This document shows, in pieces, positions 1 through 47,606 of a stretch of DNA of 47,606 nucleotides. The DNA is taken from the IMG/VR virus record IMGVR_UViG_3300042262_000189, positions 1-47,606 of that record; one strand, written 5' to 3'. The position numbers and the translations under genes were made by a program. The notes below the pieces were generated by a model. That model worked only from the letters and a program-made list of their open reading frames with translations. It made no database searches and was not told where the DNA came from. The number at the start of each line of letters is the position of its first letter. The stretch's first letter is position 1. Source of the stretch: a virus. Lineage: Duplodnaviria; Caudoviricetes.

Positions 1-552
1 ATGAAGTTCACCGAAGGCGCCTTTAAAGACTGGGGCTACGAGCTGATTCGCGAAGAATTCGGCGGTGAACTGATTGACGGCGGCCCGTGGCAGAAGGTTA
101 AAAACCCGAACACCGGTAAAGAGATCATCATCAAAGACGTTATCGCTGATGCCTTCCTGCAGCAGATCCTGCTGCGTCCGGCCGAGTATGACGTTATTGC
201 CTGTATGAACCTGAACGGCGACTACATCTCTGACGCCCTGGCGGCGCAGGTTGGCGGTATCGGTATTGCACCGGGCGCGAACATCGGCGACGAGTGTGCG
301 CTGTTCGAAGCGACCCACGGTACTGCACCGAAATACGCAGGTCAGGACAAAGTGAACCCAGGTTCTATTATCCTGTCCGCTGAGATGATGCTGCGCCACC
401 TGCAGTGGTTCGAAGCCGCAGACCTGATCGTTAAAGGCACCGAAGGCGCAATCGCCGCTAAGACCGTGACCTATGACTTTGAACGTCTGATGGAAGGCGC
501 TAAGCTGCTGAAATGTTCAGAGTTTGGCGACGCGATTATCGCGAACATGTAA
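1..552 (+). CDS. icd: NADP-dependent isocitrate dehydrogenase, 3' part (5' truncated by window edge)
   Basis: [38 protein letters not shown] and C-terminal [12 protein letters not shown] are typical of enterobacterial Icd. Confidence 0.98.
389..399. other. Probable attL core region inside icd
   Basis: TGCTGCGCCAC about 165 bp before the icd stop, where phage 21/e14 recombine (recalled). attR is not in the window, so this cannot be confirmed. Confidence 0.5.
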
Positions 553-571
553 TCCAGTCTCTGGGTTAGAC

Positions 572-602
572 AAAAACGGGAGCCGTTGAGCTCCCGTTTT
601 TT
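572..602 (+). terminator. Intrinsic terminator after icd, likely bidirectional
   Basis: AAAAACGGGAGC-cgttga-GCTCCCGTTTTT(T). Confidence 0.9.
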
Positions 603-619
603 AACATCATCCAAAAGCT

Positions 620-654
620 TTCCCCAAAATCTTCCCCAAAACTATTCCCCAAAA
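620..654. repeat. Three direct TTCCCCAAAA repeats, probable integrase arm-type sites
   Basis: Copies at 620-629, 632-641 and 645-654, between att and the int stop. Confidence 0.7.
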
Positions 655-665
655 CCGACGAAAAA

Positions 666-1808
666 TCATACTGCTTTTTTTCCTACAATGACCCATTCTT
701 TGCCTCTGTCATCGTTGTATTTATCCGTCATTTTCTTAGATTTATGGCCTAGCAGCTTCTGAGTATCCAAACCCTGCTCACGATATAGTCGTTCAGAAAG
801 AGACCTCTGCTCATGAAAGGTGGGCGCAGTTCCATCATCCCAGGTAAGACCGCTCTTATCCCGAGCTTTTTTAAACGTAGAGGTTAGAGTTTTCGTGGAT
901 ACCTGATCGCCACGGTTTGCCTGCGAAGTGGTATGTCGAAAGTGAACAAGGTATTTACTAACCACTGCATCTCTGCATTTTGATATAACATCGCGTAGTG
1001 AAATATCTAATGCTTCATTACTTAAAGAAAGAGGAATAGCGAGACGAGTGCCCGTTTTCTCCTGCTCAATATGTAACATGTCATCCCAGATATCTGAGAA
1101 CTTCATATTGCATATGTCACCAATGCGTTGACCAGTTACTAATGCGAGTAACATCCCACACTGTAAATATGGTTGCTGGTGTTCGGCGTAGCCATAAATA
1201 GCTCTCCATTCCTCCATTGATAAACGTTGTCTTGCAATTCTATTTCGTGGCTGCTTAGTGGCCTGAGCAGGGTTGTAGCCAGGTGGGACATGCCCAGCGT
1301 GCTGCGCCTCTTTAAAAACATCAATTAATACCATGCGAACAATTTGAGCCATTCTATTATGGCCCTCAGCCTTAACAGAATCTGTTATTTCGGAAATATC
1401 TAGTGCTGAAATATCTTTCAGGTATTGCATACCGCAATGCTCACGAAAGAGTCGGATAGGTTTTGCTTTCTGCCGAAAAGAGTTTGGTCTAAGTTCGTTG
1501 TGTTTCAACCTTTCCTCCTGCACTGATTCATATTTATCGAGCCATACTGAAACTGTAATGTCCGAGCGGTTTCCTTTCATACGGGACAGACGCTCGTTAA
1601 TACTAAGTATTTGCCTAGTGCGCTGCTCTGCAATTATAGTGTTTGCTTCGCTTGCCACCTGCTTTGCCTCAGCTTCATCCGTGCCGAGGCTATGAAAACG
1701 CCCAGAAATAGGGTGTTTGTATTGCCAGTAAACCTTACCGGTGCGTTTATCAAGCTTGCAATATAAGTTTGGGATAGAGATTTTATGAGTGCGCGGTCTA
1801 GCTGCCAT
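666..1808 (-). CDS. int: Tyrosine integrase (lambda/phage 21 type)
   Basis: N-terminal arm-binding domain; TGQRIGD, FHEQRSLS, LLGH and catalytic Y motifs. Confidence 0.96.
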   Translation of the reverse strand: MAARPRTHKISIPNLYCKLDKRTGKVYWQYKHPISGRFHSLGTDEAEAKQVASEANTIIAEQRTRQILSINERLSRMKGNRSDITVSVWLDKYESVQEERLKHNELRPNSFRQKAKPIRLFREHCGMQYLKDISALDISEITDSVKAEGHNRMAQIVRMVLIDVFKEAQHAGHVPPGYNPAQATKQPRNRIARQRLSMEEWRAIYGYAEHQQPYLQCGMLLALVTGQRIGDICNMKFSDIWDDMLHIEQEKTGTRLAIPLSLSNEALDISLRDVISKCRDAVVSKYLVHFRHTTSQANRGDQVSTKTLTSTFKKARDKSGLTWDDGTAPTFHEQRSLSERLYREQGLDTQKLLGHKSKKMTDKYNDDRGKEWVIVGKKAV

Positions 1809-2034
1809 CGTTAATTATCCGTCTCAATTTTGGGTTAACATTTAGTGGAAGTTGAGGTTCAGCAACTACACCTATAAAACGAGCTTCTCTGTCAACCATC
1901 CAGCGCCGTCCGACTCGCATCGGCGGTGGCGCTATCATTTGACCTTTTGCGTATTTTTTTAATACTCGCTCGCTAGGGGCTTCACTACCGAATTCATCTT
2001 TCGCCCATTCGAGTAAAGAGACCATACGTGACAT
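1798..2034 (-). CDS. xis: Excisionase
   Basis: MSRMVSLLEWA..APPPMRVGRRW, overlaps the int start; GGAG RBS before ATG 2034. Confidence 0.85.
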   Translation of the reverse strand: MSRMVSLLEWAKDEFGSEAPSERVLKKYAKGQMIAPPPMRVGRRWMVDREARFIGVVAEPQLPLNVNPKLRRIINDGS

Positions 2035-2062
2035 TTTTTCTCCATACACCGGCTGCACCCGG

Positions 2063-2341
2063 TTAACGAATATTATAAGCACATGACGAGCAACCACCGC
2101 GGAGCCCATCATTGCAGGTTTTACATAACTCGTGGTCTTTATGTTTACCTGTATTTAGCTGGTGGACAATTTCCACAGGAATAAGCACTGGTAACGGAAC
2201 ATGAAGCGAATGTCTGCGAAGGACTGACAGTTCGTTTGCATGTTCAAGGGCTATAGCTTTCCAGTCATCTGCCTCCGCCTTATACCAGGCTAAGTCCTCA
2301 CGCATACGGCGCCAACGCCGGCGTTTAAGTTTGCTGGGCAT
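2063..2341 (-). CDS. Phage hypothetical protein with C-terminal CxxC..CxxC
   Basis: Coupled to upstream ORF; CKTC/CSSC. Confidence 0.7.
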   Translation of the reverse strand: MPSKLKRRRWRRMREDLAWYKAEADDWKAIALEHANELSVLRRHSLHVPLPVLIPVEIVHQLNTGKHKDHELCKTCNDGLRGGCSSCAYNIR

Positions 2342-2583
2342 CAGTCTTCATCCTCATCCCAGTCATCGTCGTCATCGTCGTCATCGTCGTCATCGCAGGA
2401 TGCGAGCAGAGGATTCATTCGCCGCCCGACCTGGCTGGCGTAACCTTGCCGGCCGAGGTTACGCAGCACGCCGTATATTTCGAACATTTCAGTGCGCTCA
2501 TCACCAATGGCCAGTTCGCAGGCTAGCGTGTGACACTCGGTGGCAAGCGCCGATATCTTCTGAAGCAATTCAACTTTATTCAC
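2341..2583 (-). CDS. Small protein with poly-Asp C-terminal tail
   Basis: Ends CDDDDDDDDDDDWDEDED; overlaps both neighbours. Confidence 0.75.
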   Translation of the reverse strand: MNKVELLQKISALATECHTLACELAIGDERTEMFEIYGVLRNLGRQGYASQVGRRMNPLLASCDDDDDDDDDDDWDEDED

Positions 2584-3457
2584 ACTTCACCTCCTGCGGG
2601 GCAGCTGAGAAGTGATCAACGCCTTTAGTCCAGATTTCTTTGATAGTCGTCCAACTAACAGGCACTGTGATTTTAATTCTCCCGCTGCCGTCGCATGTTT
2701 CGCACTCATCATCACCAAAACACTCAGGGCAGTTTACGAATTTAGTTTCTGAAAACTCACCGGACAACGCGCCCTTTGCGCCGTTCTCAGCGGTTAACGT
2801 CATCGGCACCATCACGTAACCATCCGGAATTACCGGAGAGTTGCCAGCCTGCAGGTCCTGCACATTTTCGCTGCTCCTGCAGTTATTCGAAGCTCCTGCA
2901 CTTTTTTGGAGTTCCTGCAGCATGGCACCACGGCACGCGTTCCATATGTCAGTCGCCAACTTGCACTCTGCCTTATCAAGCTGGAATGCCACACCATGCG
3001 GTGGGCGGATGCTGGCAATGATTTGGATATTTCCCGGAGTGGCTTCTTCTGGCACTACCGGCGCTGGCTGCGCGTGGCGATAGAGCGGGATTAAGCCATC
3101 ACTCGGGTCGCGCCACATCCATTCTTTAGTGCAGGCTGCATTTCCCCTACCATTGCTCTTGAAATTATCGAATGATTGCGGGTCTGCATACGCCACCGGC
3201 TCACTGCCCTCTACCGAAAGCGGGGCGGTGTAGAGCGTTCTTGTGTCCTCACCAATACTGCGGCAGCGAATCATCTCCTCCTCGTCTACGTCAGACCAGG
3301 TGTCATCGTTGTTGCCATAGACCTGGTAAACAGGCTCGCTGTCCATTGCGGCCAGCAGCGTGCCGGCCATTGTAATCTCATCATCGCTACACCGTCTGGC
3401 GTCAACTCTGCCGGCTGCGATTTTTTCTAGGCGCTCTCTGGTTAATTTGCTGGTCAT
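2576..3457 (-). CDS. Eaa-like mosaic early protein with Zn-finger (CPEC..CETC)
   Basis: MTSKLTRERL start; EPVA / LYRHAQPAP / GNSPVIPDG modules typical of lambdoid ea genes. Confidence 0.75.
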   Translation of the reverse strand: MTSKLTRERLEKIAAGRVDARRCSDDEITMAGTLLAAMDSEPVYQVYGNNDDTWSDVDEEEMIRCRSIGEDTRTLYTAPLSVEGSEPVAYADPQSFDNFKSNGRGNAACTKEWMWRDPSDGLIPLYRHAQPAPVVPEEATPGNIQIIASIRPPHGVAFQLDKAECKLATDIWNACRGAMLQELQKSAGASNNCRSSENVQDLQAGNSPVIPDGYVMVPMTLTAENGAKGALSGEFSETKFVNCPECFGDDECETCDGSGRIKITVPVSWTTIKEIWTKGVDHFSAAPQEVKCE

Positions 3458-3627
3458 TGGTCGCGATCCTCGTAAGTTGGCTGCTTCCATCCGCAATGGC
3501 AGTCCTGAAGCTCTCCGCTACCACCCTCCAGATATTCACCGCATTCCGGGCAATACAGCAGTGGCATGCCGTATGTCACCAGCAGGCGATGTACGCGCCG
3601 TGCACGCTCTATAGTCATGATGGTCAT
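3454..3627 (-). CDS. 57-aa Zn-ribbon protein (not in ORF track)
   Basis: MTIMTIERARRVHRLLVTYGMPLLYCPECGEYLEGGSGELQDCHCGWKQPTYEDRDQ; ATGA overlaps at both ends. Confidence 0.75.
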   Translation of the reverse strand: MTIMTIERARRVHRLLVTYGMPLLYCPECGEYLEGGSGELQDCHCGWKQPTYEDRDQ

Positions 3628-4139
3628 TGGTTGGCTCCTTCTGCGGCACGATTGACTATCACGCCGTCATAAACTTCTTTGAGATGTCCGCGCAGGTCCA
3701 TCCTGCGCAGTGCGCTGTACATGTAATCGCATTCGGCCTGCTTGTTGGCCTGAAATGGCTTGTGCTCCCGAGAGCACCACAGCGCGTTTCCCGGCCAGCC
3801 GTGGACCTTGTACACGCGCCCGTTCCTGACGTGCAGGAGGCCCCAGCCAGGCGGTAAATCCGAAACCTCGATAAAACCAGGCTCGGCCATGAAAAAGCGC
3901 CAGTCGCCCATACCTTTCGACGGTTCAATCCGGAAATGTTTTTTCCTGTCCGCCAGAAAGTCAGCGCGGGAACATTTCACCTCAATCAGGCAGGATGCCA
4001 GGTTACGGAAGCCGATAGCATCAGGCTGTTCGCCGGTGCCAACGTAGGCTACAAAACGGTCGTGAAACGCCACCTTGAAACCGTTGTTTTGCAGAAAGCG
4101 GCAGGCAATCTGACAAAGCTCATCGTGTGTAAGTGCCAT
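3624..4139 (-). CDS. PD-(D/E)XK nuclease-like protein (MmcB-like)
   Basis: EQPDAIG...IEVKCSRADFLAD motif. Confidence 0.7.
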   Translation of the reverse strand: MALTHDELCQIACRFLQNNGFKVAFHDRFVAYVGTGEQPDAIGFRNLASCLIEVKCSRADFLADRKKHFRIEPSKGMGDWRFFMAEPGFIEVSDLPPGWGLLHVRNGRVYKVHGWPGNALWCSREHKPFQANKQAECDYMYSALRRMDLRGHLKEVYDGVIVNRAAEGANQ

Positions 4140-5033
4140 CTACTCAGCCTCCCTGATTCCCATCTCATGCAGATATTCGTCCGCATCCTTCACAAACTGA
4201 CCGCCGGCACCGTAGTAGCGGTGAGTTACGATGTCGATGGTTGCTAACGGGTCAGCCTTAAGAATCTGAAGGAGAAAATCTTCCAGCTGACCAACCGGGT
4301 GCTTGATAACTGGCACCTTACCAGGGTGGCGAACCACTAAAAATTGGTTGCCTTCCTCCCGAACTCCATCCGCATCTTCAGGCTTCACGGTGACGGTGCG
4401 GGACTCCAAATGTTCGATGTACGCCTTCAGCACATCAGCGCGGTGTTTTCCCAGCGGCTTCACTACGCCGAACCGCCTGTCTGTGTTCACCCAATCTGTT
4501 TTATCGCTCCATTCCATGTAAGCCGTGCGGAAGGACTCCAGCTCGGCGATGCGATTAGCCTGCAGGCCAATAATGTTTGACTGGCTTATGATGGCCTTTC
4601 CGCCGCATTCCAGTTGCTCCAGCAAAACGGCATCACCCATAGCTACCAGAACATCATCGGTTGCCGGTGTTTCTACCGGGAGATAGGCATGCAGCAGGCG
4701 CCGCTTAACCAGGTCTACCAATCGCTCGTCACTGCTTTCAGCCAGCGCATCAATCAATCCTTCAGCGTATGCGGCGTTGATGCATCCAGCCGCATTCTCT
4801 ACACTGCCTTTCAGGGCTGCATTTTCGGATGTGAGGCTTCCCATCCGCTCATGCAGCTTTGTCGCAGCTTCAATGCCGCCGGCTACGAGTGCGTTTTTGG
4901 CCTGCGCCTTCTCCAGCTCATCTACCAGCGCGATTATGCTATACGCATCCACAGCCATGGTGAAAACCGAGTGATCGAATGCTTTCTCAGCGGTCGCTTT
5001 CAGGCTCTGCGCCAGTTCGGTGATATCAGTCAT
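4140..5033 (-). CDS. Ead/Ea22-like early protein
   Basis: MTDITELAQSLK, IALVDELEKAQ, RIAELES modules. Confidence 0.75.
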   Translation of the reverse strand: MTDITELAQSLKATAEKAFDHSVFTMAVDAYSIIALVDELEKAQAKNALVAGGIEAATKLHERMGSLTSENAALKGSVENAAGCINAAYAEGLIDALAESSDERLVDLVKRRLLHAYLPVETPATDDVLVAMGDAVLLEQLECGGKAIISQSNIIGLQANRIAELESFRTAYMEWSDKTDWVNTDRRFGVVKPLGKHRADVLKAYIEHLESRTVTVKPEDADGVREEGNQFLVVRHPGKVPVIKHPVGQLEDFLLQILKADPLATIDIVTHRYYGAGGQFVKDADEYLHEMGIREAE

Positions 5034-5266
5034 TCTTCGTCCTCCAGGTCAGCAATGGCGTCCATCACGTCAGAGCCGCGAATAAATTCGAACGCGCGAC
5101 AGGCCATTTCGAAAACGAGCTGCTCCTGAGGGTGCGGAGACTCCCAATATTTGAAGCCGGCGCGATGTGTGTATCCCTGCATAGCGTAGAACTGACCAGC
5201 CAGTTCGATAGCTGCGTTAACGAGTTCGCGATTTGTCATGGCTGATTCGGTGATATCAGTTGTCAT
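5030..5266 (-). CDS. Phage hypothetical protein
   Basis: Coupled ORF in leftward operon. Confidence 0.7.
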   Translation of the reverse strand: MTTDITESAMTNRELVNAAIELAGQFYAMQGYTHRAGFKYWESPHPQEQLVFEMACRAFEFIRGSDVMDAIADLEDEE

Positions 5267-5451
5267 GCGGCACCGCCAAGTTCAGTTGATGCCTTTTCAA
5301 TCGCTCCACGAACTAAGGAGTTAATCTCGTAATGATCTTCTGCCGTAAGCGCTCCCACTTCGTTTTCAACAGAATCGAGGATTTCAAACAGGTAATTTTC
5401 AATACTGCTCAGCATCGCTTTAGCAACCAAATCACGGTTTACCTTGCTCAT
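5263..5451 (-). CDS. Phage hypothetical protein
   Basis: ATGA-coupled ORF. Confidence 0.7.
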   Translation of the reverse strand: MSKVNRDLVAKAMLSSIENYLFEILDSVENEVGALTAEDHYEINSLVRGAIEKASTELGGAA

Positions 5452-5651
5452 TTGGCCCCCTCTGCGTTCGCATGCACGCGGATCTGCTCGATAAGCTCCT
5501 CAGCGTTAACCTCAAACCGCGCCAGTGTTTCGCACCCGCCAACTTTGTCGCCTGAAATACGGTAGCCACCGCTGTCATTGCTGACGCAGAGAGACAGTCC
5601 ACCACTCTGGTTATGAGATACTTCGATATAGACATGGTTTGGTGTCAGCAT
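5448..5651 (-). CDS. Phage hypothetical protein
   Basis: Coupled ORF. Confidence 0.7.
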   Translation of the reverse strand: MLTPNHVYIEVSHNQSGGLSLCVSNDSGGYRISGDKVGGCETLARFEVNAEELIEQIRVHANAEGAK

Positions 5652-6085
5652 TTGTCTAACCCCTCGCGCAGCTGCTTGGCGAAAACTTCAGCCTCTTCTG
5701 CACTGTCTAAACAGAATGAAATGCTACGCGCAGCCACAGCTACATTGCGTTTTTGCAGGCGCTCAGCCACTCCTCTTTGCTCTGCTGCGAATAGCTCCAC
5801 CCCATCAGCCTTAATCCCGGCTACGATGCGATCGGTGGCGGGGGTCTGCAGTGCTGACCATGCCGCTGTTACCAGGGTGTCGAAGTCACACACCACCATG
5901 TCACCGTGGTACTCTTCAGAATTGGCGATGGTGGACAACGTTTTCTTCAGCCCCACATTCTCCGCAGCCAGCTGCCGCAGATGGTCCTGCAGGTCTACGC
6001 CAGCCGGGCAGCCGGATACCTCGCGACACTTCTCGATAGTCGCCAGTGCAGCCGTTAGTTCGCCTTCCATTTCGTAAACGCTCAT
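5645..6085 (-). CDS. Ead-like early protein
   Basis: LAAENVGLK, TPATD, FAKQLREG modules; start MSVYEM coupled to upstream stop. Confidence 0.7.
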   Translation of the reverse strand: MSVYEMEGELTAALATIEKCREVSGCPAGVDLQDHLRQLAAENVGLKKTLSTIANSEEYHGDMVVCDFDTLVTAAWSALQTPATDRIVAGIKADGVELFAAEQRGVAERLQKRNVAVAARSISFCLDSAEEAEVFAKQLREGLDKC

Positions 6086-6216
6086 GCTGTCCACCACTCA
6101 ATAATCATGCAGATGCCCCAGGTCGCTACGGCAATCAGCACCCAGCAGATCGCATCAAAAATGGCGGCAAACCGACGTAGCGTATATTTGCTGTAATGGT
6201 CCGGATCAAATTTCAT
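6082..6216 (-). CDS. 44-aa single-TM membrane protein (not in ORF track)
   Basis: MKFDPDHYSKYTLRRFAAIFDAICWVLIAVATWGICMIIEWWTA; ATGA overlaps at both ends. Confidence 0.7.
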   Translation of the reverse strand: MKFDPDHYSKYTLRRFAAIFDAICWVLIAVATWGICMIIEWWTA

Positions 6217-6998
6217 ACCGCCTCCCCGAGGACCCAGCGCAGAGCCGCGGCATATTCACCACTGGCATCGCCAAGGGCTTTGGTTATTTCTTTGCGAGAT
6301 TTGACCCGCGGCTTTGTCTCACCAAGAATCTGCCTCTGCCGGCGGGTTTTCTCATGACCTTTAGCGCCAGCGGTCGCCGTTTCGAGTTGCTTAACCTTTT
6401 CCCGTTGTTCTTCTGGTGGGAGTGTGCCGAGCTGGCGAGCCTGGGTGACCGTTACGATCCCAGCCTCTACAGCATCTTTAACGGCTTGGGTGGCATCGAG
6501 CAGGGACAGAGTTGCGCGCACGGTCTGGATACTGGCACCAAACATCAGGGCCAGGTCTTTTTCGTCATGACCTCGCTCCAGTGCGTCGGCCATTTTTTTC
6601 GCCCGACCTAATGGGGTGTCCGCCTGGCGGATTTCGTTTGCGCTGACCATCGCCTGTGCCATACGGACGGGAGAGCCACGTTTAGGTACCGCAGGAACCA
6701 GCAGAGGGGATTCACCCGATTTCACCAGGCGCTTATTGGCCTCCAGGGTGTGACGCACGCGCTGGCGGCCATCAACTACACAGGTCATCCCGCTTTCGGG
6801 ATCTTTCCAGACAATAATTGGCTCAAGTACACCCTGATCCATGATGTTCAACACCATCGCCTCGTTGATGGGCAGATGAATACGTTCATCGTAAAGCGGG
6901 TGGGTCTTATCGGTTACCAGGTGCAGTTTTTCGGGCTCGAACGTCAGAACGTTCGTCTTGCCACTGGCGCCGTATACAACTTTTGAGTCTTTAGCCAT
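6213..6998 (-). CDS. ParB/Srx N-terminal domain protein with HTH
   Basis: GVLEPIIV...VVDGRQRVR motif; likely start MAKDSK. Confidence 0.85.
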   Translation of the reverse strand: MAKDSKVVYGASGKTNVLTFEPEKLHLVTDKTHPLYDERIHLPINEAMVLNIMDQGVLEPIIVWKDPESGMTCVVDGRQRVRHTLEANKRLVKSGESPLLVPAVPKRGSPVRMAQAMVSANEIRQADTPLGRAKKMADALERGHDEKDLALMFGASIQTVRATLSLLDATQAVKDAVEAGIVTVTQARQLGTLPPEEQREKVKQLETATAGAKGHEKTRRQRQILGETKPRVKSRKEITKALGDASGEYAAALRWVLGEAV

Positions 6999-7191
6999 TG
7001 CTGCTAGCTCCGCTCTGGTTTGATAGCAAAGCAGCCATAGCTGTGTTCTGATCCATCGCCTCGGTAAGGGCAACGAAGGTCACATCCAGCCTTGACGCGA
7101 TATCACGCATTAATTGGGCTGCTGCTGGTGGCAAGTCAGTTGCCGCAGCATTAGCTGCAGCAACTAACTCTTTAACTTTCATATGTGCCAT
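6991..7191 (-). CDS. Phage hypothetical protein
   Basis: Coupled ORF. Confidence 0.7.
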   Translation of the reverse strand: MAHMKVKELVAAANAAATDLPPAAAQLMRDIASRLDVTFVALTEAMDQNTAMAALLSNQSGASSNG

Positions 7192-7718
7192 TAACGCCGC
7201 TCCATTAGTTGGTTAAAGCGATTCATGAACATGCCGTAAGACTGGCCCGGGCGGACGGGATTAATCACAAACTGGTCGGTAGGAATAACGCCGTCGAGCA
7301 TCGGCCAGTGGGTGCCGTCGTCGATCTCAAAGTCGCGACGTTCGCTGGCCAGCATCACCAGGTCGGCATATTTAACGGTCGGGTGCTGCTCAGCCGGTAG
7401 GCCGAATTTTTGGCGAATAGCTGCATCAACCTGATCTTCAATGGCGCGGTAGTCAGGAAACAGGCGTTTCAATGGGGCAGGGATATCCTGCAAATATGCC
7501 TCGGCGGCGTCGTGCAGCAGCGCTTCAAGCGCAAATTCCTGGGGTACCAGTTGGCTCGTTAATACGCTGTGCTGCCCGACGCTATAGAACTCCGGGAGAT
7601 GGCCAGCGAAACGGCAAATGTTCGAGAGGGCATTTGCGATATCTTCGATCTCGATGGCGTCTTGCTGGATGTCGAGATAGTTAAAATGTTTGCCTGAGAA
7701 GGTTTGAATAAAGCTCAT
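7191..7718 (-). CDS. HD-domain 5'-deoxynucleotidase-like protein (YfdR-like)
   Basis: RFAGH, YSVGQHS, LLHDAAEAY, KYADL. Confidence 0.88.
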   Translation of the reverse strand: MSFIQTFSGKHFNYLDIQQDAIEIEDIANALSNICRFAGHLPEFYSVGQHSVLTSQLVPQEFALEALLHDAAEAYLQDIPAPLKRLFPDYRAIEDQVDAAIRQKFGLPAEQHPTVKYADLVMLASERRDFEIDDGTHWPMLDGVIPTDQFVINPVRPGQSYGMFMNRFNQLMERR

Positions 7719-7859
7719 TTTTTTCTCCATACGTTACGCCTGCACAGCGCTGATTTTTGGGTGTAGAAATCCCTCGCCAGGTGGCGATTAATTACAGGAT
7801 TACGCTTCAATAAATACCCGCAACTGCGGGTATTTAAGGCTGAGCAATCAGGTTTTGAA

Positions 7860-8687
7860 TTAGGCTTTGAAGTTGCCGATAAAGGTTTCCACCGGCTTAT
7901 CGTCGAACTGAGCAATCAACAAATCGCGGAATTCATTAGCCATTTCTTCTTCCTGCGCTTCGAGTTGAACGATCCGCAGCACAAACACTGGTTCGCCACT
8001 TTTAAGTAGGCTGTTACGAAGACTAAAGCGGCGTTCGCCCAGGCCTTCGTAAGGGATGCATTTAAATTCGAACGCGACCGGCATTACATCTTTGCTGCTC
8101 GCTTCTACACTTTGCATCAGAGATTTTCTACCGGCGAAATCACTATCTTCGTGGTCGGACTGATTAGTCTGCTGGATAGTCACCTTACGAACAGCCATTG
8201 CAGCTTTGGAGATATCCATGGTTTGCCCTTCAGCATCGAAAGCGAGCAAGAAATCGCTCCAGTCTTCGAGCCATTCGGCAATTTGTTTCTGGCTCAGGCG
8301 ATCGCCATTGATTGCGAGCAACGCCCGGAAAGGTGCTGTTTTTTTGAGTCGAATAGATGCTACGTTGTCTGCATGGCCGGGTTGATCCAGTGAGCCGATG
8401 TTAAACACAGCACGAGCAGACATGCTCTCAGCGTCGATAAAGCAGCGGGCTGGAGTATCAGCTACGGCATAGCCAACTGAGTAACGCACGAAATCAGCAA
8501 TGCTGGTTGTTTCCAGGGCACCACGGAAACGGAAACGGTTGAGATTGAAGCGCTCAATGCTTTCAATGCCGTAGCCGGAGGGCAACATAACAGTAGGGCA
8601 GTGGGTAGTTTTCAGATCCTGAGTATGGACTGCAGCAAGAGTCAGTTCCTGAATTCTGTCGATGGCCTCGCCATTCAATTGTGACAT
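7860..8687 (-). CDS. YfdQ/DUF2303-family protein
   Basis: RFRFRG, SQKQIAEWLEDW, PYEGL; yfdP-Q-R synteny. Confidence 0.85.
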   Translation of the reverse strand: MSQLNGEAIDRIQELTLAAVHTQDLKTTHCPTVMLPSGYGIESIERFNLNRFRFRGALETTSIADFVRYSVGYAVADTPARCFIDAESMSARAVFNIGSLDQPGHADNVASIRLKKTAPFRALLAINGDRLSQKQIAEWLEDWSDFLLAFDAEGQTMDISKAAMAVRKVTIQQTNQSDHEDSDFAGRKSLMQSVEASSKDVMPVAFEFKCIPYEGLGERRFSLRNSLLKSGEPVFVLRIVQLEAQEEEMANEFRDLLIAQFDDKPVETFIGNFKA

Positions 8688-8734
8688 AGGTTTTCCTTAA
8701 AATTTACGGTTAAAAAGTCCAGATCAATCGCGGC

Positions 8735-9106
8735 TTACTTGGCCGCCCGTAGCTTTCCATCCGGATCGCCAGCCAGGTTAAACAGGTTGCCTTGGTCTTC
8801 CTGCAGGACCGTGAGTTTGCCACCGCGGTTAACCCACATTGGTGTTTCGGTGGTGTCCTCTTCGGACGCTTTGCCGCGTGGGGTAGGGGTGCTGTAATTG
8901 AGGCGGTGCTTAATCTTGACGCGCTTCTCTTCAACAGAGTTACCCATACGCTCAAAATCAAAGGTGAGGACCACCTTTCCTTTGTTGCCGTTGTTCAGAA
9001 CGCCGAGCGCGGTGGTATTGAGCGCCGCCGCAATCTTATTCATGAACACGCCGGCATCGAGCTCGCCCAGGAAATCGGGCACGACTGTCATGCGATCATT
9101 ACTCAT
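8735..9106 (-). CDS. YfdP-like phage protein
   Basis: FLGELDAGVF..PTPRGK..EEDTTETPMWV; upstream of yfdQ-like gene. Confidence 0.8.
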   Translation of the reverse strand: MSNDRMTVVPDFLGELDAGVFMNKIAAALNTTALGVLNNGNKGKVVLTFDFERMGNSVEEKRVKIKHRLNYSTPTPRGKASEEDTTETPMWVNRGGKLTVLQEDQGNLFNLAGDPDGKLRAAK

Positions 9107-9154
9107 GGTTTTTACCCTCATGAAAGGCGGCTGCAACCGCCGGAATTTTCTCCA

Positions 9155-9772
9155 TACACAACACAGAAGAGCATCTGCGGTTAGCAGCCGCCCGGGTGGA
9201 TTGGGTTATGAGCCCGTCGCCCGGTGATGCTCTTTTGTCTTGTGTAAAAAGGGCGGTGCCAGAAACAAAGGGGAACTGACACCGCCAAACTACACACAGC
9301 ACAGTAAAAAAGGTTGTGGCGGTGGTGCCTCCACCTGCCGGTATTAGCCAATCTCGGCGACGTACACTGCCCGGAAACGTACTCAGTGAACGGGTTGGCT
9401 CGTCACGTGCGCATAGCCGCAATTACCACAACGGTAAGAGCACTGCCGCCACCCCTTGCGGGATAACCCGTCTGTCTGCCTGGCGGTAGGGCGTTTCCTG
9501 GCATCTTCAGTGCTCTTTCCTGTTGTGTCCCCGTCTCTTCCAGGGTGTCACACCGTATCGCCACGATGGTGGATCGCTGTCGTGCATACCGACACTGACT
9601 TGCACATTCCGGTTGTACTGAGAGCGCATGGATCAAGGGACTCTCAGGCCGCTGACGCTGCATGTGCCATACAACGGTTGCAAATATTGCCGTTCACAAC
9701 TGGAAGCGCACTCCTTCAGTAACAAACCAGTCCCCACGACCGATGGAAGATGGAATGCGCTTTCATGTTGTG
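9155..9772 (-). repeat. Three related long inverted-repeat stems, probable RNase III sites, in the pL leader
   Basis: Arms 9155-9175/9226-9246, 9427-9445/9508-9527 and 9695-9714/9752-9772 share CACAAC..AAGnGCA. Confidence 0.75.
9246..9300 (-). ncRNA. DicF-like small RNA
   Basis: Minus strand GTTTGGCGGTGTCAGTT...ACCGCCCTTTTT resembles E. coli Qin DicF (GTTTGGCGGTATCAGTT...GCCGCCC, recalled) in the same operon context. Confidence 0.7.
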
Positions 9773-9897
9773 TATCTGCTTTTACCCACATCAGGTGAGG
9801 TGGATCCTGGTTATTCCCCGACAACAAGGATTCGGGTAATCTGGATGACTCTGGTCTAATTGGTTGAAATAAAGTGGAACTACTTTCTTTAAGGAAT

Positions 9898-10389
9898 ATG
9901 CTTTTAACTTTGGCATTGATACTTCCGATGGCGTCAAACGCTTCTGATGCTTCAGACCAACCAAGCAGCAGTCTAAGTGATGGCGTTGAAACCTTTTCAA
10001 TTGCCTGCTTTGGTATGCCTCAACAGACAACTATCGATATGGATGCATGCTTAGGGGCTCAATTGACTCAGGTTGAATGGGTTAAGGACAAGTACTTGGT
10101 AACAGCCCAAAATCGTTTAAAACAAGACAATAAAGATGACCCTCAGCATCTACAGGAACTGACCACTGCTTTTGAGGCGGAAAATAAAGCATGGACTGAT
10201 TTAATCGAGAGAGCTTCGGCGTCAGTGAAAGTTGATTATGCCGGCGGCACGATCGTTGGTTCGGAAGTTACAACACGCAAAATTGGTCTGTATGAATTAC
10301 AAGTGCATGATATCTGGGAGCACTGGTTGCGATTTGAGGATTCAACACCTCCACTTTTACCAGAACCCAAGTTCAAATCTGACCAATAG
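9898..10389 (+). CDS. Secreted LprI/DUF1311-like (lysozyme inhibitor family) moron protein
   Basis: Signal peptide; C-x6-TTIDMDAC motif; AAGGA RBS; own terminator. Confidence 0.7.
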   Translation: MLLTLALILPMASNASDASDQPSSSLSDGVETFSIACFGMPQQTTIDMDACLGAQLTQVEWVKDKYLVTAQNRLKQDNKDDPQHLQELTTAFEAENKAWTDLIERASASVKVDYAGGTIVGSEVTTRKIGLYELQVHDIWEHWLRFEDSTPPLLPEPKFKSDQ

Positions 10390-10398
10390 TCATCCAGA

Positions 10399-10410
10399 TT
10401 GTTAAAGAGC
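10399..10410 (-). promoter_or_regulatory. boxA antitermination element of the pL transcript
   Basis: GCTCTTTAACAA on minus strand, ~100 nt after the pL start. Confidence 0.8.
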
Positions 10411-10411
10411 T

Positions 10412-10435
10412 AAGCGTCCTACGGGGCGCTTTTTT
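10412..10435 (+). terminator. Terminator of the LprI-like moron
   Basis: AAGCGTCC-tacg-GGGCGCTT followed by T run. Confidence 0.75.
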
Positions 10436-10517
10436 CATATCTGCGAATCATCCCGGTCTTCGTATGCCCCGGTCGGCTACTTCGTGGGCGTCCTGCCTGT
10501 TCGCTGTTGATGAATAA

Positions 10518-10570
10518 AATCTAACTTAACTTAGTATTTGGGTCAAGAGAAAACACCAAACATTTCTTAG
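10518..10570 (-). promoter_or_regulatory. pL promoter and OL operators
   Basis: TTGACC-17-TAGATT on minus strand; CTAA-N6-TTAG at 10521-10534 and degenerate copy at 10557-10570. Confidence 0.8.
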
Positions 10571-10597
10571 TTTGGTGTTGGGTGGGGTTAATTATGA

Positions 10598-11224
10598 TTA
10601 GAGTTCGTACTGAACGCCTTTCACTACACCTATGATGATGCAGTTGCCATTAATGGCGATATTGGGGTAGCGAGGATTTAGCGGGACGAGGAATTTTTGT
10701 GAACCATCAATAACCAGTTTTTTTACTGTTGCTTCATTTGTGCCATCGATACGGGCAACAACAATTTTACCATGCTGGGGTTCGATGTCCGGGTCAACAA
10801 TCACTGTCGCGCCCTCAGGTATGGTTGGTAAGCCATTGGGGTTAGTCATTGAGTCGCCCTTAACTTCGAGCGCGAAGGAGTTATCACCTATCCGCAATGA
10901 GGTTTCGACCCATTTATCTGCATCATGAAGTACATCTTCAGCTTTAGATTCTGTAAATAAACCAGCCTGTACCCATGAAATTACAGGTACCCTTCGCATT
11001 TTAGTAATCAGGTTACCTTCAAATTCTGTACCGTAGAGAATGTAATCTATTGATGTATTGAAAAATTTAGCAAGTTTAGATAACGACTCGCCGCCTGGAA
11101 CGTTGACATCTTTTTCCCAATACCCCACCGCAACATCACTAACGCCACAAAATTTACCGAGTTCCTTTTGTGAGGTTTTGGTGATCCGCCTTAGCGATTT
11201 TATTCGTTGTCCGACAGTTTCCAT
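10598..11224 (-). CDS. cI: CI repressor (HTH + S24 autopeptidase)
   Basis: N-terminal HTH, VQAG cleavage site, GDSM and TVKKL catalytic motifs. Confidence 0.95.
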   Translation of the reverse strand: METVGQRIKSLRRITKTSQKELGKFCGVSDVAVGYWEKDVNVPGGESLSKLAKFFNTSIDYILYGTEFEGNLITKMRRVPVISWVQAGLFTESKAEDVLHDADKWVETSLRIGDNSFALEVKGDSMTNPNGLPTIPEGATVIVDPDIEPQHGKIVVARIDGTNEATVKKLVIDGSQKFLVPLNPRYPNIAINGNCIIIGVVKGVQYEL

Positions 11225-11247
11225 TAGTACACCAGTAGTCAATTAAG

Positions 11248-11310
11248 CTAAGCAATCTTAGTTTTTATTGACCTAAGATAGATTGGTAATTATTATCTAA
11301 TTTAACTTAG
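11248..11310 (+). promoter_or_regulatory. pR promoter with three OR operators
   Basis: TTGACC(11268)-17-TATTAT(11291); CTAA-N6-TTAG/TTGG at 11248, 11273 and 11297. Confidence 0.85.
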
Positions 11311-11324
11311 CTAAAGGAGCCGTT

Positions 11325-11534
11325 ATGACCACCGATGATGTTGAAAAGTACTTTGGAAACGCTGAGAAGGTAGCCGAGTTCTTCGGCATATCTAGCGAAG
11401 CTGTTTATCAGTGGCGGAACAGGCCTGGACGCTTGATCCCAAAAGGGAGGGCTGCTGAAGCTGCTTACCGCACCGCTGGGAAACTAGTTTTCCAGCCGGA
11501 GCTATATCGCAAGCCTAAAGAACAAAGCGTTTGA
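11325..11534 (+). CDS. cro: Cro/DicC-like regulator
   Basis: Divergent from cI; HTH VAEFFGISSEAVYQW. Confidence 0.9.
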   Translation: MTTDDVEKYFGNAEKVAEFFGISSEAVYQWRNRPGRLIPKGRAAEAAYRTAGKLVFQPELYRKPKEQSV

Positions 11535-11562
11535 TAGAAACCACAGAGATAAGGGGTAAGCC

Positions 11563-12114
11563 GTGGGGATAGATCCTGAATGGAAAATCGATAAGCAACC
11601 GGCATGGCTGGTGGCAGCAATCAAAAAGACGATCACCGATTTGGATGGTGGTTATGAAGAGGCCGCAGAATGGCTCGGTGTTACTGAAAACGCATTATTT
11701 AACCGCTTACGTGCTGATGGCGATCAGATTTTTCCTCTCGGTTGGGCAATGGTCCTGCAGCGGGCTGGTGGGTTAAATCATATCGCCAATGCGATAGCGC
11801 GCCACTCGAACGGGGTCTTTGTACCGCTGGCAGATATTGATGATGTGGACAACGCCGATATTAACCAGCGCCTGATGGAGTCTATCGAGTGGATCGGAAA
11901 GCACTCGCAGTATCTCCGTAAAGCTACAGCTGACGGTGTTATTGACCAGGCCGAACGCGAGCAGATTGAGGAGAACAGCTATCAGGTGATGGCGAAATGG
12001 CAGGAACATCTGACGTTGCTTTTCCGCGTCTTCTGTCAGCCAGAAAAGAGTGACGCCCGCGAGTGTGCAGCTCCGGGCGTCGTGGCAGATAAATCAACGT
12101 GTATGGAGAAATGA
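11563..12114 (+). CDS. CII-like regulator (YmfL family)
   Basis: GGYEEAAEWLGVTENALFNRLR, DGVID; follows cro. Confidence 0.85.
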   Translation: MGIDPEWKIDKQPAWLVAAIKKTITDLDGGYEEAAEWLGVTENALFNRLRADGDQIFPLGWAMVLQRAGGLNHIANAIARHSNGVFVPLADIDDVDNADINQRLMESIEWIGKHSQYLRKATADGVIDQAEREQIEENSYQVMAKWQEHLTLLFRVFCQPEKSDARECAAPGVVADKSTCMEK

Positions 12115-12119
12115 TCCGC

Positions 12120-12446
12120 ATGAGCAATTTAATCGTAAATCTTCACTTACCGCAACTACGGATGTACCCGGTCCCGGGTGTTTCGTCGTTTCGGTATGAG
12201 CGCATGGTAGGCGGAAAGTGGGTCGAATGTAACCACAGTAGGGCGCGTGGAGTTGTGGGGGTCTTTAACCGGAGGGCTAGGGCGTTATGCGAGAAGTTAA
12301 CCGGAAGTTCAAAGACCACTACGGTAAGCCCGTCAAGGTCATCCGCTGGGAGCCAGAAACGCAGCGTGTCATCTTCCTGCGAGAAGGGTATCCCCATGAG
12401 TGCTTTAGCCCACTCGATCAGTTCAAACGTAAGTTCAGGGAAGTAG
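12120..12446 (+). CDS. Possible hypothetical protein; 3' half overlaps the next gene
   Basis: GGAG RBS at 12105; open frame. Confidence 0.35.
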   Translation: MSNLIVNLHLPQLRMYPVPGVSSFRYERMVGGKWVECNHSRARGVVGVFNRRARALCEKLTGSSKTTTVSPSRSSAGSQKRSVSSSCEKGIPMSALAHSISSNVSSGK

Positions 12447-12466
12447 AGGGCAGCCATGAGCAGTAA
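12287..12466 (+). CDS. DUF4222-like 59-aa protein (not in ORF track)
   Basis: MREVNRKFKDHYGKPVKVIRWEPETQRVIFLREGYPHECFSPLDQFKRKF...; GGAGG RBS. Confidence 0.8.
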   Translation: MREVNRKFKDHYGKPVKVIRWEPETQRVIFLREGYPHECFSPLDQFKRKFREVEGSHEQ

Positions 12467-13367
12467 ATTGCACGGTCTGGTTTGGGAAGCATGTGCTTTC
12501 AAAGGCCTGATCATATCCGAAATAGCGGTCATGGCCCGCCTGGCTGACTTCAGTAACGATGAAGGCGTGTCCTGGCCAGCGGTAACTACAATTCAGCGCC
12601 AGATAGGCGCTAAGAGCGAGAACACTGTACGCAGTGCTATTAAAAAACTGGAAGCAAAAGGGTGGCTGAAGAAACAAGAGCGCCGGGTTGGTGGGAAGAA
12701 TAACTCGAACGTCTACAAACTTAACGTAGACATGCTGGAGCGTGCAGCTGCAGAGGCAAAACTTTTCTATTCACCTCCTAAGGAGCAATCAAAATTTGAG
12801 GCCTCAGAAATTGATGGTTCAAAATTTGAAGGGTCAAAATATGAGGCCTCAAATAATGGGTCTGCACCCCCTCAAATATTGCCGGGGGACCCCTCAATGG
12901 TTGAAGGCGATCCGTCATTAGATCCGTCATTAGATCCGTCATTTAAAAAACCTTCTTGTCGGGCTTCTTCGAAACCCGACGATAAGTCGGATCCTGAAGT
13001 GGTTATTACCGACAACGCGATCGAAGTTCTGGCGCATCTAAACCAGGTCAGCGGTTCCCGTTTCCAGAAATCAAAATCCTCCCTGGAAAACATCCGTGCC
13101 CGTCTACGCGATGGACATGCCGTCAGCGACCTGAAACTGGTTATCGATCTGAAGCATGAGCACTGGCATGAAAACGACGAGCAATACCAGTACATGCGAC
13201 CTGAGACGCTCTTTGGCCCAAAAAAATTCGAAGGCTATCTGCAAAGCGCTATCCGCTGGGATGCTAAAGGCCGGCCGCTAAGAGAGGCTTGGGACAAAAA
13301 CAAGCCACGAGATATCAATTCAGTAAGTCCGGTACAAAACACAATTCCAGCGGGGTTCCGGGGATGA
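12456..13367 (+). CDS. Replication initiator (O-like)
   Basis: N-terminal wHTH, central iterons, YMRPETLFGPKKFEGYL conserved phage C-terminal domain. Confidence 0.9.
   Translation: MSSKLHGLVWEACAFKGLIISEIAVMARLADFSNDEGVSWPAVTTIQRQIGAKSENTVRSAIKKLEAKGWLKKQERRVGGKNNSNVYKLNVDMLERAAAEAKLFYSPPKEQSKFEASEIDGSKFEGSKYEASNNGSAPPQILPGDPSMVEGDPSLDPSLDPSFKKPSCRASSKPDDKSDPEVVITDNAIEVLAHLNQVSGSRFQKSKSSLENIRARLRDGHAVSDLKLVIDLKHEHWHENDEQYQYMRPETLFGPKKFEGYLQSAIRWDAKGRPLREAWDKNKPRDINSVSPVQNTIPAGFRG
12789..12944. repeat. Probable phage ori iterons within the initiator gene
   Basis: 15-bp period TCAAAATTTGAGGCC-like repeats (12789-12860) plus three tandem GATCCGTCATT(A) (12909-12944). Confidence 0.75.
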
Positions 13368-13825
13368 TCATTGCGAAATCGGCATTCGAGTTTATCGAGA
13401 AAAACCCAGGGGTGATGATGCGGGACATCATTGCAGCATTCCCTCAGTGCAACCCAATGTCTGTGAAAAACGCGGTACACCGCCTGTACTACGAGGGCCG
13501 TCTGGCGAGTTCCCAAACGTCGAGTGGCTATCGTTATCGTGTCGCCGGTAACCCTGATGGAAATGACCAAATCCAGCCAGAGGACACCTCCGAAGCAATG
13601 CGCAATCTGGAACTGGTAGCGAGAACTCTGGAAAGCCAGTGCTACTTCCGCCGGGCGGCGACGGTCTGGCAGCAGCTGTGCGATTCAAACTGCAGCGTTA
13701 AATCCAGAGAGCGTTATATGCGGATGAAAAATCAGTGTGTACGCAATGCCAAAAGTGGGACGAATTCCAGCGGAATTTCTATGCCGGCAGGTAATTACTG
13801 CGGAGGTGACCTGTGCTCCGATTGA
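13364..13825 (+). CDS. wHTH + PerC-family protein
   Basis: ARTLESQCYFRRAATVW PerC-like motif; ATGA coupled to the initiator. Confidence 0.75.
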   Translation: MIIAKSAFEFIEKNPGVMMRDIIAAFPQCNPMSVKNAVHRLYYEGRLASSQTSSGYRYRVAGNPDGNDQIQPEDTSEAMRNLELVARTLESQCYFRRAATVWQQLCDSNCSVKSRERYMRMKNQCVRNAKSGTNSSGISMPAGNYCGGDLCSD

Positions 13826-13998
13826 TTTGCTCGATCCGCCGCCGACTTCGGCTCAATCACTGGCGAACCTGGTGGCGACACGATGTTTTATTCCGCAGAA
13901 ATTTTGCGTTACTCACCAGGGGCCTGTTTAGCTTTGACCGTCGTTACTGGTTTCTGAGGGCACTTGTACGAGCAGATCTGCGCAGGGGGAAACTATGA
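13813..13998 (+). CDS. Small basic hypothetical protein
   Basis: GGAGG RBS; coupled to next gene. Confidence 0.55.
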   Translation: MLRLICSIRRRLRLNHWRTWWRHDVLFRRNFALLTRGLFSFDRRYWFLRALVRADLRRGKL

Positions 13999-14945
13999 GC
14001 CAGGAAGTGCAGGACATGATGATCGAAGAAGAAAATACCGAAGCTAAGACTGTCAGCCCTTATTGCCTGGCTCTTGAAGAACAGCGCCAGTGCAGCGCCC
14101 ATTACCTGAAAGATGTAGGGGATCAATGGCGTACTCCGGATCTACTGTTCTGGGGGATCAACGCGATGTTCGGTCCGTTGGTTCTGGATCTGTTCGCTGA
14201 CGAAAGCAACGCAAAATGCCCGGCATGGTACACCGCTGAAGACAATGCGCTGACGCAGGACTGGTCAGGTCGCCTGGTAGAACTCGGCGGCGCGGCCTTT
14301 GCTAACCCGCCGTACAGTCGCTCGCAGTACCATGAAAAACAAGCCATCACCGGCATGGCTCATATCATGAACTATACCACCGAGCAGCGTGAAAAGGGCG
14401 GTCGCTACATTTACCTTGTGAAGTCAGCAACAAGCGAAACATGGTGGCCGGAAGATGCTGATCACATCATGTTTATTCGTGGTCGAATTGGATTCGATCT
14501 ACCTGCGTGGTTTGTGCCGGCCGACGAAAAGCAGAAGCCCACCAGCGCGTTCTTTGCGGGGGCCATTGCGGTATTTGATAAGACCTGGCGCGGCGAGAGC
14601 TTTAGCTATATCCACCGCTCCGACCTGGAAGCTAAAGGCCAGGCATTTATGAGACTGGCTAAGTTTGCAGTTGGCAATATTCCAGGACAGATGAGTCCTC
14701 AGCTGACCGCAGTAGAACCACCTGCAGCACCCGCGGAATTACCGGAGACGGAATCACGTATCTGGCCATTGGAAGTAGGGCTGTTGTTTCGACAGGTTGA
14801 AGGAGCTGAAGGGATGGAGTTGTCCCATCAAAACAGGCTGAAAGCACATATTAACCAGCTCTGGCTGGAGCGTATGCCCACCAGTGAAATCATCGTTATT
14901 GCTGGTGGACTGGTAGAAAGCATGCAGGGGGTGACGCATGCGTGA
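13995..14945 (+). CDS. Phage N6-adenine DNA methyltransferase (Dam-type)
   Basis: DQWRTP, LDLFA, NPPYS, GRIGF. Confidence 0.9.
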   Translation: MSQEVQDMMIEEENTEAKTVSPYCLALEEQRQCSAHYLKDVGDQWRTPDLLFWGINAMFGPLVLDLFADESNAKCPAWYTAEDNALTQDWSGRLVELGGAAFANPPYSRSQYHEKQAITGMAHIMNYTTEQREKGGRYIYLVKSATSETWWPEDADHIMFIRGRIGFDLPAWFVPADEKQKPTSAFFAGAIAVFDKTWRGESFSYIHRSDLEAKGQAFMRLAKFAVGNIPGQMSPQLTAVEPPAAPAELPETESRIWPLEVGLLFRQVEGAEGMELSHQNRLKAHINQLWLERMPTSEIIVIAGGLVESMQGVTHA

Positions 14946-17025
14946 GCTCATCGTTGATAACTTTGCTGGTGGCGGCGGTGCATCAACCGGGATCGAAATG
15001 GCGATCGGGCGCAGCGTTGATATTGCTATTAACCACGACGAGAACGCCGTGGCCATGCACCGCACTAACCATCCTGACACATTGCACTATTGCGAAAGCG
15101 TGTTTGATGTTTCTCCTGCTGCTGCCACCAGCGGCAAACCTGTAGGTCTCGCCTGGTTTTCGCCAGATTGTCGCCACTTCTCGAAGGCGAAAGGGGCGAA
15201 GCCTGTAGAAAAAGCCATCCGTGGGCTGGCGTGGATTGTCATTCGTTGGGCCCTGGATGTTGGCCCACGGGTGATGATGTTGGAGAACGTGGAGGAGTTC
15301 AAAACGTGGGGCCCGCTGCTGGCGGCAGAAATGCGCCCAGACCCTGCGCGCGTTGGCGAAACATTCCGGGCATTTGTCGGCATGCTAACAACTGGCATTC
15401 CTGCTGATCATCCTGCGCTGGTAGAGTGCTGCGAATTTCTGGAGCTCTCGCTGGAAAGCGAGCAGGCTCAGCGGCTGATTTCGGGGCTTGGTTACGATCT
15501 GGATTGCCGTGAACTGCGTGCATCCGACCTTGGAACCCCAACCATCCGTAAAAGATTCTTCATGGTGATGCGTCGTGATGATCAGCCTATTGTCTGGCCG
15601 GAGACTACACACGGGGATCCGAAATCGGCGGCGGTACTGGCAGGTAAGCTGGCACCGTTTCGCACCGCGGCGGAATGCATTGATTGGTCTATTGCCGCCC
15701 GGTCGATATTCGACCGCAAAAAGCCGCTGGCAGAGAATACGCTCAAGCGCATAGCCCGCGGCATTCAGCGTTTCGTTATCGACAGCGCGAATCCATTTAT
15801 TGTGAAATGCAACCACACAACCACCCGTGGCAAATACGACTGTTTTCGGGGGCAGGCCCTGGCCGATCCTCTACAGACGATTACCAAAACTCATGGGTAT
15901 GCAATCGCGGTACCTCACCTGACAAAATTCCGCACCGGCGCCACCGGGCAGCCAGTTACCGACCCGGTACCTACGGTGACCGCCGGCACGTCAAAACGCC
16001 CGGGCGGGAATGGTCATGCGCTGGGTGTCGTTGAAGCTGAGCTGGCGCCGTTCCTGGCCGGAAATGGTGGCAGCGAGTACCAGGCTAAGCCACGGCCACT
16101 GGATAAACCTGCTCACACCATCCTGAAAGAGTCCCGCGCCTGTATCGTTGCGCCGGTCATTGCGCGCCAGTTTGGTGGAAGCATCGGTCACCGCGCGGAT
16201 GAACCCAGTGCAACAATCACCGCGGGTGGCGGCGGTAAATCGCAGCTGGTTGTGCCGACGCTCATTCAAATGGGATACGGAGAACGGCCAGGGCAGGCAC
16301 CTCGCGTGCCAGGGCTGGACAAACCGCTGGGTACCGTTGTAGCTGGTGGCGGAAAGCATGCTGTTGTCGGGGCGTTCTTGGCGAAACACTACGGCGGGAA
16401 TTATCAGGGCTCCGGCGTAGGACTGGATGAGCCCGCCCACTCGGTGACGACGGTTGATCATCATGCACTGGTTACGGCCCAGGTTGTTGGCGTTGGTGGG
16501 CGAGCAGGGCAGAGCCGCCCGCGTGATGTTAGCGAACCGCTGCAGACAATGACCACTAAAGCCGACGCGGCAATAGTCTCGTCCCACCTGGTCAAACTGC
16601 GTGGGACCTGCCGCGACGGTCAGCGCGCTGACGAGCCGATGCCGACAATTACCGCCGGCGGCCAGCATGTGGGAGAAGTTAAAACGACACTGGCGGTCGA
16701 GGACTACGACGAAGAGCGCGCTCAGCAGGTGCTGGCATTTCTGCGGGAATACTGCGGGGAGGACAGCACCGGGCTGGTGGATATTGACGGCGTTACGTTC
16801 CGAATTGTTGATATCGGGATGCGCATGCTGCAACCGCATGAGCTCTATCGCGCGCAGGGCTTCCCTGAGTGGTACATCATCGACCGGGACTACCGCGGCG
16901 TGAAGTATTCGAAGGACAAGCAGGTTGCGCGCTGCGGAAACGCCGTGCCGCCGCCGTTCGCTGAGGCGCTGGTTAGGGCCAATCTGCCAGAAATGTGCGT
17001 TAACAAACAGGAGCGGGCAGCATGA
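14938..17025 (+). CDS. C5-cytosine DNA methyltransferase
   Basis: FAGGGG, SPDC, ENV, RKRFF, QGFP, GNAV. Confidence 0.93.
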   Translation: MRELIVDNFAGGGGASTGIEMAIGRSVDIAINHDENAVAMHRTNHPDTLHYCESVFDVSPAAATSGKPVGLAWFSPDCRHFSKAKGAKPVEKAIRGLAWIVIRWALDVGPRVMMLENVEEFKTWGPLLAAEMRPDPARVGETFRAFVGMLTTGIPADHPALVECCEFLELSLESEQAQRLISGLGYDLDCRELRASDLGTPTIRKRFFMVMRRDDQPIVWPETTHGDPKSAAVLAGKLAPFRTAAECIDWSIAARSIFDRKKPLAENTLKRIARGIQRFVIDSANPFIVKCNHTTTRGKYDCFRGQALADPLQTITKTHGYAIAVPHLTKFRTGATGQPVTDPVPTVTAGTSKRPGGNGHALGVVEAELAPFLAGNGGSEYQAKPRPLDKPAHTILKESRACIVAPVIARQFGGSIGHRADEPSATITAGGGGKSQLVVPTLIQMGYGERPGQAPRVPGLDKPLGTVVAGGGKHAVVGAFLAKHYGGNYQGSGVGLDEPAHSVTTVDHHALVTAQVVGVGGRAGQSRPRDVSEPLQTMTTKADAAIVSSHLVKLRGTCRDGQRADEPMPTITAGGQHVGEVKTTLAVEDYDEERAQQVLAFLREYCGEDSTGLVDIDGVTFRIVDIGMRMLQPHELYRAQGFPEWYIIDRDYRGVKYSKDKQVARCGNAVPPPFAEALVRANLPEMCVNKQERAA

Positions 17026-17495
17026 TGAAGTTAACTCTCAGGCAGCAGGAGGTTCTGAACCTCCTGATCGGGTACCAACGTAAGCATGGTTTCCCGCCTA
17101 CCACCTACGAACTGACCGGCATGTTGGGGTGCCGGTCCCCCAATGCGGCGGCAACCCACCTCAAGGCACTGGAGAGAAAAGGGGCCATCAAGATTACCCG
17201 CGGGGTTTCCCGCGGTATCAGCATCACCACTTCGCTTTTAACCAGGGAGGTTTCAGTTAACCTCAACAGCATCGTAAAGGTGAAGTTGAATGATATCGCC
17301 CTGAGATTTATGCAAGTCCAACACGATGAAAATCGTGCTCGTGCGCCAGGAATATTTGGTGAATTTGAGCCGCCGGCGACTGACGAAAATGGCTATTCGT
17401 CAATGACCCTATGGAGCCTCATGTCAGAGCTGGGGCAACTCTGCTATTGCGGTGGCGACGTGCCTTTCGAACTTAAAATGGTACTGGAGGAGTGA
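17022..17495 (+). CDS. LexA DNA-binding-domain protein
   Basis: LTLRQQEVL..GFPPT..SPNAAATHLKALERKG; no peptidase domain. Confidence 0.85.
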   Translation: MMKLTLRQQEVLNLLIGYQRKHGFPPTTYELTGMLGCRSPNAAATHLKALERKGAIKITRGVSRGISITTSLLTREVSVNLNSIVKVKLNDIALRFMQVQHDENRARAPGIFGEFEPPATDENGYSSMTLWSLMSELGQLCYCGGDVPFELKMVLEE

Positions 17496-17893
17496 TGAAA
17501 TTTTTACTTCCTTTTCCGCCCAGCGTGAATGCCTATTGGCGATCCCCAAATAAGGGGCCCGCAAAAGGCAAGCTTCTTGTCAGTGCTGCAGGCCGCAAGT
17601 TTAAGCATGCGGTGCGGGCAGCGGTCATTGAGCAATTGCGAGATATACCAAAGCCTTCATCGGCACCAGCAGCTGTAGAAATTATTCTTTACCCGCCGGA
17701 TTACCGCCGGCGAGACCTGGATAACTACAACAAGGCCCTGCTCGATGCTTTGACCTATGCCGGGATCTGGGAGGACGACAGCCAGGTAAAGCGCATGGCT
17801 ATAGAGTGGGGCGAGAATGTTAAGGGAGGGCGGGTAGAAATCACCATATCGGCGTATAAAAAAACGCTGGATGTTTGTTCAGTGGTAGGTTGA
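17492..17893 (+). CDS. rusA: Holliday junction resolvase
   Basis: PFPPSVN, RRDLDNYNKALLDAL, DDSQV. Confidence 0.93.
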   Translation: MMKFLLPFPPSVNAYWRSPNKGPAKGKLLVSAAGRKFKHAVRAAVIEQLRDIPKPSSAPAAVEIILYPPDYRRRDLDNYNKALLDALTYAGIWEDDSQVKRMAIEWGENVKGGRVEITISAYKKTLDVCSVVG

Positions 17894-17982
17894 AGTCTAT
17901 GCAACTTGCCAGTAATCTCAAAGGGTGCAAACGAAACGGGCGTGCAGGCCCGATCGTCACGTTAAAGTGTATGGAGAAAGCT

Positions 17983-18825
17983 ATGGCTAACCACGTCATG
18001 GGTGCTGCTGCATCCAATAATCACTCTTTTTTTGTCATCGATGGCATTTCCGTCCGTCAGGATCACGAAGGCCGCTACTGTTTAAATGATTTGCATCGCG
18101 CTGCTTTGACCGCTGGCGCGAATGGGCGAACCAAGGAACCAGGTAAATTTCTTGTGAGCTCCCAGACTGCTGAGCTTATCCATGAGTTAACCGTTACCCA
18201 AAACTTGGGTAACGCTCCTGTAAACACTATCCGCGGTGGCCATGAGCAGGGCACATATGTTTGTAAAGAGCTGGTATACGCCTACGCGATGTGGGTCAGC
18301 GCTGCTTTTAATCTGAAGGTCATCAGGACATTTGACGCGCTACAGGCTGCTGGTGCAGCAACCGTAAATGCCGATCGGATACAGGCTGGCGTAATCCTTC
18401 TGGAGTCTGCAGCCAGAATGCTCAATCTCTCCAACTCGTCAAAGCTCGGGGCATATCAGAAGCTTCAGCAAGTGGCCGGGTTGCCTGATTTAATGCCCTC
18501 TTATGCCATTGATGCGCCAGCTGGCGCGCAAGACGGTTCAAGCAGGCCAACACTTTCTCTCAGCGCTTTGCTTAAAGCTAACAACATCAGAATGACCGCG
18601 AACCAGGCTTATCACCTTATGGCAGGCCACGGCATAGTCGAACAGAAGGAGCGTCGTAGCCGAACGGGTATCAATGGCGTGAAAAGATTCTGGTCTGTTA
18701 CGGCAAAAGGTTGCCTGTACGGGAAAAACATCACCAGTCCGGCGAATCCCAGGGAGACCCAGCCACATTTTTTTGAATCGAAATTCCCTGAGCTGTTGAA
18801 GCTGCTCGGTATTGTTACTCAGTAA
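17983..18825 (+). CDS. KilA-N domain (antirepressor-like) protein
   Basis: RYCLNDLHRA, GTYVCKELVYAYAMWVS. Confidence 0.88.
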   Translation: MANHVMGAAASNNHSFFVIDGISVRQDHEGRYCLNDLHRAALTAGANGRTKEPGKFLVSSQTAELIHELTVTQNLGNAPVNTIRGGHEQGTYVCKELVYAYAMWVSAAFNLKVIRTFDALQAAGAATVNADRIQAGVILLESAARMLNLSNSSKLGAYQKLQQVAGLPDLMPSYAIDAPAGAQDGSSRPTLSLSALLKANNIRMTANQAYHLMAGHGIVEQKERRSRTGINGVKRFWSVTAKGCLYGKNITSPANPRETQPHFFESKFPELLKLLGIVTQ

Positions 18826-18835
18826 GGGGGTGAAG

Positions 18836-19360
18836 ATGAGAATGACACCCCCACACCTGCAACCAGTTCTCTCCCGGGTTAAGCGTTTTGTTGAAAGGCA
18901 ACCCGAGGGCGCCACGCTAACCCACCTGACACACAAAGTGGCGGCATACAGTGGGCTCAATCGCAAAGACAAAGAGAGCCTGATCGACATTATCCGGGAA
19001 AGCGGGATGCTCTGCGTGATCGATGATGGAAGGTCTACTACCTTGCACCACCCGAAATATGGTCACAACACTGTGGCGCCTGTTATGACACCTCCTCAGC
19101 CGACGATGGAATGCAAAATGAATAAACAGCTCGAAGTAACTCCGGAAGCATTGCGTAAACAGGCTGACGCTTTAATCAAAGCGGCAGAGGAAGCGGAGAA
19201 AAAAGCCGGGGATCGTGCGGAAATTAAGAAGCAGCTCGATCCCTTGAAGTTGGAAATTCTCCAGGCGTATGGGATGGCCAGCAGGAAGTTTGACGAGTTC
19301 GTCGATGCTATGGCTGACGTTGGAAAGGCCGTGCAGAAGCTTAAAGATCTCACTGTTTAG
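18836..19360 (+). CDS. Phage hypothetical protein with coiled-coil C-terminus
   Basis: RBS and operon context. Confidence 0.7.
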   Translation: MRMTPPHLQPVLSRVKRFVERQPEGATLTHLTHKVAAYSGLNRKDKESLIDIIRESGMLCVIDDGRSTTLHHPKYGHNTVAPVMTPPQPTMECKMNKQLEVTPEALRKQADALIKAAEEAEKKAGDRAEIKKQLDPLKLEILQAYGMASRKFDEFVDAMADVGKAVQKLKDLTV

Positions 19361-19368
19361 GGGGTATT

Positions 19369-20427
19369 GTGCGAGCGCTACTAACTCCGGAAATAGTGTC
19401 ACGTCTTGGCGTTGTGCTGTTTAAGCCTGGCCGCGAACTCATGCCTCTTTTTGCTGGCGGTCGCGTGTTGATAGAAAGTCAGCCTGAAAAGATGAAAACT
19501 ATTCCAACGGGCCGGATCCCTGATGCACGGCAGCCCCTTGCAGAGCTTGATATTCTTCGCTTTTTCATGAGGGATGAAAGGGTAATTAATGCTGCTGGTG
19601 GCATTAACGCGCTTGAGGCGTGGCTGAAGCATAACGTTAAACAATGCCAATACCCGCATTCACATTACCATCACCATGAATTCGTCACTATGCGCCATCC
19701 TCCGGGCGCATTAGTTGTTTGCTGGCATTGCGATAATGAATTACGTGAACAAACGACAGAGACGCTCTCCGAGTTGGCCTACCAGAATGTGGTCCTGTGG
19801 GTAATAGACACTGTGCTGATCGGCCTGGGATATAACAAAGAGCGCGAGTTATCTATGGCTGAGCTTTGCTGGTGGGCCGTCAAATCCGGCATTGCAGATG
19901 CGATTACAGAGACGATGGCTCAACATGCCTTAAGGCTACCCGTAGAGCCTTTTCTCTCGGTCTACAAAGAAAGCGATATCGTCCCGTCATTTCCTGCGGC
20001 TGAAATGCTCCAGGATCTTGTTGAGCGCGCCTGGATTAAAGACGACACCAGGTACATCGATCCCCAGTTCCCGCAAGAAGTTCAGCCGATTCTGAGTCTT
20101 CGAATTGATCCCGAAAGCCCTGAGTCGTTTATGCTCCGCCCTAAGCGCCGGCGTTGGGAATGTCCGCAATATACCCGGTGGGTAAAAACTCAGCCTTGTG
20201 AATGCTGTAGGCAACCCGCAGACGATCCACACCATATAATAGGGCATGGTCTGGGAGGTACCGCAACAAAGGCCCATGATCTCTTCGTGATACCGCTGTG
20301 CAGAGTGCATCACGATGAATTACATGCCGACGTCTCAGCATTCGAACAGAAATACGGCACTCAGTTAGAGCTGTGGGCTCGTTTTCTGGATCGGGTTATG
20401 GGTATTGGCGTCATTTTAAAAGCATGA
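19369..20427 (+). CDS. DUF968/YdfU-family protein
   Basis: MRALLTPE, CWHCD, QPCECC..DDPHH..PLCRVHH. Confidence 0.88.
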   Translation: MRALLTPEIVSRLGVVLFKPGRELMPLFAGGRVLIESQPEKMKTIPTGRIPDARQPLAELDILRFFMRDERVINAAGGINALEAWLKHNVKQCQYPHSHYHHHEFVTMRHPPGALVVCWHCDNELREQTTETLSELAYQNVVLWVIDTVLIGLGYNKERELSMAELCWWAVKSGIADAITETMAQHALRLPVEPFLSVYKESDIVPSFPAAEMLQDLVERAWIKDDTRYIDPQFPQEVQPILSLRIDPESPESFMLRPKRRRWECPQYTRWVKTQPCECCRQPADDPHHIIGHGLGGTATKAHDLFVIPLCRVHHDELHADVSAFEQKYGTQLELWARFLDRVMGIGVILKA

Positions 20428-20445
20428 GTGTATGGAGTGCTTAAC

Positions 20446-21204
20446 ATGAAACTTGAATCATTACCGAAATTTTATTCCCCAAAGTCACCAAACCTTAATG
20501 ATGAAACTCCGGCTACTGGGGGCACTTCTCTAACGATTACGGATGTTATGGCAGCACAAGGTATGGCGTCTGCCCAGGCTCGATTTGGCTTCAATTTGTT
20601 TCTCGCAAAAATGGGTATTCAGGATCCCGAGCCGGCTATCGAGCAACTAACCAATTACGCGATGACATTAAAGAACCCTGTAATGTCCAAACTTTCCGAA
20701 AGTGTTCGTATTGAAATGGCTTCTTGCTTAGCAACTTTTGCTTTCAATGATTATGCGCGTTCAGCTGCCAGCAAGAGCACATGCCCACAATGCAATGGGC
20801 AGCGAGTCATTCGGGAGGTAAAGGACGTTGTTAAACACCCTGGAGTGAAAGGCATCCCACCTATGATTAAACCTGAAGAGGTTGAGTCAACATGCAGTCA
20901 TTGCGCAGGGAAGGGCTGGATCAGTACAGCATGCAGGGACTGCCGTGGACGCGGCCTCGTACTCGATAAAAAACGCACTGAGTTGCATAAAGTACCTGTG
21001 CAAAAATTATGTGGACGGTGTAATGGCAAGGGTTACAGCCGCTTGCCTACGACACTGGTTAAAGATCGAGTAATACGACTGGTACCTGATATGACCAATT
21101 ATCAGTGGTATAGCGGATATGCCGAGGTGATCAATATTCTGGTTACAAAATGCTGGCAAGAGGAGACCTTCGCTGAGCAGAAATTGAAGGAAGTGACACG
21201 ATAG
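20446..21204 (+). CDS. Q: Late antiterminator Q
   Basis: LTITDVMAAQG, four CxxCxG motifs; followed by pR'. Confidence 0.9.
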   Translation: MKLESLPKFYSPKSPNLNDETPATGGTSLTITDVMAAQGMASAQARFGFNLFLAKMGIQDPEPAIEQLTNYAMTLKNPVMSKLSESVRIEMASCLATFAFNDYARSAASKSTCPQCNGQRVIREVKDVVKHPGVKGIPPMIKPEEVESTCSHCAGKGWISTACRDCRGRGLVLDKKRTELHKVPVQKLCGRCNGKGYSRLPTTLVKDRVIRLVPDMTNYQWYSGYAEVINILVTKCWQEETFAEQKLKEVTR

Positions 21205-21236
21205 CTACATTTTAATGAAAAATAGCAGCAAGATAC

Positions 21237-21280
21237 TTGCAATATTCAAAATTATTGGGTAGTATTTTTCTAACGATGGG
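21237..21280 (+). promoter_or_regulatory. Late promoter pR' with sigma pause element
   Basis: TTGCAA-17-TAGTAT, then AACGATGGG as in the lambda pR' initial transcript. Confidence 0.85.
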
Positions 21281-21302
21281 CTTTGTATGTTCAACGTTGA
21301 TT

Positions 21303-21327
21303 AACCCGCCAATGAGCGGGTTTTTTT
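21303..21327 (+). terminator. tR' terminator
   Basis: AACCCGC-caatga-GCGGGTT + T run. Confidence 0.88.
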
Positions 21328-21429
21328 ATGGGCTGAAGTCACGCAATTCCGCTTCTTTTTCAATTACTTCTTGCTGGCATAGCTGACCAGAGTTATCTGT
21401 GTGTCACGCCAACTTGATAGGAAAAAGAC

Positions 21430-21621
21430 ATGCTAAATCAGCAGGATATGACGGAAACGGCCCGGGCAGTTTTGAACACTTTAAGCAGCGAACCTGCGAC
21501 TGCTGGGGAGATTGCTCAGAATACACACCTGACGCATGAACGTTGCCAGTTAATACTGACGCAACTTGTGATGGCAGGCTTATCGGATTATCAGTTTGGA
21601 TGTTATAAGCGCCTCCAGTAA
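21430..21621 (+). CDS. Small wHTH-like protein
   Basis: ATAGEIAQNTHL..LVMAGL; RBS and downstream hairpin. Confidence 0.7.
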   Translation: MLNQQDMTETARAVLNTLSSEPATAGEIAQNTHLTHERCQLILTQLVMAGLSDYQFGCYKRLQ

Positions 21622-21771
21622 TGGGGGCTTTTTGCTGTGAAAATGGGCGGCTGGTGGGTGTTGTAGCACCCGGCCAGCCATCAGCTCATGCTTTGAGGTC
21701 ACAAGCTAACCAAGGCCCACTGCTTTAGCGCAAAAGCAAAGTGAGCCTACCAGAGTTACGCTTACTGATCT

Positions 21772-22821
21772 ATGGAAAATACTGTAAAAATATCCAGTAT
21801 TGAGTTAATCAATGCTGATTGCCTGGAATACCTCCCAACGCTACCCGATAACTCCATTGATCTTATCGTTACTGACCCACCTTACTTCAAGGTGAAGCCA
21901 AACGGCTGGGATAACCAATGGAAAGGGGACGAGGACTATTTACGCTGGCTTGATAGCTGTCTGGTGCATTTCTGGCGTGTTTTGAAACCATCCGGCAGCA
22001 TGTACCTTTTTTGCGGGCACCGCCTGGCAGCGGATATCGAGCTTTTAGTGCGTATGCGGTTTAACGTGCTTAACCATATCATCTGGGCCAAGCCATCAGG
22101 TCGCTGGAACGGTTGCAACAAGGAGAGCCTGCGCGCGTATTTCCCCGCGACGGAACGTATCATTTTTGCCGATCATTATCAGGGGCCATACAGGCCAAAG
22201 GATGATGGATACGCCGCGAAATGTAACGAGCTAAAACAGCATGTCATGGCACCATTAATGTCTTATTTCCGGGACGCCCGGGAATCTCTCGGGGTGACAT
22301 CAGCGCAAATTGCGGAAGCCACAGGTAAGAAAAACATGGTTTCCCACTGGTTTGGCGTTAGTCAGTGGCAGCTGCCGAACGAAGCTGATTATTTGAAGCT
22401 GCAAGCGCTATTTCAAAAAATTGCCATGGATAAGCACTCCCGCCAGGAATTGGACAAACCTCACCACCAGCTCGTTGCGACCTGGCAATCGCTGAACAGA
22501 AAATATTCGGAACTTCAGCAGGAATATTACCGGTTACGGCGCCCGTTTAGCGTGTCTGTCACGGTGCCTTATACCGACGTCTGGACTCATAAGCCGGTTC
22601 AGTTTTATCCCGGCAAACATCCCTGTGAGAAACCTGCCGATATGTTGCAGCAGATCATTAATGCCAGCAGCCGGCCAGGCGATGTGGTGGCTGATTTCTT
22701 TTTCGGATCCGGGTCAACGCTAAAGCAAGCTGCCTTGCTTGGACGGAAGGGCATAGGTGTTGAGCTGGAAAAGGAACGGTTTGAACAGACGGTAATTGAA
22801 ATGCGTAATTTGCTGGTTTAG
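21772..22821 (+). CDS. Beta-class N6/N4 DNA methyltransferase
   Basis: DPPY precedes HPCEKP and DFFFGSGS. Confidence 0.92.
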   Translation: MENTVKISSIELINADCLEYLPTLPDNSIDLIVTDPPYFKVKPNGWDNQWKGDEDYLRWLDSCLVHFWRVLKPSGSMYLFCGHRLAADIELLVRMRFNVLNHIIWAKPSGRWNGCNKESLRAYFPATERIIFADHYQGPYRPKDDGYAAKCNELKQHVMAPLMSYFRDARESLGVTSAQIAEATGKKNMVSHWFGVSQWQLPNEADYLKLQALFQKIAMDKHSRQELDKPHHQLVATWQSLNRKYSELQQEYYRLRRPFSVSVTVPYTDVWTHKPVQFYPGKHPCEKPADMLQQIINASSRPGDVVADFFFGSGSTLKQAALLGRKGIGVELEKERFEQTVIEMRNLLV

Positions 22822-22887
22822 CTCAGCAGGTAGAGCGCCTGCCTTGTAAGCAGGATGTCGGCGGTTCGATTCCGTCAACCAGCTCCA
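22812..22887 (+). tRNA. tRNA-Thr (UGU)
   Basis: 76-nt cloverleaf: GCTGGTT/AACCAGC acceptor, CCTGC-CTTGTAA-GCAGG anticodon arm, GTTCGATTC, encoded CCA. Confidence 0.93.
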
Positions 22888-23183
22888 CATACTCCCGCGA
22901 AGATTCTGCCGGTGCGATACCGGCCGCGGCTTCACGGAACTGAACTTACGTGGAGAGCAGGGAATGTACATGGCTAATTAACATTAATTGAACATATTTA
23001 GTGCCCAAATATGTTCATCTATCAATATATAGCACTTATAATAAATTAGCTTGTTAAGTTGCTATCTATATAACTAAATAGCATTTATGAAGTGTTTACT
23101 TGTTGCTATATTGCATCTAATGCCAACGGATTGCTCTGATTTACCAAAGTGATTGGCAGTTTTTCTGTTAATCGTCTTGGATT

Positions 23184-23630
23184 ATGGACATGACTCAAAT
23201 CTCACAGCAAACGACAAAAAATAAAAATTCGTTAACGTTTCCTGCAGACTTCCCTGCGGGCACTCCACCTCAGGAAGCGCAAGATGCTTCAGGTGTATTC
23301 TTTCGTCTTACAAAGGCAAATCCTCCAGGGGATCAGTGCTTTTTGAATATGAAAGATGAAAATCCTAAACGATTAAAAAAATTCACAGGGCATAAGCTAA
23401 AGTGTTGTTATGGTGTATCAGTTTATACTGATGAAAATTCAATTATTAATGCCTTTAATAAGTTTCCTGATGGTATTGGTGAGCGATTTGTTGCTCAGGG
23501 TGAGTTTGCAGCTAACGACGGAGTTATGCTAAAAACAGGTGCTCCAGATTCAACTCACTACACAATATGGCTTTATAACGAATCGCTGGTACATGCCAAA
23601 TTTGTTTGTGTAAGGAGGCTGGATAAATGA
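23184..23630 (+). CDS. AT-rich moron protein, putative ADP-ribosyltransferase-like fold
   Basis: FFRL...GVSVY...THYTIW pattern; ATGA coupled to next gene; functional call is inference. Confidence 0.6.
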   Translation: MDMTQISQQTTKNKNSLTFPADFPAGTPPQEAQDASGVFFRLTKANPPGDQCFLNMKDENPKRLKKFTGHKLKCCYGVSVYTDENSIINAFNKFPDGIGERFVAQGEFAANDGVMLKTGAPDSTHYTIWLYNESLVHAKFVCVRRLDK

Positions 23631-24916
23631 GTAACATCTTCCTTAAAGACAGCGCGTTTGGTGAACTAAAATACGAAAATGTTTATGAGTTTTTCGAAGG
23701 GCCAAAATTTTTCTCAGTTACTAATGAGATAAATAGTCTATTTGCTGTTTATTGGTTAGGGGATTATGATGACTTCGAAAAGTGGATCGTCATTCCCATA
23801 TCTGCTGAACGCTTGGAATCTTTGGAAAGAAAAAGAATAGATATTCGTAGTGTTCTAATGCACCAAGAGCAAAAGAAATACTATCAGTTAGATGTGTTTT
23901 ATGAGAATGAGCGAGTTGTAGCATTAGCTTTAGATTCGTCTTCTGTCTCTGACAACATGACCTTGCCACAAAGTGGATTGTTTATAAGCTCTGTACTGCC
24001 TGTTTTAGCTAATGGTAAAATAGGCAAGGCAATTGAGTTTTCAACTCATGAAATTCATGTGGAGAAAACCAAGTCATCCACTGATCCATTAGTACTAAAT
24101 GGTGTTTCTAAATTATTTGAATGTTTCAATGACTTATACTCATCGATCATTAACTCTTTTGATGAAAAGGACTTGGTGCGACCAGTATCTGGTCGCCCTG
24201 GATCTTTTGTGCTTTCTTTCCAAGCTGAAAAAATGCAGAAAGTAGAGCCGTTATTAAAAGAGTTAAGTGATTTGATTGGTGCTAAAGGTGATATAGTTAG
24301 TTTTATTAAAAACAATAATATTGATGTTCAAATGCTTTCAGCTTTATTTGATTCTGTTGTTAATACAAGTTCAAGCTTTGAATTAAAAAGTAACTATACA
24401 GATGAGGTTGTATTAATAGTTCGAAAAGCGGATGCTGAATTTTACTCCAAAACTTTGGCTAAGATGTCTGCCCAGGTTGTTGGCGGCTATCAGGTACCTC
24501 AAGCCAATTTAATTGATCAGGTTTTTAAAATTGTAGAGTTAAAATGGAAGGGTATATATCTTGATGTAATTAGTACAGGCCTGGATCCTCGTCATATACT
24601 GTACTATATACACGCAGGTAAAATTCTAGGTTTACTTAATGAAAATGGTTCAGTCTCTGCACTCGGACAACAATTAGCTGAATCTGAGCATGAAAAGAGA
24701 TTAAGGATTGCGGCCCGTGGCTTTGAGTCCAGTCATTGTGGTTGGGCTTGGATACAATGGAGCCAGGCAAAAAATCTTTCAGAACTAGATGCCTCAACGG
24801 CAGAACCTTTTTTGTTTGATATGTGCTTATCGCTTAGCGATAAAACTAAGAAGCGAAGAGCTTCGACTTTAAGACAATGGTGTGAAGCTTTGCAACCAGC
24901 ATACCGAGAGTTGTAA
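23627..24916 (+). CDS. AT-rich moron protein: DUF6575-like N-terminus, wHTH-like C-terminus
   Basis: YEFFEGPKFF..YW..W; VPQAN..YYIHAGKILG..RRASTLRQW. Confidence 0.7.
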   Translation: MSNIFLKDSAFGELKYENVYEFFEGPKFFSVTNEINSLFAVYWLGDYDDFEKWIVIPISAERLESLERKRIDIRSVLMHQEQKKYYQLDVFYENERVVALALDSSSVSDNMTLPQSGLFISSVLPVLANGKIGKAIEFSTHEIHVEKTKSSTDPLVLNGVSKLFECFNDLYSSIINSFDEKDLVRPVSGRPGSFVLSFQAEKMQKVEPLLKELSDLIGAKGDIVSFIKNNNIDVQMLSALFDSVVNTSSSFELKSNYTDEVVLIVRKADAEFYSKTLAKMSAQVVGGYQVPQANLIDQVFKIVELKWKGIYLDVISTGLDPRHILYYIHAGKILGLLNENGSVSALGQQLAESEHEKRLRIAARGFESSHCGWAWIQWSQAKNLSELDASTAEPFLFDMCLSLSDKTKKRRASTLRQWCEALQPAYREL

Positions 24917-24980
24917 ATTACAACATGGTTTTCTAGATCGATGTTGTTCTAGTTTTTATTCATATTGTTTTCATACTTTT

Positions 24981-25005
24981 AAGGCTCGCGTTCGCGGGCC
25001 TTTTT
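24981..25005 (+). terminator. Intrinsic terminator
   Basis: AAGGCTCGCG-tt-CGCGGGCCTT + T run. Confidence 0.85.
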
Positions 25006-25018
25006 CATATCTGCGCCA

Positions 25019-25123
25019 CGCCCGGCGTATAAAACCTGCAGAGCTTTTCGGGGTGAGCCTTTGGAATGGTCGTGGGACTGTTCTGCAGGGCGGCCACTCT
25101 GGGCGAAGGCTCACCTCAAAAGG
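25019..25123 (+). promoter_or_regulatory. Bistable structured 5' leader RNA, copy 1
   Basis: Four helices in two mutually exclusive sets; one set masks the SD. Confidence 0.65.
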
Positions 25124-25131
25124 ATAGTCAC

Positions 25132-25977
25132 ATGAAAAAGTTAATCATGGCCGCAATCGCGGTCGCTTCGCTATGCCTGAGTAACGTTGTGGCAGCTGCG
25201 GATGTCGTCATCACCACCGGCCAGCAGGGCTTAACCTACAACACGGTATATGGCGTAAATCTGGCCGGTGCCCTAACCGAATATGGCTACAGCTCGACGG
25301 TGATCCCCAGCAAAGGCTCGCTGGACAACCTCGATAAGGTCGCCAGTGGTACTGCTCAGATTGGTTTTACCCAGGCCGACGCTTACCAGTTCTGGCGCAG
25401 CCGCCACGGCAACGAAGCTCAGAAAGTGGACATTATCGGTGAACTCGCTGATGAATGCGTTTTCGTAGCTGCCAAGAAGGGCGGGAAGGTCAGCGATGAG
25501 GGAGATTTAAAAGCCGGGGTGAAAATTGCAGTCGGCGAGCCCACCAGCGGATCGTATGCGTCCTGGCAATACCTGCAAAGCCTGGAAAAAAACTACGCGA
25601 AGGTCGAAACCTACGCGAAAGGCGGCGTGCGCTCGCTGGCGAAAGTCACTACCGGCGAATATGACGCTTTCCTCTGGGTATCCGCGCCGGACAGGTCGAA
25701 TAAATTTCTGGAAGCGGTTAACCAGGAGAGCAGCGGCCTGACCATGATCGACATGAACGGCTGGCATGTTGACGATAAGCTGCCGAACGGTAAGCCGGTC
25801 TACGAGCTCAAAAAAGCGGTAACTCAATCCGGCTGGCTGAGTGATTCAAAGGTCAAGGTACCATGTACCAAAACACTGGTGGTCGCTAATACCGATGCCG
25901 GTGATGAATTGCTGGAAACAGCGTCGACCGTTCTGTTGAAAAACCTCAGCCGTGTGCTGGGTACAGATGGTAAGTGA
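25132..25977 (+). CDS. TAXI-family-like periplasmic solute-binding protein
   Basis: Signal peptide; SKGSLDNL..AQIGFTQAD; GEPTSGS. Confidence 0.8.
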   Translation: MKKLIMAAIAVASLCLSNVVAAADVVITTGQQGLTYNTVYGVNLAGALTEYGYSSTVIPSKGSLDNLDKVASGTAQIGFTQADAYQFWRSRHGNEAQKVDIIGELADECVFVAAKKGGKVSDEGDLKAGVKIAVGEPTSGSYASWQYLQSLEKNYAKVETYAKGGVRSLAKVTTGEYDAFLWVSAPDRSNKFLEAVNQESSGLTMIDMNGWHVDDKLPNGKPVYELKKAVTQSGWLSDSKVKVPCTKTLVVANTDAGDELLETASTVLLKNLSRVLGTDGK

Positions 25978-25979
25978 TT

Positions 25980-26132
25980 ATGATCCGCCGGTTATGCTGC
26001 TGGGTGCTGTTTGTCGTCCTATTGCTCGTTGCCTGGCGACTAGCAGGCGTGCTGGTAGATATGGTGCTGCTGGTCATCATCGTGGTGGCGCTGGTGGCCT
26101 GCCGGCGCTGGCCTTTTAAAAGAAAAACCTGA
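25980..26132 (+). CDS. 50-aa membrane protein (not in ORF track)
   Basis: MIRRLCCWVLFVVLLLVAWRLAGVLVDMVLLVIIVVALVACRRWPFKRKT. Confidence 0.65.
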   Translation: MIRRLCCWVLFVVLLLVAWRLAGVLVDMVLLVIIVVALVACRRWPFKRKT

Positions 26133-26212
26133 CACTGTGCAAAAGGCATCTTCGGGTGCCTTTGACAGAGTGCTTGCTATTGACGATGAGAATGATGTCG
26201 TCATAAATTATT

Positions 26213-26366
26213 GGTGTGGTGAATCCCCCTATGCGGAGGGGCGGAAACAGCTTAAATGGAATCCTTATGATTCACTCGGACCGCAAGTCATGGTTGCTGA
26301 CCAAAGGCTTACTGAGAGGCACTCAGCACCACACCCCAATTTCAGCCCACGTTATCGCGTGGGCTT
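26213..26366 (+). ncRNA. Candidate structured ncRNA
   Basis: Closing stem GGTGTGGTG/CACCACACC, internal hairpins, upstream TTGACG-18-TAAATT, downstream hairpin. Confidence 0.5.
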
Positions 26367-26370
26367 AACA

Positions 26371-26763
26371 TTATTGGCGTATTGCGAGTCTGATCGCTAT
26401 TGCTTCCAGGTCGGAGAGGAATGTTTCCTCATAAACTGCATTGTTCATTGCGTCTATCGCAGCCTTACGATCTTGCTCATCAGAGTATTCGTAGCGGTCT
26501 GCAATTTGAGTAATCATCTCAATAGAGATGTCGTCACCACGCAACTTGTCGCTATTGATGATGTCGATGGCCGCTTTGATTTTCCCCATTTCAAGCTCCA
26601 TCGCCTCGAGTAAGCGATTTGATAGGTTTTCCGGTTGGGACTTCCCAGACACGAAATTCCTCACGGTACGGTCAGAAATACCGAGGGCGCGTGAAAGTGC
26701 AGACTGCCACTTATCCCCATATACCGCTTCCCCAACAGCGCGTAATTTTTCCAGATTGTTCAT
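26371..26763 (-). CDS. HTH transcriptional regulator
   Basis: WQSALSRALGISDRTVRNF HTH; AGGTGAG RBS. Confidence 0.85.
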   Translation of the reverse strand: MNNLEKLRAVGEAVYGDKWQSALSRALGISDRTVRNFVSGKSQPENLSNRLLEAMELEMGKIKAAIDIINSDKLRGDDISIEMITQIADRYEYSDEQDRKAAIDAMNNAVYEETFLSDLEAIAIRLAIRQ

Positions 26764-26807
26764 AGCATCTCACCTTTAGGCCCGCATCACGCGAGCCTGT
26801 CAGAATT

Positions 26808-26966
26808 TTAAATGACGTAGCTGTTGATGATGGCGTCAGCGCTGTCGGCGTCAGTAGCGTTGCGATACAGGTCTTCGACAATTTCGGCCTCGCGGTCAAG
26901 GTCGATGAAATCGATCATGCCGTGATTGAACAGAAAAGTTTTTGCATCGCTGATTGAGTTGAACAT
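26808..26966 (-). CDS. 52-aa acidic protein (not in ORF track)
   Basis: MFNSISDAKTFLFNHGMIDFIDLDREAEIVEDLYRNATDADSADAIINSYVI; GAGGG RBS. Confidence 0.75.
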   Translation of the reverse strand: MFNSISDAKTFLFNHGMIDFIDLDREAEIVEDLYRNATDADSADAIINSYVI

Positions 26967-27026
26967 TTCGAAACCCTCGTTGGTTATCGGTTGGCCAGTT
27001 GCCTTACCGTGAAATTATCTTATCAA

Positions 27027-27084
27027 TTTCCTAGTAATTAGGAAATATCAAAAAGTGCTATTAATTCCTAATAACTAGGAAATT
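27027..27084. promoter_or_regulatory. Twin palindromic operators TTCCTA-N5-TAGGAA
   Basis: 27027-27045 and 27063-27084, upstream of the minus-strand two-gene unit. Confidence 0.75.
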
Positions 27085-27199
27085 AACTTTCAAGCTTACG
27101 GGAATCATCCTCGACGTGCTTTGTTGATAAATCGAGACCGTTAAGCCTGTTTCTATTTCCCCTCATTACTGAGAGGACTCACAGCAATAAGAGGGGCCT

Positions 27200-27595
27200 A
27201 TGTCCGATCCTTTAACTGGTACCGGTCTTATTTTTGGAGGCGGGTTAATTGGTTCAGTCGCTTATGGCGTGATTACTCATACCGATTTTGGTGTGGTGTT
27301 TGGAGCCTTTGGTGGCGCGGTGTTTTATGTGGCAACGACCGCGAACCTGACTCGAGGGAGGCAAGTAGCCTACTTCATGACATCGTTTATTGTCGGTGTT
27401 CTGGCTGCTGGACTATTAGGCTCAAAATTTACTACCTGGACAGGCTATACAGACCGCCCGCTTGATGCGCTCGGTGCAGTGGTGGCATCAGCTATCACTA
27501 TAAAGGTCCTGACTTTCATCAACAGCCAGGACCTGAGCAGCCTGTTCGGATTACTTTCCCGATTTAGGGGAGGAGGTTCGAGTGGTAATAAATGA
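27200..27595 (+). CDS. Holin/antiholin-like membrane protein
   Basis: Multiple TM segments, GVVFGAFGGA; first gene of lysis cassette. Confidence 0.8.
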   Translation: MSDPLTGTGLIFGGGLIGSVAYGVITHTDFGVVFGAFGGAVFYVATTANLTRGRQVAYFMTSFIVGVLAAGLLGSKFTTWTGYTDRPLDALGAVVASAITIKVLTFINSQDLSSLFGLLSRFRGGGSSGNK

Positions 27596-27863
27596 CCCTG
27601 CGGCACTGGCCAATGCTGTTATTTGTGTCGTTATCGTCTGTGCGTTGATGTTTTATCAACGTCGCGATTCCCGGCATCGCCCAGGAATTTCCGTACTTGC
27701 TTACGTGCTTGTGCTGATTTACGCGAGCATTCCTTTCCAGTTTATCTTCGGTCTTTACGTACAGTCCCACTGGCTGGTGGTACTGGCGAACATTCTTATC
27801 TGCGCCGCCGTGCTGTGGGCACGGGGTAACGTGGCGCGCCTAGTCGATACACTGAGGCACTAA
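27582..27863 (+). CDS. Holin
   Basis: Three TMs, RHRP, ARGNVARL; precedes endolysin. Confidence 0.82.
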   Translation: MVINDPAALANAVICVVIVCALMFYQRRDSRHRPGISVLAYVLVLIYASIPFQFIFGLYVQSHWLVVLANILICAAVLWARGNVARLVDTLRH

Positions 27864-28492
27864 TGAATCAATCACAATTTCAGCTGGCGGCTGGTATCAG
27901 CGCCGGGTTAGCTGCGCGCTGGTATCCGCATATCACAGCCGCTATGCAAGAATTCGGCATTACGGCACCGATCGACCAGGCGATGTTTATTGCTCAGGTT
28001 GGCCATGAAAGCGTCGGGTTTAGTCGTTTGATTGAGAGTTTCAACTACAGCGTTACCGGGCTGGCGGGATTTGTGCGCGCCGGGCGACTGACGCAGGACC
28101 AGGCCAATTCCCTCGGCCGCCGGCAGGGTGAGCCGTCGTTACCGCTAGTGCGGCAGCGGGCGATCGCTAATCTGGCCTACAACAAAAGGAACGGTAACAA
28201 AGGGCCTGGTGATGGCTGGCTATATCGTGGGCGCGGTCTTATCCAGATCACCGGCCTGACGAATTACCGGGATTGCGGATCGGGTCTGAAACTCGATCTG
28301 GTGGCCCAGCCTGAACTCCTGGTGCAGGACGAAAACGCGGCACGCAGTGCAGCCTGGTTCTATGCCACTAAGGGCTGCCTGAAATATTCCGGCGACCTGG
28401 TCCGGGTCACCCTGATTATCAACGGCGGGCAGAACGGCATTGATGACCGGCGTGCTCGCTTCCTGAAAGCAAAATCAATACTGGTGGTGTGA
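27863..28492 (+). CDS. Endolysin, glycoside hydrolase family 19
   Basis: AQVGHES, YRGRGLIQITG, INGGQNG. Confidence 0.92.
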   Translation: MNQSQFQLAAGISAGLAARWYPHITAAMQEFGITAPIDQAMFIAQVGHESVGFSRLIESFNYSVTGLAGFVRAGRLTQDQANSLGRRQGEPSLPLVRQRAIANLAYNKRNGNKGPGDGWLYRGRGLIQITGLTNYRDCGSGLKLDLVAQPELLVQDENAARSAAWFYATKGCLKYSGDLVRVTLIINGGQNGIDDRRARFLKAKSILVV

Positions 28493-28493
28493 T

Positions 28494-28730
28494 ATGCAAT
28501 TAATCGAAAACTGGCAATCAGCCTGGAAGATGTGGTCCGTTCGTATTTTGGCCGCGCTGGCCATCGTCGCTACGTCGTGGGCCGCGGTACCGGATAGCGT
28601 CAAAGCGCTCATTCCCGATCAGTATCTGGGTTATGTCGTTGGTTTCGTCTCTGTATGTGCTGCTATCGCCCGCATCATTAAGCAGTTCAGCCTGACAGAC
28701 AGCGGGACCAATATGGATCAGCAGCCATGA
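28494..28730 (+). CDS. Additional 2-TM holin-like protein
   Basis: LIENWQSAWKMWSV...ARIIKQ. Confidence 0.7.
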   Translation: MQLIENWQSAWKMWSVRILAALAIVATSWAAVPDSVKALIPDQYLGYVVGFVSVCAAIARIIKQFSLTDSGTNMDQQP

Positions 28731-29005
28731 CTACGATGGAAATCATTGTAGGGGCGATTGCGACGGTGCTGGCATTGATATTCGGCGCATTTCATCTCGG
28801 CAAAACCCAGGGGAAAAGCGTAGCCGATGCCCAAGCGGAGCAGCAGCGCACCGAAGAGAATGCCACCGCTACCGTCGCCGTGGCCGAACGCCGTGCTGAT
28901 GCAACGAAAGGGGCCAGCGATGTACAGGAAGACGTTAAGCGTATGGGCGATGACGATATTGATCGCGAGCTGCGCGAAAGATTTACCCGCCCCGGTGGTG
29001 GTTGA
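28727..29005 (+). CDS. Inner-membrane spanin (Rz-like)
   Basis: N-terminal TM plus helical periplasmic domain. Confidence 0.8.
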   Translation: MTTMEIIVGAIATVLALIFGAFHLGKTQGKSVADAQAEQQRTEENATATVAVAERRADATKGASDVQEDVKRMGDDDIDRELRERFTRPGGG

Positions 29006-29150
29006 TACCGCGTGCAGCTGGGTGCGGATCATCTACCTGACCGACCACGATATCGACGTGCTGGACAGACAAACGAAGCGCGACATTCTGGCGCACAACA
29101 AATCAGTGCTGGCTAACTGCCCGCAACCAACTGAAAAGGCCACGAAATGA
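28920..29150 (+). CDS. Outer-membrane spanin lipoprotein (Rz1-like)
   Basis: MYRK...LIASC lipobox; overlaps the i-spanin 3' end. Confidence 0.8.
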   Translation: MYRKTLSVWAMTILIASCAKDLPAPVVVDTACSWVRIIYLTDHDIDVLDRQTKRDILAHNKSVLANCPQPTEKATK

Positions 29151-29263
29151 TTGCAACCATAGGAACCATTATCGTTTGGGCGCTCATTGTTATGGGTGCT
29201 GCTGTAGGGTTGTTGTGCGCATTTATCGGGCTTATGTTCCTCATCAACTTTCCTATGAGATAA
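29147..29263 (+). CDS. 38-aa hydrophobic peptide (not in ORF track)
   Basis: MIATIGTIIVWALIVMGAAVGLLCAFIGLMFLINFPMR; ATGA coupled to o-spanin. Confidence 0.55.
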   Translation: MIATIGTIIVWALIVMGAAVGLLCAFIGLMFLINFPMR

Positions 29264-29319
29264 CCCCACTAAGGGATAGTTTCATCGCAATCCCCACAAG
29301 GGGATAACAGAGGTAATAC

Positions 29320-29565
29320 ATGACAGAGCTCACCACCGCAGAACAGCTACGGCTGAATCTTCTTTCCACCCTGAATTACGATACAGCCGCCGCAAAAGAG
29401 GCGATTTTATTCGTTCAGGACAGCCCGCTGAAATATCAGCTTTTCATCCAGCAGTACAGCCGTGTGACAACTGAATCCGAAGTTGTTGCAAAGACTATCA
29501 AAGCGGTTCAAGAGGCGACGGAAGCGCTGGCGCTGTTTGATACCGCTTCCGAGCAGTCCAGCTAA
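29320..29565 (+). CDS. DUF2560-like phage protein
   Basis: EQLRLNLLSTLNYDTAAAKEAI; GAGGT RBS. Confidence 0.7.
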   Translation: MTELTTAEQLRLNLLSTLNYDTAAAKEAILFVQDSPLKYQLFIQQYSRVTTESEVVAKTIKAVQEATEALALFDTASEQSS

Positions 29566-29642
29566 GGCATTACAACAGGCATTCACTGAGTGCCTGTGAT
29601 ATTGCTTTTAGGTACAATCACCTCAAACAAAGTGGGGTGCTC

Positions 29643-30191
29643 ATGAGTCCTGATTATATTTCTTACGAAACACTAATTGCTGCGCGCGAAGCCGCTTACT
29701 GGGCAAAGCTTTCAATGCTTGGCACGTGGTTTTCAGGAATAGCAACTTTTTTAGCTGTTATCACTTCACTATACATAGCCTTAAGGGACAGGATGCCCTT
29801 CATCCGGGGGCGAGTAATATACGGGCGCATTATAACTGAGGATATCGATAAACCAATAATAGGCGTAACTGTTATCAATCGGTCTTTTCACGCGATAAGA
29901 ATAAAATCTGTATGTTGGGATGTCGGGGGAGAACATGAACTGCAACAACTTTTTAGAAACCCAGATTCAGACCCTCTCCCAGTTCGATTAGAGCATGGTG
30001 AAGAAGCTAATTTCCGAATCATCCTTGATGACGATGATGATAATGATTGGCTTAAAAGAATGGCCTTGCGGTTAACAAAGTTAAACTCGCATCCAAATAA
30101 ACTCCGCTGTGTGATCGTACTTTCAACCGGAGAGAGACGCCGATTAAAGGTAGCTAAACGGATAAAAGAAAAAATCCAACAATTTATGTAA
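29643..30191 (+). CDS. Membrane-anchored moron protein of unknown function
   Basis: N-terminal TM (GTWFSGIATFLAVITSLYIA), lower GC, flanked by hairpins. Confidence 0.75.
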   Translation: MSPDYISYETLIAAREAAYWAKLSMLGTWFSGIATFLAVITSLYIALRDRMPFIRGRVIYGRIITEDIDKPIIGVTVINRSFHAIRIKSVCWDVGGEHELQQLFRNPDSDPLPVRLEHGEEANFRIILDDDDDNDWLKRMALRLTKLNSHPNKLRCVIVLSTGERRRLKVAKRIKEKIQQFM

Positions 30192-30202
30192 TTTAGATTA
30201 TT

Positions 30203-30227
30203 AAGGGTCGCTCAGGCGGCCTTTTTT
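30203..30227 (+). terminator. Intrinsic terminator
   Basis: AAGGGTCGC-tcag-GCGGCCTT + T run. Confidence 0.82.
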
Positions 30228-30240
30228 ATTGTGCCTCACA

Positions 30241-30333
30241 CGCGCCCCTCAAAGAGAGTCTTTCAGTAGTGAGCCTAGGTAATCCGTTATCTCTCGGCGG
30301 CTTTACCGTGCGACAGGCTAACGTCTAAAAGGA
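30241..30333 (+). promoter_or_regulatory. Bistable structured 5' leader RNA, copy 2
   Basis: Same helix order as 25019-25123 with different sequence. Confidence 0.6.
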
Positions 30334-30339
30334 AAATCT

Positions 30340-30657
30340 ATGAAATACCAGATTGCGAAACTTTATCGCGGTGATGATTTCCGAGGATACGCCATTGCTG
30401 TTGATGGTCAGTTACTTGATAGGCAGGTATCAACCATTATCAGCACTGAGCCCGGTAGCATCCCAACGGCCACCGTCGTATTTAACCTGGATTGTGATCA
30501 TGCAGAAAACCAAATCATTATTAATTTGGATCGAGATGCCCTAATTCAGGTAAATGGCAGCCCCACAGATTCAGCTGTCGAGGCTATCAAAAAAGCTGCG
30601 GCTGAAGGTGCTAAGCGTGGATATCGTAGTGCGGTTAATAAGCTGCTTAAAGAGTAG
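30340..30657 (+). CDS. 105-aa protein with a tape-measure C-terminus-like segment
   Basis: aa 71-100 match TMP aa 792-821 at 19/30 positions. Confidence 0.8.
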   Translation: MKYQIAKLYRGDDFRGYAIAVDGQLLDRQVSTIISTEPGSIPTATVVFNLDCDHAENQIIINLDRDALIQVNGSPTDSAVEAIKKAAAEGAKRGYRSAVNKLLKE

Positions 30658-30726
30658 GAAGATAAACAGGAATGGTCATTAGTCTGTGATGTGTACGGTC
30701 CATAGAACATCTTAGTAGGTCTCGGA

Positions 30727-31068
30727 ATGAATAAAGAACCACGCATTTACGGAAGCAAATGGGACCGTGAGCGTCTTATATTCCTTCGTGCACATCCCTT
30801 ATGCGTCATGTGCCACGAGCAGGGCAGGGTGACAGCGGCTACGGTGGTTGACCACATCATCCCGCACAAACTGAAAGAGGCTCTGCGATCTGGTGACAAT
30901 CAGGCAATAGCGAAGGCGCAAAAGCTTTTCTGGAGCCGGAAGAACTGGCAAGGGCTGTGTAAGCAGCACCATGACTCCACGAAGCAGCGGATGGAGAAGA
31001 GCGGCACCGTCATAGGATGTGATGAGAGCGGCATACCGCTCGACCCAAACTCGCATTGGTTTAAATGA
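30727..31068 (+). CDS. Terminase-associated HNH endonuclease
   Basis: PLCVMC..VVDHIIPH..NWQGLCKQHH upstream of terS. Confidence 0.92.
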   Translation: MNKEPRIYGSKWDRERLIFLRAHPLCVMCHEQGRVTAATVVDHIIPHKLKEALRSGDNQAIAKAQKLFWSRKNWQGLCKQHHDSTKQRMEKSGTVIGCDESGIPLDPNSHWFK

Positions 31069-31146
31069 TACGAATTCTCATTTTCATTTCTGAAATAGTT
31101 TCAAGTGAAATCATTTCAAATCAAATGATATCAATTCTCATCTACC

Positions 31147-31215
31147 GGGGAGGGCGGGTCTAAAGTCCAGAAGCCTGATCCCAAATGACCGCCGCCCATC
31201 CTTTTTGTACAAAAC
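31147..31215. other. Probable cos region
   Basis: Between HNH and terS; CGCCGCCCAT at 31190-31199 resembles HK97-type 3' cohesive ends (recalled). Confidence 0.5.
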
Positions 31216-31249
31216 CGCGAAATGAAAAGATTTTTTCTGGGAGGTTCCG

Positions 31250-31714
31250 ATGGCAGGACGACGCCCGAAACCGACCCATCTCAAAGTGGTCTCCGGCAAC
31301 CCGGGTAAACGTAAACTCAACGATAAAGAACCGACTCCGGCGCGAGAAATTCCAAGCCCGCCGGCGCACCTGACCGACTGGGGAAAGGTTGCCTGGGGAA
31401 GGTTGACTGTTCTCCTTGACGGGATGGGGGTGCTAACGGTTGCCGACACCTTAGCCCTTGAACGGCTATGCGATATTTACGCTGATATCCTTCAGTTGCG
31501 CGACACCATCGCAGTAGAGGGAAGAACCTATACCGTCCAGACCGAGGGTGGTTTTCTTATCAAAGCTAACCCGGCCGTTTCGATGCTGGCCGATGCCGAC
31601 CGCCGTTTTAAAAGTTACCTGGTTGAATTCGGTCTGACGCCAGCGGCAAGGACGAAGGTGAAAGTGAATGGCGAAGACTCCGAAGAGGACGCGCTCGACA
31701 AGTTCTTCGGTTGA
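31250..31714 (+). CDS. terS: Terminase small subunit (P27 family)
   Basis: GRRPKPT..GNPGKR, ANPAV, FGLTPAAR. Confidence 0.93.
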   Translation: MAGRRPKPTHLKVVSGNPGKRKLNDKEPTPAREIPSPPAHLTDWGKVAWGRLTVLLDGMGVLTVADTLALERLCDIYADILQLRDTIAVEGRTYTVQTEGGFLIKANPAVSMLADADRRFKSYLVEFGLTPAARTKVKVNGEDSEEDALDKFFG

Positions 31715-33404
31715 TCCGGCAACCCAATATGCAATGGATGTAACCTCGGGAAAAGAACTGGCTGGGCCTGACATCCGTAACTCATGCCAGCGCCATCTCA
31801 ACGACCTGAAGTCATGTCACGCTCGTGGTCTGCACTGGGATGTTGAGGCGACGCAACGCTCGATTGATTATTTTGCGAAAGTTCTGAAGCTCAATGGTGG
31901 CGATTTCGAAGGCAAGCCTTTCGTGTTGCTGCCATGGCAGTGCTTCATCGTCGGTTCGATTTATGGCTGGAAAAAAGCCAGCGGTTTTCGCCGGTTCCGA
32001 ATGGCCTATGTGGAGTCCGGGAAGGGATCCGGCAAATCCCCCTTGTCTGCCGGGATAGGGCTTTACTGTCTCACGGCGGATAAAGAGCCTCGTGCTGAAG
32101 TGTATGCTGCGGCCACGAAAAAAGACCAGGCAATGGTTCTCTTCCGTGATGCGGTGGCGATGGTCGATCAGTCTCCGGCTCTTTCCGCGCGCATTCATAA
32201 ATCTGGTGGCGCCGGGAAAGAGTGGAACCTGGCTTTTCTTCAGGCAGGTTCCTTCTTTCGTCCAATCAGTTCTGATGATGGGCAGTCCGGCCCGCGACCA
32301 CATTGCGCTCTTATTGATGAAGTTCACGAGCATAAAAGCAATCAGGTTGTTGAAATGATGCGTGCTGGTACCAAAGGCCGCCGGCAGGCGCTGATTTTCA
32401 TGATCACAAACAGTGGACACGATAAAACCAGCGTCTGCTATGACTATCACGAATACGGTCGAAAGGTTTCTGCCGGTTCGATAGATGATGACAGCTTTTT
32501 TGCCTTCATCTGTTCTCTGGATGAAGGGGACGATCCTTTCAAGGATGAGTCCTGCTGGAAGAAAGCTAACCCTTCGCTGGGTCACACCTTTGAAGAAAGC
32601 TATCTTCGCGAGCAGGTGACTCAGGCCCGCGGGATGCCATCGAAAGAGAGCATCGTCAGACGTCTTAACTTCTGTCAGTGGGTTGACGCGGCTAATCCGT
32701 GGATGAGCAGTGATGTCTGGATGGGTTGTGAGGAAAGCTTTGATCCAGATGAACTGGAAGGCGAGGAATGCTATGGCGGTCTGGACCTGTCCGGATCGCG
32801 TGATTTGACTGCACTGGCGTTGTTTTTTCCAAAACAACGTAAGTTGCTGGTGGAGTTCTGGACCCCGAAAGATACGTTGCTGGAACGGGCGAAAACGGAC
32901 CGGGTACCTTATGACGCCTGGGAGCGCGATGGTCACATCCACACCACACCTGGTAAAGCGGTGAAATACGGCTTTGTTGCCCAGCGCATTGCAGATCTGA
33001 CTCAGAAGTTTGATATCAAGGCCATCGCCTTCGACCAGTATCGTATTAAATACCTTGAGCCGGAGCTAGAGGAGGCATCTGTTTCTGTTCCCTTAATTCC
33101 TCACGGGCAAGGGTATTACAAAGCGAAAGATTCCGGGCTGTGGATGCCTCATTCGATCGAGTTGTTCGAGGAGTTGCTCGATGACAACGTCATTATCATC
33201 AGGACAAACCCTTGCCTTCGCTGGAATGCAGCGTCAGCAGTGACGGAGGCTGATCAGAAAGAAAACCGAATTTTTGCAAAGAAAAAGAGTACAGGACGCA
33301 TCGACGGCATTGTTGCGGGAGCTATGGCGATCGGTGCTTCCGAAGGATATGAGGATGATTCCGGCGATATTGACGACTTTTTCAGTAATCCCATCATAGT
33401 GTGA
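31668..33404 (+). CDS. terL: Terminase large subunit
   Basis: Walker A GKGSGKS, LIDEVHEH, GLDLS, RIDG. Confidence 0.95.
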   Translation: MAKTPKRTRSTSSSVDPATQYAMDVTSGKELAGPDIRNSCQRHLNDLKSCHARGLHWDVEATQRSIDYFAKVLKLNGGDFEGKPFVLLPWQCFIVGSIYGWKKASGFRRFRMAYVESGKGSGKSPLSAGIGLYCLTADKEPRAEVYAAATKKDQAMVLFRDAVAMVDQSPALSARIHKSGGAGKEWNLAFLQAGSFFRPISSDDGQSGPRPHCALIDEVHEHKSNQVVEMMRAGTKGRRQALIFMITNSGHDKTSVCYDYHEYGRKVSAGSIDDDSFFAFICSLDEGDDPFKDESCWKKANPSLGHTFEESYLREQVTQARGMPSKESIVRRLNFCQWVDAANPWMSSDVWMGCEESFDPDELEGEECYGGLDLSGSRDLTALALFFPKQRKLLVEFWTPKDTLLERAKTDRVPYDAWERDGHIHTTPGKAVKYGFVAQRIADLTQKFDIKAIAFDQYRIKYLEPELEEASVSVPLIPHGQGYYKAKDSGLWMPHSIELFEELLDDNVIIIRTNPCLRWNAASAVTEADQKENRIFAKKKSTGRIDGIVAGAMAIGASEGYEDDSGDIDDFFSNPIIV

Positions 33405-33410
33405 GTCACC

Positions 33411-34730
33411 ATGAATAAAGAGAAGAAGCCTGGCCGGATTAAAAGTGCCGTTCGCCGGTGGCTCGGCGTACCCATTTCACTTACTGACGGCGAATTCTGG
33501 GCTGGCTATGCAGGCGGGGAGTCAGCTGCAGGAAAATCCGTTACGGTTGATAAAGCCCTGCAGTTGTCGGCGGTATGGTCATGCGTGAGATTATTATCCG
33601 AAACCATAGCAACGTTGCCTGTTGGTTTTTACGAAAAAACGGCCGATGGTCGCCAGAGTGCAAATGAGCACCCGCTTTATGAGCTCCTCCATAATCAACC
33701 TAATGCTGACATGACCGCAGTAGAGTTCTGGGAAATGATCATGGCCAGCCTGCTTTTATGGGGGAATGCTTACGCGGAAATCGATCGTACCGGAAAGCGT
33801 ATTACCTCGCTGGTGCCTCTTAGGCCAGAAAGGATGAAGGTTGATTTAAGTAACAGCGGAGAGCCCATTTATACCTACCGCGACTGGCCTTCAGGTTTAT
33901 CCCGAAACATTGATGAACGAGACGTCATGCACATCCGTGCCTTCAGCACTAATGGGGTCATGGGACTATCCCCTATTAGTTATGCCCGACAGACGCTTGG
34001 TCTGGCAATGGCAACAGATGAAGCCAGCGCCAAAGTCTTCAAAAACGGTATGCGGCCTAGCGGCGTTCTCTCAATGGATCAGATCCTGAAAAAAGAGCAG
34101 CGCAATGAAGTCCGGGAAAGCATGGTTGAACAATTTTCCGGTTCGATGAATACCGGGAAAATGATGGTTCTTGAGGCGGGCATGAAATTTCAGCCTGTTG
34201 ACCTCAACCCGGAAGATGCCCAAATGCTGCAGTCCAGGGCATTCAATATCGAAGAGATTTGTCGGTGGTTCAGAGTATGGCCGGGGTTGATTGGCCATAG
34301 TGCCCAGGGGCAAACGATGTGGGGGAGTGGAGTTGAACAGATGTTGATCGGCTTTTTAACTTTTTCGCTTCGGCCGTGGCTAACCCGTATAGAACAGGCG
34401 GTTCGTAAAAGTCTCCTGGCTCCGGGAGAAAGGAATAAGTACTTCGCGGAGTTTTCCATCGAAGGTCTCTTACGCGCTGACAGCGCCGCTCGTGCCGCCT
34501 TTTACTCAACGATGACCCAGAACGGTCTGATGACCCGCAATGAAGCACGGCAAAAAGAAAACCTTCAGCCAAAACCGGGCGCTGATCAACTTACCGTTCA
34601 ATCCAACCTGCTGCCGATAGATCAGCTTGGCAAGTCCGGCGACAGTGAATCGGCCAAAAACGCACTGCGGGAATGGCTTGGCATTAAATCAGAGGAGACG
34701 CCGGAATGTACCGGAAAAACGCAGCCATGA
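33411..34730 (+). CDS. Portal protein (HK97 family)
   Basis: AVWSCVRLLS, LLWGNAY, GLSPI, TRNEAR. Confidence 0.95.
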   Translation: MNKEKKPGRIKSAVRRWLGVPISLTDGEFWAGYAGGESAAGKSVTVDKALQLSAVWSCVRLLSETIATLPVGFYEKTADGRQSANEHPLYELLHNQPNADMTAVEFWEMIMASLLLWGNAYAEIDRTGKRITSLVPLRPERMKVDLSNSGEPIYTYRDWPSGLSRNIDERDVMHIRAFSTNGVMGLSPISYARQTLGLAMATDEASAKVFKNGMRPSGVLSMDQILKKEQRNEVRESMVEQFSGSMNTGKMMVLEAGMKFQPVDLNPEDAQMLQSRAFNIEEICRWFRVWPGLIGHSAQGQTMWGSGVEQMLIGFLTFSLRPWLTRIEQAVRKSLLAPGERNKYFAEFSIEGLLRADSAARAAFYSTMTQNGLMTRNEARQKENLQPKPGADQLTVQSNLLPIDQLGKSGDSESAKNALREWLGIKSEETPECTGKTQP

Positions 34731-35413
34731 AAGTAAAGGCATTCGACTTCGATATTAAGGCCGTCAACGATGACGGCCTTTTTTCTGGGTACGGTTCTGT
34801 CTTCGATGTGGTGGATAGCTACAACGAAGTCGTGGCGCCGGGTGCATTCCTCGAAAGCATCGAGGAAACACGTGCGAAGGGGAGAACGTTCCCTGTTCTC
34901 TGGCAGCATCGCACCGGCGAACCCATCGGGAACTGGGATATTTCGACCCTCAAAGAAGATAAGCATGGCCTGTTTGGCGAGGGGGCGTTGTGGCTTGACG
35001 ATGCTGCCTATGCAAAAACAGCCTGGCGGGGCATGAAAACCCGTGCCATTACAGGCCTTTCCATTGGCTATTACGTACGGGAATCTAATTACGATGAGAA
35101 AACCCGGATCCGCACATTAACGAAGCTCGATCTGGTTGAAATCTCCATCGTTACCGTGCCGGCCAACGATGATGCGCGTATTGACGTCATTAAGTCGAAG
35201 CTGTCACACGGTGACCTTCCTTCTTTACCTGAATTTGAGAAGTTCCTGCGAGAGGCAGGTTTCTCAAAAAGTCAGTCCGCTGCGGTCGCCTCCCGCGGGC
35301 TGTCCTATCTGCTTGACCGGAGTGAGTCCGGGGGCGAAGACGGCGAAACCAAAGCGGCTATTGCGGCGATGCGCCAGCAACTGAGCCAGTTTTCTCTCCC
35401 CAAAATTCTCTAA
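34706..35413 (+). CDS. Prohead protease (HK97 family)
   Basis: LWQH, GLSIGY, EISIVTVPAN. Confidence 0.95.
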   Translation: MYRKNAAMKVKAFDFDIKAVNDDGLFSGYGSVFDVVDSYNEVVAPGAFLESIEETRAKGRTFPVLWQHRTGEPIGNWDISTLKEDKHGLFGEGALWLDDAAYAKTAWRGMKTRAITGLSIGYYVRESNYDEKTRIRTLTKLDLVEISIVTVPANDDARIDVIKSKLSHGDLPSLPEFEKFLREAGFSKSQSAAVASRGLSYLLDRSESGGEDGETKAAIAAMRQQLSQFSLPKIL

Positions 35414-35422
35414 GGGATTTAT

Positions 35423-36643
35423 ATGTACCAGAAAAAATCGGCAGAAGATCAGCCACAAACAATTAGCGAAATCTCTACCCAACTCACTACGGTGATTGAT
35501 CAGGTCAAAAACTTCGGCGAAGACGTGAAGAAAAAAATGGAGGCAGGAGAAACCGTTTCGCTGGAACTGAAGCAACGAACGGACGAAAGCCTGAATCAAA
35601 TGAACGAGCTGAAAGAACGCCTCACTGAGCTGGAGCAAAAAGGTGCACGCCGCCCGAACGACACACCTCAACAGCGAAAATCGATCGGTGAGCTGGTGGT
35701 CGAAAGTGAAGAGTTCAAAGGGATGGACAGCTCGGCCCGCAAGAGCATCCGTGTAAAGCTTGAGCAGAAAGACATTATGAACGTGCCGGCGACTACGGGC
35801 ACTGGCGTGAGCACAACCAACAGCCTGGTGGTCTCCGATCGTGTTCAGGGCATTATCGCCCCGCCGGAACGCACTCTGACCATCCGTAATCTGCTTATCC
35901 CCGGCAATACCGCATCTAACGGTATTGAATTCGTTCAGGAGACGGGGTTTACCAATAATGCTGCAGCTGTGGCGGAAGGTGCCCTGAAGCCAAAATCAGA
36001 CATTAAGTTTGAGCTGAAAAGTGCGCCGGTTCGTACTATTGCGCATTATTTTAAAGCGTCCCGTCAGATCCTGGACGATGCGCCCGGTCTGGCCAGCTAT
36101 ATCGATGGCCGTGCTCAGTATGGTCTTCGCTTTAAAGAAGAGCAGCAGTTGCTGAGCGGCGATGGTACCGGTGCGAATATCCTCGGCATTCTGCCGCAGG
36201 CAACAGAATTTGCACCAGCCCTTACCTTGTCCGATGCTACTCCGATCGATCGTCTTCGTCTGGCGATTTTGCAGGCTGTTCTTGCGGAATATCCGGCGTC
36301 TGGTTTTGTCCTGAACCCGATTGACTGGGCGGGCATTGAGCTGACCAAAGATAACGAAGGCCGCTATATTATCGCGCAGCCGGTAAATGGTGGTGTTCCG
36401 CGTATCTGGGGTCTCCCTGTTGTGGAAACACAGGCCATGGCGCAGAACAACTTCCTGACCGGGGCGTTTAATATGGCGGCGCAAATCTTCGACCGCATGG
36501 ATATCGAAGTCCTGCTCTCCACCGAAAACGAAGACGACTTTGTTAAAAACATGGTCACCATTCGTGCGGAAGAGCGTCTGGCGTTGGCGGTCTATCGGCC
36601 GGAGGCTTTTGTCACCGGTAATGTAACCGCTTCTGGCGGCTGA
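35423..36643 (+). CDS. Major capsid protein (HK97 fold with delta domain)
   Basis: Coiled-coil N-terminus, VAEGALKP, IWGLPVV, RAEERLAL. Confidence 0.95.
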   Translation: MYQKKSAEDQPQTISEISTQLTTVIDQVKNFGEDVKKKMEAGETVSLELKQRTDESLNQMNELKERLTELEQKGARRPNDTPQQRKSIGELVVESEEFKGMDSSARKSIRVKLEQKDIMNVPATTGTGVSTTNSLVVSDRVQGIIAPPERTLTIRNLLIPGNTASNGIEFVQETGFTNNAAAVAEGALKPKSDIKFELKSAPVRTIAHYFKASRQILDDAPGLASYIDGRAQYGLRFKEEQQLLSGDGTGANILGILPQATEFAPALTLSDATPIDRLRLAILQAVLAEYPASGFVLNPIDWAGIELTKDNEGRYIIAQPVNGGVPRIWGLPVVETQAMAQNNFLTGAFNMAAQIFDRMDIEVLLSTENEDDFVKNMVTIRAEERLALAVYRPEAFVTGNVTASGG

Positions 36644-36685
36644 CAATTCAGGGTCGCTTAGCGGCCCTCTCTTTTTGAGGAGAGC

Positions 36686-36940
36686 ATGATGGCCAGGAAA
36701 AATGTGGCTGAATCTACTGCATCAGTTGACGACAACTTATCACTTGTACCCGATTCCGGGACTATTCAGGTTCAACCTGTCCGGCGGTTTATGGATGGCG
36801 ATATTTTCAGAACGCCAGCCGATGATCCTTTTCACGTTTCTCGCTTACGTGCTGCCGAGCTCAAAGGTAATGGGCTGGTGACGATAGTTGGTGATGTCCC
36901 TGATAACAAAATGAACCGCGCCCCTGAAACCAAAGGGTAA
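36686..36940 (+). CDS. Small head-associated hypothetical protein
   Basis: Follows capsid gene; GAGGAG RBS. Confidence 0.7.
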   Translation: MMARKNVAESTASVDDNLSLVPDSGTIQVQPVRRFMDGDIFRTPADDPFHVSRLRAAELKGNGLVTIVGDVPDNKMNRAPETKG

Positions 36941-36945
36941 TGGTT

Positions 36946-37278
36946 ATGACGGTAATCAACACTGAAACAGCCATGGAACATCTCAGGCTGGATGATGAAA
37001 TTGATAAAACGATGGTGGAGGGGTATCTGGCCGCTGCGGAGGATGCTGCTATGCAGTTTCTTAACCGTCGTTTTTATGTAGACCAGGCCGCGCTGGATAA
37101 TGCAGTTGAAAATGAAGGCGCCGGCGATCGCCCAATTATTATCACGCCCTCTATTCAGAGTGCGGTTCTTCTTATACTGGGCTGGCTGTATGAAAACCGT
37201 GGGGATGACCTGGGCCATGATATCCCTGGTCCTGCGCGTTGGTTGCTTAATCCCTATCGCATAGATATGGGGGTATAA
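36946..37278 (+). CDS. Head-tail connector (gp6-like)
   Basis: HLRLD, AVLLILGWLYENR, LLNPYR. Confidence 0.9.
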   Translation: MTVINTETAMEHLRLDDEIDKTMVEGYLAAAEDAAMQFLNRRFYVDQAALDNAVENEGAGDRPIIITPSIQSAVLLILGWLYENRGDDLGHDIPGPARWLLNPYRIDMGV

Positions 37279-37343
37279 ATATATGGCCTGTGAAGAGTGC
37301 CGCCGTCGGCGTGAATGGTTAAAAAAGTGGACGAAAATTGCCT

Positions 37344-37541
37344 ATGAACGAGCAACAGGTAAACGCGCTGATAGCAGCGCTGACCGAACAGACCGCGGCA
37401 CAAAGAGAACAGACGGAAGCGATAAACCGTCTGGCTGATTCAAACATGGCATTATCTGACGTCATTATCCAGTCGCTTGCCGGCGATCTGGATGAACCAC
37501 CAGAGAAGCAAACTTATCTGAGCGGTAAATCAAGGGGGTAA
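37344..37541 (+). CDS. Small helical hypothetical protein
   Basis: MNEQQVNALIAAL...TYLSG. Confidence 0.6.
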   Translation: MNEQQVNALIAALTEQTAAQREQTEAINRLADSNMALSDVIIQSLAGDLDEPPEKQTYLSGKSRG

Positions 37542-37542
37542 C

Positions 37543-37893
37543 ATGCAGGTCGGAAAACTTCGGCATCGTGTCATTCCACAAAAATTTGTGTCGGTACAAG
37601 ATCCCCAAACTGGAGAGGTTGCGAAAAATTGGGTCAACCTGGTTCAATCTACCGCAGATAACGGGATTTGGGCGGAAGTTTACCCTCTTTCAGCCAGGGA
37701 ATTTACCTCTGCGCAGGCAACCCAGAATGAGATAACCACCAGGATCACCATCCGCCGGCGCGCTGATATTACTGCGCAATGTCGCATCCTATACCGCGGG
37801 AATATTTATAACATTGAGGGCGTACTACCCGATCCTCGCAGCGGAAGAGAATATCTGACGCTTCCTTGCTCCGAGGGTCTAAAAGATGACTGA
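37543..37893 (+). CDS. Head closure protein
   Basis: GKLRHRV, WAEVYPLSARE, YNIEGVLPD. Confidence 0.9.
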   Translation: MQVGKLRHRVIPQKFVSVQDPQTGEVAKNWVNLVQSTADNGIWAEVYPLSAREFTSAQATQNEITTRITIRRRADITAQCRILYRGNIYNIEGVLPDPRSGREYLTLPCSEGLKDD

Positions 37894-38425
37894 TGGCGTA
37901 GAGGTGAATCTTACCGGCCTTGATTCCCTTCTGGGGAAATTAGACGCCGTTTCACAGGTAACTCGCGATAAAACTGGTCGCGCAGCACTGCGTAAGGCGG
38001 CAAACGTAATCCGGGACAGGGCGCGAAATAACGCAGCGCGTGTTGATGATCCTTCCACCAAAGAAGCCATTTACAAAAATATTGTGGTCGCGTTCAGCAG
38101 CAAAACGTTCCGCAGAACGGGCGATCCGACATTTCGTATCGGTGTAATGGGCGGTGCGAGGCAATACGCCAATACTAAGGACAATGTCCGAAAAGGCAGG
38201 GCCGGAAAGAGTTATAAAACGGCGGGGGATAAAGGGAACCCCGGCGGCGATACCTGGTACTGGCGATTTCCGGAATTCGGGACCGAACACATGGCTGCGA
38301 AGCCAATGCTGCGCCCGGCGGTAAATGGCGTTGATACCGACGTGATCAACGTTTTTGCTGTGGAGCTTGAGAAGGCCATCGATCGCGCTGTTCGGCGAGC
38401 GGCTAAAAAAGGAACTTCGGTATGA
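37886..38425 (+). CDS. HK97 gp10-family neck/tail completion protein
   Basis: WYWRFPEFGTEHMAAKPMLRPA. Confidence 0.9.
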   Translation: MTDGVEVNLTGLDSLLGKLDAVSQVTRDKTGRAALRKAANVIRDRARNNAARVDDPSTKEAIYKNIVVAFSSKTFRRTGDPTFRIGVMGGARQYANTKDNVRKGRAGKSYKTAGDKGNPGGDTWYWRFPEFGTEHMAAKPMLRPAVNGVDTDVINVFAVELEKAIDRAVRRAAKKGTSV

Positions 38426-38787
38426 TTGCCCCAATATTTGCAGCTTGTGCTGCCAGCCAGGCGGTAAAGAATATGTTAGGTGCTAATCCCGTGCGGTTTT
38501 ATCCGTTCGGTCTACAGGACGACAACATTGTGTACCCCTACGCGGTCTGGCAAAACATCGGCGGATCCCCTGAGAATTACTTAAGCCAGCGTCCTGATGC
38601 TGATCGTTATTCTCTTCAGGTTGATGTTTATGGTGATACCGCCGCTGACGTTATCGCCGTGGCCCGCGCATTGCGTGATGCCATTGAAGGTAAAGCTTAT
38701 ATCACCCGGTGGGGGGATCAAAACCGCGATCCGGAAACAAAGCGATACCGCTACTCCTTCGATGTTGACTGGATAACGACCAGGTAA
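38422..38787 (+). CDS. Tail terminator (DUF3168-like)
   Basis: YPYAVWQ, LQVDVY; position before tail tube. Confidence 0.85.
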   Translation: MIAPIFAACAASQAVKNMLGANPVRFYPFGLQDDNIVYPYAVWQNIGGSPENYLSQRPDADRYSLQVDVYGDTAADVIAVARALRDAIEGKAYITRWGDQNRDPETKRYRYSFDVDWITTR

Positions 38788-38844
38788 CCAACAACCCAAA
38801 ACTGACCCGCCTTGTGCGGGTTTTTCTTTTTATGGAGATAAACA

Positions 38845-39336
38845 ATGTCTGTATTAACGCAAGGCACGCAGTTCTTCGTGCTTAAAACCGGCGTGGTCAG
38901 CGAGGTTGAATGTATAACCAGCTTCAACCCTGGCGGCAACCCTGCCGATCAGATCGACGATACCTGCCTGAGTGAGCGCGATTCCAGGACCTACAAAAAA
39001 GGCCTTAAAACGCCAGCATCCGCAACCGTCGGGCTTAATGCTGATCCGACGAACGCCAGCCATATTATGTTGCATGGACTCTCTGAAGCTAATGACCAAA
39101 CGCCATTAACGTTTGCTGTGGGCTGGTCTGATGGTACCAGCGTTCCGACTGTTGCAGCTGCAGGGGATGAAGATGCTGTTGATGGGCTAGTTCTGCCATC
39201 AGATCGCACCTGGTTTATTTTCCAGGGTTATGTTTCCGATTTCCCGTTTGATTTTCAGGGCAACGCGGTTGTGACGAGCTCGGCCACTATTCAGCGTTCC
39301 GGCTCCGCAGTGTGGGTGACGAAAGCCGCAGCATAA
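38845..39336 (+). CDS. Major tail tube protein
   Basis: [22 protein letters not shown]. Confidence 0.9.
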
Positions 39337-39379
39337 TAATTATGCCCGGTAATCCGGGCTTTATTCTTCAGGAGTTAAA

Positions 39380-39763
39380 ATGCAACTTACCCTCGATACG
39401 TTAAAAGAAACCGGGGCATTCACTGGCCGCCCGGTAGAGAAAGAGATCAAATGGAAAGGTCGCGACGGGAAAGAACATATCGCCACCGTCTTTGTTCGCC
39501 CAATGGGCTATCACACCACAAAAGCCTCAATACTGGCTTACAAAGGGATATCTGACCCAGTAGCAGGACGCATCTCTGCTCACATTTGCAATGAAGCAGG
39601 AGAACCAATCTTTACCGAAGAAGACATTCTTGGCACAGCATCGGAAGAGCGCGGAGCGCTTGATGGCCCGATCGTTATTGCCCTACTAACTGTTATTCAG
39701 GAAGTAAACGAGTTGGGAAAGATTACCAACTCACAGGAGAAGATGAATTCTGGTGTGAGTTAG
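39380..39763 (+). CDS. Tail assembly chaperone (G-like)
   Basis: Follows tail tube; slippery site near the 3' end. Confidence 0.88.
   Translation: MQLTLDTLKETGAFTGRPVEKEIKWKGRDGKEHIATVFVRPMGYHTTKASILAYKGISDPVAGRISAHICNEAGEPIFTEEDILGTASEERGALDGPIVIALLTVIQEVNELGKITNSQEKMNSGVS
39715..39721 (+). other. Programmed -1 frameshift site (G-T fusion)
   Basis: G GGA AAG as in lambda G-T; the -1 frame is open through to 40029. Confidence 0.85.
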
Positions 39764-40029
39764 TGATGAACGGTATAGGTGGCCGTACCATTGCAGAAGC
39801 ACAGGAGCGCATGAGTATTCGCGAGTTTCAGATTTGGCTACGATATCGTGAAAAGTACGGACAGTTAAACAACATGATGCGCATCGAGTGGGGAGCCTCG
39901 CTGGTTGCATCTGTCCTAGCGAACATCAATAAGTCAAAGAATACGCCAACTTTTAAGGTTAGCGACTTTGCACCACATATCAACGAATCCCCATTATCTC
40001 TTGAAGAAGCAATGAAAAGTTGGGACTGA
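39718..40029 (+). CDS. Tail assembly chaperone T-like frame
   Basis: ..EDEFWCELVMNGIGGRTIAEAQERMS.. Confidence 0.85.
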   Translation, partial: KDYQLTGEDEFWCELVMNGIGGRTIAEAQERMSIREFQIWLRYREKYGQLNNMMRIEWGASLVASVLANINKSKNTPTFKVSDFAPHINESPLSLEEAMKSWD

Positions 40030-40087
40030 GGTAATCTTTATTGTATTGTTGAGTACTTATATAGATATGGGTCTATGAGGTCTCGCG

Positions 40088-40465
40088 ATGAATAAAACTG
40101 TACTCGGTTTGTGTATTTCCTTAATGTGCTTTACAAGTTTAGCTAGCGCAAAAATAACTTATTTATCTTGTCCTAAATTAGATGAAAGAGCACCAGATCT
40201 TATTGTTGTACTTGATCAAAGTAATGGGTCAGCTTCTCTCCAGTCACCATCTATGGGGAGTGGTTTGAATTTTACTGCTCCTGCAGCGTTTGGCCCATCT
40301 GAGGTGACATGGCGTAAGGATTCGGCAAAACTGAAGCAAACTTACTCTGTTGATAGAGCAACGCTTGTTTTGAAGAGAACAACTTATAGTGCGATGACTA
40401 ATAGTACCCACTCTGATGTTGCAGACTGTAAAATAAGTAAGCCACCAACAAAGAATAAGTTCTGA
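40088..40465 (+). CDS. Secreted moron protein between chaperone and tape measure genes
   Basis: Signal peptide, two mature Cys, AT-rich, own terminator at 40473-40497. Confidence 0.78.
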   Translation: MNKTVLGLCISLMCFTSLASAKITYLSCPKLDERAPDLIVVLDQSNGSASLQSPSMGSGLNFTAPAAFGPSEVTWRKDSAKLKQTYSVDRATLVLKRTTYSAMTNSTHSDVADCKISKPPTKNKF

Positions 40466-40513
40466 CAAATATAAACCCGCTTCGGCGGGTTTTTTTTATT
40501 CCTCGGAGAAAGT

Positions 40514-43051
40514 ATGGCTGGAAAGTCCCTTGGTACATTAACAATTGACCTGATTGCGAAGGTCGGCGGATTTGTCCAGGGAATGGATAAAGCCGAAAGG
40601 GCATCCCAAAAATGGCGCGACCAGGTAAAAAAAGACGCTCAGGAAATCAGTGCTTCCATTATTGCCGTTGGCGCCGCAGCGGCAACGGCTGCCGTTGGAA
40701 TTGGTGCAGCCGGACTGGCGATAGTAAAAAATACAGCACAGCAGGTGACTGAGGCCGATCGTTGGGCTAAATCTTTAAAAATGTCCACTCAGGATTTGTT
40801 ATCCTGGCAATACGCAGCTGAGCAAGCAGGTTTAACCGGCGATAACATAGCTGATATTTTCAAAGACATTAATGATAAAGTTGGCGATGCGGTCCTGAAC
40901 AAATCAGGTGAGGCTGCACAGGCGCTAGATACTCTCGGGCTTTCAGCTCAGAAGCTGGCCCAGCAATCCCCTGATAAGCAGTTGTTGGCTATTAGCTCGG
41001 CATTACAAAAAATACCTTCTCAGGCAGGCAAAACTAACATTCTCGAAAGCCTGGGGAATGATCTGTCAAAAATGCTGCCGTTGTTCGACAACAATAACGA
41101 AAAGCTAAAGCAGTTCCTTCAGTTATCAAAGGATTTTGGCATAGCCCCACCGCAGGAAGATATTGATAACCTGGTTAAAGTTAATCAGTTTTTCCAGGAT
41201 ATTGAGACAAGCGCTCGCGGCTTAAAAATGGAAATTGCTTCTGGCCTGGCAAAGGTAGATTTATCCCCTCTGCAGGACGGACTTGATAGTATCCATGATG
41301 TGTTCACTGACCCTGCTATCCTGCAGGGCCTGTCCGATCTGGTAGGGGAGGCGATCAGTTTAGCTGGTGTAGTTGGTCGCATTGCTGGTGGACTTGGCGC
41401 CATCGCTTCCTATACACGCTCGCGGATCGGTGCGGTATCAGGAAATTATGATTCAGCTGACGAAAATGATGTAGCGCAACGAATTGAATTCCTCAATAAA
41501 AGAGGCAATCAAAGCAAAGAGCAAAAAGATGAATTAGATTTTTTAAATAAACGTCTTCAGTATCTGCGAGCCATCAAATCAAGCTTAACCCCAGAGGACG
41601 TGGAGAGAGGAGCTAATGGGTTAACCTCGCTCCTATCTGACATGGGAATAGATCAGCAAAAAGGTAACGATTATAATCTGGGGAAAGGGCAGTCCAATCA
41701 GAAGATAACACCAAAGAGCAATTCATCTGATAACGCGTTTAAAAACCGACTTTTGGACCTGCAAAAACAAGCCGCTCTAATTGAAACGACGGGTAAAAAA
41801 ACAGCTGAAGTTACAGCGCTGGAGAAAGTAAATTTTGATATAACCAGCGGCAATCTGAAAAAAATATCTGAAGGGCAGAAGGAACAACTGCGTATTGCCG
41901 CCAAGTTCCTCGACTCCAAAAAGGAAGAGTTACGCCTTAATCAGGAAAGTGCAAAAGTAGCTGAGTTTGTTGCCGGACTTGATAGACAGAATAAACTAAT
42001 AAAACAAGGGTATGACAACGATCTAATGGGCCGCTCTTTGGGTTCAAAGGATCGCGGTAGAATGCATGAAACAAATAGTATTCAGCAGGATTTTGAATCA
42101 AGGAAAGAGGATTTATTAAAACAATATCAGTCTGGTGATATTACCAAATCACTATATGATTCTGAAACTGATGCGTTAAAGTCTGCCCTTGAAGAACGCT
42201 TGCAAATACAACAGGATTATTATAAGGCGTCGGATGATTTAAGTAATGATTGGGAGTCTGGTATATCAAGTGCATTAGCTGACTTCGCTGATAATTCCAG
42301 TGATTATTATCAGCAAGCAGCTGATGCGATGACATCAATATTGGGCTCTGCTACAGATTCAATTTCAGACCATTTGTATGATGTCATCAGTGGTACAGAA
42401 TCGATGGGAGAAGCTATAAAGGGAATTTTTTCCGATCTTGGGACGTCAGTCATTAAAGCTTTAGTTGATATGGCTGCTCAATGGATTGTTTATCAAGGTG
42501 TTCAGATGCTGGTGAACAAAACAGCCCAGGCTTCTGCTATCCCTGCGATGATCGCCAACGCACAAGCAACATCACTTCAAGCTCAAATCGCAGCATATGC
42601 ATCAACTGCGGCTATACCAATTGTTGGGCCAGCGCTGGCCCCGGCAGCTATGGCGGCAGCGGCGGCTATAACAACCCCTTTAGTCGCTGCTGTAGGTGCA
42701 TCAGCACTTGCTGGTATGGCCCACGATGGTATTGACTCTGTACCAGAAACCGGAACATGGCTCTTGCAGCAAGGCGAGCGCGTCACGACGGCTAAAACCA
42801 GTGCGAAACTTGACGCCACCCTGGACAGGGTTGCAACCCAGTCAACCGGCGGCGGTGCTATTTACGCTCCTAATATTTCTATCCCTATCAATGGTAACCC
42901 ATCGGATGCCACGGTCGCCCTGGTACGTAAAGCCGCTGCTGAGGGCGCCGAACGCGGCTATCGAAAAGCCGTCAACTCGGTGACTGCCGGCCAGGGTGAT
43001 CTGCACAGGGCACTAATGGTGAAAACTAACTCGGGGAGGAAAATTCGCTGA
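40514..43051 (+). CDS. Tail tape measure protein
   Basis: 845 aa, Ala-rich helical; LGTLTIDL start; AHDGIDSVPETGTWLLQQGERV. Confidence 0.93.
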   Translation: MAGKSLGTLTIDLIAKVGGFVQGMDKAERASQKWRDQVKKDAQEISASIIAVGAAAATAAVGIGAAGLAIVKNTAQQVTEADRWAKSLKMSTQDLLSWQYAAEQAGLTGDNIADIFKDINDKVGDAVLNKSGEAAQALDTLGLSAQKLAQQSPDKQLLAISSALQKIPSQAGKTNILESLGNDLSKMLPLFDNNNEKLKQFLQLSKDFGIAPPQEDIDNLVKVNQFFQDIETSARGLKMEIASGLAKVDLSPLQDGLDSIHDVFTDPAILQGLSDLVGEAISLAGVVGRIAGGLGAIASYTRSRIGAVSGNYDSADENDVAQRIEFLNKRGNQSKEQKDELDFLNKRLQYLRAIKSSLTPEDVERGANGLTSLLSDMGIDQQKGNDYNLGKGQSNQKITPKSNSSDNAFKNRLLDLQKQAALIETTGKKTAEVTALEKVNFDITSGNLKKISEGQKEQLRIAAKFLDSKKEELRLNQESAKVAEFVAGLDRQNKLIKQGYDNDLMGRSLGSKDRGRMHETNSIQQDFESRKEDLLKQYQSGDITKSLYDSETDALKSALEERLQIQQDYYKASDDLSNDWESGISSALADFADNSSDYYQQAADAMTSILGSATDSISDHLYDVISGTESMGEAIKGIFSDLGTSVIKALVDMAAQWIVYQGVQMLVNKTAQASAIPAMIANAQATSLQAQIAAYASTAAIPIVGPALAPAAMAAAAAITTPLVAAVGASALAGMAHDGIDSVPETGTWLLQQGERVTTAKTSAKLDATLDRVATQSTGGGAIYAPNISIPINGNPSDATVALVRKAAAEGAERGYRKAVNSVTAGQGDLHRALMVKTNSGRKIR

Positions 43052-43530
43052 TGGCTATTACCACACCGATATTTTATCCCTCTGACTATTTGCCGGGGCC
43101 TCTGAAAGATAGTTTTGGGTTGAAGCCTATATCCCCGCTAAAACGCACCGATATGGTCACGGGTCGCAGCCGCCAAAGGCGAGCCTACACCTCTGTGCCG
43201 ACCAATACGGATATTGCATGGATATTTAACGATGCTCAGGCGCAGGCTTTTGAAGCCTGGTTCCGGGATGTTCTTACTGACGGTAGCGCCTGGTTCAACA
43301 TGCCACTGCTTACACCCGTCGGGCAAAAAAATTATGTCTGCAGGTTTAACGATATCTATGAGGGACCCACTCCTGAAGGAGGCCTGTACTGGCGGTATTC
43401 AGCGTCCATTGAGTTATGGGAACGCCCGTTGCCGGCGGTTGGCTGGGGACAATATCCGGAGTGGATTGTCGGGAGTTCATTACTCGATATCGCTTTGAAC
43501 AGGGAGTGGCCTAAACATGACAGCGATTAA
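43051..43530 (+). CDS. Distal tail/minor tail protein
   Basis: Follows TMP; RQRR, FEAWFRD, WFNMPL. Confidence 0.82.
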   Translation: MAITTPIFYPSDYLPGPLKDSFGLKPISPLKRTDMVTGRSRQRRAYTSVPTNTDIAWIFNDAQAQAFEAWFRDVLTDGSAWFNMPLLTPVGQKNYVCRFNDIYEGPTPEGGLYWRYSASIELWERPLPAVGWGQYPEWIVGSSLLDIALNREWPKHDSD

Positions 43531-43999
43531 CCGCCTTTATGCGTCCTCCGGGGAGGAGGTCATCATCGGTACGTTACAGGTCGATATTGGCGGCCAGTCT
43601 CATTATTTGTGTGAGGGGTACGAGGATATTACGGCCATTACCGAAGAGGGCGTGACCGTAACGTTTATTGCCTGCGCCATTGTTCTTTCTCTTCCTGCCA
43701 GAAACGAGGATGGCACGCAGGACCTGAAATTTATGCTGTGCAATATCGATGGTGTGGTTTCCACTGCTATACGCGGGGCTATTGATACCATATCCACTGC
43801 CAGCATTACGTTCAGGAAATACATCTCCACCGACCTGACCGCGCCAGCGGAGCCGCCTTACATCATGCCGGTTAAAGGAGGCTCGTGGACGCCGCTTACG
43901 GTGAATGTGACCGCCGGATTTAAAAACATGCTCGATTACGCATGGCCGCGAGATCGCTACACCCTCACGTACTTCCAGGGTCTTCGTTACTCCCGATAG
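43517..43999 (+). CDS. Minor tail protein (DUF1833-like)
   Basis: RLYASS.., WPRDRY..FQGLRY; synteny. Confidence 0.8.
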   Translation: MTAINRLYASSGEEVIIGTLQVDIGGQSHYLCEGYEDITAITEEGVTVTFIACAIVLSLPARNEDGTQDLKFMLCNIDGVVSTAIRGAIDTISTASITFRKYISTDLTAPAEPPYIMPVKGGSWTPLTVNVTAGFKNMLDYAWPRDRYTLTYFQGLRYSR

Positions 44000-44006
44000 G
44001 TATCCC

Positions 44007-44393
44007 ATGCTCAACATTGATAAATACCTGACTGTCCGCTGGCAGATGGGCGGCCGCGCTTTTCCTGTTCTCGACTGCTACGGCATTGTGCATGAGGTTC
44101 GCCGTGACCTCGGGCTGCCTGAATGGCCCGCGTTTGAGGCTGTGATTAAAGAGCGTGGCAGCCCTGAAATGGGGAAGGTCTGCGAGAGTTTTTCGCGTGA
44201 CCTGACTCCCTGCAGGCCGTGCAACGGAGCGGTAGCCGCCTGCTACATGGGGAAAATGATCGGCCATCTTGGCGTCGTTGTCGAAATGGAGGGGTTGCTT
44301 TACGTGATCGAATGCAATCCCCGGCGCAACGTAACCATTCTCCCCCTGGCGCGTTTTGAACGTCAGTTCCTGAAAGTGGAGTATTACCAGTGA
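44007..44393 (+). CDS. NlpC/P60-like tail tip assembly protein
   Basis: GGR..LDCYG..HLGVV. Confidence 0.82.
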   Translation: MLNIDKYLTVRWQMGGRAFPVLDCYGIVHEVRRDLGLPEWPAFEAVIKERGSPEMGKVCESFSRDLTPCRPCNGAVAACYMGKMIGHLGVVVEMEGLLYVIECNPRRNVTILPLARFERQFLKVEYYQ

Positions 44394-47300
44394 CTATTCG
44401 ATTATACCCGTCGCGTCTGCCTGGTGAGCCGCTGGAAACCTACGAGCACCGGGATACGACGCTTCACGACTGGATGCTGCAGCACGTCGATAACTACCGT
44501 AACGAGATGGCGCAGCGTGTCGCCTTCGAGGTTAATGGTAAACCGGTCCCACCGGCAGAATGGCCGTTATGTTTTATCAGCGCTGAGAGCGACGTAAAAG
44601 TTTATCCGATCCCGGGGGAAGGGGTCTCTGCGGCGACTATTGCGGCATGGGCGGCAGCGGCTATTGCTGCAGCGTCGGCTGTCTATGTACTGATCACCAT
44701 GTCGAACATGGATAAAGGCGGGTACTCATCCTCAAATGGTCTGGGGCTGGATTTAAACCCGGCTAAAGCGAACCAGGCTAAGCTCGGCGATCCCATTCGC
44801 GAAGTGTTTGGCCGCTGCCGTATCTATCCCGATTATGTCGTACAGCCAGTGACGCGCTTTAATCCTGATGATCCCACGCTAATGACTGTTGAAATGATGG
44901 TTTGCCTGGGGAAAGGGAACTTCGCGTTTACGAATGGCGATATTCGGGTAGGTTCCACACCCATTTCGGCGTTAGGGGATTCGTTCAGTCACAACGTTTA
45001 TGCACCCGGCGCGGATGTCTCAGGGGATCGGCGTAGTGAAAACTGGTTCAACTCGACAGAGGTTGGTGGCACCTCCAGCGGCAGCGGTCTTGATATGGCT
45101 CAGACGTCGCCGAACTCGACGGATATTAATGCCGACAGCATGTCGGTATCTGGTGCTTCGGTGACATTTAACGGGTTGGATGATGGCAATGATGGCAATG
45201 ATGGTGATGATGAGGGTAATTCGCTGCCTGCTTCATGGGTTGAGGGCGCCATAGTCACGATCGTTGCCCCGATGAACGTCCTTGTTTCAAGCGCGTCAGG
45301 TTATAGCGTTCTGGTCAGTAACGCGCTGAGTGAAATAATTCCCTATTCTGGTATGCCTGTGACCCTGGAAATCAGCGGCGCTGAATACGATTTGGTTATT
45401 GCAACGTATACAGCAAAACAGGATGCGGTGCCGGGGGTAGGTGGCTCAGCTGCGATACTCAGGGGGAATTCTGCCCCGACAACATATGATTTTTCGGCTG
45501 GAGGCCAGACCTTTAGCCTGACATGGCAGGGGGTAACCTATAGCGTTTCACTGGTTACAAACTACGGCAACATGTCCGGGTTGCTGGTCGCTATAAATGA
45601 TTCAATTTCTGGCTCAAACCTGATAGCGCATGACGATGGCGGAGTTGTCAGAATAGTTGAAAAATCTAGCCCCTGGCTGGGTGGCAGCATTACCACATCC
45701 TCTCTGCCTGTTTCAGTGTTCGGTGATAACCCGGTATTTACCGCGGGCACGGAATCAACTGGTGGTAGTCCTGCGGTCACAGCAAATATCACGCTCGCCT
45801 ATGGTAGTGCCGGCGGTGCGGCATTTTCGGGAATTCCTGAGGGGACGCAGCGCCTTTCACTGGCACATCGCGGTAACGAATACCGTATTTCGGATGCGGA
45901 CGGCACGACCGCAACGGTTCAGAGACTGGTTGACGGCGTTATCGATCTCACCTGGTTGGGTTTTTCTCCGCGCACGATGATCGACTATCAGGCTACCGGT
46001 ATAAACGACAATGATACATGGATGGGGCCTTTCCTTGTGTGCCCTGAAAACGAAGTGGTTGACGCGTTCGAGGTCAACTTTTCGTTTCCGTCAGGAATCT
46101 GCGGTTTCGACAGTAAGGGGAAAAAACGAGTTCGTCACTGCGAGTGGGAAATTCAGTACCGTGTTTATGGTTCGGGTGCCGGTTGGGCGAGCAGGGAGGG
46201 CGTTTATGCCCTGCAGAACGTCAACGGTTTGGGGTTTACTGAGCGATTCAATCTGGCGTCACCGGGTCTTGTCGAGGTCCGCTGCAGGCGCCGGAACGAA
46301 CAGGGGTCGAATAACGCACGCGACTCGATGTACTGGCAGGCGCTACGCGGTCGGCTACTGGCTCGGCCATCATCCTATGCTGGCGTCACCCTGATGGGGG
46401 TTACGGTTGAGACGGGGGGCAAACTGGCGGCGCAGTCTGACCGGCGCGTAAACGTTGTAGCCACACGGATTTATGATTCTGGCGTTGCCCGTAGTATTTC
46501 TGGCGCGCTCTACCACGTTGGACGCTCTCTGGACATGGAGATGGACACGGTAGCGATTGATGCTCTGGAGCAGGCGTACTGGACCCCGAACGGCGAAACC
46601 TTCGATTATTTTACGGGAGACAGTATCTCCGCGCTGGAAATGCTGCAGAAAATCGCTGCCGCAGGTAAGAGTTATTTTCTGCTGAATACCCAATCTGTTG
46701 CGTCAGTGGGGCGTGAAGGCGTTAAACCCTGGACCGGGGCTATTACCCCTCATGAGATGGTCTCCGAGATGCAGACCGATTTCAGCACGGTGACCGACGA
46801 CGATTACGATGGCGTTGATGTGACCTATATCAACGGCACGACGTGGGCAGAAGAGACGGTGCAATGCCGTCTGCCTGGCAACCCGACACCTCAGAAAATA
46901 GAGGCATACCGGGCTGATGGTGTAGGCAATCCCGATCATGCGTACCAGATTGGTATGCGCAGGCTGATGAAATACCAGCTGCAGCGCATGACGCATAAAA
47001 CGACGACGGAGCTGGATGCGCTCTGCTACAACCTCGGGGATCGTATCGTGCTGACTGACGATATCCCCGGCAGTAACACCATTTCGTGCTTGATTGAGTC
47101 GATGGCTACTGCTGGTGGGGTGACCATATTCGATGTGTCGGAGTCGCTGGACTGGTCATTTGCAAATCCACGCATCTATCTGCGTTATCAGGATGGAACC
47201 GCTTCACGGCTATTTGAGGCGTCATCGACGGGTGACAACTATCAGGTATCCGTACCGTATCAATCTGAGTTTGCCGATATCCTGATGGATGATCCGATCA

Positions 47301-47467
47301 TTGAACCGCCCCGGTTAGTTTTCTGCAGTTCTGAGAGCGACCTCTACGACGCCATTGTGTCAGAAGTTGTGCCACAGGATGACGGTACATGCGAGGTAAC
47401 CGCCCGGCAATACCGCGCTGAATTTTACGACTACGACAACGCCACATACCCCGGCAACGTCGCGTAA
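44390..47467 (+). CDS. Tail tip / host specificity protein (J-like)
   Basis: 1025 aa; LGDPIREVFG, YDGVDVTY; position after minor tail genes. Confidence 0.87.
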   Translation: MTIRLYPSRLPGEPLETYEHRDTTLHDWMLQHVDNYRNEMAQRVAFEVNGKPVPPAEWPLCFISAESDVKVYPIPGEGVSAATIAAWAAAAIAAASAVYVLITMSNMDKGGYSSSNGLGLDLNPAKANQAKLGDPIREVFGRCRIYPDYVVQPVTRFNPDDPTLMTVEMMVCLGKGNFAFTNGDIRVGSTPISALGDSFSHNVYAPGADVSGDRRSENWFNSTEVGGTSSGSGLDMAQTSPNSTDINADSMSVSGASVTFNGLDDGNDGNDGDDEGNSLPASWVEGAIVTIVAPMNVLVSSASGYSVLVSNALSEIIPYSGMPVTLEISGAEYDLVIATYTAKQDAVPGVGGSAAILRGNSAPTTYDFSAGGQTFSLTWQGVTYSVSLVTNYGNMSGLLVAINDSISGSNLIAHDDGGVVRIVEKSSPWLGGSITTSSLPVSVFGDNPVFTAGTESTGGSPAVTANITLAYGSAGGAAFSGIPEGTQRLSLAHRGNEYRISDADGTTATVQRLVDGVIDLTWLGFSPRTMIDYQATGINDNDTWMGPFLVCPENEVVDAFEVNFSFPSGICGFDSKGKKRVRHCEWEIQYRVYGSGAGWASREGVYALQNVNGLGFTERFNLASPGLVEVRCRRRNEQGSNNARDSMYWQALRGRLLARPSSYAGVTLMGVTVETGGKLAAQSDRRVNVVATRIYDSGVARSISGALYHVGRSLDMEMDTVAIDALEQAYWTPNGETFDYFTGDSISALEMLQKIAAAGKSYFLLNTQSVASVGREGVKPWTGAITPHEMVSEMQTDFSTVTDDDYDGVDVTYINGTTWAEETVQCRLPGNPTPQKIEAYRADGVGNPDHAYQIGMRRLMKYQLQRMTHKTTTELDALCYNLGDRIVLTDDIPGSNTISCLIESMATAGGVTIFDVSESLDWSFANPRIYLRYQDGTASRLFEASSTGDNYQVSVPYQSEFADILMDDPIIEPPRLVFCSSESDLYDAIVSEVVPQDDGTCEVTARQYRAEFYDYDNATYPGNVA

Positions 47468-47543
47468 CACCCCACAAAACCCCCGATTAACTCTTTTCGC
47501 ACAAACCCTCGTTTGCGCGAACGCTATTTTTTGGAGCAAAAAC

Positions 47544-47606
47544 ATGGCCTTTAACCCGGAGCTGGGGAGCACGTCTCCCGCTGTGTTGGTCGATAACGCC
47601 AAACGC
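47544..47606 (+). CDS. Tail fibre/spike protein, 5' end only
   Basis: GGAG RBS; MAFNPELGSTSPAVLVDNAKR, open to the window edge. Confidence 0.7.
   Translation, partial: MAFNPELGSTSPAVLVDNAKR

Follow-up and report, generated by a model that had tools for sequence, protein, structure and literature searches.

Why should a small late gene of a siphophage encode a stretch of protein that resembles the end of the phage's own tape measure protein (TMP)? The question is raised by a 47,606-base virus record, hereafter the window, that covers a siphophage late region. Both the gene for the 105-aa protein and the TMP gene lie where the initial annotation had placed them (Table 1), and the similarity it reported, 19 of 30 identical residues between positions 71-100 of the small protein (from 30550) and TMP positions 792-821 (from 42887), was reproduced. 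The Smith-Waterman score of the two proteins is 112, compared with a mean of 35.7 and a maximum of 62 for shuffled sequences, none of which (0/2000) scored as well. BLASTP extends the match to residues 69-102 and TMP 790-823 (20/34 identical, E=1e-11), a tblastn search over the whole window aligns the segment with the TMP at E=2e-10, and profile-profile comparison of the segment with the TMP end gives a probability of 98.4%. The copy ends at TMP residue 823 of 845, which is 22 residues short of the C-terminus.

Judged from the sequences, this likeness is old and lies at the level of protein. Most shared codons differ, as had been proposed: 13 of the 19 identical residues are specified by different codons. 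DNA identity between gene and TMP segment is 54/90, or 22/30, 25/30, and 7/30 at codon positions 1, 2, and 3, and a blastn comparison of the window with itself found no DNA repeat at the segment and the TMP. Because so few third positions agree and the blastn repeat is absent, a recent DNA duplication was rejected as the source of the segment.

Table 1. Features of the window, and of related records where indicated, that bear on the 105-aa protein.
Feature	Position	Strand	Evidence or remark
DUF2560 gene	29320..29565	+	upstream at 23/29 long loci and at one short one; frequent but not obligatory
184-aa inserted gene, weak phrog_16957	29637..30191	+	recurs at one other long-form locus only
Terminator-like hairpin, upstream of leader	30203..30224	+	
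Conserved hairpin leader, ends in ribosome-binding site	30251..30339	+	common to short forms
105-aa late accessory gene: PHROG 10235 core plus TMP-end-like segment	30340..30657	+	ORF, profile and homologue searches
Core domain, residues 1-64, phrog_10235; four predicted beta-strands	30340..30531	+	HMM E=7e-29
TMP-like segment, residues 69-102: short strand, NG-x-P turn, predicted amphipathic helix (77-104)	30544..30645	+	
HNH endonuclease before small terminase	30727..31068	+	marks lysis-to-packaging accessory slot
phrog_2612 gene, 65 aa, without TMP helix, between head-tail adaptor and head closure	37344-37541		
Tape measure protein, 845 aa: phrog_2854, PF09718, TIGR01541	40514..43051	+	family matches
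Matching TMP part, residues 790-823	42881..42982	+	BLASTP, Smith-Waterman
Final 22 TMP residues, without counterpart in 105-aa protein	42983..43048	+	
Tail-tip module: phrog_384 protein, DUF1833, phrog_329 minor tail protein, TipJ-related 1025 aa	43051..47467	+	
phrog_2612 genes with TMP-end-like helix	L098 4813-5103; L143 1339-1620; L145 131-418		

The remainder of the small protein belongs to a recognizable family, a point that the initial annotation had missed. Its first 64 residues align to positions 4-67 of the 67-position profile of PHROG 10235, a family annotated as of unknown function. This core mostly stands alone, as proteins of 63-80 aa in many prophages, and in various homologues it is followed by many unrelated tails. 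The 105-aa protein is thus best described as a fusion of a stand-alone domain of about 65 residues with a copy of the TMP-end helix. When the core is folded by itself, AlphaFold2 predicts four strands (pLDDT 86), and its monomer model of the 105-aa protein contains one long helix at 77-104 at low confidence (pLDDT about 50-65). Foldseek searches with the full model (viral, PDB) and the core model (PDB) returned no match at E<=0.001, VIA with the full model found generic helices only (best Z 4.2), and a search of the ESM Atlas gave only hits below 0.9. No PADLOC, NCBIfam, or Pfam family matches the 105-aa protein, and the core profile matched none of the tail proteins in the collected loci. In one record (L018, about 10500-10800) the long form is immediately followed by another copy of the core gene (103 aa).

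Homologues were found with and without the extension. A set of 45 comprises 37 long proteins (105-137 aa) and eight core-only proteins (67 aa); the named close homologues of the gene come from Klebsiella, Raoultella, and Hafnia, and the related IMG/VR records are mostly proviruses. Among 86 loci, 28 plus the window carry long forms, which fall into three subgroups (105-106, 104-109, and 97-98 aa), and the remainder have short forms or unrelated tails. Pooled pairwise dN/dS values for 21 distinct long genes, from pairs that are not independent, are 0.23-0.35 for residues 71-100, 0.16-0.23 for the helix at 81-97, and 0.17-0.22 for the core. Furthermore, positions whose consensus equals the TMP residue are better conserved than others (0.84 versus 0.69, p=0.035, among related sequences), and the best-kept positions of the segment, the TMP-identical ones, include glycines. 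The added segment is under purifying selection like the core, and this selection, together with the better-kept TMP-equal positions, argues that it is not degrading. Free degradation of the segment in homologues, which would have spoken against the initial annotation, was not found. The one frameshift within the extension of a long form is in a 5-kb metagenome contig (L034), and a search for remnants of the segment behind short forms found none at 57 short loci (best E 1.9). Codon positions, dN/dS, and conservation therefore agree with the earlier proposal that the match is maintained at the protein level.

Purifying selection does not prove mimicry. It is conceivable, if unlikely, that recombination brought in a TMP piece on one or two occasions and that this piece now serves only as a generic oligomerizing or stabilizing helix for the core's own function, its likeness to the TMP being a relic. 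The tolerance of the core for many unrelated tails fits this explanation, as does the loss of the NG-x-P turn in one long-form subgroup. A tree built from the core only (64 columns) requires two changes for the C-terminal extension, and a single origin, which would also fit, is not rejected (AU p=0.19).

A relic would also be consistent with how the segment relates to each phage's own TMP. The TMP end was searched for in the records of 50 of the 86 loci and was located for 21 of the 29 long forms; the other eight are six fragments without it, one with a scrambled end, and one that was unsearched. Sixteen of these 21 carriers have a TMP end of the window's type that hardly varies among them, whereas the mimic segment varies widely; in a permutation over these same-type pairs, mimic and own TMP scored no higher than permuted pairings did (p=0.30). 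In the other five carriers (G002, G006, G010, G011, and G019, all rated 100% complete), the phage's own TMP end differs while the mimic is intact: the mimic scores 17-32 against the carrier's own TMP and a mean of 92-105 against the window-type TMP. Hence the co-variation of mimic and cognate TMP that the initial annotation had proposed as a check is not seen. Recent module exchange could explain the five mismatched carriers. The TMP gene of G019 is split into three frames (L091 7999-11357).

Several observations are harder to reconcile with a relic, beginning with which positions of the segment are best kept: those identical to the TMP, glycines among them, despite the low agreement at third codon positions. 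A profile search against 1.84 billion representatives yielded 54 hits, and four proteins (P0079, P0081, P0103, and P0093) carry, N-terminal to the same PHROG 10235 core, a helix that is like a different type of TMP end, seen in L095-L097 and L105. The helix and that TMP end share 13-14 of 29 residues and no shuffle did as well (0/2000), for segments that were chosen by eye. A per-genome search with the same TMP end recovered the P0081 gene (E=1.3e-4) in two partial records, in which the phages' own TMPs were not found. In P0079, P0081, and P0103 the N-terminal helix is accompanied by a tail-fibre J piece (PF09327), and P0079 and P0081 link the phi80 gp66/x171.28 family to the PHROG 10235 core. 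By inspection, members of the phi80 gp66/x171.28 family mostly have TMP-like termini; in a pairwise test of the x171.28-family terminus, the sole scoring one was weak (Fraca, E=0.006). The x171.28/gp59-like late proteins are mosaics of J pieces and TMP-end-like termini (L146-L196, with P0081 at L146 10001-10882), and the phi80 gp66 gene is at L122 9353-10081.

The same region of the TMP also occurs on an unrelated gene. In three records, the connector-region gene phrog_2612 carries a helix like the window-type TMP end (Table 1). The helix in L143 is identical to its own TMP end at 12 of 26 residues, and the match in L098 to its own TMP is weak (1/2000 shuffles as good). Taken together, the PHROG 10235 proteins with helices at either end and the phrog_2612 genes indicate that TMP-end pieces occur on at least two unrelated scaffolds and at both ends of the core. 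A word-index search for further small proteins with the TMP segment returned three TMP fragments only. When 401 genomes of the family were scanned, 17 showed matches; most of these are in frames the size of a TMP, and one is a small-gene mimic (that of L143). The remaining matches in the scan are weak, and one that was inspected (L138) is another frame over an unrelated gene. On this sequence evidence, we regard as real that the 105-aa gene holds a selected copy of the TMP end on an accessory scaffold and is one case of a recurring pattern, which the initial annotation had also missed.

A role in tail assembly itself, as a modulator, has some appeal. The helix might bind the phage's own DUF1833-type tip, the distal ring, or the tail chaperone, holding the place for a time and so tuning tail initiation. 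A DUF1833 tail tip is present in 12 of 12 complete long-form records and in 2 of 12 complete short-form records, a contrast that is not independent evidence because long- and short-form records are related and that might reflect shared ancestry only. The window's tail-tip type is that of every complete long-form carrier tested, and the five carriers with a different TMP end also have DUF1833 tips. Moreover, both faces of the segment helix are conserved and its amphipathic register agrees with that of the TMP. However, short forms occur in DUF1833 phages as well (G007, G009, G031, G041, G043, and G044), so the extension would be dispensable for such tips. Furthermore, some 12 kb separate the gene, in its accessory slot, from the tail genes, and the TMP's terminal residues are missing from its product. 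We consider this modulator role rather improbable, though not far-fetched.

The gene is flanked by the lysis genes on one side and the HNH/terminase genes on the other, and it shares the orientation of the late operon in which it lies. No sigma-70-like promoter was found on the + strand between 26500 and 31300, which is consistent with expression by late-operon read-through. The initial annotation had also placed the gene behind a bistable leader RNA, a proposal that gained no support. The leader fold has z=-0.14, and the two best folds (-26.9 and -26.1 kcal/mol) differ only internally and bury the ribosome-binding site in both cases. Judged from the 20 bases upstream, the leader precedes 13 of the 29 long forms, is absent before the other 16, and is also found before many short forms. 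Covariation is slight, with two-sided changes in 2 of 19 consensus pairs, in one sequence each, and a comparison with Rfam gave no family at gathering score and weak E-value hits only. The leader hairpin recurs ahead of many small late genes and is not linked to the mimic.

No gene appears to travel with the long forms. Beside the 29 long loci there is no conserved opposite-strand or constant partner gene, and the neighbors vary. The 184-aa gene upstream is shared with only one other long-form locus and so is not a cognate partner. DUF2560 is strongly associated with the long forms (Table 1), and literature searches on it, largely outside subscription papers, turned up no TMP-mimic decoy. A gene of the Acb2/Tad1 family (Acb2/Tad1-hairpin) lies within 3.5 kb, in the same lysis-to-terminase slot, at 8 of the 29 long loci and at two short loci (e.g., L033 6755-7045). 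At 11 short-form loci the gene immediately upstream is an antisense GNAT acetyltransferase (L064 9274-9756, - strand).

Elsewhere in the window, a gene pair at 23184-24916 matches PADLOC PD-T4-10_A (E=1e-10) and, weakly, PD-T4-10_B (E=3e-5); its larger gene has DUF6575, and the pair is likely a defence moron behind a tRNA. That tRNA gene (22812-22884) immediately follows a DNA methylase, N6_N4_Mtase (21772-22821). A TAXI/NMT1-like solute-binding protein (25066-25977; TIGR02122 below cut-off) adjoins STnc100 (26184-26371), and a 125-aa gene with a signal-peptide-like start and no family match (40088-40465) lies between the tail chaperone and the TMP.

Among the readings offered initially was a dominant-negative blocker, whereby the protein would be built into the TMP trimers or the tips of related phages that co-infect or superinfect, so that tailless particles result. 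Prophages do carry tail-assembly blockers, as described in PMC10884400 and PMC11364771. The anatomy also stands, since a truncated copy without the docking end is what would be expected of a poison subunit, and five phages that keep the gene intact have TMPs that would themselves be immune. What weakens the idea is that 16 of 21 carriers make a matching TMP without any conserved antidote neighbor and that the extreme C-terminus is missing, the part to which the baseplate contacts belong by analogy with JBD30 (PMC11445458). Furthermore, Tab is constitutive from its own antisense promoter and Tai is constitutive, whereas the 105-aa gene is co-oriented with the late operon and no + strand promoter was found for it. 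A blocker function therefore seems quite improbable.

We tentatively favor a different explanation, in which the 105-aa protein is a late-expressed decoy for a Tab-like inhibitor, a sensor, or a protease that acts on the TMP-end helix. Of the readings in the initial annotation, a decoy for a defence that recognizes the TMP fits best, and we hold it as plausible but short of probable. The protein would be made with the late operon, the PHROG 10235 core would serve as a soluble display scaffold, and the displayed helix might titrate an attacker away from the few real TMP copies. Without the docking end, the copy would spare the phage's own tail from poisoning. Because no partner gene travels with the 105-aa gene, the attacker would come from the host or from another prophage. 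The near invariance of the TMP end among carriers suggests that mutational escape is hard. Being essential, low in copy number, and difficult to mutate, TMP ends would be good targets for defence. Selection on the added part equal to that on the core, the better conservation of its TMP-equal positions, and the repeated capture of TMP ends support a decoy, as does the Acb2/Tad1-family gene near more long than short loci.

Known defences of tail assembly offer further, analogical support. According to PMC10884400, Tab sensitivity maps to the TMP's C-terminal region, escape mutants did not arise, and anti-Tab is a late gene near the packaging module. The TMP is present in 3-6 copies (same source and PMC11364771). 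Like anti-Tab (gene 30) in the anti-Tab/Tab pair of Pseudomonas phage JBD26, the 105-aa gene is a small late gene near terminase genes, and the sensitivity region in the JBD26 system is the part copied in the 105-aa protein. However, the latter has no sequence likeness to gp30 or gp31, which we assigned by position and strand as described in that source: 821 of 1000 shuffles score as well against anti-Tab. The adjoining antisense cognate defence gene is absent beside the long forms, and tblastn with anti-Tab in 202 sequences gave no hit outside JBD26. Anti-Tab is also unlike its own TMP in sequence (183/300 shuffles as good), so mimicry is not established for known counter-defences.

A second precedent is AtiEcA (phi80 Orf64), a small counter-defence gene in the pre-packaging slot whose expression in the lytic cycle protects tail assembly; the target of Tai is the central tail fibre, and Ati is invariably next to tai (PMC11364771). 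The 105-aa gene is in the same lysis-to-packaging slot, but it has no homology to AtiEcA (299/1000 shuffles as good) and no tai lies near any long form. Indeed, among the 202 sequences, homologues of Tab, anti-Tab, Tai, and Ati were found neither in the window nor near long forms. Tai/Ati matches were limited to the short-form record L051, where a near-identical TaiEcA/AtiEcA pair (98% / 91%; 9018-9837) is immediately upstream of the core gene, and, for Tai only, to L149, L165, and L188, where Tai-like genes adjoin x171.28 genes. The late proteins like phi80 gp66, "Fur-regulated ORF x171.28," and N15 gp59 share the slot and have TMP-end-like termini, but theirs are of a different TMP-end type and come with a J piece. 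Phi80 orf66 was deleted singly, and in PMC11364771 only orf64 is reported to reduce titre. Thus, by analogy, the 105-aa protein might work like the late counter-defences of the anti-Tab/Ati kind, and it belongs to neither.

Comparison with TMP ends of known structure places the copied part more precisely. Like the C-terminal coiled coil of the siphophage TMPs of JBD30, T5, and 80alpha, the segment is helical and rich in small residues (PMC11445458). The resolved end of the JBD30 TMP (gp46) is its last 33 residues, with baseplate contacts at 1149-1152 of 1158 (same source). By position, the segment overlaps only the opening 11 residues of that final 33-residue stretch; unlike those TMP ends, it is on a free accessory protein and lacks the last 22 residues, which correspond to the JBD30 baseplate-contact zone. 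No PDB entry is related in sequence to the window's TMP end, which is also unlike the TMP end of JBD26, so the analogy to JBD30 is positional.

That hosts can sense the TMP directly, as reported for the STAND sensor Avs18 (bioRxiv 10.64898/2026.01.04.697583), would give a phage reason to make a decoy. However, Avs18, the one reported TMP sensor in these sources, recognizes a central segment of about 130 residues and not the end, and the window protein shares with the TMP only residues 790-823 and not this central helical segment. Other points also stand against a decoy. There is no candidate attacker, and homologues of the known systems are not near long forms. Five of 21 carriers keep an intact segment with a differing TMP end of their own, of which a self-protecting decoy would have no need. 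The restriction to DUF1833 tips would suit a tip-binding role just as well, and selection by eye preceded the shuffle test of the N-terminal helix segments, which come from phages whose own TMPs were not located. A TMP-end mimic or decoy was not found in a search of largely openly accessible literature, including passages of PMC13728456 and PMC12184496.

Perhaps the decoy reading extends beyond this gene. It is plausible, and we hold it about as tentatively as the decoy itself, that temperate enterobacterial phages build modular "tail-fragment decoys," small late proteins in which interchangeable PHROG 10235, PHROG 2612, and x171.28/gp59 scaffolds display TMP-end or J-piece epitopes. Such captured immutable epitopes would soak up tail-targeting defences. 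If instead the protein modulates tip assembly, it would represent an accessory factor for assembly whose gene lies outside the tail operon. If the decoy explanation is true, a self-mimic would be a new counter to tail-assembly defences, unlike the cognate antidotes of Tab and Tai, and each decoy would be bait for an undescribed defence that reads the TMP-end helix. The 34-residue segment might accordingly be used as bait for the host or prophage factor, and a widespread family of hypothetical late genes would be assigned a role.
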